A DNA stretch of 37,691 bases from a virus (taxonomy: Duplodnaviria > Heunggongvirae > Uroviricota > Caudoviricetes), in the IMG/VR virus record IMGVR_UViG_2751185969_000015, positions 1-37,691 of that record. The stretch is one strand, 5' to 3'. Positions within the stretch are counted from its first letter, which is position 1; each line of letters begins with the position of its first letter. This document shows, in pieces, positions 1 to 37,691 of this stretch. The position numbers and the translations under genes are program-made. The notes beneath the pieces were generated by a model. That model was not told the DNA's origin. It saw only the letters and a list, made by a program, of their open reading frames with translations, and searched no databases.

Positions 1-702
1 AAACGTTTTATCCTGCGTCCAGGCGTTGTACCACGGTGTATCTGTAATTTTAAATAACTCTCCCTGGATAAAATCTTCAGAAGCATAAAAAAGAGGCTGA
101 CCCGGTATTCTCTCAAATAAAAAACGAGCATTTTTAAATCGACTGACATCTGGAAGAGTTGATACTTTAAAAGTAAGCCCTCGCCCATCTATCTTTTCAC
201 CACCTGTTGCAACAGAAAGTAATTCTGATAGAGCTGATGTATCATCATGAACACCATCACCAATAGCCCCCCAACCTCTTACATCATAACTGTCTCTCCA
301 TCTTGCTATCTGAAGTTTTGGGTATTTATTCGCTCCATCTGGGTCTTCTAATTGCTGCCGTAGTTGATCAGGGTCATACTTCAGCACATTAGGAAAATAG
401 AACTGCTGCGCACCATACGCATCATAAACAGCCATAGAATGGCCTTGCACGGTAACGAATTTGGCAATCTGTCCGTTATATACAGAATATCCAGCAGCGT
501 TAATGATGATTGGTTGCGAAACAGGAACGTGAGAACCGTCTTCATTCTCCACATAAACCTGAATCTGGTTTTCAGGATTTACTGGGTCAGTGTCAATTTT
601 ACCGATATAAATTTTGCCATTGGCTACGGCTTTAAAAGAACGCGCCATAGTGAAGAGTTGCGAAGGCATCGATACGATCACATTGGCTGTAATGTCTGTC
701 AT
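1..702 (-). CDS. Tailspike protein, N-terminal head-binding domain (3' end truncated by window edge)
   Basis: Minus-strand translation from the ATG at 700-702 gives [46 protein letters not shown]..., which I recognise as the conserved head-binding N-terminus of P22/Sf6-family tailspikes. GGAG RBS about 9 nt upstream. The ORF runs in frame to position 1. Confidence 0.9.
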
Positions 703-760
703 TTAATTTGCTCCAGATACAAGGAATCGCCGAAGCATGGCTACGGTGAATTTTGGGCAT

Positions 761-783
761 AAAAAAACCCAGCCGAAGCTGGG
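761..783 (-). terminator. Rho-independent terminator downstream of ant
   Basis: Perfect hairpin CCCAGC-cgaa-GCTGGG (768-783) followed on the minus strand by a 7-nt U-run (complement of A-run 761-767). Confidence 0.7.
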
Positions 784-802
784 TCGTTGCGTTGGTTATC
801 TG

Positions 803-1705
803 TCAGTAGTTATGTACTGAAGGAGGTAATTCTTTATTCTTAAGTCTCATCCATGCGGAAAGATTCGTTGGTCCGTCTGGCTCATTAATATCAACATCTC
901 GTGTATGGTTGATTAAAACATCTCTCGCCATATCGATAATACGGGAGAACTCATAACCGCAGTCATGACATCTGCCGGAATAGTTCGATTGAATTTGTTT
1001 TAATGCCGGATACAGTTCGCGGAATAATGCCTGTGAACGGTTGGCATAATCCCATAACCATACAAGGCTGTTTGCTTCTTTTGCAGAAAGCTCGTTGGTT
1101 TTCTTCTCTTGTTTGCCGATAAACTCACCTTCAAGCACTACCCTGTGGATGTACTCTACGGCTTGCGGTATCTGAGATGCATCAAGCTCTTCAATACTTT
1201 CCACATTGAAACGCTGATGAATCATTGCATAAGCTTCTGGGTACATTAGATGCTTTTTGCTGACCAGCATATTTACAGCATCACGAAGCGGAGTCCTGTC
1301 ATCAACAGATGTTTTCTTACGTGCATTTTCTGCCTTTCCCTTTGTCCAGTAGTCATGCAGTACAGTAAAGCATTCTTCCTGGTACTGAATCAGTTTATCA
1401 CGGATGTCAGCACGAACTTTCTCAGGGTTGATGCTGAACAGCCATCCATTTAACTTCTTCAGCGGGATGCATAAAAGCTTACGTAACTTGCCATCAGCGG
1501 CAACCATAGAGATATCTCTACAGTTGAATTTGTCCTTCATTTTACGCAACTTAACAGATTGACCAGTCCAGTCGATACCAATGTTTTCCACAATTTGACG
1601 CATCGCTACATAAGTCACTCCGGCAGCCATAGCGGTTAAAATCTGCTGACCATTGAAAGGCACGTAAGAGGTGTTCACTGCTTCTAAAATTGCTATACTA
1701 TTCAT
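803..1705 (-). CDS. ant: Antirepressor Ant (P22 immI type)
   Basis: Translation from the internal ATG (1703-1705) begins [37 protein letters not shown]..., matching P22 Ant as I recall it. GGAG-like RBS upstream. The track ORF start at 1771 is an upstream in-frame extension. Confidence 0.85.
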
Positions 1706-1767
1706 GTTGGTTTTTCTCCACGGATTTACCGACAACCGAAGCCCTGACTGTTCCCGCAGTTGGGGCT

Positions 1768-1989
1768 TCACTGTTTTTGTAAGTCACTGTAGCTATAAAG
1801 CCACTGACCACTCATTTTTGATTTGATTGACTCTACTGAATCACGGCAAGGAATGATTCCGCCTGACATCATTCTGATCTCCGTAAATTCACCACTCCTT
1901 ATCGATTCAATGCCATCAATGTTAACTAAAGATTTACCTCTACCAAGTGCATTCTCATAGCCAATCTCATCAACCTCAATAAACCTCAT
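1768..1989 (-). CDS. Hypothetical 73-aa protein inserted between arc and ant
   Basis: [29 protein letters not shown]...; its ATG overlaps the arc stop (ATGA), suggesting translational coupling. No family recognised. P22 has no gene between arc and ant. Confidence 0.5.
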
Positions 1990-2144
1990 ACCGTTATCCC
2001 CTCTCTCTTCAGGCTGTCCAACACTCGCTTGTAAATCTCAGAGTTAACAGATCGCCCGTTCTCTTCCGCCACCTTACGCACCAAATCCAATACTTCTTTA
2101 GGCCACCGCAAATTGAACTGCGGCATTTTGCTCATTCCTTTCAT
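1986..2144 (-). CDS. arc: Arc repressor (ribbon-helix-helix)
   Basis: Translation from ATG 2142-2144: [52 protein letters not shown], near-identical to P22 Arc as I recall it. Confidence 0.9.
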   Translation of the reverse strand: MKGMSKMPQFNLRWPKEVLDLVRKVAEENGRSVNSEIYKRVLDSLKREGITV

Positions 2145-2159
2145 ATTTACCTCACAATA

Positions 2160-2207
2160 TAGATCCACCGTGGACCTATTGAGAATATAGTAGAGTGCTT
2201 CTATCAT
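2160..2207. promoter_or_regulatory. immI divergent control region with Mnt and Arc operators (Pant/Pmnt)
   Basis: Imperfect palindrome GATCCACcGTGGACC (about 2163-2179) resembles the P22 Mnt operator. ATAGTAGAGTGCTTCTATCAT (2187-2207) matches the P22 Arc operator. Both lie between divergent arc and mnt. Confidence 0.7.
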
Positions 2208-2234
2208 GTCAATACACTAACTTGGGGTGATGGC

Positions 2235-2483
2235 ATGGCTAGAAACGATCCGCACTTTAACTTCCGTATGCCTTTGGAAGTAAGAGAAAAATTGAAATTA
2301 AGAGCAGAGGCTAACGGAAGGTCAATGAACTCTGAGTTATTACAAATCGTTCAGGATGCTCTCTCCAAACCATCACCTGTAAGCGGGTATCGTGATGAAG
2401 AAGAGAGGCTGGCCTCATTAATCTCGGAACGAGTAAAAGAAGTTGCGGCTGATATCCTTAGAAAAGAAAAAACCCGCGATTAA
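2235..2483 (+). CDS. mnt: Mnt repressor
   Basis: MARNDPHFNFRMPLEVREKLKLRAEANGRSMNSELLQIVQDALSKPSP..., closely matching P22 Mnt. Confidence 0.9.
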   Translation: MARNDPHFNFRMPLEVREKLKLRAEANGRSMNSELLQIVQDALSKPSPVSGYRDEEERLASLISERVKEVAADILRKEKTRD

Positions 2484-2489
2484 GCGGGT
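2461..2489 (-). terminator. Terminator between convergent mnt and the minus-strand operon (bidirectional; stronger on minus strand)
   Basis: Hairpin ACCCGC-gattaa-GCGGGT (2472-2489) with a long U-run on the minus strand (complement of 2461-2471); only a weak T-run on the plus strand. Confidence 0.6.
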
Positions 2490-2497
2490 TTAGTTGG

Positions 2498-2719
2498 TTA
2501 GTTATCAAAAAGTCCGTACGTTTCTTCTTCTTCAGGTGTAAGGGGAAGAATCTCTACTCTATCTATAGATACCTTTTCAATGTACCCATGAGGTCTACTT
2601 AAAATTAAAGCTCTCTCATGCCACAGAACTCCAAGAATGTGATACCTCCCAGCATCGCCTTTTACCCTGGCTCTTCCTTTGATTCTTGGCGACATAATGC
2701 CATATTTTTTCTTTGCCAT
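2498..2719 (-). CDS. Hypothetical 73-aa basic protein, last gene of the RHH/Bro-N operon
   Basis: ORF MAKKKYGIMSPRIKGRARVKGDAGRYHILGVLWHERALILSRPHGYIEK...; its ATG overlaps the stop of the upstream gene. No family recognised. Confidence 0.5.
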   Translation of the reverse strand: MAKKKYGIMSPRIKGRARVKGDAGRYHILGVLWHERALILSRPHGYIEKVSIDRVEILPLTPEEEETYGLFDN

Positions 2720-3447
2720 TATGCAACATTACTCCCATGAATCAGGTGTTGTAGTGCTTTAACACCTTCCGCATTGTAGCGGAATACTTCCACCTGTTTG
2801 CTGGAATGCGCAGATTTATCCAGGAAGAACTTACCGTACTGCTCAGTTTTGAGGTTGTTTGCGTTAGCAATGCGACCAATCTTGTTGGCCGTTACTCCAA
2901 GCTGCTCTGCAACCTCCCCTGCTGAGTAGTAATGCTCTTCTATTGCTGGAAGAGGTATTGCATTAAAACCAACGATCGGGTTGATTATGCTTGCTGCCGC
3001 AGTCTGCTTTGCTTCCGGCGCAAGATTTGGCATCAAATCGAACAGATTGGTAACAGCTTCAACCGTCATTTTCAATGTTCGCGCCTGGCGATACTCAACA
3101 AGTCCACTCGACGATTTACCGCTTTTAATGTGCGCTTCTTGCATACTTTCAAGTTGGTCTACAAGTGAGCGGCGAACAGCTTTAGATTCACGAGCAGCCA
3201 CTCGAAGGGCTTGCTTAATTGACATAACAACTTTTTCAGAAGTTGTCTTGTTTGATTTTTGAACTACGAAAATTTCGTAGTGCTCACCTTCAAGTTCATC
3301 CTTAATGCGTGCAATAAAGTCGTTATTTCGGACTTCTTTTTCCCCGCACTGTCTACGAGCATGATTGACCATCTCTAACAGGTACTGGCTATCAATGGTT
3401 TTATCCGTGACAACGGATCCGATGTTTGCTACATTCTTAAAAGTCAT
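2719..3447 (-). CDS. Antirepressor-like protein (KilAC / P22-AR-C type C-terminal domain)
   Basis: Start taken at internal ATG 3445-3447 (MTFKNVANIG...) with an AAGGA RBS. C-terminal segment YYSAGEVAEQLGVTANKIGRIANANNLKTEQYGKFFLDKSAHSSKQVEVFRYNAEGV resembles phage antirepressor C-terminal domains. Assignment from motif recall only. Confidence 0.5.
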   Translation of the reverse strand: MTFKNVANIGSVVTDKTIDSQYLLEMVNHARRQCGEKEVRNNDFIARIKDELEGEHYEIFVVQKSNKTTSEKVVMSIKQALRVAARESKAVRRSLVDQLESMQEAHIKSGKSSSGLVEYRQARTLKMTVEAVTNLFDLMPNLAPEAKQTAAASIINPIVGFNAIPLPAIEEHYYSAGEVAEQLGVTANKIGRIANANNLKTEQYGKFFLDKSAHSSKQVEVFRYNAEGVKALQHLIHGSNVA

Positions 3448-3535
3448 TAGGCATTCCTTATGTGGTAGTAAGGGTGTGACATAGGCCGCCAGCAGCACAC
3501 TGGCGGTTTTCTTTTTGCGCAGTCCGGCGCACCAA

Positions 3536-4162
3536 TCAATGAATCCATTCCTCGCCGCGAAGTTTTGCCAGCATTGGCTGAGCGTTCTTTACGACAAAAT
3601 TGTTGGTATCAAGATTCTTCATTTCACGAAGAAGTGATTTCTTGGTTTCTTCTGACATGTAGCGAGTCTCATATGCAATATCGTAAATCCTTCCTGAAAG
3701 CTCAGAACCAATTTGCTTCATTCCTGGGTAGATGTGTTTGCACGTTTGTTGACTCTTCTCCATCCACAATTGTAAGTAGCAGAGATTAACCAGTTCTTCG
3801 TCAGTAAACTGTTTTGCAATCGGTGAGCATTCTGCCTGCCGATCCAAAATATCCAGCACCCAGCGGCGGAACTCTTTGGCTACCGGAGTGCGAGCAAACA
3901 TCGCGATTAGGTGGGCACCGCGTAGTGAGAAAACTCGCACTTTTTTGCGATAATTTCCTGAGGTACTCACTTCGAGTACCTGAGTCATTCCGGCGCTAAA
4001 CTCATCGCTATACTTGTTATAAATCATTGTTACTGCACGACTATTTGCGTATTTAAGTGCAGATGCAATATTAGATGATGTAAACCAAACACCATGCATA
4101 TCACGGGTGGGCACCAACTCAACTCCGTGGAAGTTGTAATCTGATTTTGCTACAATACTCAT
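3536..4162 (-). CDS. Bro-N domain protein (putative antirepressor)
   Basis: Start at ATG 4160-4162 (MSIVAKSDYNFHGVELV...) with an AAGGAAA RBS. Clear Bro-N signature: ...WFTSSNIASALKYAN...RVFSLRGAHLIAMFARTPVAKEFRRWVLDIL. Confidence 0.7.
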   Translation of the reverse strand: MSIVAKSDYNFHGVELVPTRDMHGVWFTSSNIASALKYANSRAVTMIYNKYSDEFSAGMTQVLEVSTSGNYRKKVRVFSLRGAHLIAMFARTPVAKEFRRWVLDILDRQAECSPIAKQFTDEELVNLCYLQLWMEKSQQTCKHIYPGMKQIGSELSGRIYDIAYETRYMSEETKKSLLREMKNLDTNNFVVKNAQPMLAKLRGEEWIH

Positions 4163-4235
4163 GTTAGTTTCCTTGCATACGGTTACTGACATAGAGGCCC
4201 GGTTTGTGTTCGCGCACTGCCGGGCTTCACTATTT

Positions 4236-4409
4236 TTATTGGATGACAACATCGCCCTTTGCCTCAAGTTTCATCAATAACTCCATTCGATAAGCTATCT
4301 CTGCCTGAATTGACCTATGGCATCTTTTTGCTGATTCGCGGATATGTGAATCAACCTTTTCTGTAAAACGAACCTGACGCGGCTTGATGGAAGATATCTT
4401 TTCAGTCAT
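4236..4409 (-). CDS. Small ribbon-helix-helix-like regulator (57 aa); not in the ORF track because it is under 60 aa
   Basis: Hand translation: MTEKISSIKPRQVRFTEKVDSHIREAAKRCHRSINAEIAYRMELLMKLEAKGDVVIQ. Strong AGGAG RBS. Beta-strand then helix pattern typical of Arc/MetJ/CopG-type RHH proteins. First gene of the operon divergent from the S24-like regulator. Confidence 0.5.
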   Translation of the reverse strand: MTEKISSIKPRQVRFTEKVDSHIRESAKRCHRSIQAEIAYRMELLMKLEAKGDVVIQ

Positions 4410-4508
4410 TATGCACTCCTGTTTTTAAAAAACTCATAATCTCACTTTTTGTAGTTTGATTATTCACTCACACTCAGTATGAGTCAATGAATTTTTTATG
4501 GTGAACTA
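4410..4508. promoter_or_regulatory. Divergent intergenic control region between the RHH operon and the S24-like regulator
   Basis: 99-bp AT-rich spacer between two divergent start codons; expected to hold divergent promoters and operators. No specific boxes assigned. Confidence 0.4.
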
Positions 4509-5150
4509 ATGAATTTTGACGATCAATTCCCATCAAGAGTATCTCTGGCAAGACAGTCCAGGGGTATGACGCAGGCGCAGTTGTCAAAATTAGCTGGTGT
4601 TGTTCAACGTCAAATAGCTGCATACGAGGGTGGTGAGGCTAAACCACGGCTTCGGGTATTGCAGGCATTAGCCAACGCATTAGGTACTACAGCTGAGTGG
4701 TTAGCTCTAGGTGAAGGTCAGGGTCCGGGAACAAAAAACGTCATGCCTGACGTTCTGGTAAAGCAAATACCAATCCTCAAACTAGATGAAGTTATGCATT
4801 ACCTAAACACAGGTGAACATTCATCGTCTAGATTTCATCCGGCAATATACAATGTTGGTGACTCTGCATTTGCATTGACTATTGAAGGTGAAGCTATGAC
4901 TACAAGTTCAGGTATTAGCTTTCCCAGAGGATCGGTTGTCACGTTCAGCCCTCTAGTAAAAGCTAAAAGCAAAGATTATGTAATAGCATCATTGGATAAA
5001 GAGCAAATATTGAGCTTCAAACAGGTTTACATTGGTGAAATAGAGACAAACCTAGTATCCCTAAACCCAATGTATCCTAATATTCTTGTTAGAAATGAAG
5101 ATGTTAGTATTTTGGCAACCGCAGTTTACCTTGAAATCCCGTTGCTTTGA
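4509..5150 (+). CDS. CI/LexA-like regulator: XRE-family HTH plus S24-peptidase-like domain with Ser to Ala at the nucleophile position
   Basis: N-terminal HTH (GMTQAQLSKLAGVVQRQIAAYEGGEAKP). C-terminal domain aligns with the lambda CI C-terminal domain: AFALTIEGEAMTTSSG vs lambda [16 protein letters not shown], and SFKQV vs TFKKL. The Ser of the G-x-S-M motif is Ala; the catalytic Lys is retained. Confidence 0.75.
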   Translation: MNFDDQFPSRVSLARQSRGMTQAQLSKLAGVVQRQIAAYEGGEAKPRLRVLQALANALGTTAEWLALGEGQGPGTKNVMPDVLVKQIPILKLDEVMHYLNTGEHSSSRFHPAIYNVGDSAFALTIEGEAMTTSSGISFPRGSVVTFSPLVKAKSKDYVIASLDKEQILSFKQVYIGEIETNLVSLNPMYPNILVRNEDVSILATAVYLEIPLL

Positions 5151-5210
5151 TATCCTTTAGGAAGCGACACATTATCATCTGGTATCCTGCTCAAAACTAA
5201 GGAGGTTGGT

Positions 5211-5660
5211 GTGAGTGAAAAATTATCAGTTGAGATTTACAGGGATGCCAAAAAATTGATTAAAAAGGCATTGCTGATTTCCCTATCTTTGTTAGCCATT
5301 GCCATTGTTTATTTTGTGGCAGACAAAATCTATACAGAACAAAAAAATAGCAAAAAAAGCGCTGAACTGATTATGCGAGCCGAAAATGCTGTCAAGGGTA
5401 CCCAACCTAAGGTGTTCAATAGAACAGACCTTGGCGAAAGTCACTCTATTTCCATTTGGTTTATTAATGATTCAGATAAGCACATTCTTGTAGAAAAAAA
5501 CGGTGAAAAATCGTTGTTTTCTACAGGAGGATATGTATCCGGTGATATCCATGCATATCATCAGGCCGGAAAGGCATGCGAAACCCTGTCTTTTTCTATG
5601 GATTCAAGTTCTGTGATATCCGCTTCTTGCGATTTTGATGATTATTACCTTAAAAAATAG
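5211..5660 (+). CDS. Single-pass membrane-anchored protein (moron at the P22 sieA-equivalent locus); GTG start
   Basis: GTG start with AAGGAGG RBS 5 nt upstream. N-terminal hydrophobic helix LLISLSLLAIAIVYFV followed by a roughly 110-aa soluble domain. AT-rich. Lies downstream of the S24-like regulator on the same strand. Confidence 0.55.
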   Translation: MSEKLSVEIYRDAKKLIKKALLISLSLLAIAIVYFVADKIYTEQKNSKKSAELIMRAENAVKGTQPKVFNRTDLGESHSISIWFINDSDKHILVEKNGEKSLFSTGGYVSGDIHAYHQAGKACETLSFSMDSSSVISASCDFDDYYLKK

Positions 5661-5677
5661 CCATCCATGGCGTCACC

Positions 5678-7813
5678 TCAATCCTGTGCCATTCCGCTTA
5701 GCGATGCCACAATCCCAGCCCTCGACAAACGCTGGAACTCTTCGTTTCCTAGTGCATCGCGAATTGCTTTTACGGCGGCCTTATTTGCCATAAATCTGCG
5801 TTCCGCCGCCGCTAATGCGCCATCACTTGCCCCAACTTTAACTGCCTTTGTCGCCTCTTGAACAGCCTTTTCAATAGCGTAACGACCACTTCTGGTTGCG
5901 GATAATTTCGCTATCGATCCTTTTGCTATTGCATCAATTGCTCCACCTGCAGCGCCACCCACTATTGCTCCAATAACACCTCCTCCAGAGAACCCTGCGA
6001 TAGCGCCAGCGGTTGGAAAAGCGCCAGACAATACGCTCTCTAAAACTGGATGAAGGCCATTCTCAAGAGTGCTAATGGCTGGCATAGAGCGCCCTGTTTG
6101 TTCAACATATCGAAGTGGCTTTGTTGCTGCTCTTGCAAGTTCTCCAAACCCCCTGGCAATCCTACCAAGCTCTGGAGAATATCGACTAATTGCCTTCACG
6201 TTTTGTGGGGTAAGAATAGTCGCGATATGCTTAATTCCAGCCTCTTCAGACTTACCTCCGCGTACCCCTTGCGATACCGCATCTTGTAATATTGATGCAA
6301 TTGCTGGCGCGCGTTCCGACTCAGGTAGGGCGCTTATTATTTTATGGAACTGACCTGTTCCACTTTTTGCTGAACCCTGCAACGCCTTAGAGCCATTAGT
6401 TACCAACTGATCAGTTGCAAGGTCTCTACCAAACGCTGCTTCAGCCTGTTCTTGTGCTGTAAATCTTGCCTTTGACAGATCATTAGCTTTTTGCCAGTCA
6501 TCAAGAAAACCACCATTTTGAGCCATTATGCGCATATCTTCCGTTGCTGCATCACGAAGCTCAGCCATGCGCCTTGCCGTATTTGCCTCACCAGACCTTA
6601 TATACTTCTGCTCTGCGTCAGCAAGTTTACTTCGCCATGCCTTCATGGCATCAAACGTGATTCCTTTTTTACCAGTTTTAGCATAAGCAGATGCGAATTG
6701 TTTCATCTCAGGAGTTAGCGGCATGCCAGCCAAAATATCACCCTGAATTGTAGCGTTCAGGTTTGACATTCTGGCCTTTGCGTCAGGCATCGTGGAGCGA
6801 ACGCTATCCCATGCGGCCTTTTCTGAATTTTTCATTTTATCAATACTTGCCAAAACCCTTTGTTTTATGGCTGCACTTTTTTCTGATGCAGTTCCTGCTT
6901 CAGCCCCAAACTCATCCAATGCTGAGTTAAATTTCGACTCTATTTCACTGAATGCTTTGGTGTGTGCATCCTGTGTAATTCCGGGCTTTGACGCCAGAAT
7001 CCCCTCCGCCTGAGCAAGACCACGACTACCTGATCTCATGCCAGGAGTTAATGCGTTGATATCTATTCCAGCAGTATCTGCTGCTTTTGCTATTTCGTCT
7101 GACACATTAGCTGACTGTCTGGCGATAATCTCTCTTCCTGTACCAGACTTTGCCATTTTCGAAACATCAGCAGCGGAATTTATTGCCCCGCCACCAAGAA
7201 CTTGAGGTGATTTAGAGGTTAAGATCCTTCCAGCCCCAGAAAGTATCCCCTGAGCACCAATATTGATACCACCGTTAATGGCAGCATTTTGTGCAAAGTC
7301 GCCCTCCTGATTTGCAGCATCAGCAAGAGAACCTGCAATCATGTTTCCTGCGGAACCGATATCTCCAGCGAGCTTTGCTGGCGCTCCAGCAGCTTTTGCC
7401 GCTGTGCCAATTGGCAGGAGATACCCCCCAATTGTTTCACCGGCTTGCGCGTAAGGGTCTGTCGGTCGATCGACTGGACGATAGACATCATCCAATACTT
7501 TTGGCCCACCAAGCCCCTGACTGATTGCATTAATCAGACTTGCGCCACCCTGCAATACGTCAAATGGTATGTTTACCAGACCACGACCAGCCTGTTCTGC
7601 AATTTGCCCTGCACTTTGACCACCAGTGAGCCAATCGCCAGCTTGTTGCATCAATGATGGTTCTTCACGCGCTGGTTCATTATTGGCCTGATTAACTGTT
7701 TGTTGCTGAACAGCCTGACCAGCAAAATACTCATCAATGGCGGTGCCAATATCTTCCGTGCTCGTACCATCAGGAAAGGTAAATGTCTTACCATTTGCAG
7801 TTACTTTCATCAT
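5678..7813 (-). CDS. Ejection (injection) protein, P22 gp16-like
   Basis: 711-aa Ala/Gly-rich protein in the P22 gp16 position (downstream of the gp7 and gp20 homologs); overlaps the upstream gene by 4 nt. Confidence 0.7.
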
Positions 7814-9189
7814 TCCACCGTAAATTGAATGCCTGATTTTGACGTGTAGCTACCTCCTGCTGATTGCTGAGTAGCTGGCTGTTGCCTTGATGATTTCTTC
7901 CCGCCATTACCAACATTAACGTTATATTGCTGGTTGTAATTGTCGGTATATTGCTGAATGTCGCGCATTGATTGTTGCAGCGCTTCAGGACTTGAGAAAT
8001 CAACCTGTGGCATACCTTGAAAATACATCTTTGCTTCTGCAACGGTGTTGATACCGGATGCCCCCATGTCTCTGGCTGCTGCAATGCCCTGATTCTGCAT
8101 CTTTCCTTGGATTCGCTGTGCAGCGTTGTATAGTTTCCTCTCCTCAACACCAGATGCCCTGCTACGAATATCTGCACCAAGAGCAAAAGAACCTGAAGAA
8201 CCTGTAATACCTGTCATGAAGCCAAGATCGTCAATTGATGCGCCAGAAATTGCATCAAGATCTTTCTTCATTGCGTAATTCTGCGCGCTTGCTGCCGATG
8301 TAGCTGGAGCGGCAATAGAACCAGCAGGAACGCGAACCATATTCCCCTCGTTGTCGATACCTTCGTAGAACGCATTAGCCCCAGCGCCGTGAAGCTTCCC
8401 GCCTACCGTTACAGTTCTGCCATCTGCTAACTGAACTGTACGCTCATTATTCCCAACCGCCCCTTTCATTGATGCTCTCTGCATCGATAAATCCTGACCG
8501 CGCATCGTGATATTCTGACCACGCGCTGTTAGCGCCTCGCCAGCCTGATTGCTGCGGATTGTCTCTGCCAACTTGCCACGCTCAATATCCCGACCTTCCA
8601 TTTGATCTTTGATATCGAAATACTTCTCATGACCGAGAGAAAATAGTGCCAGATTACCTGTGAAGTGCTGGAAGCCCTGCGGGTCATTAACCTGCATTTC
8701 CGCAATAGTTTCTGGAGGGATACCTAAACGACGCATCTCCTTTTCGTTATCCATCATGAACCTGCCAAATGCACCCGGACCAAGCGACGAAGCGACCTGA
8801 GCCTTAAGCGCCAGATTGCCAAAATCATCCCGCTGGGCGTCATCGACATACCCCATGCCTTTACGGACTTCCTCAAACTCTTCGGGGAATGCTGTAATAA
8901 GATTACGCATCTGCTCCCTGTCGCCGGACGCATAAGCATCCGCATAACCTTTCTGGAATGCCGCTTTACGTTCCTGCTGTTGCTGCTGCTTATAAATATC
9001 AGCAACTCCAGCCAGACCACGTAACGCGGTCAGACCAACGTTATTTGCACCTGAACGAGCCAGTTCATTGTTTTCGCGAATCAGACCAAGCGTTGCGTTA
9101 ATGTCGCTTGCCTTTGGCGCATTCTCATTTTGCGTACCGATGCCAGCCAGAAAACCACCAGAATTAATACCCTGTTGCCAAGTAGCCAT
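7810..9189 (-). CDS. Ejection protein, P22 gp20-like
   Basis: 459-aa protein in the conserved gp7-gp20-gp16 order of P22-like phages. Confidence 0.65.
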
Positions 9190-9199
9190 TGATTACCCC

Positions 9200-9892
9200 T
9201 TAAAACAACGAGCCAAGCAGACCAAGACCAGCACCGATACCAGCACCCCACGGAGTTGATAGCTCGAGAGCACTGGCTATGCCACCACCCAAAAGCGCAC
9301 CGGATGCAGCACCACTAACACCCTGCCGCAATGCTGACGGTCGGTTGGCGTTTGCCGCTGCAAGAGCCGCGCTTTGCTGTGAAATCTGGCTCATGTTGTT
9401 GGCATATGTTTGCCCGGCGTTTGCCTGCCCCTGAAGAGCGCCAAGACCGATATTTGCCAGGTTGTTGTAATTGTTCATTTGTCCAGACAGCCATTGCTGA
9501 CCAAGCGTTGGTGCGATTGTTGCTAACTGATTACTGGTTGCGGTGGAACCCAATCCACCTGTTGCTTCCGCTGCCGCCAGACTCTGATAGCGAGCCTGAC
9601 CTGCAAGGTCTTTATACTGCTGAGAGTTGTAATACTGGTTAAGTGCCTGACCTTGCCCTTCCAGAGACGATAAGTTCTCAAGGCTGCCGACATACTTCCC
9701 AGCCAGAGGAGTAAACGGCTTCAGGTTGTTCATGATGGTGTTGAACTGCTGATTTTGCAGGTCTGCGGCATACTTCTGAGCTTCTGCGGCATACTTTGCA
9801 CTTTTATCAGAACTGCCACCTTTCCCGCCTTTTTCAGGGCAATACGGTTCCTCGCCGCGCAGTTTTCTGCCCAGCTTAAATGCATATAACAT
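9200..9892 (-). CDS. Ejection protein, P22 gp7-like
   Basis: 230-aa Gln/Ala/Gly-rich protein with a hydrophobic C-terminus (GALLGGGIASALELSTPWGAGIGAGLGLLGSLF), following the gp14 homolog. Confidence 0.65.
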   Translation of the reverse strand: MLYAFKLGRKLRGEEPYCPEKGGKGGSSDKSAKYAAEAQKYAADLQNQQFNTIMNNLKPFTPLAGKYVGSLENLSSLEGQGQALNQYYNSQQYKDLAGQARYQSLAAAEATGGLGSTATSNQLATIAPTLGQQWLSGQMNNYNNLANIGLGALQGQANAGQTYANNMSQISQQSAALAAANANRPSALRQGVSGAASGALLGGGIASALELSTPWGAGIGAGLGLLGSLF

Positions 9893-9894
9893 GG

Positions 9895-10350
9895 CTATCT
9901 CCCGTGATTCAGGAAGTCGATTAGTTCTTCACGTGTGGCGCTGTAAAACGTCACGTCATCCACGCCCTTGAAGTATTTCTTGATGGTTCCGACACGCTTA
10001 AGGCCAATCATTGCGCAGTACATCTGCCCGTGGCGGAATTTGCGTGCAGCGAACGATGTGACGCACTGAACGGTGGTGTTAGTCAGAATGTATCGCCAGA
10101 ACGCCAGCCCGATTTCCTTGCTGAATCCGCGAACCTCTGGCAGGTACATGGCGTGGCAATCGAATGTAAGCGGCTGAATCTCCTGATAGTAAACAATGCC
10201 GCCAAACTGACCGTGCACGTTAACCTCAAAGTAACGGCATTCAGGCTTGTAGTCGTATCCATCACCGTTGTTGCTCCCGGCAATAATGTCAGGGTGATTT
10301 CCGACTGCTTCTATCAGGTCGATGTTTCGCGTTGGTTTGAATGTAATCAT
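9895..10350 (-). CDS. Head/tail assembly protein, P22 gp14-like
   Basis: 151-aa ORF immediately after the tail-needle gene, in conserved synteny. Confidence 0.55.
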   Translation of the reverse strand: MITFKPTRNIDLIEAVGNHPDIIAGSNNGDGYDYKPECRYFEVNVHGQFGGIVYYQEIQPLTFDCHAMYLPEVRGFSKEIGLAFWRYILTNTTVQCVTSFAARKFRHGQMYCAMIGLKRVGTIKKYFKGVDDVTFYSATREELIDFLNHGR

Positions 10351-11051
10351 CAGTCAATCAGCCCATGTAATCTAAGTGCTGTTTCAAGCGCCAGAATACG
10401 CTGCCGCGCCTGCTGCAAACCTGTAGCGAGAGCTGCGACTTCGGATTGTGTGTACGTAGTGCCGACCGTGTATGACTGGTTAGCGTTGAATGAGCCAAGA
10501 AGAGGTGTACCTGTGGCTGCAGTCCATCCGGTATTTCTTGCTCCAACAACCTGAATTCCATCAACTGAATATGATGTTTTTACATCCAGCGGTGACGCAA
10601 GAGACTGCAATTTGGTTACGGTTTTCGATACGTAATCACTCTTAATGTCAGATACATCGCTTTCTACGCCATCCAGTCTTTTGTCAACAGTGACCAGATG
10701 CGCCTGAATATCGATAACCTCATCCAGCAAGTAATCAACATCGCTACGCAGTACGACTATCTTCCCTTCGGCGGTTGTTAACCTGACCTCAAGGAGATTT
10801 ATCGCTTTTGTGTTTGCGGTGATTCTTGAATCGTGATCTGCCAGTTCGACGTCCTGTTCATCGTTTTTCACCTGAGCATCGTAAGCGCCCTGACCAGCCT
10901 GATTTGCCTTCCCGGCAATTGCGCCGACATCAGCCCCCTGATTAATGACATACAGCAGGTAAGACTGGCTGAATATATTGCGTGGAAGGATTGATGTATC
11001 GAGCCGCGTCGCCTGCACAATAACAGGGGTGTTGAGATTCGAATCAGCCAT
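10350..11051 (-). CDS. Tail needle protein (P22 gp26-like)
   Basis: Start taken at internal ATG (11049-11051), overlapping the gp10 stop. [73 protein letters not shown]... closely resembles P22 gp26 (N-terminus and ...LRLHGLID C-terminus). Confidence 0.85.
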
Positions 11052-12469
11052 TACTCGATCCTTATCTGAGCGCCAGACAGAGTGACAGGTGACTTCGTGA
11101 TAACGCGCAATTTGAAGCCGACATTTTTCCTGATGCGCCCTACTCGCTTCCACAAAACGCGTTTGTCGTAAACGAACGGTTCATTCTGCTCAATCATCTG
11201 CTCACGTCCGTAATTGATGCCGTCAGTGGTTGCAGAGAGGAACAGGCGGTCAGCGTACTGAGCAACACCAGTCGATGATTCAACTTCCAGATCAAAACAT
11301 CTGGCGTTCTCAGCTTTGAAGAGTGGTGTAAACAACAGGTGTTCTTGCTGTAGCCCATACTGGCTGCTGATATCGAACTGCAATTTGCCGATAACCGATT
11401 CCAGCTTATCGCCGCACGTTATCTGATTGCCTTCGTAAATGAAGTCGATAGCGCGGTACACATCGTCATACAGGCCTGTTTTCAGCACACACCATTGCGG
11501 ACCATTGGCGCTTGAAGATGCGTCGTACACGAGAACATGGCGCGGAAGGTGGATAATCAGCAACTCATGAGCATCAAAGCGCAACGATTCCATCACGCCA
11601 TCAGCCAGTTCATCAGCAGTGTAGGAGCGGAGGGTTTTCTCAATGCTCGCGCTGGCGATTGGTGACACCTGACCGGAGCCGATGATGTATACAGACGGCG
11701 CACCTGTTGCCGGATTGCTGATGAACGCATACGAATCAGCAAACGGCGTTTTGCAGTAGGTTCCGGCGATGCCTTTCTGCACCATCAGCGATGGCTGGGC
11801 GACATACAAAGCGGCACCAACAGTGGTTGCGCCCGTCAGGGAGAAATATTCAATCGTCGATGAGCCAAAGCAGACGATGAAGTCTCGCCATGTTCCGATA
11901 CCGATGATGCCGTCCGGCTGAGACTCGGCACGATATTGTGCGCTGTAACGGTCAGGATGCGATTCGTCTTCAAGGTCAGTGATAAACCATGAATCAGTGC
12001 CGTCTTTTGACCACGCATAACGCCCACGCAAGCGCGTAATGTCGCGGACTGAGCCTAACTCATACTGCGTGAATCCACTGTCTGTAGGCCAGTTTGAGAC
12101 GGTTTTAACCGTGCCATCATAGCGATACTCGACCAGTTGACCATTAACGCCTACAGCCTGAGATGTTCGACCATGCGCCATTGATACGCGACCACTTCCG
12201 GCGACGTCACCGACTTCACTTTCTCCTTTGTACAGCTTACCACCACATACGCGATAAACAGCATTCTGCGCCATGTTGTACTCGACGCCGCGAGATACAC
12301 CGTTCACATCAGAGCGTTTGGCAATGCCAGGGAATGAGCGAAGATATCCGCTGCTGTTCAGGATTTCTTTGGGTGTAGCCAACATATTCATTGGCAGATA
12401 GTCGATATAGTCGGCGTTTCTAAAGTCTTTGCCGACACCTTTCATAAGCGGAAGTTGCTGAATCGGCAT
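11051..12469 (-). CDS. Tail accessory / head-completion protein (P22 gp10-like)
   Basis: 472-aa ORF between the gp4 and gp26 homologs. Confidence 0.7.
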
Positions 12470-12478
12470 TTATTCACC

Positions 12479-12940
12479 TCACGTACTCGGATCATCTTTC
12501 TCGATGTAAAACCGATTCCACGTAAACGCGCTTTTTAACCCCGCCCCGCGAGGCATATCATTTCGCCGCTCAAGTGGTGGTATTTTGGTTAAAGCGATAC
12601 AGATTGTTTGATATGCACTGTCAGCAGCGGTAAGGAGAGCGTCTGACGGCTGAATGACGTTATCCATGCACACTTGCACAGCGAGTTTCAAAGCGACGCC
12701 ATCATTTGCCCATGCAGGGATACCTGAATCATCGTCAGGTAACGGCATGATGCCGTTTTCTGTATCAGCAAACTGATATCCAAGCTCGATACCTTTAGCC
12801 TGCCATGCTGCCATCATGTCTTCGAGGTCATTAATGGCATCTTCAATTGCCTGAGGGTCAGCATCTGTCAACGTGGCATTGGAATACAGCCCGGCTTTTC
12901 GTAAAGCCTTTAGAACGAGATCACCCTTCGTTTTCGCCAT
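12479..12940 (-). CDS. Tail accessory protein (P22 gp4-like)
   Basis: 153-aa ORF in the gp4 position, downstream of the coat gene. Confidence 0.65.
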   Translation of the reverse strand: MAKTKGDLVLKALRKAGLYSNATLTDADPQAIEDAINDLEDMMAAWQAKGIELGYQFADTENGIMPLPDDDSGIPAWANDGVALKLAVQVCMDNVIQPSDALLTAADSAYQTICIALTKIPPLERRNDMPRGAGLKSAFTWNRFYIEKDDPST

Positions 12941-13109
12941 CTTCTTCCGCCTTAGCCACTTTTTGCTTCGTTGCGGTTTCTTCAGGAGTTTTTACCCAGC
13001 CTTTTTTCAGGTGAGATTTAACTTCTTCGTCATCAACGATGATGTAATCGACAGCAAACTGACCACAGGTGATCATGTTGCCAGGCTTATAGAGCATTGT
13101 TCGTGCCAT
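12921..13109 (-). CDS. Small hypothetical protein between coat and gp4 genes
   Basis: Start at ATG 13107-13109 (MARTMLYKPGNMITCGQFAVDYIIVDDEEVKSHLKKGW...) with GGAGAA RBS. The track start at 13145 is an upstream extension. Confidence 0.5.
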   Translation of the reverse strand: MARTMLYKPGNMITCGQFAVDYIIVDDEEVKSHLKKGWVKTPEETATKQKVAKAEEDGENEG

Positions 13110-13124
13110 TGTCTTCTCCCAATA

Positions 13125-13145
13125 AAAATGGGGCCGAAGCCCCAA
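13125..13145 (-). terminator. Terminator/attenuator downstream of the coat gene
   Basis: Hairpin GGGGC-cgaa-GCCCC (13129-13142) followed by a U-run on the minus strand, immediately after the coat stop. Confidence 0.55.
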
Positions 13146-13150
13146 TAAAA

Positions 13151-14416
13151 TTACTGCCCGGCAATAACGATGCCCGTATATTCAGGAACAAGTACAGAGC
13201 AACCGTACAGAGTGGTGAAACGCGCAGTGGTTACGCCTTTGATGTGGTCGAAGGCGTAAGACATGATCAGCGTAGCGCCCTGCTCGGTGGTTGCAGTCAT
13301 TACCTGTGGACCCTGACCAGTCGGGAACGCCAGTTTGCCGTACATCAGCTCAACAGAACCATCAGCCCAGAACAGGTTAGCCGGTGCGGCTTTTTTGTTG
13401 AGAATGGTGATTACTGCATTATTTGCCGCATTAGCATCAACGTTTGCATATGGACGGCTGGCGGTATCCGTGTTGTTAGGCGGCAGAATTTTCGGAGAGA
13501 TTGTTACGGTGGTTCCTGCTGTGTCTACTGCCAGAACGCGGAATACCTGCGGTTGCCCGGTGGTATCTTTGGTGATCTGGTGTACGGAATTCACACCTGC
13601 GATGGTAAACGCATCGCCAACCTGCAAACCCGCAGCAGATACCTTAATTGTCCCCTGTCGGTTATCAACAGGCATACCATTAACATCTTTCGCTTCAACC
13701 TTGTGCTTAGGTTCTTCAGTCAGCTTAATGCCATTTTCTACAGTCTTACCCTCCGGAACACGACCGGAAATATCGGTCTTGTAGCTATCAAAGGAAGCAA
13801 CCGGAGGGATCTGCGCTTTTTCGTATGCTGTCAGGGTTGCGCCCTGAGCATAGGCACGGTGACCAAGCTCGCCAGCAAGGTCTTTGTAGTTGAAGGGGTT
13901 CCAGAAAGAGCGACGATTGATACCCTGCGGTACACCAATCGCCGTCATGGTGGCATCAATACCTGCCGCACAGTTCCACAAATCACGGCCCTGTGTGCCT
14001 GTGGTTGAGTCAGCCATCGTGATCACGTTAGTAGCACGCTGCGTGACCATGGAAATCAGGTCCGAGTCAATCTGTGCAGCAAGGCGCATACCTGCGGCGC
14101 GACCAGCTTCAGTTTTATGTTCCGGGTCACGCATTTCACGCGCATCCAGAGTGTACAGAATGTTTTTCGGCTCCTTGAACACAGAAGGAACAAGGCGCTG
14201 AACCAGTGCTGTTGGCGTTTTGCCGCTGAGGTCTAGGCCCTCCTCAATGTTCATGTGGTAATGCTGCGGACGATACAGAACATCACCTGCTCGCTGCATT
14301 GCTGTATCACCGGGACGGAATTTTTTAGCGTTACGGGAAACTACGCAGGCGGCCTCAAAGCCTTCAACGTAGTTTTCGAACATGATTTCAAGGTCTTTTG
14401 CTAATTGGTTAGCCAT
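13151..14416 (-). CDS. Major capsid (coat) protein, Sf6/P22-like
   Basis: 421-aa ORF immediately downstream of the scaffold gene. Confidence 0.85.
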   Translation of the reverse strand: MANQLAKDLEIMFENYVEGFEAACVVSRNAKKFRPGDTAMQRAGDVLYRPQHYHMNIEEGLDLSGKTPTALVQRLVPSVFKEPKNILYTLDAREMRDPEHKTEAGRAAGMRLAAQIDSDLISMVTQRATNVITMADSTTGTQGRDLWNCAAGIDATMTAIGVPQGINRRSFWNPFNYKDLAGELGHRAYAQGATLTAYEKAQIPPVASFDSYKTDISGRVPEGKTVENGIKLTEEPKHKVEAKDVNGMPVDNRQGTIKVSAAGLQVGDAFTIAGVNSVHQITKDTTGQPQVFRVLAVDTAGTTVTISPKILPPNNTDTASRPYANVDANAANNAVITILNKKAAPANLFWADGSVELMYGKLAFPTGQGPQVMTATTEQGATLIMSYAFDHIKGVTTARFTTLYGCSVLVPEYTGIVIAGQ

Positions 14417-14434
14417 GCTTAATGCTCCGATAGG

Positions 14435-15328
14435 TTATTTTTTTGCCTTTTTAGCGGCGAAATACGGCGTCCAGTCACCAGTTTCCAGCGCCTTGGCTTT
14501 CAGTTTGTCGAGGTTATTGATTACTGCGCCGTTGCTCCCCTTAACTGTCGGGGTTGTGGCTGCCGTGGTTTTTGCTTTTGGCATGATTCTGGCCTTCGAT
14601 TCGATACGTTCCAGCAGACGACCAATTGCTACGGGGTTGGTAGCTTCTGCCAGTTGCTTGCGCAGTTCAGCGTTGCGACCGAGTGCCAGAACAACGATTT
14701 CCGGCTTCTCTGACTCAAACAGGATCGCGTTTTGTGTCTCGATGGGGATTTCCTCGAGTACGGCCTGCTCAGCTTCCTGATAGCCAGGAACTTTGAGAGC
14801 CTTAACACGTTGCTGATATTTGGATAATCGCTCTTGATAGGCAGCCTGAAGCTCCTGCTCCTTCTGCTTGCGAGCCATCTCCTGTTGCTGGTACTTGCCG
14901 TTATCCTCTGCCCACTTAGCCATGCGTTGCTGGTAGATTTCTTCATCGAAACCGATGTCCTCATCATCCAGTTTTGGCATTCGCGGTGGTTGAGTGATTA
15001 CCGGCTGCTGCTCGACGGGTTTCTGAGACTGACGCATCAGCTCTTTCAGCTCGCGGTCTTTCTCTTTAATCGTCTTGCGCAGGTGTTTTACCAGTCCATG
15101 CTCTGCGCCATCTTCGCTGGTTGGCGAATCCAGCTTTTCGTCACCAAAGTAGAATTCCTGTTCTGATTCGTCGTCATCAGTTTCAGTAGCTTCCTCTGCA
15201 TCATTGCCGGAGGACTCACTGCCATCTTCTGTTTCGACTTCTTCAGCCAGTTCGACATCATCAGGAATCTGCTCTGACGCGTCGGTTTCGATTTCAACTT
15301 CTGGTGTGTTTTCTGCCATCTGGTCCAT
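14435..15328 (-). CDS. Scaffolding protein
   Basis: 297-aa highly acidic, coiled-coil-rich protein (MDQMAENTPEVEIETDASEQIPDD...) between portal and coat. Confidence 0.8.
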   Translation of the reverse strand: MDQMAENTPEVEIETDASEQIPDDVELAEEVETEDGSESSGNDAEEATETDDDESEQEFYFGDEKLDSPTSEDGAEHGLVKHLRKTIKEKDRELKELMRQSQKPVEQQPVITQPPRMPKLDDEDIGFDEEIYQQRMAKWAEDNGKYQQQEMARKQKEQELQAAYQERLSKYQQRVKALKVPGYQEAEQAVLEEIPIETQNAILFESEKPEIVVLALGRNAELRKQLAEATNPVAIGRLLERIESKARIMPKAKTTAATTPTVKGSNGAVINNLDKLKAKALETGDWTPYFAAKKAKK

Positions 15329-15418
15329 TTGTTACCCCTGTTTACTCGATGTTCAGCCCATCGGAAGGCAATAGGGTGCCAGGCCTCATAAAGACAGCCA
15401 TTGCACGTTATTGGTTAA

Positions 15419-17617
15419 TTACTGCTGTGGTTGTTGCTGGGTTGATTTTTGCAGGATGCTGCTGATGTCCATTCGTTGTGCATGGCCCTGTGCCTGACTT
15501 TTCAGGACAAGCTCTGCATCAGCACGGGCATTGTCTCCTTGCTGTTGCTGGAACTGTCCGAGCAGTTTCAGCGCCTCACGGATATCAGATTTTTGCTGGC
15601 TATCGGCAGATGCGAGGATTTTCACAACATTTGCCGCAGCAACCTGAGCATCCGTCTGTGCCTGGAATGCTTTAACCTGAATGGCTGCTTGTTCGTTCTG
15701 CGCTTTCTGCAATTCAGCCTGACCAGCAAGAAGCTGACCTTGCGCAGCAACCATAGCCGGATCTGGCTGACTGGCCTGTTGTTGTTTCGCTTGTTCAACC
15801 ATCTGCTGTTCTTCAGGCGTTCTCGGCTTGATAACGCCAGACAGAAGCAACTGATTGCGGTTGTATTCTTTAAGGTCGTCCATCCCTTCGCCGTCCATAT
15901 TGTCGAGAATCATCGACGATACAAGGTCGTGCTTCTGCGTTCCTGGTGGGATAAGTGCCAGCATGGAAAGTAACGACTTAACCGTTGCATCACGGCGAGT
16001 AGCAAACGACTGACCAACATCGACAGTCACTTCATAGTTACCCTGCGAAAGGTCGTTAAGAGCGATAACCTGCCCTGTCTGACGGTCAACCACTTCACCA
16101 GTCATCAGCGCCACGTCATCGCTGCCGTCCTCATTAACGATACGCATCGGCGTATCACTTCCATAGACCTCACGCGCCATAGAAAGCCACACAACGCCAG
16201 CGCGACGCATGGATTTAGCCATGTTGTCCATGTAGATATAGGACTGCGTGTCCATCCGGTTAAAGATGCTATCAACGGTATCGGTGGCGACGTTGCTCGG
16301 CATGTTCTCAAGCTGCGACGCACCTGTAATTTGCTGAATAGCCGTTCCGGTGTACTGTAATAGCCCGGCAAGAGCAGGAGGCATTTGTGTTGGAGGTGTA
16401 TAACTGCTGACCTGAGCCTGCGCAGTAATATCTCCATTTTTGTTTTTCAGACTGACCATCGGCAGGAACGCCGGGCGCTTTTTGTTGCGCTCCGCCCAAT
16501 GAGTGGCGAGAGGGCCAGGAATCATGTCAACATCAACTACAGGAATGCCATCACCGCCAGCCTGAGTGGCGTTATCTGCAATCATGGAAACCATCAGGTT
16601 CTCAAGACGCTGTGCATCCATCGCTTTTGCTGCGTGGCCTTCGATTCGCTCCTGATTATCAACAAATGAACGACGCCCATATACCGGGATGAGTGGAATA
16701 TGTTCGCCAGGAATACGCTTCGGTTCTTCCAGCCATTCAGCGCCAGACAGAAGGCCGCAATAAACGCGGCGTTTCTTCACCGTTCGCTCACCAATCAGTT
16801 CGAATGCGCCATCGGTCAGCTCGTCGACAATATCTTTGATTTGCTCTTCATCATAGATTGCCGTTTCTCCGCTGACAGGATTGCGCCACGCCGTGAGCTT
16901 CACCTTCTCTATGCGAACTTCGTAGTAGCGTCCAACATAGATGGCATCTGGCGTTGACCAGTCATACTGAGTACCAGTGTCATCACGAGAAAGGCTTGCC
17001 GCGATGGAATCAGGGTATTCAGCCTCGAACGCTTTAGGCGTCATGGAGAACATTTCCATAGCCCACATAGCATCAGAGCGGTCATATTGCTTGCTGTCCT
17101 GATCGAAGAAGACGCATGTCGCTGGGTCGTAAACAGGAAGAAGGCTGATGCGTCGCTGCTCGTTACTTGGGTCCATTTCATCTTCGTAATCGGCACACAT
17201 GCGGAAACAACCGAATCCGCCTGTTACAGCATCATCAAATGCGTTATCACACGCTTCGCCACCGGATGTTTCCTGATAGTCAGCGCGGAATTTGCCGTTC
17301 ATCTTTTCGGCTAACGCTTCCGATGCCTTATCGTCCTTCGGCCTGAATTTAACGCTGATGCGATTCTGTCGATACTCGCCAATGATGCGATCACATTCAC
17401 GGGCAATCTTATTCAGTTCAAAGCGCGGGTAATGCTCAAACCTGCCTTCATCAAATGAGTAACCAGCGTTTGTGCTGCCTTCCCACTGTGCGCCGGACAC
17501 CCGGACGAAACGTTGAGCCTCAATAATCTGCTCACGCATATCCTGCGTTGCTGACCAGGCATTATCAAAGTTGCACAGCACCTTGCGATGCCAGTCAGTC
17601 ATCTTTTTTTCTGCCAT
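15419..17617 (-). CDS. Portal protein
   Basis: 732-aa ORF immediately downstream of the large terminase gene, with the Gln-rich C-terminal barrel-like tail typical of P22-family portals. Confidence 0.85.
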   Translation of the reverse strand: MAEKKMTDWHRKVLCNFDNAWSATQDMREQIIEAQRFVRVSGAQWEGSTNAGYSFDEGRFEHYPRFELNKIARECDRIIGEYRQNRISVKFRPKDDKASEALAEKMNGKFRADYQETSGGEACDNAFDDAVTGGFGCFRMCADYEDEMDPSNEQRRISLLPVYDPATCVFFDQDSKQYDRSDAMWAMEMFSMTPKAFEAEYPDSIAASLSRDDTGTQYDWSTPDAIYVGRYYEVRIEKVKLTAWRNPVSGETAIYDEEQIKDIVDELTDGAFELIGERTVKKRRVYCGLLSGAEWLEEPKRIPGEHIPLIPVYGRRSFVDNQERIEGHAAKAMDAQRLENLMVSMIADNATQAGGDGIPVVDVDMIPGPLATHWAERNKKRPAFLPMVSLKNKNGDITAQAQVSSYTPPTQMPPALAGLLQYTGTAIQQITGASQLENMPSNVATDTVDSIFNRMDTQSYIYMDNMAKSMRRAGVVWLSMAREVYGSDTPMRIVNEDGSDDVALMTGEVVDRQTGQVIALNDLSQGNYEVTVDVGQSFATRRDATVKSLLSMLALIPPGTQKHDLVSSMILDNMDGEGMDDLKEYNRNQLLLSGVIKPRTPEEQQMVEQAKQQQASQPDPAMVAAQGQLLAGQAELQKAQNEQAAIQVKAFQAQTDAQVAAANVVKILASADSQQKSDIREALKLLGQFQQQQGDNARADAELVLKSQAQGHAQRMDISSILQKSTQQQPQQ

Positions 17618-17618
17618 A

Positions 17619-19034
17619 TCAACCTACACCACAAGGAATTGAGTAACTGGAATAGTCGGGTTGCGCAGCCGACTCCGGGCAATGCATACACATCATCAGT
17701 GCATCAGCCAGGTTAGGAGATGGAATACCGAGCTTCTGCTTCATTTCGACCTTAGTCATAAGCTCCAGCTTCCCGTTATTATTGAATTTGCGCTGAATCT
17801 GCGTCAGTTCTGCAAACAGCTTCTCCAGCATCTTCTCGCCTATCACTTCTTTGTCGAAACTCAGCATGTCGTCGGGGTCTGCATACTCACCGTGGACAAC
17901 CGCCCGATATGTCAGATACAGCCTGTCAGCCAGCGCGTAATAGAATTGCGCTCGCTTATTGCGGAATACATCGCCAATAGTGCGAACGTTGTCGCCCTGT
18001 ACGACTTCATCAGCCCATGCTCCGGCCTGATACGGAGCATCTTCATCGAATGGCGATTCGCTGCCCTTGAACATCGTGGCGGTGATTTTCTTGCCGGAGA
18101 ACGCTTCCGTTGTCTGTCTGCGTAGCCCGGCACCGACACCATCGCCATCCCACAGGTAGTGGTCAGCGCCGTCTTCAATCGCCAGCGAAGTAGCCCAGTC
18201 AGCACCCTCGTTGATGTCCATCAGCAGGCCTTCGGCAATGCGCTTAACCACCGAACCGTGACGCGATGCGTAACCTTTAGCATCTGGCCCTGTATCTGAC
18301 GGGTCATGCGCAGAGACAACCGCGCCTTTCGCTTTCCATCCGAGTTTCTTGTGCGCATCGGTTGCGGCTTCAAGCCATTCACGTTTGATGATTGCCATAT
18401 CACTTGCGCTTACTGGCTCACCAAGCCAGATGTGACGATACAGTGTCGGATTTCTGCGTTTACACTCTTCCATCTCCAGACGGAGAACTTCAGGAAAGTG
18501 CGGGTTGTCGGTGTAGTTCACCGTCAGCAGACAAATATCATCAGGAGGATTTACGACGAATCGCTGATAGGTATCGTCGAGGATGTTCTTCGGGTTAAAG
18601 CTCACCCATATTTCGGAAAACGGCTTGCGGATGGTTGGTATCAGGATATCCCACGATTCCTTTGTTACCGCTTCCGCTTCTTCCACCCAGCAGATATCAA
18701 TGCCTTCGAGCGATTTAATCTTCGTCGGGTTGTTTTTGATGCCGTAGAACATGAATTCAGCATTCGTTCCGAGATGACGAATCATTGAACGCTGAATTTC
18801 AAACTCAGCCGAATACCCTTCACGCTCGATGGTGTCTTCAAGCAACCTGATTACCGAATCGCTGATACTGTTTTGCAGCTCACGAGCGCAAAGAATACGC
18901 ACAGGCTGCCGACGCGCCGCTTCAACAAGAAGCCTCGCAATTGCCCATGACTTACCGCTACCTCGACCGCCTTTGGCGACTTTGTAGCGATGCGCCTCAA
19001 TGAACGGTTCAAAGATAGGATTAATCGAGGTCAT
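17619..19034 (-). CDS. Terminase large subunit
   Basis: 471 aa; Walker A P-loop VAKGGRGSGKSWAIAR near the N-terminus. Confidence 0.9.
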   Translation of the reverse strand: MTSINPIFEPFIEAHRYKVAKGGRGSGKSWAIARLLVEAARRQPVRILCARELQNSISDSVIRLLEDTIEREGYSAEFEIQRSMIRHLGTNAEFMFYGIKNNPTKIKSLEGIDICWVEEAEAVTKESWDILIPTIRKPFSEIWVSFNPKNILDDTYQRFVVNPPDDICLLTVNYTDNPHFPEVLRLEMEECKRRNPTLYRHIWLGEPVSASDMAIIKREWLEAATDAHKKLGWKAKGAVVSAHDPSDTGPDAKGYASRHGSVVKRIAEGLLMDINEGADWATSLAIEDGADHYLWDGDGVGAGLRRQTTEAFSGKKITATMFKGSESPFDEDAPYQAGAWADEVVQGDNVRTIGDVFRNKRAQFYYALADRLYLTYRAVVHGEYADPDDMLSFDKEVIGEKMLEKLFAELTQIQRKFNNNGKLELMTKVEMKQKLGIPSPNLADALMMCMHCPESAAQPDYSSYSIPCGVG

Positions 19035-19456
19035 TTTCCGAATAGAGTGCTCATCGGTGATGTTTCAATCTGGATTGCGCCGCCGTCTTTGCCGACAAGC
19101 TCATTAGTTACCTTGTCGCCATACTTACGGGGATTCATTCTGGCCAGCGCCCATTTGCGGGTATCAACGCGAAGTCTTGCCTTTGCCACCTCGGCAGCAT
19201 CAGGGATTACGTCGTCAGCAATTTCGAATATCTCTTCGAAAATAGAGTCGGCCCGAGTCTCTGTTGCCTTCGCGTACTGGTCACGAAACTCCTGATGTTC
19301 AGCCAGCCAGCGAAAAACTGATGTTTTGCTCGGCATTCCTGGGCGTTCGCAAACTTTGCGCAGACTCTCACCGGAGGAAAGCAATGCGCAAATGTCATTA
19401 GCCACCTCCGGCATATAATCAGAGGGGCGACCACCTTTCTTTTTCTCAGTCGCCAT
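19031..19456 (-). CDS. Terminase small subunit (Sf6 gp1-like)
   Basis: MATEKKKGGRPSDYMPEVANDICALLSSGESLRKVCERPGMPSKTSVFRWLAEHQEF... matches the Sf6-type small terminase as I recall it; overlaps the large terminase start. Confidence 0.8.
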   Translation of the reverse strand: MATEKKKGGRPSDYMPEVANDICALLSSGESLRKVCERPGMPSKTSVFRWLAEHQEFRDQYAKATETRADSIFEEIFEIADDVIPDAAEVAKARLRVDTRKWALARMNPRKYGDKVTNELVGKDGGAIQIETSPMSTLFGK

Positions 19457-19535
19457 ATTGATTATTTCCCTTCTGCTTGCTTATCCCATTCATCGCGGAA
19501 TTTGGATGGGTTGTCGAAACCTTGAGTTGCCATGT

Positions 19536-19778
19536 TTACGCTCCGGTAGTGAACAGGTCTAACGCTTCCTTCGATTTACGCACCGCTTCGATAGTGCGGG
19601 TCGTGATATCCGAATTAGCGCCGCCTGACTGGAAGTGAATTTTGAATAGCTCAAGCTTCAGTTCGTCAGTGCCAATGAATTGAAATGCTTCTTCTGCGGC
19701 TGCGTTCTGGTTCATGACCAGTTTGTAAATCTCTAACTGGAATTTCTGTTCTTCAGTCATGGGAATAATCTCTGCCAT
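19536..19778 (-). CDS. Hypothetical protein upstream of terminase
   Basis: 80-aa ORF MAEIIPMTEEQKFQLEIYKLV... with GGAG RBS. Confidence 0.5.
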   Translation of the reverse strand: MAEIIPMTEEQKFQLEIYKLVMNQNAAAEEAFQFIGTDELKLELFKIHFQSGGANSDITTRTIEAVRKSKEALDLFTTGA

Positions 19779-19884
19779 TGTTGGCTCCGTTTATCCGTTA
19801 AAAGGGATATCAGTTAAGTTATCCCGTGTAGGGTATAAGCCATTATCAAAGCCACTCAGTAAGGAATGGCTTTTGTGATAGCAA

Positions 19885-19908
19885 TAAAAAAGGCCGCCTG
19901 GGCGACCT
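19885..19908 (-). terminator. Rho-independent terminator between the lysis-distal ORFs and the packaging genes
   Basis: On the minus strand, hairpin GGUCGC-ccag-GCGGCC (one U-G wobble) followed by UUUUUUUAUU (complement of 19885-19891). Confidence 0.6.
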
Positions 19909-19917
19909 GTTAGTTGT

Positions 19918-20103
19918 TCACAACTTCCATTGAAGGTCCAGTATGTCGAAAAATGATCCGCATTTAGGGGGATTTTCCATTCTTGCCCTCTCTTCAGCCG
20001 CTTTGTAATAAGCCATTGGCCTTTTCACACCATCAGCACCAGTGATATATTCAACGCCTTCCTTCTGGTCTTTGTTTACGGAAACCATCGCAACATCTTC
20101 CAC
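19918..20103 (-). CDS. Hypothetical small protein (GTG start)
   Basis: 61-aa ORF MEDVAMVSVNKDQKEGVEYITGADGVKRPMAYYKAAEERARMENPPKCGSFFDILDLQWKL; GTG start, weak evidence. Confidence 0.35.
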   Translation of the reverse strand: MEDVAMVSVNKDQKEGVEYITGADGVKRPMAYYKAAEERARMENPPKCGSFFDILDLQWKL

Positions 20104-20316
20104 TTGTTCGTTATCGATTCAGCGGATGTCTTTCCATCAGTCCGCCACCACAAAGAATCTTTTTTGCCATAAGGCAGGAGGTTCATCTTTCAGTGGCTGC
20201 CAGTGTTATTTCCCCACTTACTGGCTTGGGTTGTTTCGCGGTACTGCCGTAACTGGTTGCCCAGAATAAATTCCGGTTTCATTATCAAGCCCACCCATTG
20301 ATGGGCTTTGTAATGA

Positions 20317-20592
20317 CTACAGTAACGAACTGCACAATGCGCCTGTATTTCGAGGATGACGTCCAAATACGTTAATCTTCTCGCGAACGCTCTCACTACA
20401 CATTCGCTCTACAATTCGCCAAACAGCCTTTTCAGGTAAAAATTTCGGCGCTAGTGCTGAAATAGCACGCCACATACCCCGACTAAGCGAGCATGCTGTG
20501 CTACCGAAACTAAAGATGGCGAACGAAATAGACGTGATAAACGCCCAGCACCCAGAGAGAAAAGTTGAGATGCGGTGATAAAGCTTAGTCAT
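20317..20592 (-). CDS. Hypothetical Ser/Cys-rich hydrophobic protein downstream of Rz
   Basis: 91-aa ORF with a strong AGGAG RBS 7 nt upstream of the ATG; hydrophobic segment WAFITSISFAIFSFGSTA. Confidence 0.5.
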   Translation of the reverse strand: MTKLYHRISTFLSGCWAFITSISFAIFSFGSTACSLSRGMWRAISALAPKFLPEKAVWRIVERMCSESVREKINVFGRHPRNTGALCSSLL

Positions 20593-20627
20593 ATATTGCT
20601 CCTGTTTTTTTGGTTTTCATCGCCCGA

Positions 20628-21065
20628 TCATTTCAGGCATTGCGTCCTGATGTATTCCTGCAGGTAGCTAACCTGCGCGGTTATCCTGTCGATTCCACTT
20701 CTGAGACGGTAATAATTGAGTTCAGCATCTGCTGTAAGTCTTGGGCTTTCTCCATCGCCCATGCTGCTGGCTCCGGTCGTTGGCTTTGCACAGGTGGCGG
20801 CGACTTGCAGGCGCTTACGACCAGCAGAAACATCAGCACGGAGGCTTTCGATAGTCTCGTTAGCATCAGCAAGCTCCTTTGTGTATCTGGCGTCGAGTTC
20901 TTCTACATCACGTTGACGCTTCTGCATGTCAGCAATTGTGGATGCGGCCTTATCGCGCTGCTCTTTGTAGGCGATGGCGTTATCACGGTAGTGATTAACA
21001 GCCCATGACAGGCAGACGATGATGCAGATAACCAGAGCGGAGATAATCGCGGTGACTCTGCTCAT
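20628..21065 (-). CDS. Rz: i-spanin Rz
   Basis: [39 protein letters not shown]..., N-terminal TM anchor and coiled-coil; lambda Rz-like. Confidence 0.85.
20681..20872 (-). CDS. Rz1: o-spanin Rz1 (lipoprotein embedded in the +1 frame of Rz)
   Basis: ORF wholly inside Rz in another frame; lipobox LVVSAC followed by a Pro-rich region ([13 protein letters not shown]). Exact start among the in-frame Met codons is uncertain. Confidence 0.7.
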
Positions 21066-21538
21066 ACCTCAATCTCTCTGACCGTTCCGCCAGCTTCTTT
21101 GAATTTTGCAATCAGGCTGTCAGCCTTATGCTCGAACTGACCATAACCAGCGCCCGGAAGAGAAGCCCAGATATTGCTGCAACGGTCGATAGCCTGACGG
21201 ATATCACCGCGATCAATCATCGGCAAAGCGCCACGCTCTTTAATCTGTTGCAATGCCACAGCGTCCTGGCTTTTCGGAGAGAAGTCTTTCAGGCCAAGCT
21301 GCTTACGATAGGAATCCCACCAACGGGAAAGAAGCTGGTAGCGCCCGGCTGCTGTTGATTTGAGTTTCGGATTTAGCGTGACAAGTTTGCGAGGGTGATC
21401 AGAGTAATCAGTGAATAGCTCACCACCTACAATGACGTCATAACCATGATTTCTGGTTTTCTGACGTCCGTTATCTGTTCCCTCTGACCACGCCAGCATA
21501 TCGAGGAACGCCTTACGTTGATTATTGATTTCCACCAT
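21062..21538 (-). CDS. R: Endolysin R (lambda-type lytic transglycosylase)
   Basis: [53 protein letters not shown]..., matching lambda R. Confidence 0.9.
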
Positions 21539-21845
21539 CTTCTACTCCGGCTTTTTTAGCAGCGAAGCGTTTGATAAGCGAACCAATCGAGTCAGTACCG
21601 ATGTAGCCGATGAACACGCTCGTTATATAAGCGAGATTGCTACTTAGTCCGGCGAAGTCGAGAAGGTCACGAATGAACCAGGCGATAATGGCGCACATCG
21701 TTGCGTCGATTACTGTTTTTGTAAACGCACCGCCATTATATCTGCCGCGAAGGTACGCCATTGCAAACGCAAGGATTGCCCCGATGCCTTGTTCCTTTGC
21801 CGCGAGAATGGCGGCTAACAGGTCATGTTTTTCTGGCATCTTCAT
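21522..21845 (-). CDS. S: Holin S (lambda S107/S105 dual-start type)
   Basis: [67 protein letters not shown]..., essentially lambda S, with the Met-Lys-Met dual-start motif. Confidence 0.9.
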
Positions 21846-22087
21846 GTCTTACCCCCAATAAGGGGATTTGCTCTATTTAATTAGGAATAAGGTCGATTAC
21901 TGATAGAACAAATCCAGGCTACTGTGTTTAGTAATCAGATTTGTTCGTGACCGATATGCACGGGAAAAACGGCATGAGGTTGTTAGCGCGACCTCCTGTC
22001 ACCCGCTTTCACGAAGATCATGTGTAGAAGGCCGCAGCATAACTATCACTGATGAATTCAGGATAGCCAGTGGCTACGGCTCAGTTA

Positions 22088-22163
22088 TGGTGCTGGTTAA
22101 CGGACTTGAACCGCTAGCCATTCGCTTACAAGGCGACCGCTCTACCATTGGAGCTAAACCAGC
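22088..22163 (-). tRNA. tRNA-Thr (anticodon UGU), 76 nt with encoded CCA
   Basis: Hand-folded reverse complement GCTGGTTTAGCTCCAATGGTAGAGCGGTCGCCTTGTAAGCGAATGGCTAGCGGTTCAAGTCCGTTAACCAGCACCA. Perfect 7-bp acceptor stem, D-arm GCTC/GAGC, anticodon loop CUUGUAA, T-loop UUCAAGU, discriminator A. One mismatch in the anticodon stem. Confidence 0.6.
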
Positions 22164-22168
22164 ATGTT

Positions 22169-22243
22169 TGGCGGGACAGCGTGGACTCGAACCACGATAA
22201 GAAGGTTAACAGCCTTCCGTAATGACCTTTATACGACTGACCC
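22169..22243 (-). tRNA. tRNA-Asn (anticodon GUU), 75 nt with encoded CCA
   Basis: Hand-folded reverse complement GGGTCAGTCGTATAAAGGTCATTACGGAAGGCTGTTAACCTTCTTATCGTGGTTCGAGTCCACGCTGTCCCGCCA. Anticodon loop CUGUUAA and T-arm GGTTCGAGTCC as in E. coli tRNA-Asn. One mismatch each in the acceptor and D stems. Confidence 0.6.
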
Positions 22244-22306
22244 AAATAAAAAAAGCCACCGTTGCAACTTAAGAGTCACTAACGGCAGCTTACCTTCTAA
22301 TTATGG

Positions 22307-22825
22307 CTAAATGGATAATTGCATGTCAAGGCTTTTAACAGCAACATGCTTAACTTTCTCAACACGTTTACGCATTTTGAAAGCATTTTGCATTGGCTGG
22401 TACAAAACAAATAACGACGCTTTCAGGATGTCGTCAATTTCGTTTCTACAGGTTGCCATTGAAGGTTTTCTCCATCCCTCGCCACCACGTCCACACATCT
22501 TGCGTGGCTTTGCAGTCGCGTGATAGTAGGATGCAATTGCTCGCTTAGATGAACCATGAGCGTAGTAGCTGAGGAGGATGCCAAAGGCTTTTTTGTCAAT
22601 GTACATGACGGAATCGACGACCTGAGAAATCAACATTCCATCATCATCATTGCACATTGGCCTTGTCATAACTCTTCCCGGCTCTACGCTCTCCATGAAC
22701 TTCGCTATTACGCTGCTCATACGCTTTTCAAGACGACCTGAATAAACCCATGCGCCCCACAGTTCAAGCCAGCCATTCAGCCACTCGTGCTGTTCTTTGG
22801 TGAGGTTTAGCTCTCTTATGCTCAT
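22307..22825 (-). CDS. Q: Late-gene antiterminator Q (phage 82 / P22 gp23 family)
   Basis: Motifs WLELWGAWV, RPMCNDDDGMLI and LLSYYAHG match the 82-type Q family signature; sits at the end of the nin region, upstream of the lysis genes. Confidence 0.75.
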   Translation of the reverse strand: MSIRELNLTKEQHEWLNGWLELWGAWVYSGRLEKRMSSVIAKFMESVEPGRVMTRPMCNDDDGMLISQVVDSVMYIDKKAFGILLSYYAHGSSKRAIASYYHATAKPRKMCGRGGEGWRKPSMATCRNEIDDILKASLFVLYQPMQNAFKMRKRVEKVKHVAVKSLDMQLSI

Positions 22826-23010
22826 CGTCTTCCCTTTTTGCCTGGCGTGACCATCAGGACGCCGTTAACTATTACGTGACGCTCGCCTTTGCTGTCTCGG
22901 TTGTACTTGAGCACTGTTCCTCTTGCGCAGGAAAGCATCCTCGCCACTTCGGTCTGATTGCCTCGTGTCTGGATAAGAAGCTCTGGTATCGTTTGAATTG
23001 TGGCGTTCAT
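22822..23010 (-). CDS. ninH: NinH-like protein
   Basis: MNATIQTIPELLIQTRGNQTEVARMLSCARGTVLKYNRDSKGERHVIVNGVLMV resembles lambda NinH (GNQTEVAR...RGTV.KY). Confidence 0.7.
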   Translation of the reverse strand: MNATIQTIPELLIQTRGNQTEVARMLSCARGTVLKYNRDSKGERHVIVNGVLMVTPGKKGRR

Positions 23011-23369
23011 GCGTTCTCCAGTTCGGTGATTTTTATTCCAAGCCGTCCGCCTGGTACTTTCACGCCACGAATTACGCGAATGTCATCGAATTGCTCGTCA
23101 TCTTCCGCAAATCCGGCGTGGATAAGGGAGTCGAGTAAACCCTTCAGGATGTTGTCGAGGTCGCGGCGGCGGGAGTCTGGAACGTCTGCGATGACTTTGA
23201 TGCGGAGTCGTGATTTGGTGAAAATGTCTAACTTGAGTTGGCGGATGATTTGCTGAACGTCTTTTCGGTATTTCTGGCCTTTATCGCTTATGTAATATTG
23301 GCTTCCCCGTCTTCGCCAGTAGGTATTCACCGACGGCGGGTAAGGAAGCACAAACTGATATTCGTTCAT
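23007..23369 (-). CDS. rusA: Holliday junction resolvase RusA
   Basis: MNEYQFVLPYPPSVNTYWRRRGS...DVPDSRRRDLDNILKGLLDSLIHAGF...GGRLGIKITELE: the RusA catalytic motif pattern. Confidence 0.85.
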   Translation of the reverse strand: MNEYQFVLPYPPSVNTYWRRRGSQYYISDKGQKYRKDVQQIIRQLKLDIFTKSRLRIKVIADVPDSRRRDLDNILKGLLDSLIHAGFAEDDEQFDDIRVIRGVKVPGGRLGIKITELENA

Positions 23370-23656
23370 GGCTTAATCTTTCCCTCCTTCAGCAGTATCG
23401 CCTGCGTCCTGATCACGCCTTCGAGGTGGTAAAGTCTGGCGTCTTTGTTGTCGAGATTATGGGTGCGTCGGTCGATTTCATCGTGACACGCGCTACAAGC
23501 CCATGCGCCGATCAGGTCGTCAGGCTTCATTCCCGTTCCGCAAATTCCAGCCATCCGGTAATGTGCCAGAACTGTAGTTTCAGGATTACCATTGCATACG
23601 CCGTAAATACGTACCTGACATTCTCTGCCGCGCGCTTCTTTGCGTAGGTTAGCCAT
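23366..23656 (-). CDS. YbcO-like / DUF1364 family protein (putative nuclease)
   Basis: 96-aa Cys/His-rich ORF (CQVRIYGVCNG...CSACHDEID) resembling prophage YbcO-type proteins; assignment from recall. Confidence 0.55.
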   Translation of the reverse strand: MANLRKEARGRECQVRIYGVCNGNPETTVLAHYRMAGICGTGMKPDDLIGAWACSACHDEIDRRTHNLDNKDARLYHLEGVIRTQAILLKEGKIKP

Positions 23657-24378
23657 TAAGCAGCCTCCCCTGTTACTTTCAGCATTCCGTTATCGAGCAG
23701 CTTTCTGGTCAGCCACTGTTGACCACGCCCAGTGATTTTTGTGGTGAACGATATCTGTATTCCGTGATTTGTGTTGACCGCTGTTTCTTTCACTGTGAAA
23801 TAGCCGCGATCCATATATTCCTGCATTGGCACATTGCGCCGGGAACCTGAAGCAATAAGGATTTTGTGATCGCGCATCCACGCAAACAGTTTGTTTGGAC
23901 CAATTCCAACAACCTTTGCAAAGTTTCCAATCAAAATTCCGCTGGCCTCGCCAACGCGATCGGCAAACTCAACTTTAGGTGCGGCAATTGCGAGCTGGTT
24001 TTCCAGTTGCATTTTCTGCTCAGCAAGATCAGCAGCAAGGCGCAACGCTTCCGGTAGCGTTTTGGGGATATTAACCGCAGCTTCTTCAAGCTCTCGCCAG
24101 CGGTCAACAAGGCGAGCGGTGAACTCTGGCGACAACTGGGCAACAACGACAATACTGTCTCGCTTACCTTGTTCGCCTTCGAAGACGTAATGCTCGTACT
24201 GAACATTGAACCCTAAGTTATTGATTCTTCCGGAAACCTCAATTTGAGGAAGCCGGATAACACCATTTTTAGCCAGCGTTTCGATGGTACGTTTCACATT
24301 GTCATGACGCTTACCAACCAACTCAGCAATTTCAATGCTTGTCATTTTGATGGCATTGCCATTTATTAACTCATTCAT
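23656..24378 (-). CDS. Rha-like phage regulatory protein with KilAC-type C-terminal domain (antirepressor family)
   Basis: N-terminal ...MTSIEIAELVGKRHDNVKRTIETL... and C-terminal ...GNFAKVVGIGPNKLFAWMRDHKILIASGSRRNVPMQEYMDRGYFTVKET... are typical Rha / AntB-KilAC regions. Confidence 0.65.
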   Translation of the reverse strand: MNELINGNAIKMTSIEIAELVGKRHDNVKRTIETLAKNGVIRLPQIEVSGRINNLGFNVQYEHYVFEGEQGKRDSIVVVAQLSPEFTARLVDRWRELEEAAVNIPKTLPEALRLAADLAEQKMQLENQLAIAAPKVEFADRVGEASGILIGNFAKVVGIGPNKLFAWMRDHKILIASGSRRNVPMQEYMDRGYFTVKETAVNTNHGIQISFTTKITGRGQQWLTRKLLDNGMLKVTGEAA

Positions 24379-24541
24379 CGTCTTCTTCCTCGTACATTGA
24401 GCTATTCGGATCGCTCATCAGTTCTGCGCAGCAGTGCTCACACACGTGAACTTCCAGCACATGCAGCTTCTGACCGCAGTTAGCGCACGTTAAAGCCCGC
24501 TCAACGCTTTCTTGTTCGTAACTTCGATTTGGGTCAATCAC
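24371..24541 (-). CDS. ninF: NinF
   Basis: From a GTG (24539-24541) overlapping the ninE stop: (M)[48 protein letters not shown]..., matching lambda NinF. Confidence 0.75.
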
Positions 24542-24720
24542 CTTGTTTTCCTCGCACGATGTCTTAGCCACCGGATATCCCACAGGTGAGCCGTGTAGTT
24601 GAAGGTTTTTACGTCAGATTCTTTTGGGATTGGCTTGCGTTTATTTCTGGAGCGTTTCGTTGGAAGGTATTTGCAGTTTTCGCAGATGATGTCGGTGATG
24701 CTTCGTCGCTGTCGCCTCAT
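24538..24720 (-). CDS. ninE: NinE
   Basis: Start at internal ATG: [60 protein letters not shown], matching lambda NinE. Confidence 0.8.
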
Positions 24721-25127
24721 TCGTACCTCCTGTCGGTAAATCTGACACCCTGACCAATAGCCCATGCTGTTGTGTACTCAATCAGGCTTGCCATGCGCTT
24801 CACGCTCATCTGCGCGCTGCTTTCGCGAATGTTGACGTATTCGCCTTCAAGCCCGGGCAAAACATCAGCTTCCTGCTTTGTTGCCACTGCATGACCGCTG
24901 ATCAACAAAACCTTCCATTGTTCTGGTTTTAACCATTTGCCGCACCATTGAACCTGACGTGCGATATCCGCCAGCATCGCGTGAAATTTTGCGTTCTGGT
25001 CAAGGTTGCGCTTGTAGTCAGTAATGCGGATGGTGACTGGCTTGTCTTTATCGAGTGGTGTTGCGAGGATGGCATTTATTGCAGCTTGCTGTTGTTGCTT
25101 AGTTCGGAGGAAGATTGTTTGCTTCAT
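24717..25127 (-). CDS. ninB: NinB-family recombination protein
   Basis: 136-aa ORF ...[41 protein letters not shown]... resembles the NinB/Orf family. Confidence 0.7.
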
Positions 25128-25129
25128 CG

Positions 25130-25450
25130 TTACTCCTTCACTTTGACTCCAGCAGCGCGGATGTTTTCCTCATAAGCATCCATTGCATCACCGAAGCCAT
25201 TGGAATAATCAACAGTAAACCCTTTGGCTAATGCTTCTCTGCTGTCGATAAACTTTGGCGCGGTTATTTCAATAGCTGATCGCGATGCCTGCCACGTTTG
25301 CCAGTGGCCTTGAACATCGTCCATCACGTATTGACCACCAATATTACCGCTGCCAATTTCATGGTGATTTTCAGGGTAACGGATAAGGTATGAAGATTCG
25401 CCCCCACGTCGCAACCAACTTTCTTCAAACTGCTTTCTTGATTCGTCCAT
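25130..25450 (-). CDS. Hypothetical nin-region protein
   Basis: 106-aa ORF MDESRKQFEESWLRRGGESSYLIRYPENHHEIG...; 2-nt gap to ninB; family not recognised. Confidence 0.5.
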   Translation of the reverse strand: MDESRKQFEESWLRRGGESSYLIRYPENHHEIGSGNIGGQYVMDDVQGHWQTWQASRSAIEITAPKFIDSREALAKGFTVDYSNGFGDAMDAYEENIRAAGVKVKE

Positions 25451-25467
25451 CGATACTTATCCTCAGT

Positions 25468-25674
25468 TCAACTCAAAAAACGCCACGCCATTTTTGCTAC
25501 AGCGACAGGCATAACACCGATAATCACCCACAGAAAAATGCTACCGAAAAGCACACCAACCAGGTCTTTACCTTCGCCTACCAACCGGACAAAACTGCTG
25601 GCAACCACAATGAACGTCGCCACCATCCACATAGCACCGAGAATCCTCAATGCAGAAAAAATCAACTCAACCAC
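25468..25674 (-). CDS. Small two-helix membrane protein (GTG start)
   Basis: 68-aa ORF MVELIFSALRILGAMWMVATFIVVASSFVRLVGEGKDLVGVLFGSIFLWVIIGVMPVAVAKMAWRFLS with two hydrophobic helices. GTG start preceded by a GGGGGAGGG RBS-like run. Confidence 0.45.
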   Translation of the reverse strand: MVELIFSALRILGAMWMVATFIVVASSFVRLVGEGKDLVGVLFGSIFLWVIIGVMPVAVAKMAWRFLS

Positions 25675-25746
25675 GATTTACCCTCCCCCAAATAAAAAGG
25701 CCTGCGATTACCAGCAGGCCTGTTATTAGCTCAGTGATGTAGATGG

Positions 25747-26037
25747 TCATCTTTTAACTCCATATACCGCCAATATCCGTTTCATCGTGGCACTCTGGCG
25801 ACACTCCTTAAAAATCAGGTTCGTGCTCATCTTTCCTTCCCGTTCTTCCTTGGTAGCAAACCGGTAATACACCGTTCGCCAGACCTTACCTTCGATAACC
25901 AGAAGACCTGCCCGTGCCATTTTAGCCGCGGCCTGATTTATGCTGGTTACTGTTGCGCCTGTTAGCGCGGCAACGTCCGGCGCACAGAAGCTATTATGCG
26001 TCCCCAGGTAATGAATAATTGCCTCTTTGCCCGTCAT
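25747..26037 (-). CDS. ren: Ren protein
   Basis: MTGKEAIIHYLGTHNSFCAPDVAALTGATVTSINQAAAKMARAGLLVIEGKVWRTVYYRF... matches lambda Ren; overlaps the P stop. Confidence 0.85.
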   Translation of the reverse strand: MTGKEAIIHYLGTHNSFCAPDVAALTGATVTSINQAAAKMARAGLLVIEGKVWRTVYYRFATKEEREGKMSTNLIFKECRQSATMKRILAVYGVKR

Positions 26038-26735
26038 ACACTTGCTCCTTTCAGTCCTAACTTAGCTTTAATTTCTGCGATCTTCGCCAGCGCCTGAACA
26101 CGATTTAGAGGTCTGCCGCCCATGACAGGAAGTTGTTTTACTGGTTCAGGTATCGTCTCACCACGGTTAATTCGCGCTGTCATACAGGTCAGTTCATCGG
26201 CAGCCTTGCGTCGTAATTCCGCGTCAGTCAGCGCATTGGCCCGCATGTTCTGGTACAGGTTGGTAACCAGCCAGTAGTGCGCGTTCGATTTCCACGGATA
26301 AGACTCTGCATCCGGATACAGGCCTCGCTTCCGGCAATACTCGTAAACCATATCAACCAGCTCGCTGACGTTTGGCAGTCCGGCGATAACGGATGCTTCT
26401 TCCCGGCACCATGCAACAAACTGCCCGGGTGATGGCAGAAATGGTCGATTCTGCCGACGGGCTACGCGCATTCCTGCGTTAACCTGTTCCATTGTGGTGA
26501 TCCCGTTTTCCCGGAAAGCCAGAACCCACTGGCGGCGGATTTCGTTCAGTTCGTTCTGGTCACGGTTAGCCAGACTCGCCGGGAAAGTTGCCAGTAACTG
26601 GCTGAACACACCGTTGATGATCTGCGCTACCTGCTGTACCTGCGGCTTTTCGTCGTACTGTTCCGGCATGTTGTTGGCGATCCGACGCATCTGCTCACGG
26701 TCAAAATTAACCATCTGTGCGGCGATGTTTTTCAT
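26034..26735 (-). CDS. P: Replication protein P (DnaB helicase loader)
   Basis: MKNIAAQMVNFDREQMRRIANNMPEQYDEKPQVQQVAQIINGVFSQLLATFPASLANRDQNELNEIRRQW... matches lambda P. Confidence 0.9.
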   Translation of the reverse strand: MKNIAAQMVNFDREQMRRIANNMPEQYDEKPQVQQVAQIINGVFSQLLATFPASLANRDQNELNEIRRQWVLAFRENGITTMEQVNAGMRVARRQNRPFLPSPGQFVAWCREEASVIAGLPNVSELVDMVYEYCRKRGLYPDAESYPWKSNAHYWLVTNLYQNMRANALTDAELRRKAADELTCMTARINRGETIPEPVKQLPVMGGRPLNRVQALAKIAEIKAKLGLKGASV

Positions 26736-27631
26736 AAATCCACCCCGTAAATCCAGTCAGTGTTTGTCAGGTCGAGTTTTGGTTTGCAGGCTGTCACACC
26801 TGCCTGTTGCTTGTTACGGTTGATTTCGAGCTGGGTCCACTTGTCGCGGAGTTTGGCCGGGCTCAGCACGTTACCGGACCAGAAGTTGTCCTGGCATGCC
26901 CAGCGGAACAGTACACACATGTCGCGATGGTTACGTCCGTCACGTTCACGCATCAGGCGGATATCGTTAGCCCACCCTGCAAAATTCGGTTTTCTGGCTG
27001 ATGGCGCGATGGTCTTCACCATGTCAAACATCCATTCTGCGGCGGTCAGGTCTTCTGCTGTCCCCCACTTGCTGCCGCTCTGAATTGCAGCATCCGGTTT
27101 CACCACAGAAAGGTCGTTTTCTGGCTGGTCAGAGGATTCGCCAGAATTCTCTGACGAATAATCTTTTCTTTTTTCTTTTGTAATAGTGTCTTTTGTGTCC
27201 CCCTGTTTTGAGGGATAGCAATCCCCCAATTTGAGGGATGTTTTATCCCTCGTTTTAGGGGATTTTCCCTCGTTTTGAGGGATACACCATTCTGAGATGT
27301 TTTTATTTGGTCCAAACATGCCGCCTTGCTGCTTGATAATATTCATTCTGACGAGTTCTAACTTGGCTTCATTGCACCGTTTGACGGGTAACTTTGTAAT
27401 CTCGCTAAGTTGAGAATCGGTGATTCTGTCCATTGGTTTATTCCATCCATAGGTTTTACGCAGAATGGCAAGCAGCACTTTAAACTGTCGCTTGGTCAGA
27501 TCTGCGCCTGAATAAGCCTCAAGCAGCATATTTGATAGTCTGGCGTAACCATCATCGAGATCTGCCACATTACGCTCCTGTTTGGCAAAGTTACCTCTGC
27601 AGAAGTTGAGTATTTTTGCTGTATTTGTCAT
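26732..27631 (-). CDS. O: Replication initiator O
   Basis: MTNTAKILNFCRGNFAKQERNVADLDDGYARLSNMLLEAYSGADLTKRQFKVLLAILRKTYGWNKPMDRITDSQL... matches lambda O; contains the ori iterons. Confidence 0.9.
   Translation of the reverse strand: MTNTAKILNFCRGNFAKQERNVADLDDGYARLSNMLLEAYSGADLTKRQFKVLLAILRKTYGWNKPMDRITDSQLSEITKLPVKRCNEAKLELVRMNIIKQQGGMFGPNKNISEWCIPQNEGKSPKTRDKTSLKLGDCYPSKQGDTKDTITKEKRKDYSSENSGESSDQPENDLSVVKPDAAIQSGSKWGTAEDLTAAEWMFDMVKTIAPSARKPNFAGWANDIRLMRERDGRNHRDMCVLFRWACQDNFWSGNVLSPAKLRDKWTQLEINRNKQQAGVTACKPKLDLTNTDWIYGVDL
27197..27286. repeat. ori-lambda: four iterons inside the O gene, with adjacent AT-rich region
   Basis: Four approximately 18-bp repeats of the type CCCTCAAAACGAGGG (plus-strand forms CCCCTGTTTTGAGGGA, CCCCCAATTTGAGGGA, CCCTCGTTTTAGGGGA, CCCTCGTTTTGAGGGA), flanked at 27150-27185 by an A/T-rich tract. 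Confidence 0.85.
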
Positions 27632-27663
27632 AATGACTCCTGTGGATTGATCCAGTAATGACC

Positions 27664-27960
27664 TCAGAATTCCATCTGGATTTGTTCAGAACGCTCAGTT
27701 GCCGCCGGGCGTTTTTTATTGGTGAGTCCATCAAGCGCATACTTAAAAGCCCTGCTAATCGGACTGATGTCTGATGCCATTCCGAAAGCACACAAGACCG
27801 AAGCAATAAATCTCCAGTCCGTTCTGCTTATCTTCGATTCATGACAGCCAATCATCTTTGCCAGACCGCGCTGGGTAATAGCTGACAGATTGATAAGTAA
27901 ATCTGTTTCTGCGCGATCAACGTCACGCTGTGATAGTTTGCTGTAACTTGTTCTTTCCAT
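27664..27960 (-). CDS. cII: CII-like transcriptional activator (hybrid: lambda-type C-terminus, divergent N-terminus)
   Basis: C-terminus ...LTNKKRPAATERSEQIQMEF matches lambda CII; the N-terminal 75 aa differ. Located between cro and O. Confidence 0.75.
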   Translation of the reverse strand: MERTSYSKLSQRDVDRAETDLLINLSAITQRGLAKMIGCHESKISRTDWRFIASVLCAFGMASDISPISRAFKYALDGLTNKKRPAATERSEQIQMEF

Positions 27961-28045
27961 TTCTTAAGATTTCCAATAGTGAATAGTTAGTTGAAAGGTA
28001 TGCGTGGAAACGCATATGGCCTTAGTTGGTCAGATATCTTGGAAC

Positions 28046-28092
28046 TCGCTTTTCAGCGACGTAGGACGAATGTCCGTTGTTACAAAGAGCGG
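28046..28092 (-). promoter_or_regulatory. nutR candidate (boxA plus boxB)
   Basis: On the minus strand, downstream of cro: boxA-like CGCTCTTTGTAA (28081-28092), then about 20 nt later a hairpin TCGCU-GAAA-AGCGA (28046-28059). Its core matches the nutL hairpin. Confidence 0.55.
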
Positions 28093-28101
28093 ATCCGCTT
28101 A

Positions 28102-28317
28102 TTAAGCGGCTTTGTGTTCCGGCGGGAACACGTCATCAAGACTGACTTTTGCGCCTAACTTGTTTAGGCACGCAACAAGAGCACGGCATGTTTTAAGGTC
28201 TGGGAAGCGACGACCAGATTCCCAATGTCCGATAGCTCCCTGTGTGCATCCAACTGCCTTAGCAAGTGTTGTTTGAGAGATATTCAGTGACTCTCGATAT
28301 TTTCGTAGGTTGCTCAT
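28102..28317 (-). CDS. cro: Cro-like repressor (XRE-family HTH)
   Basis: Start at internal ATG (28315-28317) with GGAGGG RBS: MSNLRKYRESLNISQTTLAKAVGCTQGAIGHWESGRRFPDLKTCRALVACLNKLGAKVSLDDVF... Divergent from cI. Confidence 0.75.
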   Translation of the reverse strand: MSNLRKYRESLNISQTTLAKAVGCTQGAIGHWESGRRFPDLKTCRALVACLNKLGAKVSLDDVFPPEHKAA

Positions 28318-28434
28318 ATGCCCTCCATAGTAAACACGAATAAAAAAATACAATATGTACTTTGCGAATACAAGTAAAAATACACATTGTGCATGGATGG
28401 TTCCAGTACAGAGCGTAATAATAAGGACATGAAA
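28318..28434. promoter_or_regulatory. cro-cI intergenic control region (OR with PR/PRM)
   Basis: 117-bp AT-rich spacer between divergent cro and cI. Contains TACA...TGTA-type near-palindromes (for example TACAATATGTA), similar to motifs in the PL region. Confidence 0.6.
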
Positions 28435-29088
28435 ATGAAATGGTATGAACTGGCTAGATCCAGAATGAAAGAGCTCGGCATAACTCAAGAGAAGTTAGCC
28501 GAAGAGCTAGGTATGACGCAGGGTGGGATTGGACACTGGTTGCGCGGATCTCGTCATCCATCTCTTAGTGATATTGGTGTGGTGTTTAAATACCTTGGTA
28601 TTGATAACATATCATTCAACCACGACGGGACATTTTCACCTGTTGGCGAATACTCATCGGCCCCAGTTAAAAAACAATATGAGTACCCTGTATTTTCTCA
28701 TGTTCAGGCTGGGATGTTCTCTCCAGAACTCAGAACCTTTACCAAAGGCGATGCGGAGAGATTGGTAAGCACAACCAAAAAAGCCAGTGACTCTGCATTC
28801 TGGCTTGAGGTTGAAGGTAACTCAATGACCGCACCAACAGGTTCCAAACCCAGCTTTCCTGACGGGATGTTAATTCTGGTTGACCCTGAGCAAGCTGTTG
28901 AGCCCGGCGATTTCTGCATAGCCAGACTTGGTGGTGATGAATTTACCTTCAAGAAACTGATCAGGGATAGCGGTCAGGTGTTTCTACAGCCACTAAACCC
29001 ACAATACCCAATGATCCCATGCAATGAGAGTTGTTCCGTTGTGGGGAAAGTTATCGCCAGCCAATGGCCTGAAGAGACGTTTGGGTGA
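28435..29088 (+). CDS. cI: CI repressor (hybrid: novel N-terminal HTH domain, lambda-type C-terminal S24 domain)
   Basis: C-terminal roughly 130 aa match lambda CI ([135 protein letters not shown]), including catalytic Ser and Lys. The N-terminal domain ([42 protein letters not shown]...) is unrelated to lambda CI. Start chosen at the second ATG (28435) for RBS spacing. Confidence 0.85.
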
Positions 29089-29127
29089 TGAAACCACTTT
29101 TATCTACAATTTACAGGGCGGTAAACA

Positions 29128-29685
29128 TTGGCAAAAATAGATGATTATCAGCCAAGCCAAGTAGAAGTTGATAAAGTACTTTATTGTAAAAAAATAGTTA
29201 ACTTTTCTGGCGTTAAATGGAAACAGAAACCAAGTCGCTCTGATATGTGGCTACAAGCCCATATCATCCCCTTGGATGAGGATTGTATACCTATACAAGG
29301 GCTAAAGTTTGAACTGAAATGGAAACCAGATCAGGATTCAGAACCTGATGACCCGATTTCTTACCCTAAAATAAATATTATTGCTTTCTATCATAACAAG
29401 AGGGTTTTCGCGGTAGATACCTATCACTTTGACAAACACACGAATAGTTACAAGGTCGATCATCCGAAGTACCAAGATATCATTTACGGTGCTCACTACC
29501 ATGTATACTATGAAGAAGCTGGATACTATAGTGATAGAATAGCGTTTCCAATCGAAGATGACATAAACCCAGATGACCTGGTAGGGTATTGGAATTACTT
29601 CTGTAAACATCTGAACATAACTTACTCTGGGAGAATACCTTTACCGCTTGAAGATGAGTCGGGGCAAATGGGGTTTGGAATATGA
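29128..29685 (+). CDS. Hypothetical protein A of the cI-linked two-gene cassette (TTG start predicted)
   Basis: 185-aa ORF (MAKIDDYQPSQVEVDKVLYCKKIVNFSGVKWKQ...YHVYYEEAGYYSDRIAFPIEDDINPDDLVGYWNYF...), AT-rich. Starts 40 nt after the cI stop with no intervening terminator. Tyr/His/Asp-rich; no family recognised. Confidence 0.55.
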   Translation: MAKIDDYQPSQVEVDKVLYCKKIVNFSGVKWKQKPSRSDMWLQAHIIPLDEDCIPIQGLKFELKWKPDQDSEPDDPISYPKINIIAFYHNKRVFAVDTYHFDKHTNSYKVDHPKYQDIIYGAHYHVYYEEAGYYSDRIAFPIEDDINPDDLVGYWNYFCKHLNITYSGRIPLPLEDESGQMGFGI

Positions 29686-30434
29686 TGTGCTCAACAGTGA
29701 TCTCACAACTAGGTTTCGAATGCCATCCAATAGGCAAGACCTTGAGAATTATCAGTCCATTCACTTACTGTGATGATGGAGAGCATGTCGGTGCCTTTAT
29801 CCGTGAAGTCAATGGTAGGTATTTAGTTAGTGACAGATGCGATGCCTTAATGAATATGGAGGCAAGAGGGATCTCGCTTACCAAAAAACGACTTGATGAG
29901 ATACGACAATTACTGCTTAAAGAAGGCGCAGAACTCAATGCTCGAGGAGAAATCATTGCTTGGGCAACAGAAAAGGATGTCGGTGCGATTACATCGAACA
30001 TAATTAGAGCTGGTATACTCGCATCAACTTTGTCGTTAGACTGGTATCAGCCAGTTCAAGCTGAAAAGTTTGAAAGTATGGTTATTGATTATCTATATCA
30101 CACAGAGCTTAGAGACGCACTTTCTCTTCGTGAAAACGTATATGGCTTGAGTGGACATCAAATTACCGTCCCTGTAACAATAAAAACCGACATACCTAAA
30201 TACGTTTTTACATCAAGCGTGAAACACGGAGGAAGCTGGAATAGTGCTTACTCATTGCTTGGGAAACTAATTGATCTTAAAGCTTCAAGTGAGGAGTATA
30301 ACAACAGATTTGTTGTTATAGACAGCGAAGCAATTGGTGATCAAATGCAACAACTCTCCTTACTCTTCCATGAATCAAGCCAAGTTCTACCATTCTCCAA
30401 AAGAGAGACTTGGGTTAAGAGACTTGCAGCATAA
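29682..30434 (+). CDS. Hypothetical protein B of the cI-linked two-gene cassette
   Basis: 250-aa ORF whose ATG overlaps the stop of protein A (ATGA); AT-rich; no family recognised; followed by a strong terminator. Confidence 0.6.
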   Translation: MMCSTVISQLGFECHPIGKTLRIISPFTYCDDGEHVGAFIREVNGRYLVSDRCDALMNMEARGISLTKKRLDEIRQLLLKEGAELNARGEIIAWATEKDVGAITSNIIRAGILASTLSLDWYQPVQAEKFESMVIDYLYHTELRDALSLRENVYGLSGHQITVPVTIKTDIPKYVFTSSVKHGGSWNSAYSLLGKLIDLKASSEEYNNRFVVIDSEAIGDQMQQLSLLFHESSQVLPFSKRETWVKRLAA

Positions 30435-30439
30435 TACAA

Positions 30440-30465
30440 CCCGGCCTCAGCGCCGGGTTTTCTTT
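30440..30465 (+). terminator. Rho-independent terminator closing the cI operon
   Basis: Perfect hairpin CCCGGC-ctcagc-GCCGGG followed by TTTTCTTT. Confidence 0.8.
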
Positions 30466-30638
30466 GCCTCACGTTCGCCCACCTAAAAACACATAACCAA
30501 TTATATTTATTGAAAAATAAATAGATGCAACCCACTAAACCACGCAATTCTGATCTCTCCTTACATCGCCGAGGCAATACATCCACGCTAAAAAACAACA
30601 CTATTAAATACAAAGCGTTATAAAAAACCACGCCAACT

Positions 30639-30681
30639 TACAACAAATTGTATTGATCTTGTAAAGTACATATCGTACTAT
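30639..30681 (+). promoter_or_regulatory. PL-like early leftward promoter with OL-like operators
   Basis: TTGATC (30653-30658), 17-bp spacer, TACTAT (30676-30681). Overlapping palindromes TACAACAAATTGTA (30639-30652) and TTGTAaagTACAA share half-sites with the cro-cI region. Confidence 0.55.
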
Positions 30682-30726
30682 TTAACCGTCAGCAGGACGC
30701 TGGAAGCCAAATGGAACAGACTGGCA

Positions 30727-30772
30727 GGCTCTTTAAACAACGTCGACTCTCGACTACGTGGCTGAAAAGCCA
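30727..30772 (+). promoter_or_regulatory. nutL candidate (boxA plus boxB)
   Basis: boxA GGCTCTTTAAACAA (30727-30740), then a hairpin TGGCU-GAAA-AGCCA (30759-30772), upstream of N. Confidence 0.6.
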
Positions 30773-30870
30773 GATCACCCAACCACATAAGCTGTGGGAT
30801 GCAATGCCGAAGCAACCGTCTCAGGAGGAGCTTCGAGATTGCATCGCCAAAGTTTATTCGGGAGGAATCC

Positions 30871-31143
30871 ATGTCCAGAAAAACAGAATTTAAAGGCACC
30901 GCAGCTTCTCGCCGTAGAGCTCGTCGCGCAAATCTGCAAAGTCAGGAGGCGATCAGCTCCGACAAGCTACACAGGCCAACCCCTTCACGAGTGGTCTTGC
31001 AATGCAAGCTCAAACCAGCAATGAGAGCAGAAGTGATAACTCTGACAACGTTGACCAGAAAATATGAAGGTTCAACTTGTCTTCCGAACGTAGCTCTTTA
31101 CGCGGCAGGCTACCGGAAATCAAAACAACTGACGGCGAGATGA
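30871..31143 (+). CDS. N: Antiterminator N (P22 gp24-like)
   Basis: Start at ATG 30871 with GGAGG RBS. Arginine-rich motif near the N-terminus (TAASRRRARRANLQ). C-terminus ...LPNVALYAAGYRKSKQLTAR matches P22 gp24 as I recall it. Confidence 0.8.
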   Translation: MSRKTEFKGTAASRRRARRANLQSQEAISSDKLHRPTPSRVVLQCKLKPAMRAEVITLTTLTRKYEGSTCLPNVALYAAGYRKSKQLTAR

Positions 31144-31159
31144 TAAATTCATTTGCTAA

Positions 31160-31741
31160 TTACTTGTTTTTGCCATGCTTATCCTGAGCGATAAGTTCAT
31201 CCATAAGGCTGTCTGCCTTCCCGGCAAACCTAATGTAGCACTCATGTCTATAGCTTTCAGGGATAACGAAACGGTCGGTATCAGGATATCCAACAGCAGG
31301 AGGCCTTCGAACGAGGAGTCCTTTTTTGAGCAATGAAATTGATTCATGAGCGCCCTTTTCCGTTTGTAGCTGGTTATTAGCGGCTACAGCGAATGCCAAA
31401 TACGCTCTTTCTCCAAGAGTTAACGAATCAAACAAATCTTGCACATATTTTTCTTCTTTAGATTTGCGCTTCTGAGCAGCGAATACCTCAATTCTTTCAG
31501 TCACAGCGTGATAAGCGGAATTAACAACGCCGTTAAGCACATAGCTAACGCAAAACAACAGGATGTAATACATCCAGTAATGAGGAAGGATTTCTGGATT
31601 ATGCAGGTTTATCCATTCTTTTACGCTTACCGGCATAACAATAATCAATATGATCAGGATGATTAGCATATGAATCAACTGTTTAAGTGTCATTCCTTGC
31701 AGGAAAAAATGCATTAGTTCCTGCCACCATGAGTTGTTCAT
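31160..31741 (-). CDS. sieB: Superinfection exclusion protein B (SieB)-like membrane protein
   Basis: MNNSWWQELMHFFLQGMTLKQLIHMLIILIILIIVMPVSVKEWINLHNPEILPHYWMYYILLFCVSYVLNG..., which I recall as the lambdoid SieB sequence; two N-terminal TM helices; on the strand opposite to N. Confidence 0.65.
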   Translation of the reverse strand: MNNSWWQELMHFFLQGMTLKQLIHMLIILIILIIVMPVSVKEWINLHNPEILPHYWMYYILLFCVSYVLNGVVNSAYHAVTERIEVFAAQKRKSKEEKYVQDLFDSLTLGERAYLAFAVAANNQLQTEKGAHESISLLKKGLLVRRPPAVGYPDTDRFVIPESYRHECYIRFAGKADSLMDELIAQDKHGKNK

Positions 31742-31874
31742 CGGCGTTTCTCTTTTGCTCTCTGTAGGGGTGAATAGAGTTTATCCGATTTCTCGTTGTA
31801 GGGGTACACGAGAACCACCGAGCCTGAAGACAGGCACAATCTTTACTACCGCAATCCACTATTTAAGGTGATAT

Positions 31875-31961
31875 ATGGAAGAAGAATTTGAAGAGTTCGA
31901 AGAGCATCCTCAAGATGTGATGGAACAATACCAGGACTATCCGTATGACTACGACTATTGA
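31875..31961 (+). CDS. Small acidic peptide (lambda orf28-like), 28 aa
   Basis: Hand translation MEEEFEEFEEHPQDVMEQYQDYPYDYDY with AAGGTG RBS; overlaps the start of ral; not in the ORF track (under 60 aa). Confidence 0.4.
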   Translation: MEEEFEEFEEHPQDVMEQYQDYPYDYDY

Positions 31962-32145
31962 TACAAATCAATGGTGTGGACAATTCAAACGATGCAATGG
32001 ATGCAAGCTGCAATCGGAATGCATGGTTAAGCCTGAAGAAATGTTTCCTGTAATGGAAGATGGGAAATATGTCGATAAATGGGCAATACGAACGACGGCA
32101 ATGATTGCCAGAGAACTTGGTAAACAGAACAACAAAGCTGCCTGA
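31945..32145 (+). CDS. ral: Restriction alleviation protein Ral
   Basis: MTTTIDTNQWCGQFKRCNGCKLQSECMVKPEEMFPVMEDGKYVDKWAIRTTAMIARELGKQNNKAA, matching lambda Ral. Confidence 0.75.
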   Translation: MTTTIDTNQWCGQFKRCNGCKLQSECMVKPEEMFPVMEDGKYVDKWAIRTTAMIARELGKQNNKAA

Positions 32146-32371
32146 TAGTGGCCTTTATTTTTGGCATAAATAACAGAATAAACACTGCACTGTGTATTCA
32201 TTCCAACGAGTGAATACACGGAGCAATGTCGCTCGTAACTAAACAGGAGCCGACTTGTTCTGATTATTGGAAATCTTCTTTGCCCTCCAGTGTGAGGGCC
32301 TTTTTATATGCATACCAATAACGCTTCATTCGAGGCGTTTTCGTTATGCAATCAAATATAAGGAGTTACCC

Positions 32372-32506
32372 ATGATGCACTTTCAGCTCGCGGGTAGCGG
32401 CGTCATGTCCGCTTTCTACCCGCACGAATCTGAATTATCACGCCGAGTTAAACAATTAATCAGAGCAGCAAAGAAACAACTGGAGGCGTTATGCGCAATG
32501 AAATAG
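32372..32506 (+). CDS. cIII: CIII-like protein (FtsH inhibitor family)
   Basis: Start at ATG 32372 with AGGAG RBS: MMHFQLAGSGVMSAFYPHESELSRRVKQLIRAAKKQLEALCAMK; the central ES.L.R..K.L....K.L helix is characteristic of CIII. The track ORF at 32267 is an extension. Confidence 0.6.
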   Translation: MMHFQLAGSGVMSAFYPHESELSRRVKQLIRAAKKQLEALCAMK

Positions 32507-32643
32507 CCATCAATCACCAGATGCTTCGTGCAGCACAAAACAAAGCAGTAATAGCCAGATTTATTGGTGATTCAAAAATGTGGCTTGAAGCAAATAAAGC
32601 GATGAAATCAGCTATCAACCTTCCGTGGTATCACAGGAAATGA
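32491..32643 (+). CDS. Small protein, possibly Kil-like
   Basis: 50-aa ORF MRNEIAINHQMLRAAQNKAVIARFIGDSKMWLEANKAMKSAINLPWYHRK with GGAGG RBS. Position (after cIII) and the IA.FIGD.KM segment suggest Kil; weak. Confidence 0.35.
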   Translation: MRNEIAINHQMLRAAQNKAVIARFIGDSKMWLEANKAMKSAINLPWYHRK

Positions 32644-32798
32644 GTTTTACAGATAACTGGTCAGACGAAGAATTCATTCGTCAGATGAAAGAATTAATCG
32701 GTAACGAAGGAGATATTCATGTCACTTGCAACCACAGTGAAGGAGAGCAAGTTACAGAGACGCATGTACACGCAGAAAGCTCTCTGGTATCGCCATAA
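32640..32798 (+). CDS. Small acidic protein upstream of erf (arf-position)
   Basis: 52-aa ORF MSFTDNWSDEEFIRQMKELIGNEGDIHVTCNHSEGEQVTETHVHAESSLVSP; ATGA overlap with the preceding ORF. Confidence 0.35.
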   Translation: MSFTDNWSDEEFIRQMKELIGNEGDIHVTCNHSEGEQVTETHVHAESSLVSP

Positions 32799-32899
32799 TG
32801 GCGACCGCGAAGGAATGCGGGTATGCCTTAATTTGTCCCGAGTCGAAGTATTAAATCAGCGTTATTTCCTTGGGCCGTGTCCATTCTGAGAACAAACAT

Positions 32900-33505
32900 A
32901 TGAGCAAAGAATTTTACGCAAGACTGGCAGCTATTCAGGAGAATCTGAACGCGCCAAAAAATCAGTACAACTCATTCGGTAAATATAAATACAGAAGCTG
33001 CGAAGATATTCTTGAAGGCGTTAAGCCGTTACTGAATGGTCTGTTTTTATCAATCAGCGATGAAGTTGTGTTGATTGGTGATCGGTATTACGTGAAAGCC
33101 ACGGCAACTATTACCGATGGCGAAAACAGTCATACGGCAACCGCTCTTGCACGAGAGGAAGAAAGCAAGAAAGGAATGGATTCTGCACAAGTTACGGGAG
33201 CTACAAGCTCTTATGCACGCAAGTATTGCCTCAATGGTTTGTTCGGCATTGATGATGCAAAAGATGCAGATACCGACGAGCATAAACATCAGCAGAACGC
33301 AGCAGCAAAGCAATCAAAACCATCACCTACACCTGAACAGGTTCTAAAAGCATTCACTGACGCAGCATTGCAGAAAAACACCGTAGAAGAGCTTAAACAG
33401 GCGTTCGCCAAAGCGTGGAAGATGCTCGAAGGCACACCTGAGCAGCACAAAGCGCAGGACGTTTACAACATCAGACGAGACGAATTAGAAGGAGCGGCTG
33501 CTTAA
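32900..33505 (+). CDS. erf: Erf single-strand annealing recombinase
   Basis: Start at internal ATG 32900: MSKEFYARLAAIQENLNAPKNQYNSFGKYKYRSCEDILEGVKPLLNGLFLSISDEVVLIGDRYYVKATATITDGENSH... closely matches P22 Erf. Confidence 0.85.
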   Translation: MSKEFYARLAAIQENLNAPKNQYNSFGKYKYRSCEDILEGVKPLLNGLFLSISDEVVLIGDRYYVKATATITDGENSHTATALAREEESKKGMDSAQVTGATSSYARKYCLNGLFGIDDAKDADTDEHKHQQNAAAKQSKPSPTPEQVLKAFTDAALQKNTVEELKQAFAKAWKMLEGTPEQHKAQDVYNIRRDELEGAAA

Positions 33506-33888
33506 TGGCACATTCGATTACTGTAAGACTAAACAAGCCCGCAAGAGAGTTTCAGGCCGGGGAAAATATCGGATTCAACATCCGTGCTGGCGCTCAGTAT
33601 TACGATCGCCAGACAAAAAAGAAAGAATGGACAAACTACAGCGCCGTTGTATTTGCCAAGCCGGGAGCGCAAGCGGATTACTACCGTAGTGTTCTTGTTG
33701 AAGGTTGCATTGTGGAAATTACCGGAGAAAACATCAGGGTTGATGTTTATCAGGGGCAAAATGGTCAATCAATCACTCTTGAATTACTGAATGCAAAGAT
33801 TGGATTTGCAACTTCAGGAAACAGCCAACAGCAGCAAAGTAGCAATCATCAAAATAATCCTGAATACGACGATTCCATCCCATTCTGA
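33505..33888 (+). CDS. SSB-like single-stranded DNA-binding protein
   Basis: 127-aa ORF whose start overlaps the erf stop (TAATG). Gln-rich linker and C-terminal ...EYDDSIPF resembling the conserved SSB acidic tip (DDDIPF). Confidence 0.55.
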   Translation: MAHSITVRLNKPAREFQAGENIGFNIRAGAQYYDRQTKKKEWTNYSAVVFAKPGAQADYYRSVLVEGCIVEITGENIRVDVYQGQNGQSITLELLNAKIGFATSGNSQQQQSSNHQNNPEYDDSIPF

Positions 33889-33911
33889 TTTAGAAAAATA
33901 AGGATTTAATT

Positions 33912-34208
33912 ATGCCAGCGCCTCTGTATGGTGCGGATGACCCGCGCAACTGCTCCGGTAGCTCCAAGGCGGAGGTGCTGGAGAATATCAAAAACAATTT
34001 CGACGCGTTTCTTGCTCTGACACCAGAAACAAAAGCAGAACGGATGTACCGACGCGATATACAACTCGCGCTAAAACAGGAGAAGGACCGAACAAACGAA
34101 ACAGCAATGAGACCGTTGCGAAAAGCGACAATAGACAAACTCCCTGAATATATCGACCCGCGCCTGCGTAATTACCGCTCACGCTATGGCGCTACCAGTA
34201 ATGACTGA
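33912..34208 (+). CDS. Hypothetical early-left protein
   Basis: 98-aa [44 protein letters not shown]... with AAGGA RBS. Confidence 0.5.
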
Positions 34209-34218
34209 GGAATTTACC

Positions 34219-34383
34219 ATGAGAGGACTTGCATACAATCCCGGCATTCTTCCGGCAGAAATGATTATTCGCCAACGCGTAAAGCCAATGCCATCGAGAG
34301 AGGAATTACTTAAGAGAAATTCTTTTCCATCAGTGAATCAAAACAAATATCTGAATGCGATGTGGCGGAGTGGGAAGAAATGA
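34219..34383 (+). CDS. Hypothetical small protein
   Basis: Start taken at the ATG with GAGGA RBS: [54 protein letters not shown]. Confidence 0.4.
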
Positions 34384-34811
34384 AACAAATGTCACTAATT
34401 GAGATGGATGGATTTCTGAAAGGGAAATGCATCCCCCGAGATTTAAAGGTTAACGAAACAAATGCTGAATATCTTGTCCGTAAGTTCGGTGAACTTGAAT
34501 CAAAACTGGAAACGGCGTTGCGGGAGTGTCGTTCTGCTGGAATCACGATTGATAACCTTGAGGCTAAATGCGCGAAGATGGCTGCTGAAAATTCCTCGCT
34601 TAAGCAATCTGAGAAGGAATTTAATGACTTTTGTCGTGAGGAGTTTAGCGAATGGGAAGATGATATTACTGAAACCCAAGCCACCGATGCTTTTCTGGCT
34701 GAAGTACGGGCGCAGGGCGTGGAGATGTTTGCTGACCATCTGTTGTGCCCAGACCTTGATGACACTATCCGTGACTTTGCTGCCCAGCTTCGCAAAGGAG
34801 GCAACCAGTGA
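34380..34811 (+). CDS. Paralog A of a tandem early-left gene family (coiled-coil protein)
   Basis: ATG overlaps the upstream stop (ATGA). C-terminal ...[12 protein letters not shown] is shared with paralog B. The track start at 34362 is a GTG extension. Confidence 0.55.
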
Positions 34812-35440
34812 GCGAAATTAATTACCAGGCACTGCGTGAGGCGGCGGAACGTGCAATTCCAGCAATGGAACGCCTGTTAATGTTGCCAGCTGATGATGAT
34901 TTGTTAAGTGAACAGGAACTTAAAGATTACGGTGTGGATATTGATGCGCTCAACGCCTTCAAATTTCTGGCCGGACCAGAAACCGTGCTGGCACTACTGG
35001 ATGAACGGGAAAGAAACCAGCAATACATCAAATCTCGTGACCAGGAGAACGAGGATATTGCGCTAACGGTAGGGAAGCTGAGAGTTGAGCTTGAAGCCGC
35101 TAAAAAGTGTATTGCAGAGCTGGAAAGCAATTGCGGGGCGCTGGTGGCGGAATGCCAAAGCAAAAAAGCAGCACTTGAGGCAATTCTTAGCCATTGCCCA
35201 ATTAATCATCCAGATATAGACATCGCATGTATAGCGAACATCGCTCATAACGAATTAGGCGAGGCGAAAAGCAGTACATCTAAGGCATCCCTTGTAGAAA
35301 TACAGGCACAAGGGGTGGAGGCATTCGCTTTGACGATGCGCGATACAGGAGATGATCCATTTTTTGATTCCGTTGCTTCTGCTTGCGCGGATGCAGCTGA
35401 TAGGTTCGCTGCCCAGCTTCGCAAAGGAGGCAACCAATGA
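34808..35440 (+). CDS. Paralog B of the tandem family (GTG start)
   Basis: N-terminal 96 aa identical to paralog C ([36 protein letters not shown]...LRVELEA); C-terminus shared with paralog A. AAGGAGG RBS lies inside the conserved repeat. Confidence 0.6.
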   Translation: MSEINYQALREAAERAIPAMERLLMLPADDDLLSEQELKDYGVDIDALNAFKFLAGPETVLALLDERERNQQYIKSRDQENEDIALTVGKLRVELEAAKKCIAELESNCGALVAECQSKKAALEAILSHCPINHPDIDIACIANIAHNELGEAKSSTSKASLVEIQAQGVEAFALTMRDTGDDPFFDSVASACADAADRFAAQLRKGGNQ

Positions 35441-36003
35441 GCGAAATTAATTACCAGGCACTGCGTGAGGCGGCGGAACGTGCAATTCCAGCAATGGAAC
35501 GCCTGTTAATGTTGCCAGCTGATGATGATTTGTTAAGTGAACAGGAACTTAAAGATTACGGTGTGGATATTGATGCGCTCAACGCCTTCAAATTTCTGGC
35601 CGGACCAGAAACCGTGCTGGCACTACTGGATGAACGGGAAAGAAACCAGCAATACATCAAATCTCGTGACCAGGAGAACGAGGATATTGCGCTAACGGTA
35701 GGGAAGCTGAGAGTTGAGCTTGAAGCAGAAGAGAAAACATCAGCAGCTAGACTTGAGGCGCTCGACCGCACCCACAAAATGTTCCAACGGGAACAATGCA
35801 GGGCAGAGGCCGCAGAGAAGCGTATTGCTGAACTGGAAGCGCGGGAAGTTCAATTACCGACTCGCTACGACCTTCGATATGGACACCCGATAAATGCAGA
35901 TGAGCGACATGTCATGATACCTAAAGAAAATGGCAGTTGGCTTTACCTGATTGACCTAGAACACGCATTACGCGTCGCTGGCATTCGCATCAAAGGAGAG
36001 TGA
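35437..36003 (+). CDS. Paralog C of the tandem family
   Basis: Same N-terminal module as B, unique C-terminal module (...EEKTSAARLEALDRTHKMFQREQCRAEAAEKRIAELEAREVQ...). Confidence 0.6.
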   Translation: MSEINYQALREAAERAIPAMERLLMLPADDDLLSEQELKDYGVDIDALNAFKFLAGPETVLALLDERERNQQYIKSRDQENEDIALTVGKLRVELEAEEKTSAARLEALDRTHKMFQREQCRAEAAEKRIAELEAREVQLPTRYDLRYGHPINADERHVMIPKENGSWLYLIDLEHALRVAGIRIKGE

Positions 36004-36004
36004 T

Positions 36005-36154
36005 ATGGCTAAGTACATCGTGACTATCGAAGGATTTAATGATTGCAAGGTTGTTGAGTTTGAAGCAGACACGCCAGAGGATGCCGAAGAAATAGGCAGA
36101 GACATATTCTATGAAGAATGCAACTACGGCGTATCACCTGCTACAGAGGACTAA
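36005..36154 (+). CDS. Small hypothetical acidic protein (49 aa)
   Basis: Hand translation MAKYIVTIEGFNDCKVVEFEADTPEDAEEIGRDIFYEECNYGVSPATED with AGGAG RBS; not in the ORF track. Confidence 0.4.
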   Translation: MAKYIVTIEGFNDCKVVEFEADTPEDAEEIGRDIFYEECNYGVSPATED

Positions 36155-36235
36155 CACATAACCACTATTACCAAAGAACGTATTGAATTGTTCATTAAAA
36201 ATCCGCTTGAAAACGGGCTTACTCGTGGTGAACAA

Positions 36236-37165
36236 ATGGAACTGGCACGGATTGCACTGGCATCGCTGGAAGCAGAGCCTGTTCTGTATCAGTCCTGCAC
36301 TCGCCCCACTTGGAATAGCGGTGTTCCGTGGACGGAATGGAAAGAACGAAGTCGTGAGTGCTACGAAGACGATTTGCGCTTTACAGACACGCCTGACCAT
36401 GCCGGTTGGATATACAAATGTCGAAAATTATATACCACTCCGCCAGCGCCGATAGCGTTAGAGGCCATCGAAAACGCAATTGAATACATCCGCAGTATCG
36501 CTTTTCACATCGATGAAGACGATTACCACGGCAAACATATTGCGTATTTCATGCGACAAGCATTGGCCTGGCTGGAAGGGCATTCATGCAGCGACGACAG
36601 GCTGGGTAAGGCCGACAATCAACCCGCATCTGGTAACCAGGCTGCCGAATCCAATCGCGGTAATGAGTGGACCGGCAATCCTGATATTGATAACGCCATC
36701 ATCATGCTCGACCGCATAGATACGGCGGAAAGTTGCGATGATGACCGTATTGAGGCCGTTAAGGCTGTGTTGCGTAGACTGGCAGGCAACTATCCGGATA
36801 TTCCGGATGGTTTATCCACGGTATGCGCTGAGGCTTATCAGGTTGTAGGAGTTATGGCAGATGCGCTTGGTGTATTCGGTGATGCAGCAGTACAGAAAGT
36901 TCTGGATAACCTGTCACAGCAAAAACTTGTTCACAGAGATGTGCTGCCGTTCTCGCTTCCGGTGACTCCGGATGGTTGGATAAGCTGTAGTGAGCGAATG
37001 CCGAACGACGCGCAGTGGTGCGTAGTTGACGCCGAAGACGGGTATTACGTGCAATGCTGGTCTAAAGGTCAAGGATGGCTTGGAGATGACATCAGCCTAC
37101 GTAATTGCGATGTAATCAGATGGATGCCTCTACCAGAGCCGCCGCAGGAGGTTAACCGTGGCTAA
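36236..37165 (+). CDS. DUF551-domain protein
   Basis: C-terminal ...DGWISCSERMPNDAQWCVVDAEDGYYVQCWSKGQGWLGDDISLRNCDVIRWMPLPEPP is the DUF551 signature. Start taken at the first in-frame ATG (36236); the track start at 36188 is TTG. Confidence 0.6.
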   Translation: MELARIALASLEAEPVLYQSCTRPTWNSGVPWTEWKERSRECYEDDLRFTDTPDHAGWIYKCRKLYTTPPAPIALEAIENAIEYIRSIAFHIDEDDYHGKHIAYFMRQALAWLEGHSCSDDRLGKADNQPASGNQAAESNRGNEWTGNPDIDNAIIMLDRIDTAESCDDDRIEAVKAVLRRLAGNYPDIPDGLSTVCAEAYQVVGVMADALGVFGDAAVQKVLDNLSQQKLVHRDVLPFSLPVTPDGWISCSERMPNDAQWCVVDAEDGYYVQCWSKGQGWLGDDISLRNCDVIRWMPLPEPPQEVNRG

Positions 37166-37265
37166 CCTTCAACTTGCCGTCAAAGGTGAATAACAATCCT
37201 CGCACTCGCGGGGATTTCTTTTATCTGAACTCGCTACGGCGAGTTTTGTTTTATGGAGATGATAA

Positions 37266-37433
37266 ATGCACTTCCGAGTCACAGGTGAATGGAATGGAGA
37301 ACCATTCAACAGAGTTATCGAAGCAGAGAACATCAACGACTGCTATGACCACTGGATGCTGTGGGCGCAGATAGCACATGCAGACGTAACCGATATTCGA
37401 ATTGAAGAACTGAAAGAACACCAAGCCGCCTGA
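37266..37433 (+). CDS. Small hypothetical protein (55 aa)
   Basis: Hand translation MHFRVTGEWNGEPFNRVIEAENINDCYDHWMLWAQIAHADVTDIRIEELKEHQAA with GGAG RBS; followed by a terminator. Preferred over the overlapping track ORF 37174..37374. Confidence 0.45.
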   Translation: MHFRVTGEWNGEPFNRVIEAENINDCYDHWMLWAQIAHADVTDIRIEELKEHQAA

Positions 37434-37449
37434 TGGCGGTTTTTTATTG
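37423..37449 (+). terminator. Rho-independent terminator upstream of the excisionase gene
   Basis: Hairpin GCCGCC-tgat-GGCGGT followed by TTTTTTATT. Confidence 0.65.
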
Positions 37450-37490
37450 CCTGATTTGCAGGTTCGATTCCCTATTCGGAGATAGCACTC

Positions 37491-37691
37491 ATGCAACACG
37501 AACTACAGCCTGATTCACTGGTTGATTTGAAATTCATCATGGCCGATACTGGCTTCGGTAAAACCTTCATCTATGACCGGATTAAGTCCGGCGACCTGCC
37601 AAAAGCCAAAGTTATCCACGGGCGAGCAAGATGGTTATATCGTGACCATTGTGAATTCAAAAATAAGCTCTTAAGCCGCGCCAATGGGTAA
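37491..37691 (+). CDS. AlpA-family excisionase / transcriptional regulator (putative Xis)
   Basis: 66-aa ORF ...LKFIMADTGFGKTFIYDRIKSGDLPKAKVIHGRARWLYRDHCEFKNK..., the winged-helix pattern of AlpA/Xis proteins; last gene before the expected integrase beyond the window. Confidence 0.65.
   Translation: MQHELQPDSLVDLKFIMADTGFGKTFIYDRIKSGDLPKAKVIHGRARWLYRDHCEFKNKLLSRANG

Follow-up and report, generated by a model that had tools for sequence, protein, structure and literature searches.

The interval between arc and the sar antisense RNA gene in the immI region of P22-like phages is, from comparison across loci, a cassette slot that takes at least six unrelated small open reading frames (ORFs), one at a time. 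In the stretch of viral DNA analysed here (37,691 nucleotides, hereafter the window), the occupant is orf73, a 73-codon ORF that the same comparison identifies as one of several alleles at a polymorphic cassette site with precise bounds, as opposed to a one-off insertion. The reading we favor, at a probability of roughly 0.6, is that orf73 is a small coding gene in an exchangeable immI cassette, and that its product would be a dispensable, oligomerising, protein-binding accessory factor of lytic infection.

The immI locus of the window

At its left end, the window carries the immI region of a P22-like (Lederbergvirus) prophage, which reads on the minus strand (Table 1). Like P22, it has mnt, Pmnt/Pant, arc, sar and ant, all in the P22 order and with the tailspike gene downstream; mnt and arc both encode ribbon-helix-helix repressors. 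A first-pass annotation of the window had described arc and ant as intact and equipped with the expected operators, and we agree: both proteins carry their Pfam domains, the arc operator is that of P22, and the mnt operator is one base off. The P22 mnt operator is the symmetric AGGTCCACGGTGGACCT, and the change in the window gives GGATCT. By eye, the C-terminal half of Mnt also looks different from that of P22 Mnt.

Unlike P22, the window has a 222-nucleotide ORF, orf73, between arc and the sar terminator, interrupting the abutment of these two elements that is typical of P22-type immI regions. When the arc-ant interval is aligned with P22, the extra DNA falls precisely in the gap from the arc stop to the sar terminator, confirming that the ORF is additional relative to P22. 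Re-derived coordinates reproduced the reported arrangement of a 73-aa ORF that overlaps the arc stop and ends 62 nucleotides before ant (1706-1767). The arc TGA (1988-1986) and the orf73 ATG (1989-1987) overlap as ATGA. Arc itself also differs from its P22 counterpart, in that its C-terminal codons house the ribosome-binding site of the extra ORF; by alignment, the C-terminus of the 52-aa window protein is different from that of the 53-aa P22 protein (ESFKKEGRIGA). One element of the earlier description needs correction, namely that ant follows arc directly in P22, where a 68-nucleotide spacer encoding sar separates the two genes. The 62 nucleotides between orf73 and ant are likewise the sar gene, by Rfam, rather than an empty spacer.

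Table 1. Coordinates of immI features and of the adjoining antirepressor-type module in the window
Feature	Position	Strand	Description	Basis
Tailspike gene, 5' part	1-702	-	P22 gp9-like head-binding domain	Translation; synteny with P22, Emek and 611R6
Hairpin 3' of ant	766-785	-	Resembles a terminator; counterpart of the P22 ant terminator	Terminator scan
ant	803-1705	-	300 aa, P22-type antirepressor	Pfam P22_AR_N 146 bits, P22_AR_C 98.5 bits
sar	1706-1772	+	Antisense RNA gene, full length 1-68	RF00262, 87.3 bits (gathering score 43)
sar terminator	1738-1769	+	Hairpin with 14-bp stem and T-run, tail ACTGTTTTTG; right junction of slot	Terminator scan
orf73	1768-1989	-	73 aa, ATG start	
Left junction of slot	1986-2015	-	Last Arc codons with Shine-Dalgarno GAGGGG, then ATGA overlap (AGCCTGAAGAGAGAGGGGATAACGGTATGA)	
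arc	1986-2144	-	52 aa	Pfam Arc 91.7 bits; translation
Promoter/operator region	2156-2212		Between mnt and arc; Pant (-), Pmnt (+)	
mnt operator	~2161-2177		One mismatch to that of P22	Alignment with P22
Pmnt	2179-2207	+	Divergent from Pant	Promoter scan
arc operator	~2187-2207		Same as that of P22	Alignment with P22
Pant	2212-2184	-	TTGACA-17-TATATT	Promoter scan
mnt	2235-2483	+	82 aa, Arc-family ribbon-helix-helix repressor of Pant	Pfam Arc 95 bits; aligns with P22 mnt
Second module, 73-aa ORF	2498-2719	-	PHROG 4977; ATG overlaps upstream stop as TAATG	
Second module, anti-repressor	2719-3447	-	PHROG 1726	
Second module, antirepressor	3536-4162	-	Bro-N/P22_AR_C	
Second module, small Arc-like ORF	4236-4409	-		Judged by eye

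orf73 is conserved as a protein

The orf73 product, known here from its sequence as a predicted protein, is small (8.3 kDa) and acidic (pI 5.0, calculated as 4.99; net charge -2.5 at pH 7), and belongs to PHROG 11805, a family of unknown function (179 bits). The family is very shallow. A word-indexed search gave seven near-identical clusters, and an exhaustive HMMER search of 1.8 billion representatives added a sole diverged ortholog (P0008, 84 aa, 57% identity); two further matches from that search were rejected as repeat-protein artefacts. Searching with P0008 as the query returned P0008 alone, and a scan of one genome per species found no relatives. Neither NCBIfam nor PADLOC contained a match to orf73, and a sequence search of the PDB gave chance-level matches only.

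The diverged ortholog lies on a 1.1-kb contig (locus L019) at the same place as orf73, after arc with a GTGA overlap and with the sar hairpin next, so that the start/stop overlap is kept despite the change of start codon from ATG to GTG. Between the two genes, a test on this one diverged pair gave pS 0.61, a synonymous divergence that is saturating, against pN 0.21, for a dN/dS of 0.20 (Fisher p = 3.6e-6). They are separated by an indel of 33 nucleotides, or 11 codons, which is in frame, and the remaining five frames are closed by stops. All 34 close copies that we read out are intact, with no disrupted orf73 among them; their 24 variable sites comprise 10 synonymous changes and 14 mostly conservative ones, a weak synonymous excess that is not significant alone (p = 0.11). 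Because of the dN/dS of 0.20, the in-frame indel and the intact state of every close copy, we count orf73 as a real protein-coding gene that appears to be under purifying selection. The first-pass annotation had left room for the interval being a non-coding leader conserved only at the nucleotide level; the low dN/dS against the L019 ortholog points instead to constraint on the protein.

Other kinds of gene were considered for the same stretch. A structured non-coding RNA was ruled out by unremarkable RNA folding (z = -1.85) together with the protein-type substitution pattern, and an antisense gene was rejected on the three to eight stops found in every reverse frame of both orthologs.

orf73 is already in public records as a hypothetical protein, and has been since the submission of Salmonella phage vB_SemP_Emek, whose 'orf73' product is 100% identical to that of the window. 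It is also carried by Escherichia phage vB_EcoP-611R6, by 15 IMG/VR contigs, by Salmonella assemblies and by 51 of 5,426 complete E. coli genomes, where it is always single and always chromosomal and where all 51 matches are full length and annotated as coding sequences. At the same place it is missing from P22, from loci L039 and L040 and from most relatives. The GC content of orf73 is 38.7%, versus 47.2% for arc. In one variant, P0002, the stop codon has been lost and the frame runs through the sar terminator, giving 90 aa. We found no description of orf73 in the literature on phage Emek, on the arc-ant interval or on phage FlbD-like proteins.

A cassette slot with functional junctions

The place occupied by orf73 is sharply defined on both sides. 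In occupied loci, the junction alignment shows Arc ending in DSLKREG(I/V)(T/A)V, encoded by AGCCTGAAGMGWGAGGGGRTRRCGGYRTGA, and this left junction is common to loci with orf73, orf84, orf74, orf57, orf67, orf80 and orf89. It is missing from the empty-slot loci (P22, L039 and L040), which have other Arc C-termini. On the right, slot ORFs end in A-rich codons and TGA, the last two bases of which open the sar stem GAAGCCCCAACTGC.

Scanning IMG/VR with the left-junction pattern retrieved 67 loci, in which the stop of every intact cassette ORF lies at offset 0 from the sar stem. The cassettes are orf67 (22 loci; Cys-rich, 11 intact and 11 cut to 10 codons), orf57 (20 loci; no family match beyond PHROG 17642), orf73 (14 loci), orf74 (7 loci; Cys-rich with a CxxC...CxxC arrangement), orf80 (3 loci; FlbD-like) and orf89 (1 locus; a hydrophobic N-terminal segment and a helical C-terminal part, as read from the sequence). 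Slot ORFs other than orf73, one of 57 aa and a Cys-rich one of 74 aa, were first met through partial matches in E. coli genomes; among the 5,426 complete genomes, orf57 occurs in 93 and orf74 in 23. A cross-tabulation shows free reassortment of cassettes with arc and ant types: orf73 accompanies at least three or four kinds of arc and at least five of ant, and these arc and ant types also occur with other cassettes.

The truncated orf67 copies (for example, in L044) run for just 10 codons (MSKECCFLRH*), and the sar hairpin follows 172 nucleotides further on; they may represent the decay of a dispensable cassette. At the right junction, the ORF that abuts the sar terminator ends in AAA AGT TGA or AAA CAG TGA (window 1766-1780; L003 and L036 to L040). 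These A-rich ends supply the T-run of sar on the other strand, and in P22 the same in-frame AGT TGA comes two codons beyond the arc TAA, so that the right junction extends two to three codons into the upstream ORF.

Short conserved stretches flanking exchangeable modules are also known as the 'boundary sequences' of lambdoid and P22-like phages, as in the annotations of HK620 and CUS-3. As with those, the junctions described here could serve homologous recombination; they differ in being functional elements, namely the end of Arc, which carries a ribosome-binding site, and the terminator of sar.

The CUS-3 record (CP000711.1 6505-6986; L110 1577-2058) labels the whole mnt-ant interval 'bsq2; boundary sequence' and treats it as non-coding. 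That interval holds three elements: an arc-like ORF, intact and with DSLKREGVMV as its C-terminus; orf67, the Cys-rich cassette of 67 aa, which starts in an ATGA overlap; and sar at full length (84.6 bits). To judge from these ORFs, the non-coding reading of the interval is incorrect. The content of the interval also contradicts a published remark that CUS-3 apparently lacks arc (PMC2629481).

Expression of orf73 and control of Ant

The geometry of the left junction is that of translational coupling. All 27 loci first examined have a four-nucleotide arc/orf73 overlap with GAGGGG eight nucleotides upstream and, where the contig includes ant, a distance of 62 to 63 nucleotides from orf73 to ant. 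The overlap is ATGA, or GTGA in L019 and in orf57 loci, and GAGGGG is found in all loci examined. The ORF had been described as translationally coupled to arc, and with the RTGA overlap and a Shine-Dalgarno sequence inside arc at every locus examined it is indeed arranged for coupling.

A consensus scan, which weak signals may escape, found no promoter- or terminator-like site within arc or orf73 (1768-2144), and an internal promoter for orf73 was rejected on that scan. The only hairpin within 1768-2144 is the sar terminator, on the opposite strand. The same scan missed the weak sar promoter, whose region lies in the first ant codons (window 1671-1699, plus strand); its -35 element is one base off that of P22 (GTGTTA to GTGTTC), and 611R6 shares the base of the window at that position. 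Since orf73 lacks a consensus promoter or terminator of its own, it should be expressed from Pant transcripts whenever these are made, in line with the original proposal that the ORF would be on whenever immI is derepressed. In P22, Arc shuts off Pant shortly after infection and Mnt keeps it off in lysogens.

A second earlier proposal, that the ORF modifies Ant expression by coupling, fares poorly. In P22, sar blocks translation of ant. In the window, sar spans the ant leader and ribosome-binding site and overlaps orf73 by the last five nucleotides, and the sar terminator hairpin begins within the orf73 stop codon, the TGA giving the first two stem bases on the other strand. The distance from the orf73 stop to the ant ATG (62 nucleotides) is about that from arc to ant in P22 (68 nucleotides), the entire ant leader and sar target are kept, and ant has its own Shine-Dalgarno sequence. 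Both the stop-to-hairpin and the stop-to-ant geometry of orf73 are those of arc in empty-slot phages. Above the Rfam gathering score, sar follows the slot ORF in 10 further cassette-bearing loci with differing ant types, and it is found in the empty-slot P22 locus as well.

Classical morons bring along a promoter and a terminator and are expressed in the prophage state. The suggestion that orf73 is a moron stands as far as acquisition is concerned: the gene is absent from P22 and most relatives, low in GC and associated with several arc and ant types, as expected of an acquired accessory gene. It does not stand in the classical sense, since the consensus scan gave orf73 no promoter or terminator of its own and the gene is predicted to be silent in the lysogen.

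Genes in flux around the slot

The region between gene 16 and the tailspike gene has been described as an 'ant moron' in rapid flux, with ten types in sixteen genomes and unrelated genes to which no function is assigned (Villafane et al. 2008, PMC2629481). With its unassigned function and a GC content below that of its neighbors, orf73 is a gene of this kind; it differs from the ant moron so described, and from morons in general, in lying inside the arc-ant operon, coupled by geometry, instead of forming an independent transcription unit. It also sits in a precisely bounded sub-slot with conserved junctions, which the passages of PMC2629481 consulted do not mention.

In the window, a second antirepressor-type module adjoins immI (2498-4409, minus strand), between mnt and gene 16 (Table 1). 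It is closest to phage JEP4, in which the annotations are KilA and Rha. At 4509-5150 (plus strand), the JEP4 match lists 'repressor protein C2' among the features of the region, and a repressor-like gene may thus sit within the ant region. In prophages with orf73 or orf57 (L020, L023, L026, L028, L036, L038 and L042), the mnt-adjacent DNA carries varied accessory genes, including a HicA toxin with a DUF1902 partner, a PIN-domain protein, a ClpP-like protease subunit and a YafO-family toxin. These genes accord with the idea that conflict genes are dumped in this region.

Predicted fold of the orf73 product

The best model from a first AlphaFold2 run had a pLDDT of 86.5 (the other four, 42 to 67) and placed strands at residues 2-8 and 19-23, a short turn, strands at 27-32, 36-40 and 45-48, and a helix at 52-60. 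Adding the diverged ortholog to the alignment in a second run gave a pLDDT of 52 with the secondary structure unchanged, so that one of the ten models over both runs was confident. The order of elements is that reported for crystal structures of SwrD/FlbD, which show two strands, a 3-10 turn, three strands and a helix (PMC13232269). SwrD/FlbD proteins form hexameric rings by strand exchange between subunits, and are like RemA/LytTR domains but without the DNA-binding elements (PMC13232269). They are small flagellar swarming factors of Bacillota, Actinomycetota and spirochetes, and Escherichia and Salmonella lack SwrD (PMC13232269). A Foldseek search of BFVD with the orf73 model returned many viral proteins of 60 to 70 aa named 'Flagellar and swarming motility protein' (TM 0.6 to 0.8), and a Foldseek search of the PDB returned nothing significant.

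At the sequence level, Pfam FlbD (PF06289) matched all six orf73 members scanned, the diverged ortholog included, at 12.7 to 16.4 bits (E 0.007 to 0.1) and in a constant register; these matches are below the cut-off (14.6 bits for orf73 versus a gathering threshold of 24.7). PHROG 8458 ('flagellar protein') matched with E 0.09. Against 36 FlbD proteins, which were retrieved with a consensus sequence serving as bait alone, orf73 by itself gave a weak hhalign match (probability 9.7%, P 0.003). The residues P26, D27 and T28, invariant in the 36 proteins, align with E-F-T in orf73, in which only the Thr is kept. The cassette protein orf80 is closer, with an hhalign probability of 92.8% (E 4e-7) against the same alignment and 21.5 bits against Pfam FlbD, and it aligns with the orf73 family over its whole length, filling the loop that is filled by the longer ortholog. 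A combined orf73/orf80 profile reached 89% probability against FlbD, driven largely by orf80.

The predictions converge weakly on a placement of orf73 in the SwrD/FlbD/RemA-like small beta fold, and we think it likely that the protein adopts a fold of the SwrD/FlbD type. Shared with that family are small size, the predicted order of elements, the weak same-register sequence match in all orf73 members, and acidity (median pI of the SwrD/FlbD family, 5.6). In contrast, orf73 has an extra C-terminal segment of 13 residues and is encoded in a phage immI operon, whereas SwrD is encoded in the flagellar (fla-che) operon. With a score under the cut-off, a P-D-T motif that is not preserved and no flagellar genes around it, orf73 falls outside PF06289 proper.

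Proposed role and alternatives

Most likely, orf73 encodes a dispensable accessory protein that is made with Arc and is not a regulator of Ant. From P22 biology, ribosomes finishing Arc would reinitiate to make the orf73 product, which should accompany Arc during the early burst of Pant transcription that follows infection. Late transcripts pass through the ant region toward the tailspike gene (PMC2629481), and the product would be made again from these transcripts through immI. In a lysogen, where Mnt represses Pant, orf73 would be silent. As sar would pair with the ant leader and only the last five nucleotides of orf73, Ant synthesis would be blocked and that of orf73 would not. The product would take the SwrD/FlbD/RemA-type fold, which forms strand-exchange rings in solved relatives, and would be used, to judge from its context, in lytic conflict between phage and host or between phages. 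It would probably stand outside the Arc/Mnt/sar/Ant circuit itself: an accessory is likelier than a circuit part, because fully functional immI regions exist with nothing in the slot and because unrelated proteins fill it elsewhere with no fidelity to Arc or Ant.

A broader proposal, which we put forward tentatively, treats the arc-sar interval as a dedicated site for plug-in expression, through which phages trade small effectors against hosts or rival prophages. Any small ORF placed between the two functional junctions would then be made in step with Arc, at both early and late stages of infection, and be silent in the lysogen; the occupants would include SwrD-like ring proteins (orf73 and orf80), zinc-ribbon proteins (orf67 and orf74), a membrane protein (orf89) and orf57, and orf73 would act as a ring-forming inhibitor of a host or prophage target.

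The relation of the predicted fold to RemA raises the question of whether orf73 could be a third DNA-binding immunity regulator, RemA/LytTR-like, tuning for example Pant/Pmnt or late read-through to the tailspike gene. We consider this unlikely. RemA is a biofilm activator that forms an octameric, DNA-wrapping ring and is related to LytTR. Its DNA binding needs Arg50, Arg51 and Arg53 on a helical insertion between strands 3 and 4 (PMC8481266, PMC13232269). In the orf73 model, the corresponding strands (27-32 and 36-40) are joined by a turn of three residues, with no counterpart of the arginine-rich insertion, and an acidic protein of pI 5.0 and net charge -2.5 would have no basic surface. RemA ranks 44th in the Foldseek results for the model (E 3.3), and SwrD, which is closer by sequence, is without DNA-binding elements (PMC13232269). 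That the slot is empty in P22 and has unrelated occupants elsewhere would also be unexpected for a component of the circuit. Given the acidity of orf73 and its SwrD-like features, protein binding, possibly as a ring, is favored over DNA binding.

Co-transcription and probable co-translation with Arc, directly upstream of the sar target, would suit a protein that modulates Ant, either at the level of synthesis, by translation across the sar target, or as a partner of Ant or Arc that alters their activity. Ribosomes terminating on orf73 would melt the base of the hairpin formed by the sense RNA of the sar terminator. However, arc in L039 also ends at offset 0 from the stem, and arc in P22 ends four nucleotides before it; with equal arc geometry in empty-slot phages, any ORF there would have the same effect and none would be specific to orf73. 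A specific partnership is disfavored by the variety of arc types (at least three or four) and ant types (at least five) that occur with orf73, each of which is also found with other cassettes. We therefore regard a modulator of Ant as improbable.

It is very improbable that the ORF is non-functional, whether as a frame open by chance in a non-coding leader or a recombination 'boundary sequence', or as a remnant in decay, as the CUS-3 annotation of the equivalent interval, the truncation of half of the IMG/VR orf67 cassettes to 10 codons and the weak synonymous excess among close copies might suggest, given the dN/dS of 0.20 at pS 0.61, the in-frame indel, the start overlap kept through an ATG to GTG change, the 34 of 34 undisrupted copies, the 51 of 51 full-length annotated matches in E. 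coli, and a predicted fold that is compact and resembles a known family.

Conclusions

What is added here is the precise slot and its functional junctions, an inventory of the cassettes that alternate in it, and a tentative fold. That accessory genes are exchanged as a mosaic in this part of P22-like phage genomes has been on record since 2008, and the slot findings establish no new principle. For the textbook immI circuit of P22, they mean that in many natural relatives the arc-ant operon holds a third, variable gene, inserted at a precise site that leaves the control elements of Arc, sar and Ant intact. orf73 is present in about 1% of complete E. coli genomes; for the three cassettes counted, taken together, the figure is about 3%. 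The predicted fold suggests that SwrD/FlbD-like small proteins reach into enterobacterial phages. As a small, well-bounded set, the slot occupants are candidate early-expressed phage effectors, and the slot itself offers a natural expression site for cassette swapping.

Follow-up and report, generated by a model that had tools for sequence, protein, structure and literature searches.

A candidate immI-type antirepressor control cassette with a CI-like regulator and putative antisense RNAs in the late operon of a tailed phage

The immI region of phage P22 is a textbook example of layered gene control, exerted by Mnt, Arc and the antisense RNA sar, and its biological role is still debated. In the Caudoviricetes record IMGVR_UViG_2751185969_000015 of IMG/VR, analyzed here over 37,691 nucleotides (hereafter, the window), a second putative switch lies right next to the canonical mnt-arc-ant genes, which raises the question of what such a module does there and how it is controlled. 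A preliminary description, made from the sequence alone, had regarded it as an inserted switch with the architecture of an immunity region, possibly involved in accessory antirepression or inter-prophage competition. Our analysis leads us to favor, with somewhat better than even confidence, a self-contained antirepressor control cassette of the immI type, that is, a functional paralogue of mnt-arc-sar-ant.

The module occupies positions 2498-4409 on the minus strand, where four co-oriented genes encode a 57-aa ribbon-helix-helix-like protein (RHH57) and proteins of 208, 242 (p242) and 73 aa (p73); across 99 nt it is divergent from a gene encoding a regulator with HTH and S24 domains (4509-5150, plus strand). 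Each feature previously attributed to this operon and to its position opposite an S24-like regulator was found in place. The whole cassette sits inside the late operon and shares its orientation. The terminator hairpin of the operon (2470-2491, minus strand; AAACCCGC-loop-GCGGGTTT, followed by a minus-strand T run) is located within the 3' end of mnt, its loop containing the mnt stop codon, and is identical in phage JEP4, CP098187 and E. coli 55989. It had been described as a terminator shared with mnt; the hairpin itself is there, but its T run is on the minus strand only, so that it has the look of a strong terminator just on the operon side. The block is found again, with 95-99.7% identity, in JEP4 and several-gene matches in E. 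coli prophages share this range; it thus does not represent a chance arrangement. JEP4 is the sole isolate carrying the module; the literature on this phage yielded no functional data on it, and we found no well-studied P22-like phage in which the module consists of characterized genes. At the annotation level, domain matches bear out the presence of four antirepressor-type genes in the phage, which include the canonical ant (P22_AR_N and P22_AR_C) and a nin-region gene (Phage_pRha and ANT).

Regarding the products of the operon, the 208-aa protein (3536-4162, minus strand) constitutes the Ant-like member of the cassette according to Pfam and PHROG. Its matches to Bro-N (PF02498, 1.9e-10; 41.6 bits against a cut-off of 25.6) and P22_AR_C (2.4e-14) both exceed the Pfam cut-offs, and it falls into phrog_245, 'anti-repressor Ant' (6e-53), the same PHROG as the canonical Ant of the window, with which the C-domain alone aligns in BLASTP (29% identity over 70 aa, E 2e-9). 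An antirepressor C-domain had been anticipated in the operon, and one is present; in sequence, however, it is detectable in the Bro-N protein and not in the 242-aa protein to which it had been assigned. The latter, p242 (2719-3447, minus strand), can be described as a KilA/antirepressor-like two-domain protein from its PHROG and predicted fold. It matches phrog_1726, 'anti-repressor' (6e-100), with no match in Pfam or NCBIfam, including PF04383 (KilA-N) and PF03374 (ANT/KilAC), and hhalign comparisons of its profile with the Bro-N protein and with the Rha/ANT protein of the window were not significant; 'anti-repressor' is for p242 an annotation label only. Its predicted fold resembles viral proteins annotated as 'antirepressor C-terminal/KilAC' and 'KilA', in which an N-terminal alpha/beta domain with weak resemblance to KilA-N/APSES or Rha precedes long helices and a predicted C-terminal winged HTH of the MerR/excisionase type. 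The last gene encodes p73 (2498-2719, minus strand), an optional cargo protein that is translationally coupled to p242, its ATG overlapping the stop codon of the p242 gene (TAATG); the basic character (pI 9.4) and the overlapping start and stop codons agree with the earlier account. A five-strand barrel of the SH3/Tudor/KOW-like type is predicted for p73, and an exhaustive HMMER search retrieved two true remote homologues only, neither of them annotated.

These proteins could instead act as regulators that bind DNA or as effectors directed at the host (transcription factors, for example, or 'Kil' proteins that inhibit growth), made briefly on infection under an immI-like control and with no antirepression involved. 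DNA-binding folds are represented by Bro-N and the MerR/excisionase-type winged HTH, and perhaps by the weakly APSES/KilA-N-like N-domain of p242; moreover, p242 has no sequence-detectable antirepressor domain, and the 'anti-repressor' labels derive from PHROG and UniProt annotations. We nevertheless judge this explanation unlikely, as the 208-aa protein shares P22_AR_C and its PHROG with P22 Ant, the one biochemically defined member of the family, and as p242, in 80 viral contigs that carry it, is nearly always found downstream of an Ant-type gene and under the same tight three-layer control. In the immI-type cassette that we favor, the cargo products would have antirepressor activity.

One layer of this control would be an antisense RNA. 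In the interval separating the small RHH gene from the Ant-like gene we identified a sar-type RNA of 76 nt, named sar2 (about 4163-4238, plus strand), opposite the start codon and Shine-Dalgarno sequence of the Bro-N gene. An extended -10 element, TGCTACAAT, is found at 4148-4156; the loop of the 5' hairpin corresponds to an anti-Shine-Dalgarno sequence, and the 3' hairpin, with the U run behind it, forms a terminator. sar2 can be aligned to the canonical sar, including promoter and terminator, and both share a two-hairpin fold (z -6.2 for sar2 and -5.95 for sar), which is kept in 12 sar2 variants. Structures come from folding each sequence singly and from a covariance model, since stems were misaligned in a plain MAFFT alignment, for which RNAalifold returned a poor consensus. 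The model built from sar2 detected the canonical sar at 1706-1779 (39.5 bits, E 3e-6) and was positive at 15 of the 16 loci searched. In the sar2 alignment, 96.3% of the cells were paired (shuffles, 80%; slid controls, 34-46%), and 15 of 20 pairs were altered on both sides, the covariation alignment being fitted to the model. The Rfam model of sar (RF00262), at E <= 1, scored the canonical sar alone (1706-1772, 87.3 bits), with no match at 4163-4238 or 3442-3516. Judged from these sequence and fold comparisons, sar2 is homologous to the canonical sar.

A second antisense RNA, sar3, probably acts on the p242 gene. This candidate of about 75 nt (about 3442-3516, plus strand) lies opposite the p242 start codon and Shine-Dalgarno sequence, and displays a promoter with a -35 element GTGACA at 3407-3412 and an extended -10 element TGCTACATT at 3427-3435, as well as a two-hairpin fold with a terminator hairpin at 3483-3509 followed by a T run. 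Of 35 distinct sequence variants upstream of p242 homologues, 32 retain the extended -10 element and the hairpin with its U run, with 11 distinct terminator hairpins, some of which show compensatory changes; few independent variants lie behind this conservation, and protein constraint could account for part of it, since the promoter is inside coding sequence. The sar2 model gave no match to sar3 in the window, and we therefore do not claim that both RNAs belong to the same family. A mosaic junction with the upstream gene is located directly after the T run of sar3. From the promoters and terminators described, sar2 and sar3 would both be expressed.

The regulator (4509-5150, plus strand) is a CI/LexA-like protein with Pfam matches to HTH_3 (9e-13) and Peptidase_S24 (1.3e-12), and we propose that it acts as the maintenance repressor of the operon. 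It is invariably adjacent and divergent to RHH57, and occurs as three alleles, namely A (that of the window) and B and C, each about 46% identical to A. The term S24-like holds for its fold, but allele A appears to be a pseudo-peptidase: its catalytic Ser is replaced by Ala (GEAM, aligned to GNSM in lambda CI and GMSM in LexA), and at the lambda-aligned cleavage site it reads K-L-D-E-V, with Leu-Asp instead of Ala-Gly (or Cys-Gly), a reading that depends on the alignment. The general-base Lys is present (that of SFKQ, aligned to lambda K192).

The HTH plus S24 architecture of CI and LexA would be expected of a regulator that self-cleaves on RecA filaments, in which case an SOS response would release the antirepressors and these would help to induce the phage itself or co-resident prophages. 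The Ser-Lys dyad is indeed kept in alleles B and C and in most distant members of the family, and LexA-controlled antirepressors are known in the Gifsy phages, 186 and N15 (PMC3121763). We consider such an SOS-triggered induction very improbable here. Most close relatives of the regulator share the Ser to Ala change of the window's allele (GEAM or GDAM), the dyad has been repeatedly eroded across the family, and a canonical Ala-Gly is found just once. Furthermore, no LexA box (CTGT-N8-ACAG, up to one mismatch) was found in 4410-4508, and the phage's main repressor, a lambda-CI-type protein, is itself cleavable and has an intact GNSM, so that SOS induction does not require the module. The altered Ser, the missing Ala-Gly bond and the lack of a LexA box make it unlikely that the switch senses DNA damage, and the residues of allele A suggest that it is probably a non-inducible maintenance repressor rather than an SOS switch.

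The divergent control region (4410-4508) contains the promoter and a candidate operator. The operon promoter, on the minus strand, consists of a -35 element TTGACT at 4487-4482 and a -10 element AATAAT at 4464-4459; the candidate operator, ACTCA-GTA-TGAGT at 4472-4484, overlaps the -35 element and the spacer, and an inverted repeat ACTCATA/TATGAGT is present at 4432-4438 and 4478-4484. No convincing sigma-70 promoter was found for the regulator gene. The length of this region is constant (99 nt in 35 loci), and the operator-like palindrome varies with the regulator allele, type B displaying a perfect ATATGAAT-A-ATTCATAT between the -35 and -10 elements; the segment TATGAGTTTT, 3' of the promoter, is common to all regulator types. 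We infer that both the regulator and RHH57 bind DNA.

RHH57 (4236-4409, minus strand) occupies the position that Arc has in immI, and its gene has the strong ribosome-binding site formerly noted (AGGAG, 6 nt before the ATG). The protein matches phrog_10182 over its full length (E 2e-37). Its designation as RHH-like keeps the support of mutually consistent family matches (ParD_like, 8e-4; Arc, 0.011; AmrZ), all of which cover residues 11-49, but these are weak and below threshold, and BLASTP found no pairwise similarity to the Arc of the window. RHH57 has a dN/dS of 0.04-0.12 against diverged copies and is 81-100% identical across all three regulator alleles, with an invariant predicted beta-strand (KPRQVRF). 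A toxin-antitoxin interpretation, suggested by the ParD-like match (below the cut-off), was rejected on the basis of the immI-type context and of the replacement of this gene by an Arc-family one.

This replacement occurs in E. coli 55989, in which the cargo sar2-BroN-p242-p73, at about 99% identity, is accompanied by an Arc-family 57-aa gene in the RHH57 slot and by a divergent Mnt-like gene, the breakpoint being exactly the stop codon of the small RHH gene. The finding of the same cargo under an Arc-like/Mnt-like pair indicates that the S24 regulator and RHH57 replace Mnt and Arc. Together with the sar-type RNA located between the RHH and Ant-like genes, the regulator swap sustains the view that the architecture of the module mirrors immI. 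The proposal that the module was inserted fared worse. By alignment, mnt (2235-2483, plus strand; Arc-family Pfam match, 2e-27) is a chimeric boundary gene, with a P22-type N-terminal RHH part and, from about 2360 on, identity to the module-flanking mnt of JEP4, E. coli 55989 and CP098187. Given this junction near 2360, and that most relatives carry mnt and the module without arc-ant, an origin by insertion is doubtful.

About 9% of complete E. coli genomes contain DNA that matches the cargo block, whole or partial, and the S24-controlled version of the cassette is present in about 0.5%. The regulator/RHH/sar cassette, with its three regulator alleles, also occurs within tail operons of siphovirus- and myovirus-type phages. 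S24 and RHH57 are the regulators in about 22 of the 80 p242-bearing viral contigs, and the remaining ones mostly have Mnt/Arc-type RHH genes at the regulator position. A broader and more tentative reading, which we regard as possible but would not give even odds, is that antirepressor-type genes in late-operon morons are mobile units of an antisense RNA plus a gene, with the RNA terminator as recombination junction; such units would fit interchangeable regulator cassettes, a phage with two cassettes, such as the present one, would have a tripartite immunity, and the cassettes would serve as prophage-competition weapons. Each interchangeable cassette would consist either of a Mnt/Arc-type pair or of RHH57 with a CI-like pseudo-protease repressor, the latter in at least three specificities. 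Weapon and counter-weapon would then act between prophages of podovirus-, siphovirus- and myovirus-type Enterobacterales phages.

Downstream of the regulator lies a variable cargo slot, which in the window holds a 149-aa ORF (5211-5660, plus strand) with an N-terminal hydrophobic segment and no match in Pfam, PHROGs, PADLOC or NCBIfam. Similarity to relatives ends at about 5215-5222; CP098187 has a different ORF in this slot and JEP4 has none. The ORF is not a conserved part of the cassette, and is probably expressed together with the regulator in the lysogen. This membrane ORF, and the location of the module between gene 16 and mnt, a site that in P22 is taken by sieA (PMC2629481, PMC8022706), bring to mind a moron for lysogen protection by defence or superinfection exclusion, in which the prophage would express the regulator and the membrane protein, and the operon would be a toxic abortive-infection payload freed when an incoming phage titrates the regulator; 'KilA'-type proteins, a designation present here by annotation only, are named after host killing. 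We give little credence to such a role: PADLOC assigned no defence system to the operon proteins (one weak match only, of p242 to mad1, E 0.0035, in the C-terminal HTH region) and matched the regulator with HTH-region models only, the architecture of the cassette is homologous to immI, sar included, and the membrane ORF is not conserved alongside it.

The functioning of an immI-type antirepressor cassette, our favored explanation, would be as follows. In the lysogen, the CI-like regulator would sit on the allele-specific palindromes overlapping the operon promoter and keep the operon off, playing the part of Mnt; with the nucleophile Ser and the scissile Ala-Gly lost and no LexA box, this repression would not be relieved by SOS/RecA. 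When the phage genome enters a cell lacking the regulator, the strong operon promoter would fire, and RHH57, in the part of Arc, would then shut it, limiting the cargo proteins to a short burst. Antiterminated late transcripts would have to pass through the cassette, which may be why each cargo gene has its own cis-antisense RNA, with sar2, and probably sar3, masking the ribosome-binding sites. The Bro-N/P22AR_C Ant paralogue, the KilA-like p242 and p73 would bind and inactivate CI-type repressors, either those of resident heteroimmune prophages or the phage's own. Their action would bias the lysis-lysogeny decision and provide a third immunity specificity beside immC and immI.

P22 immI is the closest known system. 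It likewise lies within the late operon, as an 'ant moron' in the interval from gene 16 to the tailspike gene, and it has the same order, with a divergent maintenance repressor, an operon opened by a small RHH or RHH-like gene, and a sar-type RNA over the ribosome-binding site of a P22_AR_C Ant-type gene. However, the maintenance repressor of P22 immI is an RHH tetramer (Mnt) and that of the cassette an HTH plus S24-fold protein; Arc comes first in the former and RHH57, with no detectable relation to Arc, in the latter; P22 Ant carries P22_AR_N where the paralogue has Bro-N; sar is recognized by the Rfam model and sar2 is not; and the cassette adds two genes (p242 and p73) and a probable second antisense RNA. 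The cassette would work like immI, but with a divergent HTH_3 plus Peptidase_S24 regulator it is not a strict member. An 'ant moron' of this type (HS-1/CUS-3) was drawn by Villafane, Casjens et al., who pointed out that, where putative antirepressor genes lack an accompanying arc, their control must be unlike that of P22 (Villafane, Casjens et al., 2008; PMC2629481). In the E. coli HS prophage the same module is broken by an IS3 element. That study did not analyze the regulators; the present analysis adds the CI-like regulator and the RHH gene, together with the antisense RNAs and a wider distribution.

The cassette regulator is comparable to lambda CI and LexA in its N-terminal HTH_3, its C-terminal S24 fold and the Lys aligned to K192, but those proteins are self-cleaving, whereas allele A has Ala for Ser and no Ala-Gly bond, and it controls an accessory operon and not lytic promoters as lambda CI does. 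The loci of Gifsy (GfoA/GfhA/GftA), Fels-1 (FsoA), 186 (Tum) and N15 also have an antirepressor gene outside the primary immunity region and under a repressor of its own (PMC3121763). Unlike these, which are under LexA or the main repressor and respond to DNA damage, the cassette appears to rely on a dedicated non-cleavable repressor, combined with RHH feedback and antisense RNAs. Accessory antirepressors acting on non-cognate repressors have precedents in P22 Ant and Fels-1 FsoA, the latter being dispensable for induction of its own phage and acting on the repressor of another prophage (PMC3121763), and deletion of P22 immI lowers the lysogeny frequency (PMC11016777). By analogy with P22 Ant and FsoA, the role in accessory antirepression or inter-prophage competition initially suggested for the module is plausible.

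Cassettes of this type are known from prophage sequence and have never been dissected. The one described here rebuilds the logic of immI with unrelated regulators, is mobile between phage types, probably provides one antisense RNA per cargo gene, and includes sar-like RNAs that Rfam misses. Its regulator is predicted to be a naturally non-cleavable CI-like protein, and its three alleles constitute a candidate natural set of orthogonal repressor/operator pairs. Taken together, these features offer a route to testing cross-induction and anti-immunity by accessory antirepressors among co-resident prophages of E. coli and Salmonella.

The studied genome is that of a P22-like (Lederbergvirus-type) phage whose late genes lie on the minus strand. 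From left to right it carries ant (803-1705, minus strand; P22_AR_N and P22_AR_C domains), the canonical sar RNA (1706-1772, plus strand; Rfam RF00262, 87 bits), an extra 73-aa ORF (1768-1989, minus strand), arc, mnt (2235-2483, plus strand), the module, a regulator with HTH and S24 domains (4509-5150, plus strand), a 149-aa ORF (5211-5660, plus strand) and the DNA-ejection genes homologous to gp16 and gp20. The primary immunity region is distant from the module, at ~28.1-29.1 kb, and encodes a repressor whose C-terminal domain is of the lambda-CI type and retains the GNSM motif. The extra 73-aa ORF, a full-length match to phrog_11805 (unknown function), has a stop codon overlapping the sar terminator and is also found in two comparison loci (L006 and L039); to our knowledge, P22 has no gene at this place between arc and sar/ant. 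The 149-aa ORF displays a hydrophobic N-terminal segment and yielded no matches in Pfam, PHROGs, PADLOC or NCBIfam; since the similarity of relatives ends at ~5215-5222, its region constitutes a variable cargo slot, the one held in P22 by sieA (PMC2629481, PMC8022706). In the early-left region, two adjacent plus-strand ORFs (34808-35440 and 35437-36003; 210 and 188 aa) have ~96 identical residues at the N-terminus and represent a tandem partial duplication.

All four minus-strand genes previously proposed for the module are present. The first encodes RHH57, a 57-aa protein (4236-4409; AGGAG 6 nt before the ATG) matching phrog_10182 over its full length, whose residues 11-49 gave several independent weak matches to RHH families (ParD_like, 8e-4; Arc, 0.011; AmrZ; TprA); its dN/dS of 0.04-0.12, against copies with nearly saturated synonymous sites, indicates a real gene. 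It is followed by a 208-aa protein (3536-4162) with Bro-N and P22_AR_C domains, each above the Pfam cut-off, which has only the C-domain in common with Ant of the same phage (29% identity over 70 residues), and by the 242-aa, KilA/antirepressor-like p242 (2719-3447), which matches phrog_1726 over its full length and had no match in Pfam or NCBIfam. The last product is the basic 73-aa p73 (2498-2719; pI 9.4), from a tiny family, whose ATG overlaps the preceding stop codon (TAATG) and whose predicted structure is an SH3/Tudor/KOW-like barrel (pLDDT 77), basic at its N-terminus and acidic in its tail. A hairpin at 2470-2491, with a T run following on the minus strand, holds the mnt stop codon in its loop. 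Including the nin-region gene (23656-24378; Phage_pRha and ANT domains), the proposed count of four antirepressor-type genes is correct at the annotation level.

One link between the module and immI, the mnt-arc-sar-ant region of P22, is a predicted second sar-type antisense RNA, sar2, encoded on the plus strand opposite the Bro-N start and aligning with canonical sar over its full length. From its extended -10 (TGCTACAAT, 4148-4156) to the G just past the start-codon complement there are 7 nt, the same distance as in sar; a 5' hairpin presents an anti-Shine-Dalgarno in its loop, and the terminator (GAAGCC...GGCTTC) precedes a T run. Both RNAs fold alike (-33.3 kcal/mol, z -6.2 for sar2; -32.3 kcal/mol, z -5.95 for sar), and the two-hairpin shape is kept in 12 sar2 variants despite differing stem sequences. 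The Rfam sar model did not reach sar2 in a scan of the window; a covariance model built from this sar2, a one-base variant (L012) and L034 detected canonical sar at 1706-1779 (39.5 bits, E 3e-6), as well as variants in all searched loci except one. In an alignment fitted to the model, a caveat on the pairing figures, 96.3% of cells pair; shuffles reach 80% and slid controls 34-46%, and 15 of 20 pairs have changed on both sides.

The equivalence extends to the regulators. E. coli 55989 shares the window's cargo at ~99% identity, beginning with the sar2 terminator and including Bro-N, p242 and p73; the similarity breaks off precisely where the small RHH gene has its stop codon, and upstream E. 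coli 55989 has a 57-aa gene of the Arc family and a divergent, Mnt-like gene of 106 aa. In the 80 viral contigs that contain p242, this gene nearly always follows Bro-N or a P22-type ant; the S24 regulator and RHH57 are found in ~22 of them, and most others have Mnt/Arc-type RHH genes in that position. This is a non-orthologous displacement, with the S24 regulator in place of Mnt and RHH57 in place of Arc. In P22 immI, Mnt is a constitutive maintenance repressor, and the S24 regulator would, judging from its sequence, behave likewise. The analogy with immI drawn in the preliminary description was thus right and is now better founded, on sar2 homology and on the regulator pair swapped in E. coli 55989; the insertion and the SOS sensitivity that it stated or implied were not supported. 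Beside the Mnt-like regulator of E. coli 55989 lies an ORF of 121 aa (L038 5734-6099, minus strand) whose HExxH motif reads HECAH; its product could be a small metalloprotease partner of this regulator.

There is also a good candidate for a further antisense RNA, sar3, though the case for it is less secure than that for sar2. Opposite the p242 start, the plus strand carries a -35 (GTGACA), an extended -10 (TGCTACATT, 3427-3435), a predicted start near 3442 and a terminator (3483-3509) followed by a T run. Across p242 homologues with 69-100% protein identity, the extended -10 and the hairpin with U run are kept in 32 of 35 distinct upstream variants, with predicted RNAs of 61-74 nt, while the promoter spacer between the hexamers diverges freely; the 11 distinct terminator hairpins include some with compensatory changes. 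Similarity to the upstream gene, whichever it is, stops directly after the sar3 T run. Mosaic breakpoints were observed exactly at the antisense-RNA terminator ends (window 3448-3535 and 4163-4235; loci L039-L118), one following the small RHH gene's stop codon and the other the T run ahead of p242; therefore, an antisense RNA with its gene behaves as an exchange unit.

Regarding the proposed insertion, the block at 2400-5222 is found again in phage JEP4 and E. coli prophages at 95-99.7% identity, and JEP4 and CP098187 have no arc-ant and are arranged as tailspike, mnt, module, regulator, variable slot and gp16. Furthermore, the window has a chimeric mnt, P22-type in the 5' part that encodes the RHH domain and, from a junction near 2360, identical to the mnt genes flanking the module in JEP4, E. 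coli 55989 and CP098187. Therefore, the module is probably not an insertion into a canonical immI; two alternative 'ant moron' contents are joined here via the conserved 3' half of mnt, which looks like a recombination point between them. This interval is the hyper-variable 'ant moron' of Villafane et al. (2008; PMC2629481), who depicted it in its E. coli HS form and remarked that, where arc is missing, the presence of antirepressor genes points to another kind of control. The core of the window's regulator allele (type A) and RHH57 is rare: it occurs in a single phage isolate and, among 5426 complete E. coli genomes, in 28; cargo parts match DNA in ~490 E. coli records.

In all 35 viral contigs found via RHH57, this gene is the immediate neighbour of the S24-type regulator and diverges from it across a spacer of 99 nt. 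The regulator occurs as three alleles, B and C being ~46% identical to A; RHH57 is 81-100% identical across them, with an invariant predicted DNA-reading strand (KPRQVRF), and the cargo that follows varies (either a Bro-N/P22AR_C protein, 39-99% identical, or a P22-type Ant; p242 and p73 are each optional). Types B and C are embedded in clusters of tail genes, with those for the tape measure and the minor and major tail proteins in siphovirus-type phages and those for the baseplate hub and wedge in myovirus-type phages; the cassette is therefore a portable moron of late operons. Its control region (4410-4508) contains a strong operon promoter (TTGACT, 17 nt, AATAAT; 10 of 12 matches). The palindrome of type A (ACTCA-GTA-TGAGT, 4472-4484; 13 bp) overlaps the -35 and spacer, and that of type B, ATATGAAT-A-ATTCATAT, is perfect, 17 bp long and fills the spacer. 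All three types share the segment TATGAGTTTT downstream of the promoter, where the invariant RHH57 may bind. CTGT-N8-ACAG (at most one mismatch) occurs 24 times in the whole window against 12.4 expected (largest shuffle, 23), with none in this control region.

Aligned with lambda CI (GNSM) and LexA (GMSM), the window regulator reads GEAM at the catalytic site, with the Lys kept, and Leu-Asp at the scissile Ala-Gly position. The catalytic Ser is replaced by Ala in six of 22 members of the regulator family (P0132-P0153), namely in the window's clade (members at 99%, 92%, 76% and 71% identity, with Ser retained in the one at 81%) and in a single distant protein; Arg replaces Lys in four, and one only has a canonical Ala-Gly at the aligned site. 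The type A regulator is a predicted pseudo-peptidase. No LexA box was found in the module control region and, together with the missing Ser and Ala-Gly, this makes a response of the S24-controlled switch to DNA damage unlikely. Across the family, the dyad is eroded repeatedly, and several members are extended at the C-terminus by a long coiled-coil-like segment.

Modules of this type had been seen in sequence and not dissected before. In the lysogen, the S24 regulator would hold the operon off without being SOS-inducible; upon infection, a short burst of operon expression would be limited by RHH57; and the antisense RNAs would silence the cargo genes on antiterminated late transcripts crossing the cassette toward the tailspike gene. 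P22 sar and late-operon read-through are the established knowledge behind this antisense rationale, which draws also on PMC2629481. Precedents for a cargo acting on CI-type repressors are P22 Ant, with its broad specificity, Fels-1 FsoA (PMC3121763) and the change in lysogeny frequency when immI is deleted (PMC11016777). By analogy, we infer an antirepressor activity of the cargo, whose proteins would act in trans on CI-type repressors.

Follow-up and report, generated by a model that had tools for sequence, protein, structure and literature searches.

Antirepressors are widespread in the genomes of enterobacteria and enable one prophage to induce another, and we know of little that explains how they are silenced outside P22, Gifsy, N15 and 186. 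In the immI region of P22, the 82-aa ribbon-helix-helix (RHH) protein Mnt is encoded divergently from an operon in which an RHH gene precedes the antirepressor gene, and a two-hairpin antisense RNA lies over the antirepressor ribosome-binding site. Mnt is the maintenance repressor and is not known to be inactivated during induction. Villafane et al. (2008; PMC2629481), in the passages on the HS-1 prophage, describe an ant moron without arc that must be controlled differently, and these passages make no mention of the regulator treated here. In the Gifsy, N15 and 186 prophages, the antirepressor lies outside the immunity region and is silenced by a dedicated repressor (PMC3121763). In the modules of Silpe et al. 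(2023; PMC10432266), a transcription factor activates a counter-oriented small open reading frame (ORF), the product of which inactivates cI without cleavage; in two of the modules characterised, the factor is an XRE-type protein that works together with a LuxR-type receptor. Autocleavage of S24 proteins has the signature of an Ala-Gly (or Cys-Gly) bond together with a Ser-Lys dyad (PMC8565304, PMC13148647). Ser-to-Ala forms of LexA stand in the PDB as mutant entries (1jhh, which is S119A, 6a2s and 8s7g), and lexA3 (Ind-) encodes a non-cleavable LexA (PMC3121763).

The locus described here resembles P22 immI in that it occupies the same slot, its regulator gene is divergent from an operon of an RHH gene followed by an antirepressor gene, and a two-hairpin antisense RNA is predicted over the antirepressor ribosome-binding site in this second cassette. 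It differs in that the regulator is a 213-aa protein with a helix-turn-helix (HTH) and an S24-like domain instead of the RHH-type Mnt, its RHH protein shows only a remote relationship to Arc, and the operon has two antirepressor-like genes. With lambda CI, P22 C2 and LexA (MEROPS S24) the regulator shares the HTH, the linker, the S24-fold C-terminal domain and the general-base Lys, but Ser is replaced by Ala and Ala-Gly by Val-Met; moreover, the gene is outside immC and without a cro partner, and its proposed target is the antirepressor operon. The engineered mutants LexA S119A and lambda CI S149A carry the chemically identical substitution at that position, whereas the change in the regulator is natural, is fixed in an E. 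coli/Salmonella lineage and is accompanied by the loss of the scissile bond. As in Gifsy, N15 and 186, an antirepressor gene lies outside the immunity region and a dedicated repressor is proposed, but those systems are released by SOS cleavage of LexA and this one is without a LexA box. The Silpe et al. modules are similar in that a regulator faces a counter-oriented small gene with an output on the main repressor, although they combine an activator with a small antirepressor, while here the small gene encodes an Arc-like DNA binder behind a constitutive-looking promoter. A search of the literature library found no paper on this regulator family and no experiment on its binding, repression or lack of cleavage.

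Two immI-type cassettes in one late region

The window (the whole stretch of 37,691 nucleotides that was analysed) is that of a P22-like phage. It contains a canonical P22 immI cassette, in which the promoter scan found overlapping divergent promoters, and the cassette of the regulator directly abuts this mnt/arc/sar/ant cassette. The features are as follows.

803..2483: canonical P22 immI cassette (Pfam Arc domains, P22_AR_N and P22_AR_C; Rfam sar, 87.3 bits)
803..1705, minus strand: ant of the canonical cassette (Pfam P22_AR_N and P22_AR_C; maximal ORF to 1771)
1706..1772, plus strand: sar of the canonical cassette (Rfam, 87.3 bits)
1986..2144, minus strand: arc of the canonical cassette (Pfam Arc domain)
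2235..2483, plus strand: mnt of the canonical cassette (Pfam Arc domain)
2470..2491: terminator-like hairpin after the 73-aa ORF (terminator scan)
2498..2719, minus strand: 73-aa ORF, last gene of the second operon (match to PHROG 4977)
2719..3447, minus strand: second antirepressor-like gene (PHROG 1726, E 7.5e-100, residues 18-259; maximal ORF to 3498)
3536..4162, minus strand: antirepressor Ant2, Bro-N plus P22_AR_C (Pfam; PHROG 245 'anti-repressor Ant', E 5e-65)
4148..4240, plus strand: sar-like antisense RNA gene (fold, likeness to canonical sar, compensatory changes)
4236..4409, minus strand: Arc-like RHH protein of 57 aa, first gene of the operon (hhalign, family profile)
4410..4508: divergent control region of 99 bp, from the start of the Arc-like gene to that of the regulator
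4509..5150, plus strand: CI-like regulator gene, proposed Mnt analogue (ORF, Pfam, lambda CI alignment, AlphaFold2/Foldseek)
28387..29088, plus strand: main immunity repressor (Pfam Peptidase_S24, E 1.3e-28; translation)

A gene-16-like DNA transfer protein is encoded at 5678..7813, and the tailspike is found at the start of the window and in JEP4. The regulator's cassette is thus located between the gene-16 homologue and the tailspike, which is the P22 immI slot and the 'ant moron' position (PMC2629481). The order of an RHH gene ahead of an antirepressor gene in one operon, a feature of P22 immI, is also that of the second cassette. The 57-aa RHH protein was matched to the window's own Arc by hhalign with a probability of 81% (E 1.2e-5), and the profile of its family matches chains of Arc, AmrZ, CopG and Mnt in the PDB. 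The maximal ORF of Ant2 reaches 4267, and judging from homologues its start is likely the ATG at 4162. The 149-aa downstream ORF had no match in Pfam, in PHROGs or by tblastn against phages.

The main repressor has a C-terminal domain identical to that of lambda CI (QAG, GNSM, FKKL) with all cleavage determinants, and therefore SOS induction of this phage should run in the usual way. Its gene, which probably starts a few codons 3' of 28387, faces an HTH gene (28102..28488, minus strand) and fills the immC repressor role. The regulator gene is neither in immC nor divergent from cro and sits in the late region. The sequence-only reading had located the gene outside the immunity region, with the ejection genes on one side and immI on the other; the coordinates hold, but the gene heads a second immI-type cassette. 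The further proposal that the regulator would have to be inactivated in some other way, for instance by an antirepressor, found no support in this form, given the cleavable main repressor and the Mnt-like position and orientation of the regulator gene: Mnt is not known to be inactivated during induction, and a regulator in the Mnt position therefore requires no such route. Most likely, the Bro-N protein is the regulatory target of the regulator and not its inactivator.

The same arrangement recurs in related loci. The Arc-like gene is divergent from the regulator in 83 of 85 (70/72 on viral contigs and 13/13 others), and the two starts are 98-101 bp apart wherever the start codon is unambiguous. 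The next gene usually bears a domain of antirepressor type: among 37 distinct downstream genes (35 that follow the Arc-like gene, and two that are the upstream gene in loci without it), Bro-N was found in 25, P22_AR_N in 8, ANT in 3, Rha in 2 and KilA-N in 1. The module is present in differing phage backbones, being inside a lambda-like tail gene cluster in one locus (L002) and next to an integrase in another (L005), and also occurs in phages with their own CI (e.g., L004).

Cleavage determinants of the regulator and their erosion in the family

The regulator ORF encodes 213 aa from an ATG, and this start is backed by an N-terminus in which M1, F3, D4, F7 and R10 are invariant among 23 homologues. 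The parts of the gene that are relevant to cleavage and DNA binding are given below.

4548..4703, plus strand: HTH_3 DNA-binding domain, residues 14-65 (Pfam)
4791..4796, plus strand: Val95-Met96 at the position of the lambda CI Ala-Gly scissile bond (alignment)
4830..5126, plus strand: S24-like C-terminal domain, residues 108-206 (Pfam, Foldseek, purifying selection)
4893..4895, plus strand: Ala129 (GCT) at the position of the lambda CI nucleophile Ser149, GEAM versus GNSM (codon read, alignment)
5019..5021, plus strand: Lys171 (AAA), equivalent to the lambda CI general base Lys192, retained (codon read, alignment)

Both Pfam matches, HTH_3 (residues 14-65, E 9e-13) and Peptidase_S24 (residues 108-206, E 1.3e-12), exceed the curated cut-offs. 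The regulator thus has the N-terminal HTH and the CI-like oligomerisation domain that are a feature of lambdoid immunity repressors, and the identical protein of JEP4 carries the GenBank label 'repressor protein C2'. The presumed recognition helix (R34-E40, RQIAAYE) is invariant in the 23 homologues. The AlphaFold2 model (mean pLDDT 86.5) was superimposed by Foldseek on the C-terminal domain of lambda CI (1f39) at 1.8 Å over 98 columns with a target-normalised TM-score of 0.84; it also matches 1kca, LexA and UmuD', so the S24 beta-barrel fold is present.

In a phmmer search of the PDB, residues 108-206 were aligned to the C-terminal domain of lambda CI (2ho0, 3bdn and 1kca; E 1e-7 to 3e-7), with LTIEGEAMT facing LEVEGNSMT and SFKQV facing TFKKL. 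The register of the Lys is fixed because the PDB entries of the K192A mutant read Ala there. The sequence-only reading had described this alignment as residue for residue, which was right about the aligned domain and slightly generous about its continuity, since it holds one gap of two residues and one of one residue. The replacement of the nucleophile Ser by Ala with the Lys kept, as that reading had it, is borne out both by the lambda CI alignment and by the codons GCT and AAA; the sister lineage has TCT (Ser) at the Ala129 position. As for the nearby TTSS stretch (residues 131-134), which that reading had also pointed to, no alignment puts one of its serines at the nucleophile position. The loop formed by these residues differs in length and sequence between family members, whereas M130 is invariant and G127 nearly so (at least 90%). 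GEAM is found in 14 of the 14 listed members of the regulator's 90%-identity cluster, which are of E. coli or Salmonella origin, and at least 1000 contigs carry the exact protein; Ala129 is therefore not a sequencing error.

The scissile bond is lost as well. When the regulator was aligned with 137 relatives and with the lambda-type repressor that the window itself encodes, the Ala-Gly site of CI was found to be replaced by IPILKLDEVMHY, that is, Val95-Met96, and the whole linker (residues 66-110) contains no Ala-Gly or Cys-Gly. This had gone unnoticed in the earlier prediction that the regulator is non-autocleavable, which Ala129 supports and the missing bond strengthens. With Ala at the nucleophile position the CI/LexA-like regulator should not autocleave, and the absence of Ala-Gly reinforces this expectation. 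By its sequence, the regulator is classed as a non-peptidase homologue of the S24 (LexA/CI) family.

The catalytic loss is a family trait with several losses of Ser and not a one-off event. Among 68 close relatives, the nucleophile position is occupied by Ser in 51, Ala in 14 and other residues in 3, and the base position by Lys in 49, Arg in 18 and Val in 1; an Ala/Cys-Gly site is present in only 2 of the 68, and all three features together likewise in only 2. More distant classical CI-like proteins retain Ser, Lys and the scissile site in 32 of 69 cases. On a neighbour-joining tree, the losses of Ser fall at about seven separate positions. Some residual or alternative proteolytic function may exist in the regulator family, because most relatives retain Ser and Lys, though without Ala-Gly.

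The S24-like domain is still under purifying selection. In the comparison of three Ala-bearing genes and one Ser-bearing gene, dN of the C-terminal domain was 0.19-0.27, while synonymous sites had reached saturation or were close to it (pS 0.69-0.86), and the purifying selection is strong on both domains of the regulator. The gene is full length in 28 of 28 complete E. coli genomes that carry it. The C-terminal domain is presumably kept for dimerisation or cooperativity.

The control region and the sar-like antisense RNA

The 99 bp between the two divergent genes contain a near-consensus promoter and several candidate operators.

4431..4443: left box pair ACTCAtaaTCTCA, candidate operator (inverted repeat I1, partial conservation in 47 distinct control regions)
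4459..4487, minus strand: sigma-70 promoter of the antirepressor operon (promoter scan, 10/12 matches)
4472..4484: palindrome ACTCAGTATGAGT, candidate operator (inverted repeat, part of 4472..4492)
4480..4492: right box pair TGAGTcaaTGAAT, candidate operator overlapping the -35 box (conservation in related control regions)

The leftward promoter combines a -35 box TTGACT, a 17-bp spacer and a -10 box AATAAT, with an A-tract just 5' of the -35 box. A promoter so near to consensus and with an A-tract would need repression and not activation. The -35 box, read as GTCAA, is present in 47 of 55 distinct upstream regions of related loci, and among these 47 the positions of at least 1 bit include ATGAGTCAA and the -10 TAT. 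The perfect palindrome ACTCAGTATGAGT is found at no other place in the window, but relatives do not conserve its left arm, and this 13-bp sequence was therefore set aside as proof of an operator and kept as a candidate only. By our estimate about one 5+5 palindrome is expected by chance in 99 bp, so the case for operators rests on conservation and not on the palindrome; the conservation of the right-hand boxes is confounded with that of the -35 hexamer, which makes their assignment as an operator ambiguous.

No rightward promoter of the regulator itself reached the threshold of the promoter scan. A weak candidate (TTGATT at 4456..4461 and TATGAG at 4478..4483) may be proposed by analogy with Pmnt. 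LexA control of the divergent operon was considered and rejected, as CTGT-N8-ACAG with at most one mismatch has no match within 2627-5226. The lack of a LexA box together with an uncleavable dedicated repressor means that expression of the antirepressor should be SOS-independent.

The putative sar-like RNA gene has an extended -10 TGcTACAAT at 4148..4156, and the predicted RNA of about 78 nt extends from about 4163 to about 4240, with a terminator hairpin at 4194..4228 followed by a U-run. The RNA is complementary to the ribosome-binding site and start codon of ant2. Its fold has a free energy of -33.3 kcal/mol (z = -6.1), its two-hairpin architecture is the same as that of canonical sar, with 68% identity, and compensatory changes are found in stem-loop 2. 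The Rfam sar model (RF00262) gave no match up to E 10 on the 151-nt stretch with the window's sar-like RNA, and its threshold was reached at the equivalent position of the sister locus L002. The best Rfam match on the stretch was a chance-level SymR. From MAFFT alignments, RNAalifold retrieved the terminator stem alone, with stem-loop 1 misaligned between two sequence types. An automatic count found a hairpin plus T-run in 30 of 57 sequences, which is too low because minimum-free-energy folds add spurious outer pairs; by eye, the hairpin is present in nearly all.

Proposed function of the regulator

We hypothesize, with a probability of about 0.62, that the regulator is the maintenance repressor of the second immI-type antirepressor cassette and replaces P22 Mnt in function and position. 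In this hypothesis, we infer repression rather than activation, the assignment of boxes to proteins and the timing of expression. In the lysogen, the regulator would be made constitutively and its HTH would bind the conserved boxes of the 99-bp control region, one set of which overlaps the -35 box of the strong leftward promoter. It would thus silence the operon for the Arc-like RHH protein, Ant2, the second antirepressor-like protein and the 73-aa ORF, and its S24-like domain would serve only for dimerisation or cooperative binding. RecA filaments would not be able to cause its cleavage, and DNA damage would leave Ant2 unreleased, because the Ala at the nucleophile position and the Val-Met at the scissile site block RecA-driven cleavage. 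On infection of a naive cell, the antirepressor operon would fire briefly and then be shut down as in P22 immI, with the Arc-like protein acting on transcription and the sar-like antisense RNA on the translation of ant2. We count against this Mnt-like role that canonical Mnt is also encoded in the window, which would give two maintenance repressors and three antirepressor-like genes in one phage.

The layout of regulator, about 100 bp, 57-aa ORF and antirepressors superficially resembles the modules of Silpe et al. (2023), and it is conceivable that a non-SOS cue makes the regulator activate the small gene and the antirepressors so that the main repressor is inactivated, the dead S24 domain acting as a sensor or partner-binding domain. 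We consider such an activator unlikely, since the small ORF encodes an Arc-like DNA-binding RHH protein and not an orphan peptide, the divergent promoter is near-consensus with an A-tract 5' of the -35 box, as is typical of repression-dependent promoters, and a conserved box overlaps the -35 box. Furthermore, the cassette has a sar-like RNA gene, ant and an Arc-like gene like P22 immI, in which the divergent regulator is a repressor. It is about as unlikely that the dead S24 domain has been repurposed as a receiver, for example one that binds the RecA filament without cleavage or is the target of another prophage's antirepressor. If that were true, the cassette would be a mobile, SOS-independent switch for induction or cross-talk between co-resident prophages, and the repeated catalytic losses would reflect selection for a reversible over an irreversible response.

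A second, SOS-proof immunity repressor, directed at lytic promoters of the phage itself or of heteroimmune phages and giving a non-inducible prophage or extra superinfection immunity, would agree with the HTH and CI-like C-terminal architecture and with the name 'repressor protein C2' of the identical JEP4 protein. It is nevertheless very unlikely, because the regulator and the main repressor have different HTH regions (that of the regulator reads VVQRQIAAYEGG), the immC region contains no copy of the control-region palindrome, and in 83/85 loci, including those of phages that bear CI (such as L004), the gene goes together with the Arc-like gene and an antirepressor. The regulator might also still be cleaved, whether another residue such as Ser133 or Ser134 serves as the nucleophile or an active S24 partner, for instance LexA or the main repressor, acts in trans: Lys171 is retained, serines lie 4-5 residues downstream of Ala129, and intermolecular cleavage is known for UmuD. 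We regard this as highly improbable, since the G-x-[S/A]-M register is fixed by M130 and G127 and the CI match has high posterior support, the TTSS loop is variable in length and sequence, and a linker (66-110) without Ala-Gly or Cys-Gly leaves no bond to be cut, whether in cis or in trans. That the gene is the relic of a CI gene that has lost its function and is decaying, as the eroding catalytic residues of the family might suggest, is hardly credible for a protein that is full length in 28/28 complete E. coli genomes carrying it, is recorded on at least 1000 contigs, has an invariant R34-E40 and is under strong purifying selection in both domains.

The maintenance repressor proposed here belongs to a compact mobile control unit, made up of a pseudo-protease resembling CI, some 100 bp of control DNA, the Arc-like RHH gene and the sar-like RNA, which drives interchangeable antirepressor genes in several phage backbones of Enterobacterales. 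It would offer an answer to the question raised in 2008 of how arc-less ant morons such as that of the E. coli HS-1 prophage are controlled. The regulator also illustrates that, in nature, selection can maintain an S24 protease domain that has lost its catalytic chemistry, and annotations such as 'LexA family' or 'repressor C2' therefore wrongly suggest that proteins of this kind respond to SOS.

Two antirepressor cassettes in a P22-like phage

The window is a P22-like phage. Among phages it matches Escherichia phage JEP4 (a Lederbergvirus) best, and its late genes are encoded on the minus strand. The stretch that separates the tailspike from the gene-16 homologue (5678..7813) contains two antirepressor cassettes: the canonical P22 immI cassette, in which the divergent promoters overlap, and a second cassette headed by the plus-strand regulator, followed by a 99-bp gap and then by minus-strand genes.

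803..1705, minus: ant, canonical immI
1706..1772: sar, canonical immI (Rfam, 87 bits)
1986..2144, minus: arc, canonical immI
2235..2483, plus: mnt, canonical immI
End of the second cassette, minus: 73-aa ORF, then a terminator-like hairpin
2719..3447, minus: PHROG-1726 antirepressor-like gene
3536..4162, minus: ant2, Bro-N and P22_AR_C antirepressor
4148..4240, plus: putative sar-like antisense RNA gene, between the Arc-like gene and ant2
4236..4409, minus: 57-aa Arc-like gene
4509..5150, plus: regulator gene (ATG at 4509, stop 5148..5150, 213 aa)

On profile comparison, the 57-aa family is Arc-like, since it aligned with the window's own Arc (hhalign, probability 81%, E 1.2e-5) and its profile matched Arc, AmrZ, CopG, and Mnt chains in the PDB. 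The sar-like RNA, a conserved element, is 68% identical to the canonical sar and has the same two-hairpin shape: one hairpin carries an anti-Shine-Dalgarno sequence in its loop, and the other, which is GC-rich (4194..4228), precedes a U-run. The fold has an energy of -33.3 kcal/mol (z = -6.1), and compensatory changes occur within the terminator stem in related loci. The Rfam search for RF00262 (sar) did not call the window copy and called the matching position in the sister locus L002. The extended -10 of the RNA gene (TGcTACAAT, 4148..4156) sits on ant2 codons 2-5. Of 57 distinct loci, 49 have such a -10 (TAnnnT, often TGnTAnnnT) 2-6 nt upstream of the start codon. The overlap with the antirepressor codons would explain the M-x-x-[IVL]-A N-termini shared by unrelated antirepressors (Bro-N, P22_AR_N, KilA-N).

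The three antirepressor-like genes of the window (ant, ant2, and the PHROG-1726 gene), all within 803..4409, are under two different maintenance repressors, one of them putative. JEP4 has the second cassette and mnt, and arc and ant are missing from it. Directly 3' of the regulator, and possibly co-transcribed with it, is a 149-aa ORF (5211..5660, plus) whose N-terminus includes a hydrophobic stretch that may span a membrane; it is at the sieA position of P22. It had no match in Pfam, PHROG, or tblastn against phages, and is missing from JEP4.

The module recurs in other loci. An Arc-like homologue diverges from the regulator in 70/72 IMG/VR loci; for loci taken from species genomes and assemblies the count is 13/13. 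Wherever the start codon can be called unambiguously, the two starts are 98-101 bp apart. Of the 37 distinct downstream genes (35 following the Arc-like gene, two being the upstream gene in loci without one), Bro-N was found in 25, P22_AR_N in 8, ANT in 3, Rha in 2, and KilA-N in 1. In L002 the module lies within a lambda-type tail cluster; in L004 it is at the end of a prophage, beside a phage with its own CI; and in L005 it adjoins an integrase. In the window and L089 it occurs in P22-like ant morons.

Loss of the cleavage determinants

The N-terminus MNFDDxFPxRV is kept across 22-23 aligned homologues, which fixes the regulator start at the ATG. The GenBank CDS of the identical regulator in JEP4 (10193..10762, 'repressor protein C2') starts 72 nt 3' of this ATG and is probably too short; the N-terminus is cut off together with the first part of the HTH domain.

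Residues 14-65, plus: HTH_3 (Pfam, above curated threshold)
Residues 108-206, plus: Peptidase_S24 (Pfam, above curated threshold)
4893..4895, plus: GCT, Ala129 at the nucleophile position, by alignment to lambda CI
5019..5021, plus: retained Lys171, by the same alignment

S24 self-cleavage is marked by an Ala-Gly or Cys-Gly bond and a Ser-Lys dyad (PMC8565304, PMC13148647). A phmmer search of PDB sequences matched residues 108-206 to the C-terminal domain of lambda CI (E about 1e-7); LTIEGEAMT pairs with LEVEGNSMT, and SFKQV with TFKKL. The register at the Lys is unambiguous because lambda CI K192A mutant chains read Ala there. The AlphaFold2 model (pLDDT 86.5) superposed on the lambda CI domain at 1.8 A and also matched LexA and UmuD'. 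Both the Ser to Ala replacement and the retained Lys of the sequence-only reading are thus borne out. A second lesion, which that reading did not contain, is IPILKLDEVMHY where the lambda-type repressor of the window has its Ala-Gly scissile bond; neither Ala-Gly nor Cys-Gly occurs within residues 66-110.

The 90%-identity cluster has 14 listed members, found in E. coli and Salmonella, and each of them reads GEAM; the exact protein is on record in at least 1000 contigs. Of 5426 complete E. coli genomes, 28 carry the full-length regulator (at least 98.6% identity). Strain HS is one of them; according to Villafane et al. (2008; PMC2629481), the ant moron of its HS-1 prophage has no arc and must be under a different control. 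Judged from these sequences, Ala129 is neither an error nor a private mutation.

Word-indexed and exhaustive profile searches gave 137 comparable proteins. The 68 closest relatives have Ser (51), Ala (14), Gly (1), Thr (1), or Asp (1) as nucleophile and Lys (49), Arg (18), or Val (1) as general base; an Ala/Cys-Gly site is present in two, and all three determinants in two (P0016, P0045). For the 69 more distant, classical CI-like proteins the numbers are Ser 59, Ala 7, Thr 1, Asp 1, and Gly 1, and Lys 58 and Arg 11, with the site in 35 and all three determinants in 32. Ser was lost at about seven separate positions of a neighbour-joining tree. In P0003, the closest lineage with Ser (81% identical), the codon is TCT instead of the window's GCT; two further Ala lineages use GCT and GCA. 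Across the four genes, synonymous sites have reached or nearly reached saturation (pS 0.69-0.86), and non-synonymous divergence is 0.05-0.16 for the HTH domain and 0.19-0.27 for the S24-like domain, so the S24-like domain was kept by selection after its chemistry was lost. Many Ser-bearing relatives (P0012-P0021, L009-L014) carry a coiled-coil-like C-terminal extension of about 50-70 aa (e.g., RLxxLExKLDxLLxLL), which the window regulator does not have.

Control region and function of the regulator

4431..4443: left inverted box pair ACTCAtaaTCTCA, partly conserved candidate operator
4480..4492: right inverted box pair TGAGTcaaTGAAT, partly conserved candidate operator, overlapping the leftward -35
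4487..4459, minus: leftward promoter (promoter scan; TTGACT, 17 bp, AATAAT)
28387..29088, plus: main immunity repressor (QAG, GNSM, FKKL), C-terminal domain essentially lambda CI

An A-tract lies just upstream of the leftward -35. Of 55 distinct related control regions, 47 have the GTCAA of this -35; in those 47, the information content of ATGAGTCAA and of the -10 TAT is at least 1 bit each. HTH residues R34-E40 are invariant among 23 homologues, which fits a conserved half-site. The promoter scan located no promoter of the regulator itself with confidence.

We hypothesize that the regulator is a Mnt-like maintenance repressor of the second cassette, which is the most likely mechanism. Repression is indicated because a strong, conserved, near-consensus promoter faces the regulator, a box lies over its -35, and the cassette is homologous to immI. 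An activator, as in modules of a transcription factor plus small ORFs (PMC10432266), would also sit beside a small divergent gene and, given these features, is unlikely. A second immunity repressor would suit a CI-like protein and is quite improbable: the control-region palindrome has no second copy in immC, and the HTH region differs from that of the main repressor. Cleavage after all, residual or in trans, could draw on the retained Lys and is very doubtful with Ser and Ala-Gly lost. A decaying gene, least probable of all, would account for these losses and not for the selection on the domain.

The main repressor is a chimera of a non-lambda HTH domain and a C-terminal domain essentially identical to that of lambda CI, a clean case of domain-level mosaicism. 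Given its intact determinants, SOS induction would be independent of the Ala protein. No LexA box (CTGT-N8-ACAG, at most 1 mismatch) was found in the control region (2627..5226 searched). The whole window holds 24 such sites against 12.4 expected (0/100 shuffles reach 24), none inside either ant cassette. Identical 16-mers at 34874 and 35503 point to a local duplication in adjacent genes. Mnt is not known to be inactivated during P22 induction. For this reason, and because P22 induction works without Ant (Lemire et al., PMC3121763), the need for a further inactivation route, as seen in the sequence-only reading, does not follow; a separate cleavable repressor is also present.

Antirepressor cassettes in P22-like phages are already known, and S24 homologues without catalytic residues are an established category. 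The literature searched gave no description of a conserved unit of four parts in which a CI-like pseudo-protease occupies the Mnt position, of its spread across Enterobacterales phages, or of family-wide erosion of the cleavage determinants, and all three appear undescribed. The Arc-like gene, the sar-like RNA, and the antirepressor gene identify the second cassette, on sequence grounds, as an immI relative in which a CI-like protein takes the place that Mnt, the divergent regulator, has in P22. Because Ser, Ala-Gly, and often Lys are lost while the domain is still selected, the S24-like domain would serve in oligomerisation only, and not in cleavage.

What the first reader, a model, noticed from the sequence alone, without database searches (positions are those of the whole stretch)
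5211..5660. AT-rich membrane-anchored moron at the sieA-equivalent locus, co-transcribed with the S24-like regulator
Seen in sequence: a GTG-initiated 149-aa ORF with a perfect AAGGAGG RBS, a single N-terminal transmembrane helix and a roughly 110-aa soluble domain, AT-rich, convergent with the end of the ejection-protein gene. Established knowledge: in P22 the interval between gene 16 and mnt carries sieA, an inner-membrane superinfection exclusion gene. Inference: this is a candidate superinfection-exclusion or other lysogenic-conversion protein; I could not verify similarity to SieA itself.
Basis: partly seen in the sequence, partly recalled or inferred. Interest (0 to 1): 0.6.

Follow-up and report, generated by a model that had tools for sequence, protein, structure and literature searches.

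The report
Unknown membrane protein in P22 sieA slot
This is a real, uncharacterised gene for a membrane-anchored periplasmic protein that sits behind the same short leader sequence that drives the phage-exclusion gene sieA in phage P22, which makes it a good but untested candidate for a new kind of phage-blocking protein.

Summary
Window 5211-5660(+) is a GTG-started 149-aa gene with AAGGAGG five bases upstream. It has one N-terminal transmembrane helix and 36.7% GC against 47.2% for the window, and it ends 17 nt from the stop of the convergent gene-16-type ejection gene.

It is not SieA. BLASTP and a profile comparison find nothing, it has 1 TM helix rather than 3, and the SieA motif is absent. 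It does occupy the sieA slot exactly: the 33 nt ending in its GTG (5181-5213) match the sequence before P22 sieA at 32 of 33 positions.

In 116 IMG/VR prophage slots, that leader precedes 12 unrelated small ORF families, 11 of which start with a hydrophobic segment. SieA fills 8 of the 116 slots and this family fills 4. Eleven kinds of upstream sequence combine with the families in many combinations.

The 149-aa family is small and unnamed. It occurs in Escherichia, Salmonella, Edwardsiella, Serratia, Morganella and Providencia. In all 9 distinct contexts inspected it lies next to gene 16 of a P22-like prophage.

The predicted layout is N-in, then a stalk helix, then an 8-stranded periplasmic beta-barrel with two invariant cysteines. 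The closest small folds are PliC/PhiA-type hydrolase inhibitors.

Superinfection exclusion is the best-supported function but is untested. Co-transcription with the S24 repressor is possible here but is not a conserved feature.

The parts
5211..5660 (+). 149-aa gene (stop codon included): candidate prophage-expressed envelope protein, member of an unnamed family
   Evidence: ORF listing. The family has 15 representatives among 1.84 billion proteins. dN/dS is 0.35-0.45. There are no Pfam, PHROG, NCBIfam or PADLOC hits.
5181..5213 (+). Conserved 33-nt leader, GGTATCCTGCTCAAAACTAAGGAGGTTGGTGTG. It includes the Shine-Dalgarno AAGGAGG (5199-5205) and the GTG start (5211-5213). P22 sieA has the same leader.
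   Evidence: P22 sequence. Unique in the window, with 0 expected by chance. At least 119 IMG/VR stretches carry it. About 180 of 5426 complete E. coli genomes match the 5' end of a 527-nt query that includes the leader.
5147..5175 (+). Promoter-like site TTGATA-17 nt-CATTAT overlapping the repressor stop codon. It is a candidate promoter for the ORF. TATCAT (5173-5178) aligns with TTTCAT, which lies in the corresponding position upstream of P22 sieA.
   Evidence: Consensus scan (the number of sites found is no higher than in shuffled sequence, so this is weak evidence). Alignment of upstream types shows that the conserved part begins at ...ATCAT(CT).
5211..5267 (+). Residues 1-19: predicted cytoplasmic, positively charged tail containing the invariant residues Y10, D12 and K14
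   Evidence: Alignments A2 and A5. Flank-charge count.
5268..5324 (+). Residues 20-38: the single transmembrane helix
   Evidence: Kyte-Doolittle 2.34. It lies within helix 3-60 of the AF2 model.
5325..5390 (+). Residues 39-60: predicted periplasmic stalk helix
   Evidence: AF2 model m28d48e4d36ff, pLDDT 86-96 in this stretch.
5409..5651 (+). Residues 67-147: predicted 8-stranded beta-barrel with invariant R71, W83, D87, G120, C123 and C140, and nearly invariant D89 and H91
5660..5671 (+). 3' boundary element GCCATCCATGGC, overlapping the last base of the stop codon. It is shared by several unrelated cassettes and marks where the downstream gene-16 alleles diverge.
   Evidence: Unique in the window, 0.02 expected by chance. 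Downstream sequences of the cassette families.
4509..5150 (+). Context: HTH + Peptidase_S24 repressor in the position Mnt holds in P22, on the same strand, 60 nt upstream of the ORF
   Evidence: Pfam HTH_3 9e-13 and Peptidase_S24 1e-12. phrog_4. JEP4 has the same gene, followed by a different cassette.
5678..7813 (-). Context: gene-16-type ejection ('DNA transfer') protein, convergent with the ORF
   Evidence: phrog_770 E 3e-220. RefSeq annotation of near-identical prophages.

Best explanation
The ORF is a genuine prophage accessory gene (a moron cassette) in the sieA expression slot of a P22-like (Lederbergvirus) genome.

Expression. It is translated from the same Shine-Dalgarno and GTG leader as P22 sieA. 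It is probably transcribed in the lysogen from a weak promoter at or just upstream of the leader, and in this genome possibly also by read-through from the S24 repressor gene.

Product. The protein is predicted to insert in the inner membrane with its short, conserved, positively charged N-terminus in the cytoplasm. One transmembrane helix follows, then a periplasmic stalk helix, then an approximately 80-residue 8-stranded beta-barrel that probably carries a disulfide (C123-C140).

Most likely role (inferred, not shown). It protects the lysogen from superinfection. The barrel would bind a periplasmic component of an incoming virion's envelope-crossing apparatus, either the gp7/gp20/gp16 ejection-protein conduit or a virion-borne peptidoglycan hydrolase, so that DNA delivery stalls at the inner membrane. 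That would make it a functional analogue of SieA but not a homologue.

Shown: gene reality, locus identity, shared leader, family distribution. Predicted: topology and fold. Inferred: expression in the lysogen, the target and the exclusion phenotype.
For: - Same leader as P22 sieA, with the same GTG as start. For P22, sieA plus 85 bp upstream is sufficient for exclusion (PMC10883804, read).
- The 149-aa gene is also found behind the P22 PsieA-type upstream region.
- Family members at 22-36% identity from Serratia, Morganella and unassigned samples occupy the same place, either between mnt and gene 16 or next to gene 16, convergent with gene 16. So do the Salmonella and E. coli copies. This synteny with the ejection genes has been kept across genera.
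- 11 of the 12 alternative occupants of the slot start with a hydrophobic N-terminal segment. The only occupant with a known function is an injection blocker (PMC10883804).
- Topology: the N-terminal flank is net positive in all 16 members, and two cysteines in the C-terminal domain are invariant.
- Purifying selection is strong on the tail and TM region (omega 0.10-0.19) and looser on the periplasmic domain (omega 0.43), as expected for a surface that tracks variable targets.
Against: - There is no experimental data for any family member.
- There is no sequence or topological similarity to SieA or to any PADLOC defence model.
- Locus analogy is weak on its own. SieA fills only 8 of 116 leader-bearing slots, and the other families are functionally unknown.
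- The promoter is only a consensus match at background frequency.
- Topology comes from charge counts and cysteine conservation, not from a dedicated predictor or an experiment. The region just after the TM helix also carries several lysines.
Confidence: 0.45

Rival explanations
1. Lysogenic conversion unrelated to phage exclusion. The periplasmic barrel would act as a PliC/MliC/PhiA-like inhibitor of host-derived or bacterial muramidases, or would bind another envelope ligand. It would benefit the lysogen in animals or in competition and not against phages.
Against: There is no Pfam hit to MliC or to any other family, even at E 0.1. The loop that would correspond to an inhibitory loop (residues 104-118) is the least conserved part of the family. 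The protein is anchored in the inner membrane by a TM helix and is not secreted or lipidated. The strict linkage to the ejection-gene end of P22-like prophages is not explained by this reading.
Confidence: 0.2
2. It serves the phage's own lytic cycle, not the lysogen. For example, it might stop newly released virions from injecting into the already infected or lysing cell, or modulate envelope events late in infection. It would be expressed mainly after induction.
For: P22 sieA, which has the same leader, is upregulated during induction (PMC10883804). The gene lies inside the late-operon 'ant moron' (PMC2629481). Transcripts from the convergent late operon and the immI region change on induction.
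Against: The gene is absent from most P22-like phages: 5 of 5426 complete E. coli genomes carry it, against about 180 with the leader region. It is therefore not needed for the lytic cycle. It lies on the strand opposite to the late operon. Mechanistically this rival overlaps with exclusion.
Confidence: 0.12
3. A membrane-disrupting abortive-infection effector built like Cap15 (transmembrane segment plus a small ligand-binding beta-barrel facing the cytoplasm), triggered by an infection signal.
Against: No cyclase or other signalling partner lies nearby. There is no PADLOC hit. The charge bias and the invariant cysteine pair favour a periplasmic barrel. There is one TM helix here, whereas Cap15 has two (my own recollection, not checked here).
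Confidence: 0.05

Closest known systems
P22 SieA (types A, B and C; Leavitt et al. 2024, PMC10883804)
   Same: - The same genomic slot, between gene 16 and the immI/tailspike region of P22-like prophages.
- The same convergent arrangement, about 20 nt from the gene 16 stop.
- The same 33-nt leader with AAGGAGG and a GTG start (32 of 33 positions).
- Similar size: 149 aa against 162-164 aa.
- An inner-membrane protein, predicted here and shown for SieA.
- A similar host range: Enterobacterales carrying P22-like prophages.
   Different: - No detectable sequence or profile similarity.
- One TM helix plus a large periplasmic beta-barrel, instead of 3-4 TM helices with small loops.
- It lacks the cytoplasmic FxRYPxEAxxFNK motif.
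- No exclusion phenotype has been demonstrated.
MliC/PliC/PhiA periplasmic peptidoglycan-hydrolase inhibitors (PDB 3oe3, 4mir, 7dpy)
   Different: - 3-11% identity and no Pfam MliC hit.
- No conserved counterpart of the inhibitory loop motifs (motifs recalled from memory, not tested rigorously).
- Anchored by an N-terminal TM helix and stalk, not by a signal peptide or lipid anchor.
- Encoded by a prophage.
Other single-pass or small membrane superinfection-exclusion proteins (T4 Sp and Imm, lactococcal Sie2009, HK97 gp15). Named from my own knowledge and from the reference list of PMC10883804.
   Same: Small prophage- or phage-encoded proteins with an N-terminal membrane anchor that act at the DNA-entry step. 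T4 Sp works by inhibiting a virion lysozyme in the periplasm, which is one of the mechanisms proposed here.
   Different: No homology was tested or is expected. Those proteins come from unrelated phages and have different folds (as I recall, Sp is helical). Their targets differ: gp5 lysozyme, or the tape-measure/PtsG route.
The 'ant moron' of P22-like phages (Villafane et al. 2008, PMC2629481) and HK620 hkcB / epsilon34 gene 14
   Same: The ORF is one more occupant of this known hypervariable region. epsilon34 gp14 (hkcB-like) uses the same leader and the same position.
   Different: In the two papers I read, I found no mention that the occupants next to gene 16 share an identical leader and start codon and a common 3' element. 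The 149-aa family itself is not mentioned in any paper found.

Membership tests
SieA (P22-type superinfection exclusion protein) | Detectable sequence similarity to type A, B or C SieA | tested here: not met
   BLASTP against P22 SieA gives no alignment at E<=100. hhalign of the 16-sequence family profile against P22 SieA gives probability 0.1%. Only type A was available. Types B and C were not compared directly.
SieA (P22-type superinfection exclusion protein) | Three (type A) or four (types B, C) transmembrane helices | tested here: not met
   One hydrophobic segment, residues 20-38. The rest of the AF2 model is a stalk helix plus a beta-barrel. By the same method P22 SieA shows 3-4 hydrophobic segments.
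SieA (P22-type superinfection exclusion protein) | Conserved cytoplasmic motif FxRYPxEAxxFNK | tested here: not met
   The motif is absent from the 149-aa sequence (read directly). The regex finds it only in genuine sieA loci and in none of the loci that carry the 149-aa family.
SieA (P22-type superinfection exclusion protein) | Located between the gene 16 and gene 9 homologues of a P22-like prophage, convergent with gene 16 | tested here: met
   Window layout, P22 layout, and the shared 33-nt leader.
SieA (P22-type superinfection exclusion protein) | Blocks DNA injection by P22-like phages | not testable with these tools
   This needs plating and potassium-efflux assays.
MliC/PliC/PhiA hydrolase-inhibitor barrels | Eight-stranded antiparallel beta-barrel | tested here: inconclusive
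MliC/PliC/PhiA hydrolase-inhibitor barrels | Sequence-family membership (Pfam MliC) and conserved inhibitory loop motifs | tested here: not met
   No Pfam family passes its threshold, and none of the sub-threshold matches down to E 0.1 is MliC. The 104-118 loop is unconserved in the family. The motif definitions are from memory.
MliC/PliC/PhiA hydrolase-inhibitor barrels | Export by a cleavable signal peptide or lipobox | tested here: not met
   The hydrophobic segment starts at residue 20, after a charged 19-residue tail with invariant residues. There is no lipobox.
Moron (independently acquired accessory gene in a phage operon) | Present or absent among otherwise syntenic relatives | tested here: met
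   5 of 5426 complete E. coli genomes carry it, and about 180 carry the leader region with other genes. Twelve alternative cassette families were found.
Moron (independently acquired accessory gene in a phage operon) | Base composition different from the flanking genes | tested here: met
   36.7% GC against 48.0% for gene 16 and 47.2% for the window, the 0.5th percentile.
Moron (independently acquired accessory gene in a phage operon) | Own promoter and terminator | tested here: inconclusive
   There is a promoter-like site at 5147-5175, but such sites are no more frequent here than in shuffled sequence. No terminator-like site follows, and only 17 nt separate the ORF stop from the gene 16 stop.
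Cap15-like CBASS membrane effector | Encoded in an operon with a CD-NTase and with a cytoplasmic nucleotide-binding barrel | tested here: not met
   No such neighbour appears in any of the contexts inspected. There is no PADLOC hit. Charge bias and the invariant cysteines point to a periplasmic barrel.

The most novel reading that the evidence does not exclude
The position next to gene 16 in P22-like phages is a dedicated cassette-exchange site. It is defined by a fixed 33-nt leader that supplies the ribosome-binding site and the GTG start codon, and by a short 3' element (GCCRTCCWTGGC). Phages shuffle at least a dozen unrelated envelope proteins through this site, each a different barrier to incoming phages. 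On this reading the 149-aa family is a new class of exclusion protein: an inner-membrane-tethered periplasmic beta-barrel that captures the ejection-protein conduit or a virion peptidoglycan hydrolase.
Probability: 0.3. Interest if true: 0.75.

Novelty: new variant of a known kind. Interest (0 to 1): 0.55.

Why it matters
SieA is so far the only protein known to act on the P22 ejection-protein conduit, and how it works is still unclear (PMC10883804). A second, structurally unrelated protein in the same expression slot would offer an independent and more tractable handle on DNA delivery by short-tailed phages. It has a soluble periplasmic domain that can be purified and used in pull-downs against gp7, gp20, gp16 and gp4.

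More broadly, one identical leader is followed by 12 unrelated, mostly membrane or secreted, ORF families. That gives a cheap way to harvest candidate exclusion or conversion genes from Enterobacterales prophages: search for the 33-mer and read the ORF that follows. It is also a clean example of module exchange with the junction placed exactly at the start codon.

If the gene instead has no anti-phage activity, that would warn against inferring function from locus equivalence in phage hotspots.

Tried and rejected
Annotation libraries
- Pfam, PHROGs, NCBIfam and PADLOC give nothing significant for the ORF.
- tblastn against 50,697 phage records gives no match.
- The family profile against PDB sequences gives only a designed helical protein at E 0.37.

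Homology to SieA
- Rejected by BLASTP and hhalign.

Searches of other collections
- The GTDB species-representative scan with alignment A3 found 95 pattern matches but no true relative. The gene is too rare to be present in the representative genomes.
- Alignment A2 was too divergent for the search for related loci.

Structure
It was replaced by the 16-sequence model.
- The afdb50 fold library was unavailable.

RNA element in the leader
- The fold is not better than shuffled sequence (z -1.3), and there is no Rfam match.

Peptidoglycan-hydrolase target in this phage
- The window's gene-16 protein might have carried a lytic transglycosylase domain, which would supply a local target for a PliC-like inhibitor. 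PHROG 29864 is labelled 'transglycosylase', but Pfam finds no SLT domain in it.
- Only the Serratia homologue has an SLT domain, so the idea stays speculative.

Literature
- Searches for the RefSeq accessions and for hkcB/hkcC found nothing relevant beyond the epsilon34 paper.

Full report
**What is at the coordinates**

Window 5211-5660(+) is an open reading frame of 149 codons plus stop. It starts at GTG.
- AAGGAGG lies at 5199-5205, five bases upstream of the GTG.
- The next in-frame methionine is residue 55, so the GTG is the only sensible start.
- The product has one strongly hydrophobic stretch, residues 20-38 (mean Kyte-Doolittle 2.34 over 19 residues). A lysine-rich 19-residue tail precedes it and 111 residues follow.
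- The gene is 36.7% GC in a 47.2% GC window. That is the 0.5th percentile of all 450-nt windows.
- It ends 17 nt from the stop codon of the convergent 711-aa gene at 5678-7813(-). That gene is a gene-16-type 'DNA transfer' (ejection) protein (phrog_770, E 3e-220).
- Upstream on the same strand, 60 nt away, lies a 213-aa HTH + Peptidase_S24 repressor at 4509-5150.
- Further left are an Arc-like gene and three antirepressor-like genes on the other strand.

The window is a P22-like (Lederbergvirus) genome with its virion genes on the minus strand.

**It is a real gene**

- The exact protein is on record from about 95 contigs, all called 'hypothetical protein'.
- A word-indexed search of 5.8 billion protein clusters found only three clusters.
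- An exhaustive profile search of 1.84 billion representatives found 15. Ten have E<=1e-10, and almost all are 146-155 aa.
- Named members come from Escherichia coli, E. marmotae, Edwardsiella tarda, Salmonella enterica, Serratia marcescens, Morganella morganii and Providencia.
- Members 22-36% identical to the window protein keep Y10, D12, K14, A57, R71, W83, D87, G120, C123 and C140 invariant.
- Against the 85%-identical alleles, dN/dS is 0.35-0.45 overall. It is 0.10-0.19 for codons 1-60 and 0.43 for codons 61-149.

**The locus is the sieA slot**

In P22 the order is gene 16, then sieA (convergent, 22 nt from the gene 16 stop), PsieA, a terminator, orf59a, mnt, then arc and ant on the other strand.
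- The sequence immediately before P22 sieA is ...TTTTTTCATGGTATCCTGCACAAAACTAAGGAGGTTGGTGTG.
- The window has ...TATCATCTGGTATCCTGCTCAAAACTAAGGAGGTTGGTGTG at 5173-5213.
- The last 33 nt differ at one base, and the same GTG is the start codon in both.
- This 25-mer occurs once in the window, with none expected by chance.

The ORF uses sieA's own translation-initiation leader.

**The slot holds many unrelated genes**

Reading the ORF that starts at the GTG gave 116 complete ORFs in 12 families with no BLASTP similarity to one another.

| Cassette family | Slots |
|---|---|
| 107-109-aa hkcB-like, anchor plus coiled coil (epsilon34 gene 14) | 28 |
| 129-aa, with an N-terminal hydrophobic, signal-peptide-like segment | 25 |
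| 62-aa, two-TM | 11 |
| 75-aa | 9 |
| second 109-aa family | 9 |
| SieA type A | 8 |
| 140-aa (the only family without an N-terminal hydrophobic segment) | 6 |
| 116-aa, multi-TM | 5 |
| 99-aa | 4 |
| 149-aa (this family) | 4 |
| 103-106-aa | 4 |
| 68-aa | 3 |

- Eleven of the twelve families begin with a hydrophobic segment.
- None of the ten other families scanned, SieA included, has a Pfam family. The 68-aa family was not scanned.
- The 40 nt upstream of the leader fall into 11 kinds. These include the P22 PsieA region, an epsilon34-type region, the 3' end of the S24 repressor gene (as in this window) and a P63C-gene flank. They occur in many combinations with the cassettes.
- The 149-aa gene follows the P22 PsieA-type region in three IMG/VR loci.
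- The S24-repressor 3' end is followed in other genomes by the 62-, 75-, 103-, 109- (both families) and 129-aa cassettes, for example in phage JEP4.
- At the 3' side, seven families are followed directly by CCATCC(A/G)TGG. In the window this is GCCATCCATGGC at 5660-5671, unique, with 0.02 expected.
- The hkcB-like family has this element inside its last codons, and P22 sieA has a degenerate copy.
- The same 149-aa cassette abuts two different gene-16 3' ends just after this element.
- One prophage has two leaders, each with a different cassette.
- Among 5426 complete E. coli genomes, about 180 match the leader region and only 5 carry this gene.
- The window's own junction, S24 repressor plus the 149-aa cassette, was not seen elsewhere.

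The general variability of this region is known as the 'ant moron', with ten types in sixteen genomes (PMC2629481). In the two papers I read, I found no description of a shared leader and start codon.

**Synteny of distant members**

- In Serratia and in two unassigned Logan assemblies, the homologue follows mnt by 19-38 nt and is convergent with gene 16 (sequence).
- In the Morganella-type locus it lies next to gene 16, behind an oppositely oriented small gene.
- In Salmonella it has its own, different ribosome-binding site. There the sieA-type leader drives a 161-aa lipoprotein further upstream.
- In three E. coli prophages its upstream neighbours are oppositely oriented Panacea, P63C or YafO genes.

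The constant feature is adjacency to the 3' end of gene 16 in a P22-like prophage. Co-transcription with an S24 repressor is not a constant feature. In this window read-through is possible, because no terminator-like site lies in the 60-nt gap. A promoter-like TTGATA-17-CATTAT (5147-5175) is also present, although such matches are no more frequent here than in shuffled sequence.

**Not a SieA**

SieA proteins are 162-164 aa or longer. [quoted passage not shown]
- The window protein gives no BLASTP alignment to P22 SieA.
- Its family profile gives 0.1% hhalign probability.
- It has one TM helix and lacks the motif.
- Types B and C could not be compared directly.

**Predicted structure and topology**

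With 16 family sequences, AlphaFold2 gives mean pLDDT 87.9 and pTM 0.71. The model has one helix from residue 3 to 60 (tail, TM, stalk) and eight strands between residues 67 and 147.
- In all 16 members the 15 residues before the TM helix are net positive. The 15 residues after it are less positive or negative in most members.
- The two invariant cysteines lie in the C-terminal domain, 17-19 residues apart.
- Both points favour N-in/C-out, with a disulfide-bonded periplasmic barrel. This is a prediction. I could not measure the Cys-Cys distance because model coordinates are not exposed.
- Higher-ranked hits are the lipocalin-like C-terminal barrels of PBP-type enzymes. Many other hits align only with the long helix.
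- Identity is 3-11% and no Pfam MliC signal exists. This is a resemblance of fold, not membership.

**How it most likely works**

*Shown*
- The gene is real.
- It occupies sieA's slot with sieA's leader.
- It stays next to the ejection genes across six genera.

*Established elsewhere*
- P22 sieA with 85 bp of upstream DNA is sufficient to block injection.
- Escape mutations map to the C-terminal parts of gp16 and gp20.
- sieA is weakly expressed in lysogens and rises on induction (PMC10883804).

*Inferred*
- The 149-aa protein is expressed in the lysogen.
- It stands in the inner membrane with its barrel about 20 residues of helix away from the membrane surface.
- It interferes with an incoming virion's trans-envelope apparatus, either the E-protein conduit or a virion peptidoglycan hydrolase.
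- The looser constraint on the periplasmic domain (omega 0.43 against 0.1-0.2) and the recombinant allele in L014 fit a surface that tracks variable targets, but do not prove it.
- The invariant cytoplasmic Y-x-D-x-K tail suggests a second, cytoplasmic-face contact that I cannot explain.

I put this explanation at 0.45.

**Rivals**

| Rival | Probability | Main point |
|---|---|---|
| Non-phage lysogenic conversion, such as muramidase inhibition | 0.20 | Supported only by the fold neighbours |
| A role in the phage's own lytic cycle | 0.12 | The gene is absent from most relatives |
| A Cap15-like abortive-infection effector | 0.05 | No partner genes, and the predicted topology is opposite |

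The remainder is 'something else'. One speculative link is that the Serratia prophage's gene-16 homologue carries an N-terminal SLT lytic-transglycosylase domain (Pfam E 7e-22) next to its copy of this family. The window's gene-16 protein is 23% identical over about 640 residues but lacks that domain. A transglycosylase target therefore cannot be general.

**Novelty and verdict**

- The kind of thing is known: a prophage moron for a small membrane protein at an exclusion locus.
- The protein family is uncharacterised and unrelated to SieA. Its architecture, a TM-tethered periplasmic 8-stranded barrel, differs from the Sie proteins of enterobacterial phages that I know of.
- I did not find the shared leader and 3' element around a dozen unrelated cassettes described in the papers I read.
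- I rate it a new variant of a known kind, with interest 0.55. It is a solid, directly testable candidate. There is no functional evidence yet, and the class it most likely belongs to is familiar.

Noticed in passing
window 5181-5213; P22 L007 4829-4861(-); IMG/VR loci L015-L133: The 33-nt leader, ending in the GTG start codon, is shared by P22 sieA and by 12 mutually unrelated small ORF families, 11 of which have a hydrophobic N-terminus. Eleven kinds of upstream sequence combine with the cassettes in many combinations.
   Followed up: yes
window 5660-5671: The 12-mer GCCATCCATGGC follows the stop codon of seven unrelated cassette families. It lies inside the last codons of the hkcB-like family and is degenerate after P22 sieA (GCCGTCCTTGGC). 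Gene-16 alleles diverge right after it. Its role (recombination joint, or something else) is unknown.
   Followed up: partly
window 4509-5150 and 28387-29088: The genome has two HTH + Peptidase_S24 (LexA/CI-like) repressors. One lies in the usual immunity region. The other sits where Mnt sits in P22, divergent from an Arc-like gene and antirepressor genes, which suggests an SOS-cleavable controller of antirepressor expression.
   Followed up: partly
window 803-1771, 2719-3498, 3536-4267 (all minus strand): Three antirepressor-like genes (Ant/BRO-N/P22_AR_C, phrog_245, phrog_1726) lie in a row downstream of the Arc-like gene at 4236-4409.
   Followed up: no
L075 2340-2372 and 4105-4137 (IMGVR_UViG_2545824644_000015): One prophage carries two copies of the leader. 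The first drives the 129-aa cassette with the signal-peptide-like N-terminus. The second drives an 87%-identical copy of the 149-aa gene. A P63C gene lies between them.
   Followed up: partly
L004 about 3813-4001 (phage JEP4, MT740315.1): An unannotated 62-aa two-TM ORF follows the leader in JEP4, in the gap between the 'repressor protein C2' gene and gene 16.
   Followed up: partly
L136 and L137 6471-9155 (Serratia marcescens prophage): The gene-16 homologue (893 aa) has an N-terminal SLT lytic-transglycosylase domain at residues 50-154. The window's gene-16 protein aligns with the rest of it at 23% identity but lacks that domain.
   Followed up: partly
L014 6001-6447: This allele of the 149-aa gene is recombinant. 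Codons 1-60 are identical to the window, and codons 61-149 match the 85%-identical variant. The gene is therefore itself mosaic between the anchor and the barrel.
   Followed up: partly
L134 6263-6782 (Salmonella enterica prophage): A variant of the leader (GGTATCCTGCACAAAACTAAGGAGAGTTAATCATATG) precedes a 161-aa lipoprotein with an LAGC lipobox. The 149-aa homologue lies further downstream with a different ribosome-binding site.
   Followed up: no
L075 1974-2378(-); P22 L007 about 4862 onward(+): In the P22-type upstream module, the bases TTTTTTCAT that abut the leader are the reverse complement of the ATG start of a divergent 134-aa ORF. The leader is therefore the whole intergenic space between the two genes, and PsieA lies inside that ORF.
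   Followed up: no

Follow-up and report, generated by a model that had tools for sequence, protein, structure and literature searches.

The DNA analysed here is a 37,691-nt viral sequence (hereinafter, the window) in which two tandem tRNA genes, one for tRNA-Asn(GUU), the other for tRNA-Thr(UGU), are placed between the gene for the late antiterminator Q, of the phage-21/L type, and the gene for a lambda-type holin, with all these genes on the minus strand according to the ORFs and Pfam matches (Table 1). In the record of phage Sf6 (GenBank AF547987), the annotation of gene 59 points out its similarity to the Q of phage 21. A preceding sequence-only reading had proposed two tandem tRNA genes in the 22088-22306 region, both with an encoded CCA and separated by a 5-nt gap, in the slot between the Q stop (22307) and the lysis cassette, and all of this is borne out: ARAGORN and Rfam agree on both tRNAs, and Q and the holin (start 21845) flank them on the same strand. 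ARAGORN, which that reading had suggested as a check on 22000..22310, yielded over the whole 37.7-kb window exactly these two tRNAs, Thr(tgt) and Asn(gtt), and no others. Among the protein-coding genes of the late operon, the holin comes first; it is preceded by a 242-nt spacer with a pronounced predicted structure (minimum free energy of -79.8 kcal/mol, z = -4.64), which is kept in phages Sf6, HK75 and HK446 and the 3' end of which is a lambda-type stem-loop located immediately 5' of the dual-start holin. Apart from the tRNAs, an Rfam search of the leader, the 242-nt spacer and the corresponding filler sequence of HK75 detected no family. The tRNA pair is already known: it has been annotated, together with PR', qut and tR', since Sf6, and is textbook-level annotation for Sf6-like phages; the earlier statement that lambdoid phages carry tRNA genes between Q and the lysis genes is correct as well.

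Table 1. Features of the late-operon leader and lysis region of the window, in the direction of transcription
Feature	Coordinates	Strand	Description	Evidence or counterpart
Late-gene antiterminator Q, phage 21/L type	22307..22825	-	172 aa	Pfam PF06530 Phage_antitermQ, E 1.1e-25
Late promoter PR'	22300..22329	-	-35 TTGACA (22329-22324), 18-nt spacer, -10 CATAAT (22305-22300)	11/12 match
Putative Q-binding element (QBE)	22305..22320	-	tandem 8-mers AATTATCC / ATTTAGCC	read from sequence
Intrinsic terminator tR'	22248..22291	-	imperfect hairpin core (22289-22255) and U7 tract (22254-22248)	
tRNA-Asn(GUU)	22169..22243	-	75 nt; encoded CCA, discriminator G	ARAGORN; Rfam, 55.3 bits
Inter-tRNA spacer	22164..22168	-	AACAT, 5 nt	from sequence
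tRNA-Thr(UGU)	22088..22163	-	76 nt; encoded CCA, discriminator A, G27xA43	ARAGORN; Rfam, 61.2 bits
Structured spacer, 5' UTR of lysis genes	21846..22087	-	242 nt	
Lambda S-type holin/antiholin	21522..21845	-	dual start (MKM...)	PF05106, E 2.4e-30; Sf6 genes 60/61
Endolysin	21062-21538	-	lysis cassette	ORF; Sf6 genes 62/63
Rz spanin	20628-21065	-	lysis cassette	PF03245; Sf6 genes 62/63

By their scores, loops, identity bases and evolutionary constraint, both genes encode genuine, canonical bacterial elongator tRNAs. The bit scores obtained with the Rfam tRNA model RF00005 (gathering score 29) correspond to E values, for the whole window, of 5e-11 for tRNA-Thr and 2e-9 for tRNA-Asn, which puts the pair far beyond chance expectation. 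The anticodon loops, CUGUUAA in tRNA-Asn and CUUGUAA in tRNA-Thr, consist of 7 nt and include U33 and a purine at position 37, and the T-loops are UUCGAGU and UUCAAGU. Asparaginyl-tRNA synthetase recognizes G34, U35 and U36 together with G73, and threonyl-tRNA synthetase recognizes the G1-C72 and C2-G71 pairs along with G35 and U36; these identity bases are present in the respective phage tRNAs and are shared with host asnT and thrU. The stem mismatches noted in the earlier reading do exist, namely, U4xU69 and U13xU22 in tRNA-Asn, where the anticodon stem nevertheless comprises the full 5 bp with G27 and C43 paired, and G27xA43 in tRNA-Thr, where the anticodon stem is thereby shortened; in addition, tRNA-Thr has an unusual C at position 14. 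The doubt on function that had been drawn from these mismatches, however, does not hold, given that G27xA43 is a published determinant of resistance to the OLD nuclease (PMC12445682) and that the mismatches of tRNA-Asn are conserved across alleles of a gene that is as constrained as codon positions 1 and 2 of the holin. For annotation, the implication is that a mismatch in the anticodon stem of a phage tRNA can be an adaptation and is not necessarily a sign of decay.

Upstream of the tRNA genes, the late promoter PR' overlaps the 3' end of Q and has the same sequence as the annotated PR' of Sf6 and HK75; the CATAAT that had been described as a -10-like element is part of this promoter. A T-run had also been reported to end directly at the first tRNA; the run is there, but it does not abut the gene, because AUUU intervenes between the U-tract and G1 at 22243, so that the run ends 4 nt before tRNA-Asn. 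As a strong hairpin (z = -4.58, about -20 kcal/mol, with none of the 200 shuffled sequences as good) has this T-run for its tail, the run belongs to an intrinsic terminator, tR', which is annotated at the corresponding place in Sf6 and HK75 and was missed by a simple terminator scan on account of its long stem and bulge. The sequence-only reading overlooked this terminator, as well as the counter-defence function that is supported by the literature of 2025-2026. A promoter scan upstream of the tRNAs revealed, besides PR', only a weak 9/12 site inside Q, and a separate promoter for the tRNAs was rejected on these grounds. The tandem 8-mers that overlap PR' match exactly the QBE that has been put forward in phage L (PMC8022706) and are the putative site of Q binding. 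Inasmuch as the tRNA genes lie downstream of both PR' and a terminator that is overridden by Q, Q-dependent expression is the natural reading of this arrangement, and transcription of the tRNAs in this phage probably depends on antitermination. The published list of highly expressed genes in the transcriptome of the BTP1 lysogen excludes both tRNA genes and, hence, is silent on their abundance.

The cassette is common and mobile. Sequence matches were detected in 172 phage records, with the cassette found in phages 21, Sf6, SfI, BTP1, SPN9CC, Kapi1, HK446, mEp506 and CurroJimenez_Bas106; of 109 lambda-S-type viral loci, 33 (30%) contain it, as do 369 of 5426 complete E. coli genomes (6.8%). 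Over 481 bp, the cassette of the window is 97.1% identical to that of Sf6, and identity to the annotated cassette is 96-98%. No other combination of tRNAs was found upstream of lambda-type holins among the 109 loci, and the inter-tRNA spacer is AACAT or AATAT in all 33 cassettes surveyed. Nucleotide diversity is 0.0054 in the tRNA-Asn gene and 0.0117 in the tRNA-Thr gene, respectively 5-fold and 2-fold lower than the value of 0.0253 in the adjacent spacer. Among the alleles, there is a compensatory change in tRNA-Thr of a related locus (G5-C68 to U5-A68) and there are several wobble-preserving changes, along with one pair-breaking allele for each tRNA. Q/qut leaders of three different types precede the same cassette, which in every case directly follows the T-run of the terminator, and it is at this T-run that homology between phages with different Q types begins; in phages without the tRNAs, tRNA-like fillers of the lambda and HK75 types have the same boundary as their endpoint. 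In the window, this mobile two-tRNA module occupies the leader of the late operon in a temperate phage that is P22-like (CUS-3/Sf6-like).

The sequences of the two tRNAs can be compared with the published specificities of two nucleases, P2 OLD and AriB of the PARIS system. OLD kills via cleavage of host tRNA-Thr(UGU), its primary target, at paired CNG motifs; both alteration of the CNG motifs and loss of the 27:43 pair are needed to confer resistance, a two-factor requirement established, in a study with a 245-tRNA library, for tRNA-Thr only (PMC12445682); host tRNA-Asn(GUU) is a slower substrate of OLD than tRNA-Thr(UGU). AriB cuts both host tRNA-Thr(UGU) and host tRNA-Asn(GUU) at U36AAUC|N41, and a change of U39 abolishes the cleavage (PMC12409363); of the two, tRNA-Thr(UGU) is a prime target and tRNA-Asn(GUU) a secondary one, and the main target of PARIS is tRNA-Lys(UUU). 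At positions 28-30/40-42, where host thrU has CUG/CAG, the tRNA-Thr of the window has UCG/CGA, so that, with U28-A42 and G27xA43, it lacks CNG on either strand and, as judged from its sequence, carries both published determinants of resistance to OLD. The tRNA-Asn has AAG/CUU where host asnT has CGG/CCG, and at the AriB site the phage tRNAs have UAAGCG (Thr) and UAACCU (Asn) as opposed to UAAUCA and UAAUCC in the host counterparts; the tRNA-Asn, accordingly, contains neither of the CNG motifs nor UAAU, but because its anticodon stem retains all 5 bp, it possesses just one of the two resistance factors defined for tRNA-Thr. Host thrT also lacks the CNG and UAAU motifs, and since absence of these motifs is the default in unrelated tRNAs, the motif evidence is necessary but weak. 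The Thr allele of the window, then, is predicted to be resistant to these nucleases, and its tRNA-Asn may contribute to counter-defence as well.

Experimental results are available for phage HK446, whose tRNA-Thr(UGU) showed "strong counter-defense" against OLD when the E. coli tRNA showed none; a single tRNA, however, gave no rescue of lambda or from recB toxicity, and for its counter-defence HK446 depends chiefly on Oad2, an inhibitor that is a protein (bioRxiv 10.64898/2026.07.10.737580). According to the same work, HK446 encodes just one tRNA, whereas ARAGORN finds both members of the pair in this phage, for which the GenBank record annotates none. The tRNA-Asn, which has been unexplained since 2004, thus escaped notice in HK446 itself, with which the OLD experiments were done; for its Thr partner, a role in counter-defence against P2 OLD, the classic P2-lambda interference, has now been published. 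The phage of the window encodes Erf and the anti-RecBCD protein Abc2, the class of locus that triggers OLD; at the expected place upstream of erf, no similarity to the OLD trigger of HK75, Gp33, was detected.

Taken together, we consider it rather probable, if far from certain, that this is a Q-gated cassette of the late leader that encodes nuclease-resistant replacements for host tRNAs, with additional capacity for decoding ACA as a secondary benefit. Under this scenario, RNA polymerase would start at PR' and, without Q, would stop at tR'; with Q loaded at the QBE, the polymerase would pass the terminator and transcribe tRNA-Asn, tRNA-Thr, the structured spacer and the lysis and virion genes. 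Both tRNAs would be excised, presumably, by host RNase P and 3'-processing enzymes, and because CCA is encoded, none need be added. The released tRNAs would most likely stand in for host tRNAs destroyed by abortive-infection tRNases of the ABC-ATPase/Toprim type, such as OLD and PARIS AriB, which reside on P2 prophages and P4 satellites that compete with the phage, and ACA and, possibly, AAY codons could in this way still be read during late protein synthesis. Two constraints apply to this scenario. The phage supplies no tRNA-Lys, so the cassette alone cannot defeat the B185 PARIS, and, with the tRNAs made only after Q and ACA used normally in early genes, early translation would stay exposed. 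Avoidance of ACA in Q and the early genes, which would have made a late-only rescue self-consistent, was considered and rejected: Q contains 1 ACA against 3.1 expected (P 0.18), which is no significant avoidance, and the early and late genes use this codon equally. A bolder version of the proposal, to which we give appreciably less credence and which we put forward tentatively, is that the two tRNAs together form a cassette dedicated to countering OLD and PARIS, in which the tRNA-Asn is itself resistant and is required for rescue to be complete. The placement of the cassette 4 nt behind tR' would then have been selected, delivering replacements in bulk when Q opens the late operon, and the tRNA-like fillers of the lambda and HK75 types would be decayed relatives of such cassettes.

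The principal competing explanation is that the tRNAs only boost the supply for codons that the AT-richer phage over-uses in its late burst, a function that has been suggested for the ileZ-argN-argO tRNAs of Stx phages. For ACA, codon usage fits this view: this codon makes up 16.6 per 1000 codons of the phage, compared with 5.4 per 1000 in a host sample of 42 MG1655 genes (3.1-fold, p ~ 8e-17), and its reader thrU is a single-copy, low-abundance E. coli tRNA. For the asparagine codons, it fails: AAC is not over-used relative to the host sample (0.97-fold), AAT is over-used just 1.5-fold, and E. coli possesses four tRNA-Asn genes. The codon supplementation suggested in the sequence-only reading, and the comparison with host usage that it recommended, thus stand for ACA, do not stand for AAC and are weak for AAT. 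The same function has been proposed for SfI and phage L; the SfI paper agrees on the ACA bias, but its authors saw no bias for Asn and called the tRNA-Asn unexplained, and in the paper on phage L AAC is dominant in the coat gene. Moreover, AGA (9-fold), AGG (7-fold) and ATA (3.6-fold) are more strongly over-used than ACA, yet the phage carries no tRNA for them. Finally, phages were rescued from OLD by phage alleles of tRNA-Thr(UGU) but not by an additional supply of the E. coli one, which implies that the sequence of the allele matters and not dosage alone, and it is at the very positions recognized by the nucleases that both tRNAs of the window depart from their host counterparts. Codon supply was, accordingly, rejected as the full explanation, and as the sole function of the pair we regard it as unlikely.

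Considerably less plausible is the possibility that the cassette serves RNA processing or marks a module boundary, with RNase P or RNase E sites at which the leader used for Q loading is cut off and the lysis mRNA receives a stable 5' end, or with the tRNA genes acting as recombination hot-spots that mosaic exchange has brought along. The constant junction with the terminator T-run, where the homology between Q types begins, the strongly structured downstream spacer, and the tRNA-like fillers that stop at the same boundary in tRNA-less phages are all compatible with such a role; however, 70% of the lambda-S-type loci, lambda-like ones included, lack any tRNA, both tRNAs have intact anticodon loops, CCA ends and identity positions, with constraint over the whole molecule, and the Thr allele of HK446 decodes in trans. 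Compensation for a host tRNA gene disrupted on prophage integration, an idea raised for HK446 in the discussion of the OLD preprint (bioRxiv 10.64898/2026.07.10.737580) and prompted by the frequent integration of temperate phages into tRNA genes, is hardly credible: the position behind tR' in the late operon is wrong for expression in a lysogen, P22-like phages use thrW (CGU) or argW/argU, which match neither the GUU nor the UGU anticodon, and rebuild the gene, and the attachment sites of Sf6, P22 and epsilon34 lie outside the asn and thrU genes. Equally improbable, despite the mismatches in both tRNAs and the C14 of tRNA-Thr, is that these are decayed, non-functional relics or chance cloverleafs, because the scores are about twice the Rfam gathering threshold, the genes are conserved in hundreds of phages and prophages under constraint above that of their flanks, a compensatory change exists, the HK446 allele is functional, and the mismatch at 27:43 has been selected for as a resistance trait.

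The favoured reading, replacement of host tRNAs by nuclease-resistant ones, can be set against several known systems. In Stx phages of the 933W type, ileZ-argN-argO lie between Q and the stx/lysis genes, on the Q-controlled late transcript; the codons that these tRNAs read (AUA and AGA/AGG) are the rarest in E. coli, in accord with codon supply, whereas the pair in the window reads the moderately rare ACA and the common AAY. Phages L and ST64T have tRNA-Asn(GUU) first, in the same slot and with the same Q/QBE type as the window, but Leu(UAA) takes the place of Thr(UGU) as the second tRNA, and differences extend to the lysis genes and the holin. Among virulent phages, the T5 tRNA-Lys, tRNA-Thr and tRNA-Asn act against PARIS AriB and, like the tRNAs of the window, match the host targets in their anticodons (PMC11464382, PMC12409363), and the phage tRNA-Thr6 and tRNA-Thr21 that act against P2 OLD are the same kind of resistant rescue tRNA (PMC12445682). 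The substitutions in these rescue tRNAs and in those of the window fall at the same positions, 28:42, 27:43, 39 and 41. The tRNAs of the window are just 62% identical to those of T5, so kinship was rejected and the origin is independent; furthermore, the virulent phages deploy a large early/middle tRNA array, whereas here a temperate phage keeps a two-gene cassette under Q. In HK446, the leader, with Q, PR' and tR' of the lambda type before the cassette, is unlike that of the window, but after tR' the cassette is alike, and the tRNA-Thr has an identical anticodon arm and 74 of 76 identical positions overall. The closest parallel is with Sf6 (AF547987), in which PR', qut, tR', tRNA-Asn, tRNA-Thr and the holin follow one another in the same order, on the same strand and with the same spacing, and Sf6-type cassettes share the Q family and the lambda-type lysis genes with the window, at 97-98% identity over 481 bp. 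The tRNA-Asn of the window is identical to those of Sf6 and HK446 in all 75 positions, and the tRNA-Thr has G26 and C47 in place of A26 and G47 found in both these phages; compared with Sf6, the first QBE repeat differs by one base (T instead of G) and the terminator is one T longer. Nothing in the cassette of the window is different in kind from that of Sf6.

Exactly two tRNA genes were detected by ARAGORN across the 37,691-bp window, namely, a tandem Asn(GUU)-Thr(UGU) pair between the Q and holin genes, as the sequence-only reading had proposed. The positions are confirmed because the ARAGORN calls, the Rfam scores (gathering score, 29; E-values are window-wide), the CCA encoded at the 3' end of both genes, and the flanking genes all agree. 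The existence and placement of the pair are already known and annotated, in phage records, papers and E. coli genomes. A 481-bp query comprising the leader, tRNAs and spacer matched 172 phage records at 90-99% identity, including Sf6, BTP1, SPN9CC, Kapi1, mEp506, HK446 and CurroJimenez_Bas106, and both tRNAs are annotated in many of these. The SfI paper reported Asn-GUU and Thr-UGU 3' of Q, likewise in Sf6, ST64T, PS3 and p21 (PMC3636060), and the pair is also described in the phage L and epsilon34 papers and the phage 21 genome announcement; the phage L and SfI papers left its function and mode of expression unexplained. Of 5,426 complete E. coli genomes, 369 contain the 156-bp pair, which PGAP routinely annotates there; E. 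coli GF43 has an exact copy of the window's version. Taken whole, the window is P22-like and mosaic, with CUS-3 as its nearest phage (69% covered at 95%). A full-length match to the P22-type sar RNA, the antisense RNA of P22 immI (1706-1772 (+); Rfam RF00262, 87.3 bits), marks the phage as P22-like and as possessing an immI region, and adjoins an opposite-strand 300-aa ORF (803-1705), presumably the antirepressor.

Features of the late leader, the tRNA pair and the neighbouring genes
Feature	Coordinates	Strand	Evidence
Q, 172-aa ORF	22307-22825	-	Pfam Phage_antitermQ match
PR', sigma-70 promoter TTGACA-18 nt-CATAAT, near-consensus	22329..22300	-	11/12 positions (promoter scan)
Putative QBE, tandem 8-mers AATTATCC/ATTTAGCC	22320-22305	-	same sequence as proposed phage L QBE
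tR', long imperfect hairpin + U7 tract	core 22289-22255	-	fold about -20 kcal/mol
tRNA-Asn(gtt)	22169-22243	-	ARAGORN; Rfam tRNA covariance model 55.3 bits, E 2e-9
Inter-tRNA spacer AACAT, 5 nt	between tRNA-Asn and tRNA-Thr	-	sequence
tRNA-Thr(tgt)	22088-22163	-	ARAGORN; Rfam tRNA covariance model 61.2 bits, E 5e-11
Lambda-S-type holin, 107 aa; then endolysin, Rz	21522-21845	-	ORF + Pfam

The CATAAT element previously noted upstream of the tRNAs is part of the late promoter PR', which overlaps the 3' end of Q; the promoter scan found no second convincing promoter upstream of the tRNAs. The tandem 8-mers of the putative Q-binding element (QBE) match the phage L proposal exactly (PMC8022706). 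The hairpin and U7 tract upstream of tRNA-Asn are an intrinsic terminator, tR' (z = -4.58; none of 200 shuffles folded equally well). The T-run described earlier as ending directly at the first tRNA is present, as the U7 tail of this hairpin, but AUUU intervenes before G1 of tRNA-Asn (22243). In the Sf6 GenBank record, the homologous bases carry the labels PR', Q utilization (qut) site and tR', "similar to phage 21", with the tRNA-Asn and tRNA-Thr genes next. This annotation and the window's terminator hairpin together place the tRNAs behind a terminator overridden by Q-modified polymerase. The slot, strand and late control were thus read correctly at the outset, with the Q-dependence of tRNA expression in this phage inferred from the layout. 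In BTP1, the lytic operon start was placed right after two tRNA genes, and the list of highly expressed genes in the lysogen transcriptome excludes both tRNA genes and hence is silent on their abundance (PMC7067206). The 242-nt spacer from tRNA-Thr to the holin start, which has no Rfam family match, is highly structured (fold of 252 nt, 21836-22087 (-); MFE -79.8 kcal/mol, z = -4.64), with a long hairpin starting 8 nt past the tRNA-Thr CCA and a lambda-type stem-loop just 5' of the dual-start holin, and could affect tRNA 3' processing or late mRNA stability.

The pair behaves as a discrete cassette. The upstream sequences of 119 viral-contig loci sharing the lambda-S holin start were scanned for tRNAs. 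In 109 of them this sequence was at least 700 nt long, and 33 of these carried exactly Asn(gtt)+Thr(tgt), at a constant distance from the holin; the remaining 76 had no tRNA, and no other tRNA combination occurred among the 109. At least three leader types precede the cassette, with an L/Sf6-type QBE, a phage-21-type QBE or a lambda-type 6S terminator (HK446), and in all of them TTTTTT(T)ATTT lies directly 5' of tRNA-Asn. The aligned homology between the window and HK446, which has a lambda-type Q, begins at that T-run, and HK75 shares both leader and spacer with the window, with an unrelated segment of ~205 nt precisely replacing the two tRNAs. In tRNA-less lambdoid phages (HK75, ~1085-1292, and the tRNA-less contig loci), the slot is filled by unrelated segments of ~200 nt, lambda-like, HK75-like and others, most of which close with a short hairpin and then CGCCACA-A-CCC at a shared right-hand boundary. 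The unconstrained fold of the HK75 segment is tRNA-like: the acceptor has 7 bp, a D arm and a canonical T arm (GCCGG-UUCGAUU-CCGGC) are present, the tail is ACCC, and ~70 nt of additional hairpins occupy the centre (MFE -45.7; shuffles, -38.8 +/- 4.2). ARAGORN calls this segment at a relaxed threshold only; possibly it is a tRNA-like gene that has decayed or is unusual. In one viral contig, the lambda-type tR' stem-loop upstream of tRNA-Asn matches the reverse complement of its usual form exactly, having been inverted in place with the T-run retained.

Both genes evolve under constraint. Of the 33 loci, 23 have the same tRNA-Asn sequence; the variants of this gene lie mainly in loops, A12G in one allele yields a G-U pair, and the U4xU69 mismatch is conserved. 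In tRNA-Thr, one change is fully compensatory (G5-C68 to U5-A68), and A49G and C68T preserve pairing by wobble; each tRNA has one pair-breaking allele. Among 28 loci and the window, nucleotide diversity is 0.0054 for tRNA-Asn, 0.0117 for tRNA-Thr and 0.0253 for the adjacent spacer; the holin values are 0.0044 (codon positions 1+2) and 0.0104 (position 3). The identity elements for the Asn (G34-U35-U36 and G73) and Thr (G1-C72, C2-G71, G35 and U36) synthetases are all present in the window's genes. Pseudo-tRNA decay is rejected on the Rfam scores, the conservation and the compensatory change. The window's tRNA-Thr has C47, where all 33 viral-contig copies have G47, and G26, seen in just 4 of them, both outside the anticodon arm; this allele is real because the 156-bp pair has its exact match in GF43.

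On function, three recent papers shift the picture towards counter-defence as the more probable role. In classic P2-lambda interference the effector is OLD, a P2 prophage tRNase that is lethal because it cuts off the anticodon arm of host tRNA-Thr(UGU), at a CNG motif paired between positions 28-30 and 40-42; host tRNA-Asn(GUU) is a slower substrate. Phage tRNA-Thr(UGU) alleles rescue cells, and resistance requires that the CNG motif be changed and that the 27:43 pair be lost as well, as with U43A in tRNA-Thr6 and C28U/G42A with a short stem in tRNA-Thr21 (PMC12445682). AriB, the tRNase of PARIS, cuts host tRNAs, Thr(UGU) and Asn(GUU) among them, between positions 40 and 41 in the context U36-A-A-U39-C40|N41; U39A abolishes cleavage, A41C lowers it, and the Lys, Thr and Asn tRNAs of T5 jointly rescue cells (PMC12409363). 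Our position table reproduces the host motifs (CUG/CAG and UAAUCA in the tRNA-Thr gene thrU, CGG/CCG and UAAUCC in the tRNA-Asn gene asnT). In the window's tRNA-Thr, the 27:43 pair is lost (G27xA43), the next pair is U28-A42, CNG is missing from both strands and the AriB site reads UAAGCG; A43 is shared with tRNA-Thr6 and the U28-A42 change with tRNA-Thr21. Stem mismatches had been a reason to doubt function; given these matches, G27xA43 is a published resistance determinant rather than a sign of decay, and that doubt is unfounded, also in view of the constraint on the genes. In the window's tRNA-Asn, the corresponding pair is A28-U42, neither strand has a CNG, the AriB site reads UAACCU and the anticodon stem keeps its full 5 bp. 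For this tRNA, the motif argument is only permissive because motif absence is the default of unrelated tRNAs; host thrT likewise lacks the CNG and UAAU motifs. Identity of 63-70% to host tRNAs and 62% to T5 tRNAs implies that the phage tRNAs are foreign genes, not mutated host copies.

Codon supply, the benefit suggested by the sequence-only reading, turned out to be half the story. Comparing greedy ORF calls of the window with 42 annotated MG1655 genes, a small sample that may not represent the host strain, ACA is used 16.6 versus 5.4 times per 1000 (3.1-fold, p ~ 8e-17), with early and late genes alike at about 16-17 per 1000, whereas AAC shows no change (odds ratio 0.97) and AAT rises only 1.5-fold. 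Over-use is far greater for AGA (9-fold), AGG (7-fold) and ATA (3.6-fold), for which there is no phage tRNA. Codon supply thus makes sense as a benefit of tRNA-Thr but explains tRNA-Asn poorly, in agreement with the SfI authors (PMC3636060).

The cassette would probably work as follows. PR' would fire and, by homology with phages 21 and L, transcripts would stop at tR' until Q loads at the QBE and the polymerase reads through; RNase P and 3' processing would then excise the tRNAs, with CCA addition unneeded as CCA is encoded. The tRNA-Thr would decode ACA, adding capacity consistent with the codon counts, and resist OLD, as shown for the near-identical HK446 allele, and probably AriB, to judge from its sequence; tRNA-Asn might resist both nucleases and supplement AAY decoding. 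The tRNAs can help only once Q is made because they lie behind tR'. There is no ACA avoidance in Q or the early genes (Q: 1 observed, 3.1 expected, P 0.18), so with late-only tRNAs early translation is still exposed, and protection would be partial and centred on the late phase. The main target of B185 PARIS is tRNA-Lys, which is absent from this phage. OLD triggers reportedly come from recombination loci of the Erf/SSB/Abc2 kind, and the window's locus (32900-34208 (+)) is of this P22 type, with an Erf-like annealing protein, an SSB-like protein and Abc2 anti-RecBCD (PHROGs); no homolog of Gp33, the OLD trigger of HK75, was found at the expected site, where a small ORF just upstream of erf (32719-32889) has no similarity to it.

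HK446 is among the closest known systems. Its tRNA-Thr(UGU) acts strongly in counter-defence when the OLD-sensitive phages HK97, HK542 and Bas34 are tested, whereas E. coli tRNA-Thr(UGU) has no effect; neither lambda nor recB toxicity was rescued by single tRNAs, and HK446 itself depends chiefly on the protein inhibitor Oad2 (preprint 10.64898/2026.07.10.737580). The counter-defence role of the Thr member is thus published for HK446, and the window's allele probably shares it by likeness, being identical at 74 of 76 positions, with the same anticodon arm and differences at positions 26 and 47. No tRNA is annotated in the HK446 record (JQ086372) and the preprint mentions just one, Thr(UGU), whereas ARAGORN gives two, tRNA-Asn(gtt) at 1211-1285 and tRNA-Thr(tgt) at 1291-1366. 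The overlooked tRNA-Asn is identical to the window's at 75 of 75 positions; its oversight in HK446 and a testable hypothesis for this long-unexplained gene are the sole new elements here.

Follow-up and report, generated by a model that had tools for sequence, protein, structure and literature searches.

The locus at 28318-29088 of the stretch of DNA analysed here (37,691 nt, hereafter the window) raises the question of whether it encodes a recombinant immunity specificity built by domain swapping, as an earlier note had proposed, or one that has been described before. The two parts of that proposal fare differently: an exchange at the linker between the two domains of the CI repressor is supported, but the implied novelty is not, and on its sequence the immunity type is an already known and ordinary one.

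Layout of the immunity region and its regulatory proteins

The orientation of the window is the reverse of the conventional lambda map, and the immunity region with its flanking genes is laid out as follows:

26034-26735, minus strand: P
26732-27631, minus strand: O, 99% amino acid identity to lambda O
27664-27960, minus strand: cII (Pfam Phage_CII)
28102-28317, minus strand: cro, 71 aa (Pfam HTH_3)
28318-28428: cro-cI spacer, containing OR
28429-29088, plus strand: cI, 219 aa, with an HTH_3 domain and linker (28429-28677) and a lambda-type S24 peptidase/dimerisation domain (28678-29088)
29128-29685 and 29682-30434, plus strand: cargo ORFs of 185 aa and 250 aa in the rexA/rexB position
30438-30459: intrinsic terminator 3' of the cargo ORFs
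approximately 30600-30690: OL/PL region
30871-31143, plus strand: N antiterminator of non-lambda type (Pfam N_peptide, E 1.5e-32)

Intact ORFs are present for cI, cro, cII, N, O and P. The structural genes of the element are P22-like, and the element is a P22-like mosaic phage or prophage carrying lambda-type replication genes. Its N has a local identity of just 33% to lambda N, and lambda rexAB is replaced by the two cargo ORFs, which are probably co-transcribed with cI and lie outside the immunity specificity. The interval 28318-29088 does contain cI, but its first part (28318-28428) is OR, and coding probably begins at 28429. This is the most likely start codon, in place of the annotated ATG at 28393, because relatives do not conserve the added stretch from 28393, which also overlaps both OR2 and the -35 element of the maintenance promoter PRM.

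CI consists of an N-terminal HTH_3 domain (residues 11-58, E 1.9e-10) and a C-terminal Peptidase_S24 domain (PF00717, E 1e-28), and it matches the PDB entries 3bdn, 8gmu and 1f39, with lambda repressor at E 3e-96. The 151/212 identities between CI and lambda CI (BLASTP) are unevenly distributed. Residues 84-219 equal lambda residues 102-237 save for one Trp-to-Leu change (135/136), so that the near-identity of the C-terminal part noticed at the outset extends over 136 residues with a single difference. In the DNA, identity to lambda cI is 93.2% in 28678-29088 versus 43% in 28429-28677, and it falls to approximately 29% past the stop codon. The codon differences in the C-terminal domain (27 synonymous, 1 non-synonymous) point to strong purifying selection.

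The N-terminal domain, which the earlier note regarded as unrelated to that of lambda, is strongly divergent (approximately 20% global identity) but nevertheless a homologous HTH_3 domain: the BLASTP alignment continues across the helix-turn-helix, and when searched alone the domain gives a weak match (E ~5e-4) to lambda repressor N-terminal structures. It is without lambda's N-terminal arm and helix-5 segment, and its recognition helix reads QGGIGHWLR versus QSGVGALFN in lambda. Thus, the N-terminal domain is a distant homologue of lambda's, yet of a different specificity class. The cleavage site (Ala94-Gly95) and the catalytic residues Ser132 and Lys175 are intact and aligned with their lambda counterparts (residue numbers here are 18 below lambda's Met-inclusive numbering), in keeping with what had been said of the catalytic Ser and Lys; because the C-terminal domain equals that of lambda at 135 of 136 residues, RecA*-stimulated autocleavage and SOS induction are predicted.

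Cro was also correctly recognised as non-lambda, being an HTH_3 protein for which BLASTP gives no alignment with lambda Cro. Its identity is approximately 50% to PDB 28tn and 35% to the N-terminal domain of CI, of which it is a paralogue; the recognition helices read TQGAIGHW (Cro) and TQGGIGHW (CI). CII has the mosaic structure previously ascribed to it, with its first 78 residues of the Stx1-phage/HK022 type, its last 20 residues identical to lambda, and an identity to lambda CII of approximately 30% outside these 20 residues; the junction to lambda-type DNA lies at approximately 27726, from which lambda identity runs into O.

Operators, promoters and the predicted switch

Six predicted 17-bp operators, three at OR and three at OL, share the motif xAxTACA-N3-TGTAxTx:

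28346-28362: OR1, AAATACAATATGTACTT, overlapping the putative PR -10; equal to a putative operator of AP005153; kept in relatives
28378-28394: OR2, AAATACACATTGTGCAT, equal to an AP005153 operator; kept in relatives
28404-28420: OR3, CAGTACAGAGCGTAATA, overlapping the putative PRM -10; equal to an AP005153 operator; kept in relatives
30606-30622: OL3, AAATACAAAGCGTTATA, 1 nt different from an AP005153 operator feature
30639-30655: OL2, TACAACAAATTGTATTG, containing the palindrome at 30639-30652; the AP005153 feature, TAGAACAAATTGTATTG, differs by 2 nt
30664-30680: OL1, AAGTACATATCGTACTA, equal to an AP005153 operator feature

With the full position weight matrix, these are the six highest scores in the whole window, OR1 being the best; with a leave-one-out matrix built from the other five sites, every site ranks 1-13 of 37,675 positions, and OR1 ranks first. 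The strict core ANTAC-N5-GTANT is seen four times versus 0.36 expected, with three of the four in OR/OL. The six sites, derived independently here, are the same as the six 17-bp putative operators annotated in the Stx1 converting phage (AP005153), four of them being identical. The lambda operator consensus (TATCACCGC, versus xAxTACA here) has no match with three or fewer mismatches in OR or OL, and its total in the window is at chance level, which bears out the earlier description of the operators as non-lambda. Of the TACAA/TTGTA-type palindromic half-sites said to be shared by the OR and PL regions, the motif is real, but the register is instead that of the 17-bp xAxTACA site. The 14-bp palindrome given as an example (TACAACAAATTGTA) is present at 30639-30652; as an operator unit it was rejected, being out of register with the other five sites and not conserved (the Stx1 phage carries TAGAACAAATTGTA in its place).

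The same arrangement is found in the loci of four relatives: L008 (C-terminal domain 57% identical), L009 (N-terminal domain 82% identical), L010 (N-terminal domain 61% identical) and L011 (N-terminal domain 49% identical, recognition helix SQGALSHWLNG). In every one of them the cro-cI spacer holds three sites placed as in this element, with TAC and GTA invariant, and the three OR sites of L008 are the top three matrix scores of its whole contig. Three OR sites are kept together with the same recognition helix even where the C-terminal domain is just 57-65% identical, and the operators evidently follow the N-terminal domain, as judged from these alignments.

The other predicted control sites are the following:

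27938-27951, plus strand: candidate CII-binding repeat of PRE, TTGC-N6-TTGT, within the 5' part of cII and oriented towards cI
28046-28091, minus strand: putative nutR, by analogy with lambda, with boxA CGCTCTTTGTAACAA (28091-28077) and a boxB hairpin TCGCTGAAAAGCGA (28059-28046)
28345-28373, minus strand: putative PR, placed by eye, with -35 TTGTAT (28373-28368), a 17-nt spacer and -10 TATTTT (28350-28345)
28394-28422, plus strand: putative PRM, with -35 TGGATG (28394-28399) and -10 AATAAT (28417-28422)
30653-30681, plus strand: putative PL, placed by eye, with -35 TTGATC, a 17-nt spacer and -10 TACTAT
30728-30772, plus strand: putative nutL, by analogy with lambda, with boxA GCTCTTTAAACAA and a boxB hairpin TGGCTGAAAAGCCA

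PR, PRM and PL have weak hexamers, and all three were missed by a consensus promoter scan with a threshold of 9 of 12; they were placed by eye with the support of conservation. The TTG of the putative PR -35 (CAAG on the plus strand) is invariant in six loci, the putative PRM elements CATGGAT and TAATAAT are conserved in L008-L011, a maintenance promoter is annotated at the PRM position in AP005153, and the Stx1 phage has TTGACC at the PL -35 position. PRM transcription is predicted to start near the A of the ATG at 28429, so that the cI mRNA would, like that of lambda, have no leader, and the centre of OR2 lies at approximately -43 from this predicted start, matching the geometry for activation in lambda (OR2 at -42). 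The candidate PRE repeat (TTGC-N6-TTGT) differs slightly from that of lambda (TTGC-N6-TTGC).

Most likely, these components form a switch between CI and Cro in the manner of lambda, in which RecA stimulates cleavage at Ala94-Gly95 (Ser132/Lys175); its binding, promoter positions, cooperativity and cleavage are predicted from homology and geometry. CI, a two-domain LexA-family repressor, would bind the six 17-bp operators as dimers through its HTH_3 domain, blocking PR and PL from OR1/OR2 and OL1/OL2 respectively and probably stimulating the leaderless PRM transcript from OR2 (at approximately -43), while the overlap of OR3 with the PRM -10 would make negative autoregulation possible. Cro, with nearly the same recognition helix, would compete for CI's operators. 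By homology, the CI C-terminal domain would provide dimerisation, dimer-dimer cooperativity and RecA*-stimulated self-cleavage, so that cleavage at Ala94-Gly95 would bring about SOS induction of the prophage at the level of the repressor. The candidate nutR, nutL and PRE repeat would complete a lambda-like circuit.

Lambda has in common with this region the cleavage site, the Ser/Lys dyad, the gene order, the three plus three 17-bp operators, the probable leaderless PRM transcript and the lambda-type O (99% identity). The region is nonetheless not imm-lambda, for its N-terminal domain, operator consensus and Cro are all non-lambda, lambda Cro being of a different fold class from the HTH_3 Cro found here. 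Phage 434 and P22 (c2) likewise combine an HTH_3 N-terminal domain that is short and all-helical with a Cro paralogous to the repressor's DNA-binding domain and similar to it in recognition helix, but the sequence similarity of their proteins to CI and Cro of this element is marginal (E 0.01-0.5). The operators of 434 (ACAA-N6-TTGT, 14 bp) and the 18-bp site of P22 are both unlike the operators described here.

The centre-to-centre spacing of the operators (OR1-OR2, 32 bp; OR2-OR3, 26 bp; OL1-OL2, 25 bp; OL2-OL3, 33 bp) differs from the 20-24 bp of lambda. Since OR1-OR2 is at 32 bp versus 24 bp in lambda, lambda-style cooperativity between OR1 and OR2 is not assured. The long OR gap is 34 bp in L008 and L009, where the short gap is still 26 bp; the lambda-like close pairs are OR2-OR3 (26 bp) and OL1-OL2 (25-26 bp), with OR1-OR2 at 32-34 bp. 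It seems unlikely, taking both proposals jointly, that the switch is wired unlike lambda's despite possessing its cooperativity domain and that, separately, this CI forms mixed oligomers with the CI of lambda-immunity phages. If pairwise cooperativity follows spacing, CI would fill OR2 and OR3 together, turning PRM off early and keeping repressor levels low, and early PRM shut-off, if true, may be a basis for the easy induction of carrier Stx phages. Mixed dimers or higher oligomers of the two CI proteins, which the 135/136-identical C-terminal domain could allow, would, if they form, couple the stability of heteroimmune prophages.

Origin of the two-part repressor

Whatever the details of the lambda-style switch, its repressor combines two domains with different histories of identity to lambda, and the break between them at 28678 is abrupt. 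All 776 E. coli genomes that carry the specificity-determining DNA have the N-terminal domain joined to a lambda-type C-terminal domain, and approximately 427 more E. coli genomes match no part of the query before position 577 (28678 of the window); three of these loci, which match in the C-terminal domain only, were sampled, and all are plain imm-lambda. Among 120 homologues from a search of 5.8 billion proteins, the N- and C-terminal identities (%) are uncoupled (78/57, 51/85, 20/99 and 28/85). The same recognition helix is found with C-terminal domains that are 99%, 79-85% and 57-65% identical to that of CI, and in the same search a family of N-terminal domains (70-83% identical, with the same recognition helix) occurs with divergent C-terminal domains. 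Conversely, C-terminal domains that are at least 80% identical are associated with at least four N-terminal classes: that of this CI, a relative with approximately 51% identity, that of lambda, and an HTH_19 class (212-215 residues).

Exchange at the inter-domain linker is thus supported by the sequence comparisons, and recombination at the linker is preferred to unequal divergence because the identities of the two domains are uncoupled and the synonymous sites of the C-terminal domain are preserved. The exact N-terminal domain was not found on another C-terminal domain in the phage collection, and the comparisons point to no single donor and to no one direction of exchange. That the region instead descended vertically from a lambda-like ancestor, with the N-terminal domain and operators diverging fast under immunity selection while the C-terminal domain stayed constant, is highly improbable. 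The homology of both N-terminal domains as HTH_3 members and the purifying selection on the C-terminal domain (27 synonymous versus 1 non-synonymous differences) would fit such a history, but the synonymous sites of the C-terminal domain have also hardly diverged (93% nucleotide identity), identity drops at 28678, over a few bases, to 43% and is approximately 29% past the stop codon, N- and C-terminal identities vary independently across homologues, and the same breakpoint recurs in the approximately 427 E. coli genomes, of which the three sampled are imm-lambda.

The near-identity to lambda in the 3' half of cI, and from the 3' end of cII through O, would result from homologous recombination at module junctions, and the shuffling of CI domains is an instance of general lambdoid mosaicism. 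Hybrid repressors in which a heterologous DNA-binding domain was joined to a lambda or P22 C-terminal domain were reportedly made by the Hochschild laboratory in the 1990s. The CI of this element follows the same logic (specificity in the N-terminal domain, cooperativity and cleavage in the C-terminal domain), but unlike the engineered hybrids it arose in nature, is found widely and has co-evolved with its operators.

Assignment to an immunity type

Comparison of positions 27960-29100 with phage sequences (megablast) identifies 62 phage records that span most of the region with 98.4-99.9% identity, including ev207, ev017, PhiR57_1, 2G7b, Stx2a_WGPS8, 2851 and the PA series as well as Nil2 (AJ413274), the Stx1 converting phage (AP005153) and Stx2 phage II (AP005154). 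When the N-terminal domain alone was compared with phages, a check suggested in the earlier note as a way to find the donor type, the known VT2-Sakai/Stx1-phage group was returned: 56 phage records carry exactly the same N-terminal 83 residues, VT2-Sakai matches them at 98.8%, and the next nearest N-terminal domains in the phage collection are 52-57% identical (Salmonella SPN9CC/ST64T-like, Erwinia and Vibrio). CI (100%) and Cro (71/71) are identical to their AP005153 counterparts. The region is common to VT2-Sakai (Sp5), AP005153, Stx2 phage II, Nil2, 2851, 1717, YYZ-2008 and the PA phages, and the VT2-Sakai/Stx1-phage group has 96.5-99.9% DNA identity across cro-OR-cI; ev207, ev017 and PhiR57_1 are non-Stx phages that share the immunity region. 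The Stx phages differ from this element in having an HK022-like cII tail and O, which are lambda-like here, and in having different genes in the interval between cI and OL.

Of 5426 complete E. coli genomes, 776 (14%) carry the specificity-determining DNA (28102-28680), among them those of the type strain ATCC 11775, Nissle 1917, UTI89, NU14, APEC O1 and many O157:H7 strains. In Nissle 1917 (prophage 3), identity is 99.93% over 25683-31765, cargo genes included. What Bury et al. studied as the 'phage repressor' of this Nissle prophage corresponds to cII, not to cI. Many E. coli strains carry prophages of both kinds, with the CI type described here and with lambda immunity.

The repressor type has been classified as Clade I, with 61% overall identity to lambda CI (Llarena et al., PMC8951638), Nil2 is one of the eight lambdoid regulatory regions used by Glinkowska et al. 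(PMC2903704), and the Sp5 CI serves as a reference in a study of STEC (bioRxiv 10.1101/2024.03.06.583675). In electrophoretic mobility shift assays, lambda CI bound the six 17-bp operators of VT2-Sakai at 3.7-6.4 uM and its own operators at 0.2-3 uM (Sedhom and Solomon, PMC10742460). A literature search found no study that purified this CI and footprinted it on the operators of its own phage, and the GenBank operators are labelled 'putative'; the status of the type as characterised rests on annotation, comparative work and the SOS-inducibility of the Stx phages that carry it.

Thus, the immunity region is very probably the described VT2-Sakai / Stx1-converting-phage / Nil2 / 2851 type, a standard lambdoid one, and the implied novelty fails on the earlier note's own terms because the N-terminal domain and the operators match one described immunity group, with CI and Cro 100% identical to those of AP005153 and coinciding operators. 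It is scarcely credible that the region is a decayed, non-functional remnant whose repressor controls nothing: Nissle 1917 prophage 3, with an essentially identical region, was reported to be non-inducible (Bury et al., PMC5987069), which defects elsewhere in that prophage could explain, but all six genes (cI, cro, cII, N, O and P) have intact ORFs here, the six predicted operators and the nut sites are all present, the same alleles occur in the plaque-forming phages ev207, ev017, PhiR57_1 and 2851, and the substitution pattern is that of purifying selection. A new recombinant specificity made by domain swapping outside any described group has a negligible probability, for although the boundaries to lambda-type sequence are genuine and sharp, phages sequenced long ago (AP005153, AP000363, AJ413274, FM180578 and others) have the same or nearly the same CI, Cro and operators, the type is present in 14% of complete E. 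coli genomes, and it is a published reference (PMC8951638, PMC10742460, PMC2903704).

The region described here, assigned to the VT2-Sakai/Stx1-phage type, is a textbook case of modular exchange in lambdoid phages, its exact alleles occurring in dozens of phages and hundreds of E. coli genomes. The practical value of the analysis lies in annotation: the likely start codon of cI is corrected, and the immunity of the element is assigned to the Sakai/Stx1-phage group, which predicts homoimmunity between the element and important Stx phages, and heteroimmunity to lambda. The one point of some research interest is the geometry of cooperativity at OR.

The cII junction and the surrounding element

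The element (window 12700-37691) is a P22-like podovirus mosaic whose portal, coat and scaffold genes resemble those of CUS-3, Kapi1 and phiv205-1, and which bears lambda-type O and P genes; its immunity region is of the Sakai type. Neither the phage nor the E. coli records include one that covers 80% of window 12700-37691. The lambda-identical CII tail (window 27664-27726) is particular to this element with its lambda-type O: in the Stx1-converting phage AP005153 (L001 3205-3270), which has the same cI and cro, the CII tail is HK022-like (ITKKKSPAATEDFKQIDMQF), and O is also HK022-like. Thus, the recombination at the cII junction is an event distinct from that in cI.

Primers have been published for the "phage repressor" of E. 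coli Nissle 1917 prophage 3 (pr, EcN_1294; PMC5987069), and these map to the cII (27664-27960) region of the window, not to cI:

27746-27763, pr qPCR primer
27988-28006 and 27636-27657, pr cloning primers

Plating of lambda and of Stx phage was reported to fall roughly 200-fold with Nissle pr (PMC5987069); since the primers fall on cII, the decrease attributed to pr may be an effect of CII over-expression.

The cI and cro genes

The cI start annotated in RefSeq and GenBank (ATG 28393, giving 231 aa) falls within OR2 and the -35 element of the putative maintenance promoter PRM. Among loci encoding CI relatives, the upstream extension that this start would add (window 28393-28428) is broken by a stop codon in L010 and absent from L011. 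The true start is probably 28429, on a leaderless mRNA. The original VT2-Sakai record (AP000363, L003 3091-3093) has TAG in place of the CAG of the window, the codon for the Gln that opens the CI recognition helix, and the cI annotation in AP000363 is truncated because of this replacement, which could be either a sequencing error or a genuine amber mutation. Residues 1-69 of Cro (window 28102-28317) are approximately 50% identical (E 4.5e-17) to PDB 28tn, an 82-aa "lambda repressor-like protein" that could act as a structural template for this Cro.

Operator spacing and operator-like sites

The predicted operators are asymmetrically spaced at both OR (window 28346-28420; OR1-OR2 32 bp, OR2-OR3 26 bp) and OL (window 30606-30680; OL1-OL2 25 bp, OL2-OL3 33 bp). 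Of the two OR gaps, the longer varies, being 34 bp in the CI-relative loci L008 and L009, while the shorter is constant at 26 bp. Further operator-like sequence lies beyond OL:

31554-31582, two overlapping operator-like 17-mers, AACAACAGGATGTAATA and TAATACATCCAGTAATG, within a SieB-like ORF (31160-31741, minus strand)

These 17-mers hold ranks 7 and 11 by matrix score in the window (first and third outside OR and OL, with a site at 2338 intermediate), and one of them fits the strict core ANTAC-N5-GTANT. The pair may be due to chance or may be an additional CI/Cro site.

Cargo genes between cI and OL

The position of rexA and rexB is occupied by other genes:

29128-30459, plus strand, two overlapping ORFs between cI and OL

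A comparable ORF pair is located downstream of cI in an imm-lambda prophage (L006). The two-ORF unit of the window is closed by a strong terminator. The 185-aa product has a weak match to DUF6978 and also matches PHROG 2017 and PADLOC PDC-M24A (E 5e-4), and the 250-aa product matches DUF1828, PHROG 1960 and PADLOC PDC-M24B (E 5e-10). The two ORFs are a candidate defence pair expressed from the prophage.

What the first reader, a model, noticed from the sequence alone, without database searches (positions are those of the whole stretch)
29128..30434. Uncharacterised AT-rich two-gene cassette in the rexAB position downstream of cI: candidate lysogen-expressed defence system
Seen in sequence: two overlapping ORFs (185 aa and 250 aa, ATGA overlap) begin 40 nt after the cI stop on the same strand, with no terminator in between and a strong hairpin plus T-run terminator immediately after them (30440-30465). 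They are visibly more AT-rich than the flanking cI and N regions. Established knowledge: in lambda this slot holds rexA-rexB, which are co-transcribed with cI from PRM in lysogens and exclude other phages; in other lambdoid phages the same slot is a hotspot for exclusion genes. Inference: neither protein shows RexA/RexB features or any motif I recognise (no Walker motif, no transmembrane segments). Protein A is Tyr/His/Asp-rich. This is therefore a candidate previously undescribed abortive-infection or exclusion system expressed from the prophage.
Basis: partly seen in the sequence, partly recalled or inferred. Interest (0 to 1): 0.85.

Follow-up and report, generated by a model that had tools for sequence, protein, structure and literature searches.

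The report
Untested two-gene defence candidate after cI
Right after the repressor gene of this temperate phage sits a mobile, promoter-less two-gene cassette that is very probably a prophage-expressed anti-phage system; it is common in well-known E. coli strains and was flagged by prediction tools, and I found no experimental test of it in the literature I could read.

Summary
Two overlapping ORFs, A (29128-29685, 185 aa, TTG start) and B (29682-30434, 250 aa), follow cI by 39 nt with no terminator between. A strong terminator follows at 30438-30465, and the cassette is the most AT-rich stretch of the window.

The proteins are not featureless. B combines a DUF1828 domain (type-III-chaperone/YbjN-like fold) with a DUF1829 domain (PD-(D/E)xK fold, but no conserved canonical triad). 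A is a β-rich protein with no structural relative, an invariant D..HxN..HxH signature and a conserved flexible tail. It relates weakly to DUF6978.

The pair matches PADLOC candidate PDC-M24A/B distantly. The exact proteins are listed as "predicted novel defense gene" in the DefensePredictor supplement (Science 2026) but were not among the units tested there.

In 95 of 95 loci A and B are adjacent. In 93 of 95 they lie directly 3' of a repressor gene, across five unrelated repressor families, and the same holds in a Pseudomonas phage. DNA homology runs from A's start codon to just past the terminator, so the unit has no promoter of its own.

About 5.5% of complete E. coli genomes carry it, including Nissle 1917, UTI89, ATCC 25922 and O104:H4.

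Verdict: a well-supported but unproven defence candidate with an unknown mechanism.

The parts
28393..29088 (+). cI-type repressor (HTH_3 + Peptidase_S24). Its promoter(s), the PRM/PRE equivalents, are inferred to drive the cassette.
   Evidence: Pfam S24 1.3e-28 and HTH_3 2.1e-10. RefSeq 'LexA family protein' at the equivalent Nissle coordinates. Longest ORF is 28387-29088.
29089..29127 (+). 39-nt cI-A spacer with a purine-rich RBS-like AGGGCGG and no terminator.
   Evidence: No terminator-like site. Fold -4.8 kcal/mol, z -0.77. Sequence.
29128..29685 (+). Gene A, 185 aa, TTG start. A β-rich protein with no structural relative. Invariant K22 W31 R92 D97 H104 N106 H123 H125 W155 F158 N163 P173 Q180. 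Conserved but disordered C-terminal tail. Distantly DUF6978 / PDC-M24A-like.
29682..30434 (+). Gene B, 250 aa. N-terminal DUF1828 domain (type-III-secretion-chaperone/YbjN-like fold) and C-terminal DUF1829 domain (PD-(D/E)xK fold) without a conserved canonical catalytic triad.
30438..30465 (+). Intrinsic terminator that closes the repressor-A-B transcription unit (analogue of the λ immunity-region terminator). It travels with the cassette.
   Evidence: -14.6 kcal/mol, z -3.59. DNA homology with diverged cassettes extends to 30461-30469.
29122..30469 (+). Extent of the exchangeable module: A, B and the terminator, with no upstream promoter region. Inner recombination joints lie at about 29171 and about 30402 in allelic replacements.
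   Evidence: blastn of the window against 100 loci.

Best explanation
A and B form a two-protein, cytoplasmic anti-phage (superinfection-defence) system. It is carried as a promoter-less, terminator-capped cassette that is transcribed as a 3' extension of the prophage repressor mRNA, so it is made whenever the prophage is repressed (from the PRM equivalent) and during establishment (from the PRE equivalent).

Shown: the anatomy, the obligatory A-B pairing, the obligatory position 3' of unrelated repressors, the module boundaries, the domain folds, and the conserved residues.

Inferred mechanism, in decreasing confidence:
(1) The two proteins are made in coupled amounts (ATGA overlap) and act as a complex.
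(2) A's conserved, flexible C-terminal tail (P173...SGQxG[FL]) docks into B's chaperone-like DUF1828 domain, a fold that typically binds extended peptides. This keeps the system silent.
(3) Infection by a heterologous phage perturbs the complex. The trigger is unknown.
(4) The active component then attacks nucleic acid and stops phage development, possibly at the cost of the cell.

On which protein is the enzyme: the invariant D97/H104/N106/H123/H125 cluster survives to 22% identity in A, while B's nuclease-fold domain lacks a conserved D..(D/E)xK triad. I therefore lean to A as the metal-dependent effector and B as the sensor or DNA-binding regulator. This is analogous to the DUF1829 protein DS-6B, which partners the HipA-like kinase in HipAD. 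The reverse assignment, with B as the nuclease and A as the sensor, remains plausible.
For: Slot and transcription unit: the order is cI - 39 nt - A - ATGA - B - terminator - N.

Both proteins hit the two components of one PADLOC candidate system: PDC-M24A at 4.8e-4 and PDC-M24B at 4.7e-10. Distant family members repeat these hits.

DefensePredictor (PMC13092281) lists exactly WP_000968518.1 (log-odds 5.64) and WP_001062368.1 (4.90; 5.42 in Table S10) as 'Predicted novel defense gene', above the paper's strict cutoff of 4. The same study validated DS-34, a cI-plus-downstream-gene unit, and implicated DUF1829 in defence.

Pairing holds in 95 of 95 loci. A repressor lies directly upstream on the same strand in 93 of 95 loci, across five mutually dissimilar repressor families. 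The same arrangement occurs in a Pseudomonas D3-like phage at 29.5% identity.

The module begins at A's start codon and ends after the terminator. The core has been replaced by a 51%-identical allele within 96-97%-identical flanks, and the same cassette is found behind a replaced cI.

The cassette has low GC. Both genes are under purifying selection, with A evolving faster.

Folds come, and conserved residues.

Indirect expression evidence: in the related icd-integrated prophage NC-SV, the two genes in this slot are the most strongly lysogen-specific transcripts, above the repressor itself.
Against: There is no experimental evidence of any kind for this cassette. It was not among the 118 units tested by DefensePredictor, where the authors report a precision of 45% at a log-odds cutoff of 0.

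The PDC-M24A and DUF6978 matches of A are weak and partial, below Pfam's gathering score. PDC-M24 itself is only a candidate.

B's canonical nuclease residues are not conserved: K173 and D214 are lost in the Pseudomonas homologue. A has no detectable relative of known activity.

The A-B complex, the tail docking and the spatial clustering of A's conserved residues are inferences, because I had no model coordinates and no multimer prediction.

Co-transcription with cI is inferred from sequence only. I did not show that the NC-SV slot genes are A/B homologues.

The position next to the repressor is also compatible with a role in the lysis-lysogeny switch.
Confidence: 0.6

Rival explanations
1. 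The cassette modulates the prophage's own lysis-lysogeny switch or induction, as recently shown for λ RexA, rather than acting on other phages. B's nuclease-fold domain would bind DNA near the operators, and A would tune it.
For: The cassette is strictly linked to repressor genes of many types. B's PD-(D/E)xK fold lacks a conserved catalytic triad, which suggests binding rather than cutting. RexA in the same slot is reported to be a DNA-binding protein that biases the switch (titles and abstracts of PMC11077077 and bioRxiv 10.1101/2021.04.19.439022, listed).
Against: The cassette works behind five unrelated repressor/operator systems and is swapped independently of them. That is hard to reconcile with operator-specific regulation. 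Defence-specific predictors flag both genes.
Confidence: 0.12
2. A-B is a toxin-antitoxin-like addiction module whose main role is to stabilise the prophage (post-segregational killing), with no direct anti-phage role.
For: It is a small, overlapping two-gene operon of cytoplasmic proteins. One partner looks enzymatic and the other has a chaperone-like binding domain. The DUF1829 protein DS-6B is proposed to be an antitoxin-like partner.
Against: An integrated prophage has little need for segregational stabilisation. No B relative was found on any of 72,556 plasmids. Many TA-like modules are themselves defence systems, so this rival overlaps with the main explanation.
Confidence: 0.1
3. The cassette serves the phage's own infection cycle. 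It would be expressed from the PRE-type promoter early after infection, for example as an anti-defence or DNA-processing function, and its lysogenic expression is incidental.
For: In λ-type circuits, genes downstream of cI are also transcribed from PRE during establishment (established λ biology, not tested here). The nuclease fold could act on host or competitor DNA.
Against: The terminator-capped placement behind the maintenance repressor, rather than in the PL or PR early operons, is typical of lysogenic-conversion genes. The cassette is retained in the defective Nissle prophage, whose left arm is cut by an IS3-family element (ISEc52) and whose integrase is truncated. This argues for benefit to the host rather than to the lytic cycle.
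Confidence: 0.08
4. The cassette is a host-fitness or virulence moron unrelated to phages. It is enriched in B2/ExPEC and O104:H4 lineages.
For: It is present in UTI89, APEC O1, NU14, Nissle, ATCC 25922 and O104:H4 strains.
Against: The proteins are cytoplasmic, with no signal peptide-like or TM segment. The family spans Salmonella, Yersinia, Klebsiella, Aeromonas, insect symbionts and Pseudomonas phages, always in the immunity region. That fits a phage-centred function better than a host-niche one.
Confidence: 0.05

Closest known systems
λ RexA/RexB
   Same: Identical genomic slot and inferred regulation: two genes immediately downstream of cI on the same strand, closed by a terminator before PL/N. 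Both are lysogen-expressed exclusion functions (established λ biology).
   Different: There is no sequence or family relationship: no Rex hit in PADLOC, Pfam or PHROGs. RexB is a polytopic membrane protein, whereas A and B have no TM segment. The folds are different.
PADLOC candidate system PDC-M24 (components A and B)
   Same: It is a two-gene system whose two HMM families are hit by A and B respectively. B aligns over its full length (4.7e-10). The gene order, small protein first and DUF1828 protein second, is the same in the window.
   Different: PDC-M24 is a candidate without an experimental test (my knowledge of PADLOC's 'PDC' class). A matches only 56 of 148 profile positions at E 4.8e-4. 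The enterobacterial cassette is a divergent branch tied to prophage repressors.
DS-6 / HipAD component DS-6B (DUF3037 + DUF1829), DefensePredictor 2026
   Same: It shares the DUF1829 (PDDEXK-clan) domain in the non-kinase partner of a validated two-gene defence system. That partner is proposed to bind its partner protein and DNA.
   Different: DS-6B carries DUF3037 instead of DUF1828, and its partner is a HipA-like kinase, not a DUF6978-like protein.
DS-34 ('CITO': cI + downstream hypothetical), BstA of BTP1, Stk of 933W, Nun of HK022, SieB
   Same: The principle is the same: defence or exclusion genes ride on, or sit beside, the prophage repressor transcription unit. DS-34 is and the BstA paper appears. 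The others are from my own knowledge. SieB is encoded next door at 31160-31741.
   Different: All are single proteins of unrelated families. None has the DUF6978-like + DUF1828/DUF1829 architecture.
Type III secretion chaperones / YbjN-like proteins and PD-(D/E)xK restriction endonucleases (fold level only)
   Different: Sequence identity is 5-13%. No secretion context exists. The canonical D..(D/E)xK residues are not conserved in B.

Membership tests
RexAB (λ) | Homology to RexA and RexB | tested here: not met
   No Rex family hit in PADLOC, Pfam, PHROGs or NCBIfam.
RexAB (λ) | RexB-type polytopic membrane protein | tested here: not met
   The maximum 19-aa Kyte-Doolittle score is 0.45 for A and 1.19 for B, against 3.03 for SieB.
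RexAB (λ) | Two genes directly downstream of cI, same strand, terminated before PL/N | tested here: met
RexAB (λ) | Co-transcription with cI in lysogens | not testable with these tools
   This is inferred only, from the absence of a terminator or promoter region and from the module boundaries. Indirect slot-expression data come from NC-SV.
PADLOC PDC-M24 | Protein matching the PDC-M24B profile | tested here: met
   E 4.7e-10, residues 2-249 on profile positions 4-254 of 256. The Pseudomonas homologue scores 3.5e-5.
PADLOC PDC-M24 | Adjacent protein matching the PDC-M24A profile | tested here: inconclusive
   E 4.8e-4, covering only residues 104-163. Similar weak hits occur in 6 of 10 distant family members. 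The Pseudomonas A-like protein has no hit.
Pfam DUF1828 (PF08861) | Score above the gathering threshold | tested here: met
   33.5 bits against a cutoff of 22. Variant 2 scores 40.9 bits.
Pfam DUF1829 / PDDEXK clan | Sequence-profile match | tested here: inconclusive
   hmmscan of residues 125-250 finds nothing at E<=5. HHpred in the DefensePredictor supplement gives DUF1829 at 98.8% probability for residues 155-241.
Pfam DUF1829 / PDDEXK clan | Restriction-endonuclease-like αβββαβ core fold | tested here: met
Pfam DUF1829 / PDDEXK clan | Conserved catalytic D...(D/E)xK triad | tested here: not met
   The conserved polar residues are S157, H159, T177, D198 and R209. K173 and D214 are lost in the Pseudomonas homologue, and no acidic-x-Lys motif is conserved on strand 3.
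Pfam DUF6978 (PF22398) | Score above the gathering threshold | tested here: not met
   22.0 bits against a cutoff of 29.6, C-terminal third only. Scores are 12.5-23.6 bits in other variants. This is a distant relationship, not membership.
Toxin-antitoxin / abortive-infection system | Toxicity of one component, neutralisation by the other, growth collapse on infection | not testable with these tools
   Needs experiments.

The most novel reading that the evidence does not exclude
A-B is a mechanistically new class of prophage immunity. In this reading a novel-fold metalloenzyme (A, signature D..HxN..GxHxH) is held in check through its conserved C-terminal tail by a chaperone-like plus degenerate-nuclease-fold sensor (B). 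The system would be released by a phage cue and diversified by allelic replacement inside otherwise identical immunity regions. It would also explain part of the phage resistance of widely used strains such as Nissle 1917, UTI89 and ATCC 25922.
Probability: 0.25. Interest if true: 0.75.

Novelty: new variant of a known kind. Interest (0 to 1): 0.5.

Why it matters
If the cassette is active, it is a common immune system: about 5.5% of complete E. coli genomes carry it, and it also occurs in Salmonella, Klebsiella, Yersinia and Aeromonas prophages and in a Pseudomonas temperate phage (record PP083311). The carrier strains matter for phage therapy, probiotic engineering and pathogenesis work. They include Nissle 1917, UTI89, ATCC 25922, APEC O1 and the O104:H4 outbreak lineage.

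The cassette pairs a protein of unknown fold with an unusual chaperone-like plus nuclease-fold protein, so its mechanism could be new. The promoter-less, terminator-capped module that always lands behind a repressor gene is also a clean example of how prophages plug cargo into the lysogeny transcript. That rule could be used to mine further systems.

Finally, the cassette is a confounder for published phenotypes attributed to neighbouring elements of these prophages, namely Nissle 'pr' and possibly NC-SV svsR.

Tried and rejected
- Sequence searches of A and B, and of their profiles, against all PDB chains gave only artefacts: designed Kelch/ankyrin repeat proteins, a His-tag and enteropeptidase.
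- The AlphaFold-DB Foldseek library was unavailable.
- NCBIfam gave nothing.
- The Rfam scan of 27500-31500 gave nothing real, so no known sRNA or riboswitch lies in the unit.
- Literature searches for DUF1828, DUF6978, PDC-M24 and the two WP accessions in main texts found no functional study.
- Brenes & Laub 2025 (Cell Host Microbe), the study most likely to have tested this slot, is not held. I could not exclude that it covers the cassette.
- I tried to link the highly expressed NC-SV slot genes to A/B but could not. NC-SV has a different immunity module, and I had no NC101 sequence.
- The exhaustive profile search of A against 1.84 billion representatives gave only 20 hits, so the family is small and no annotated distant relative emerged.
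- dN/dS could not be computed for most pairs because synonymous sites are saturated. Only pN and pS are reported.

Full report
OBSERVATION

The window carries a cI-type repressor gene (HTH_3 + Peptidase_S24; longest ORF 28387-29088, RefSeq-equivalent start 28393). Its stop codon is followed after 39 nt by ORF A (29128-29685, TTG start, 185 aa). ORF B (29682-30434, 250 aa) overlaps A by ATGA.

No terminator-like site lies between cI and A, and the spacer is unstructured (-4.8 kcal/mol, z -0.77). Four bases after B's stop comes a GC-rich hairpin (30438-30459, -14.6 kcal/mol, z -3.59) followed by a U-run. N follows at 30871-31143, and sieB lies on the other strand at 31160-31741.

The cassette is 39.6% GC against 47.2% for the window, the 0.7th percentile of equal-sized windows. 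Neither protein has a TM segment or a Walker motif.

BOTH ORFS ARE REAL, CONSERVED GENES

RefSeq annotates both ORFs (WP_001062368.1 'hypothetical protein' and WP_000968518.1 'DUF1828 domain-containing protein'). Homologues exist across Enterobacterales, Aeromonas and Thorsellia, down to about 47% identity for B and 59% for A. Against diverged cassettes, synonymous sites are saturated (pS 0.72-0.92) while pN is 0.10-0.34. A changes about 1.3-1.8 times faster than B.

WHAT THE PROTEINS ARE

B. Pfam places residues 26-110 in DUF1828, above threshold. An AlphaFold2 model (pLDDT 84) shows two α/β domains.
- This matches the HHpred annotation in the DefensePredictor supplement: DUF1828 at 99.5% and DUF1829 at 98.8%, clan PDDEXK.
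- The canonical D..(D/E)xK triad is not conserved. The invariant polar residues of the C-domain are S157, H159, T177, D198 and R209, and K173 and D214 are lost in the Pseudomonas homologue.
- The N-domain keeps D32, D51, D54 and E90, plus two invariant cysteines (C3, C14).

A. The model is confident (pLDDT 82, pTM 0.81) and mostly β, with one helix.
- It has no sequence relative of solved structure.
- An exhaustive profile search of 1.84 billion representatives returns only 20 proteins.
- Across this family and a Pseudomonas homologue (22-46% identity), the invariant residues are K22, W31, R92, D97, H104, N106, H123, H125, W155, F158, N163, P173 and Q180, with an acidic residue 3-4 positions after H125.
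- The D..HxN..GxHxH(x)3-4[DE] pattern looks like a metal or active site.
- P173 and Q180 lie at the start of and within the C-terminal tail that AlphaFold leaves disordered (pLDDT below 50 for 175-185). That is typical of a docking peptide.
- A is weakly related to DUF6978 (22 bits, below the cutoff of 29.6), as are most variants.

LINKS TO DEFENCE

In PADLOC-DB, A hits PDC-M24A (4.8e-4, partial) and B hits PDC-M24B (4.7e-10, full length). These are the two components of one candidate system. Distant family members and the Pseudomonas B homologue repeat this pattern.

The DefensePredictor paper (PMC13092281) lists these exact proteins as 'Predicted novel defense gene', with log-odds 5.64 for B and 4.90 for A in an ECOR assembly, and 5.42-6.26 for the alleles in the 3,000-strain table. 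The paper's strict cutoff is 4. Neither accession nor 'DUF1828' occurs in Table S6, which lists the 118 units tested, so the cassette was predicted but not tested there.

The same paper validated DS-34, a unit made of cI plus the gene behind it. It also implicated DUF1829 in defence through DS-6B/HipAD.

I found no functional paper on DUF1828, DUF6978, PDC-M24 or the accessions. Brenes & Laub 2025 could not be read. Their temperate-phage panel includes two phages that carry this cassette, annotated 'hypothetical'.

SYNTENY

In Aeromonas, Thorsellia, Klebsiella, Salmonella and a second E. coli variant (51% identical B), the pair lies directly behind the repressor on the same strand.

A scan of IMG/VR added 80 loci. 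Over 95 loci, an A-family ORF overlaps B's start in 95 of 95. The next upstream gene on the same strand is an HTH repressor in 93 of 95. These repressors fall into five mutually dissimilar families, four S24-type and one short Rac-like type. The exceptions are an intervening DUF3024 gene and an unclassified 137-aa protein.

A Pseudomonas D3-like phage has a CI-like repressor, one extra gene, an unannotated A-like ORF, and B at 29.5% identity. The ATGA overlap and the motifs are retained. No B relative is found on plasmids.

MODULE STRUCTURE

DNA homology between the window and diverged cassettes behind unrelated repressors begins at 29122-29129 and ends at 30461-30469. That is from A's start codon to just past the terminator. 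The unit therefore brings its own terminator but no promoter region. This is the strongest sequence-level argument that it depends on the repressor's promoters.

In L010 and L095 the flanks are 96-97% identical to the window up to 29171 and from 30402 onward, but the core is the 51%-identical allele. In L036 the cassette is 95% identical but cI is replaced. Such allelic replacement and free re-assortment are typical of loci in an arms race.

The window itself has a P22-like structural backbone, whereas the identical immunity block sits in λ-like prophages.

DISTRIBUTION

Variant 1 is 99-100% identical in 241 of 5426 complete E. coli genomes. These include Nissle 1917, UTI89, APEC O1, NU14, ATCC 25922 and ATCC 11775. 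Variant 2 is in 61 more, including the O104:H4 lineage, and strain 13E0767 has both.

EXPRESSION

I have no direct data for this cassette. In the related icd-integrated prophage NC-SV, the two genes in this slot are the most lysogen-specific transcripts (logFC -11.7 and -11.1, against -9.8 for the repressor). NC-SV has a different immunity module, and I did not show that those genes are homologous to A/B.

MECHANISM (INFERENCE)

The most economical model is a cytoplasmic A-B complex, made from the repressor transcript, that is silent until a heterologous phage infects and then attacks nucleic acid.

I lean to A as the metal-dependent effector and B as the sensor or regulator. The chaperone-like domain would hold A's tail, and the degenerate nuclease fold would bind DNA, by analogy with DS-6B. 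The reverse assignment is possible.

Rival explanations are switch modulation, prophage addiction, an infection-cycle function and host fitness. All are less well supported but none is excluded.

VERDICT

This is a genuine, widespread, experimentally uncharacterised two-gene cassette in the rexAB slot, and very probably a defence system. It has already been flagged computationally, so it is not unnoticed. Its mechanism and one of its folds are unknown. It is a good, cheap experimental target of moderate interest.

Noticed in passing
window 27664-27960 (- strand); primer sites 27746-27763 and 27988-28005: The 'phage repressor (pr)' gene of E. coli Nissle 1917, reported to protect K-12 against λ and Stx phages (Bury et al. 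2018, PMC5987069), maps by its published primers to the CII-like ORF, not to cI. Its effect from a high-copy plasmid may therefore reflect forced lysogeny rather than repressor immunity. In that paper's table the cassette genes are EcN_1291 and EcN_1292, 'hypothetical'.
   Followed up: partly
NC101 prophage NC-SV (PMC12803456, S1 Data); equivalent slot to window 29128-30434: The two most lysogen-specific NC-SV transcripts are two adjacent hypothetical genes (GQ584_RS06840 and RS06845) next to the repressor. The paper attributes NC-SV's anti-phage phenotype to an sRNA at the 3' end of cI. The slot genes were not discussed and could contribute. Their homology to A/B was not established.
   Followed up: partly
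L096 (Pseudomonas phage VB_PaD_phPA-G, PP083311.1) 3420-4004 and 2680-3330: An unannotated A-family ORF lies in a 670-nt 'empty' gap just upstream of the B homologue. Between the CI-like repressor and this pair sits a 216-aa gene with a weak hit to another PADLOC candidate (PDC-S48, 3e-6), which suggests stacked cargo in the same slot.
   Followed up: partly
window 31160-31741 (- strand): A superinfection exclusion protein B (SieB) gene lies just beyond N, on the opposite strand. The immunity region therefore carries at least two separate exclusion or defence loci within 2.6 kb.
   Followed up: no
window 29171 and 30402 (joints); loci L010, L095, L036: Allelic replacement joints lie inside the cassette's conserved ends: the first ~15 codons of A and the last ~11 codons of B plus the terminator. 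These conserved ends may act as recombination anchors for swapping cassette alleles.
   Followed up: partly
E. coli 13E0767, NZ_CP020107.1 at 3516594-3517899 and 3181972-3183278: One genome carries both cassette variants (99.8% and 98.4% matches) at two places about 334 kb apart on the chromosome. This is compatible with non-redundant specificities.
   Followed up: no
window 13000-37691 as a whole: The structural and replication backbone is P22-like (CUS-3, Kapi1 and vB_EcoP-720R6 at 95-96% identity, at most 62% coverage). The identical cI-A-B-N block occurs in λ-like siphoviral prophages (Nissle, SF-468, PhiR57_1). No deposited phage covers the whole window.
   Followed up: partly
window 30350-30800: There is a strong strand-composition bias between the terminator and N (GC skew down to -0.40, AT skew up to +0.24). 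This is presumably the PL/operator/nutL region. It was not analysed.
   Followed up: no
L054 383-724: In one phage a DUF3024 gene is inserted directly upstream of the A-B pair, and the locus ends before any repressor could be seen.
   Followed up: no
S. aureus literature (PMC10821479, PMC13210130): In S. aureus a DUF1828 gene flanks a prophage integration site that often retains only an integrase remnant. A DUF6978 gene is listed next to an HTH gene. This hints that the wider family is also linked to prophages and repressors in Firmicutes.
   Followed up: no
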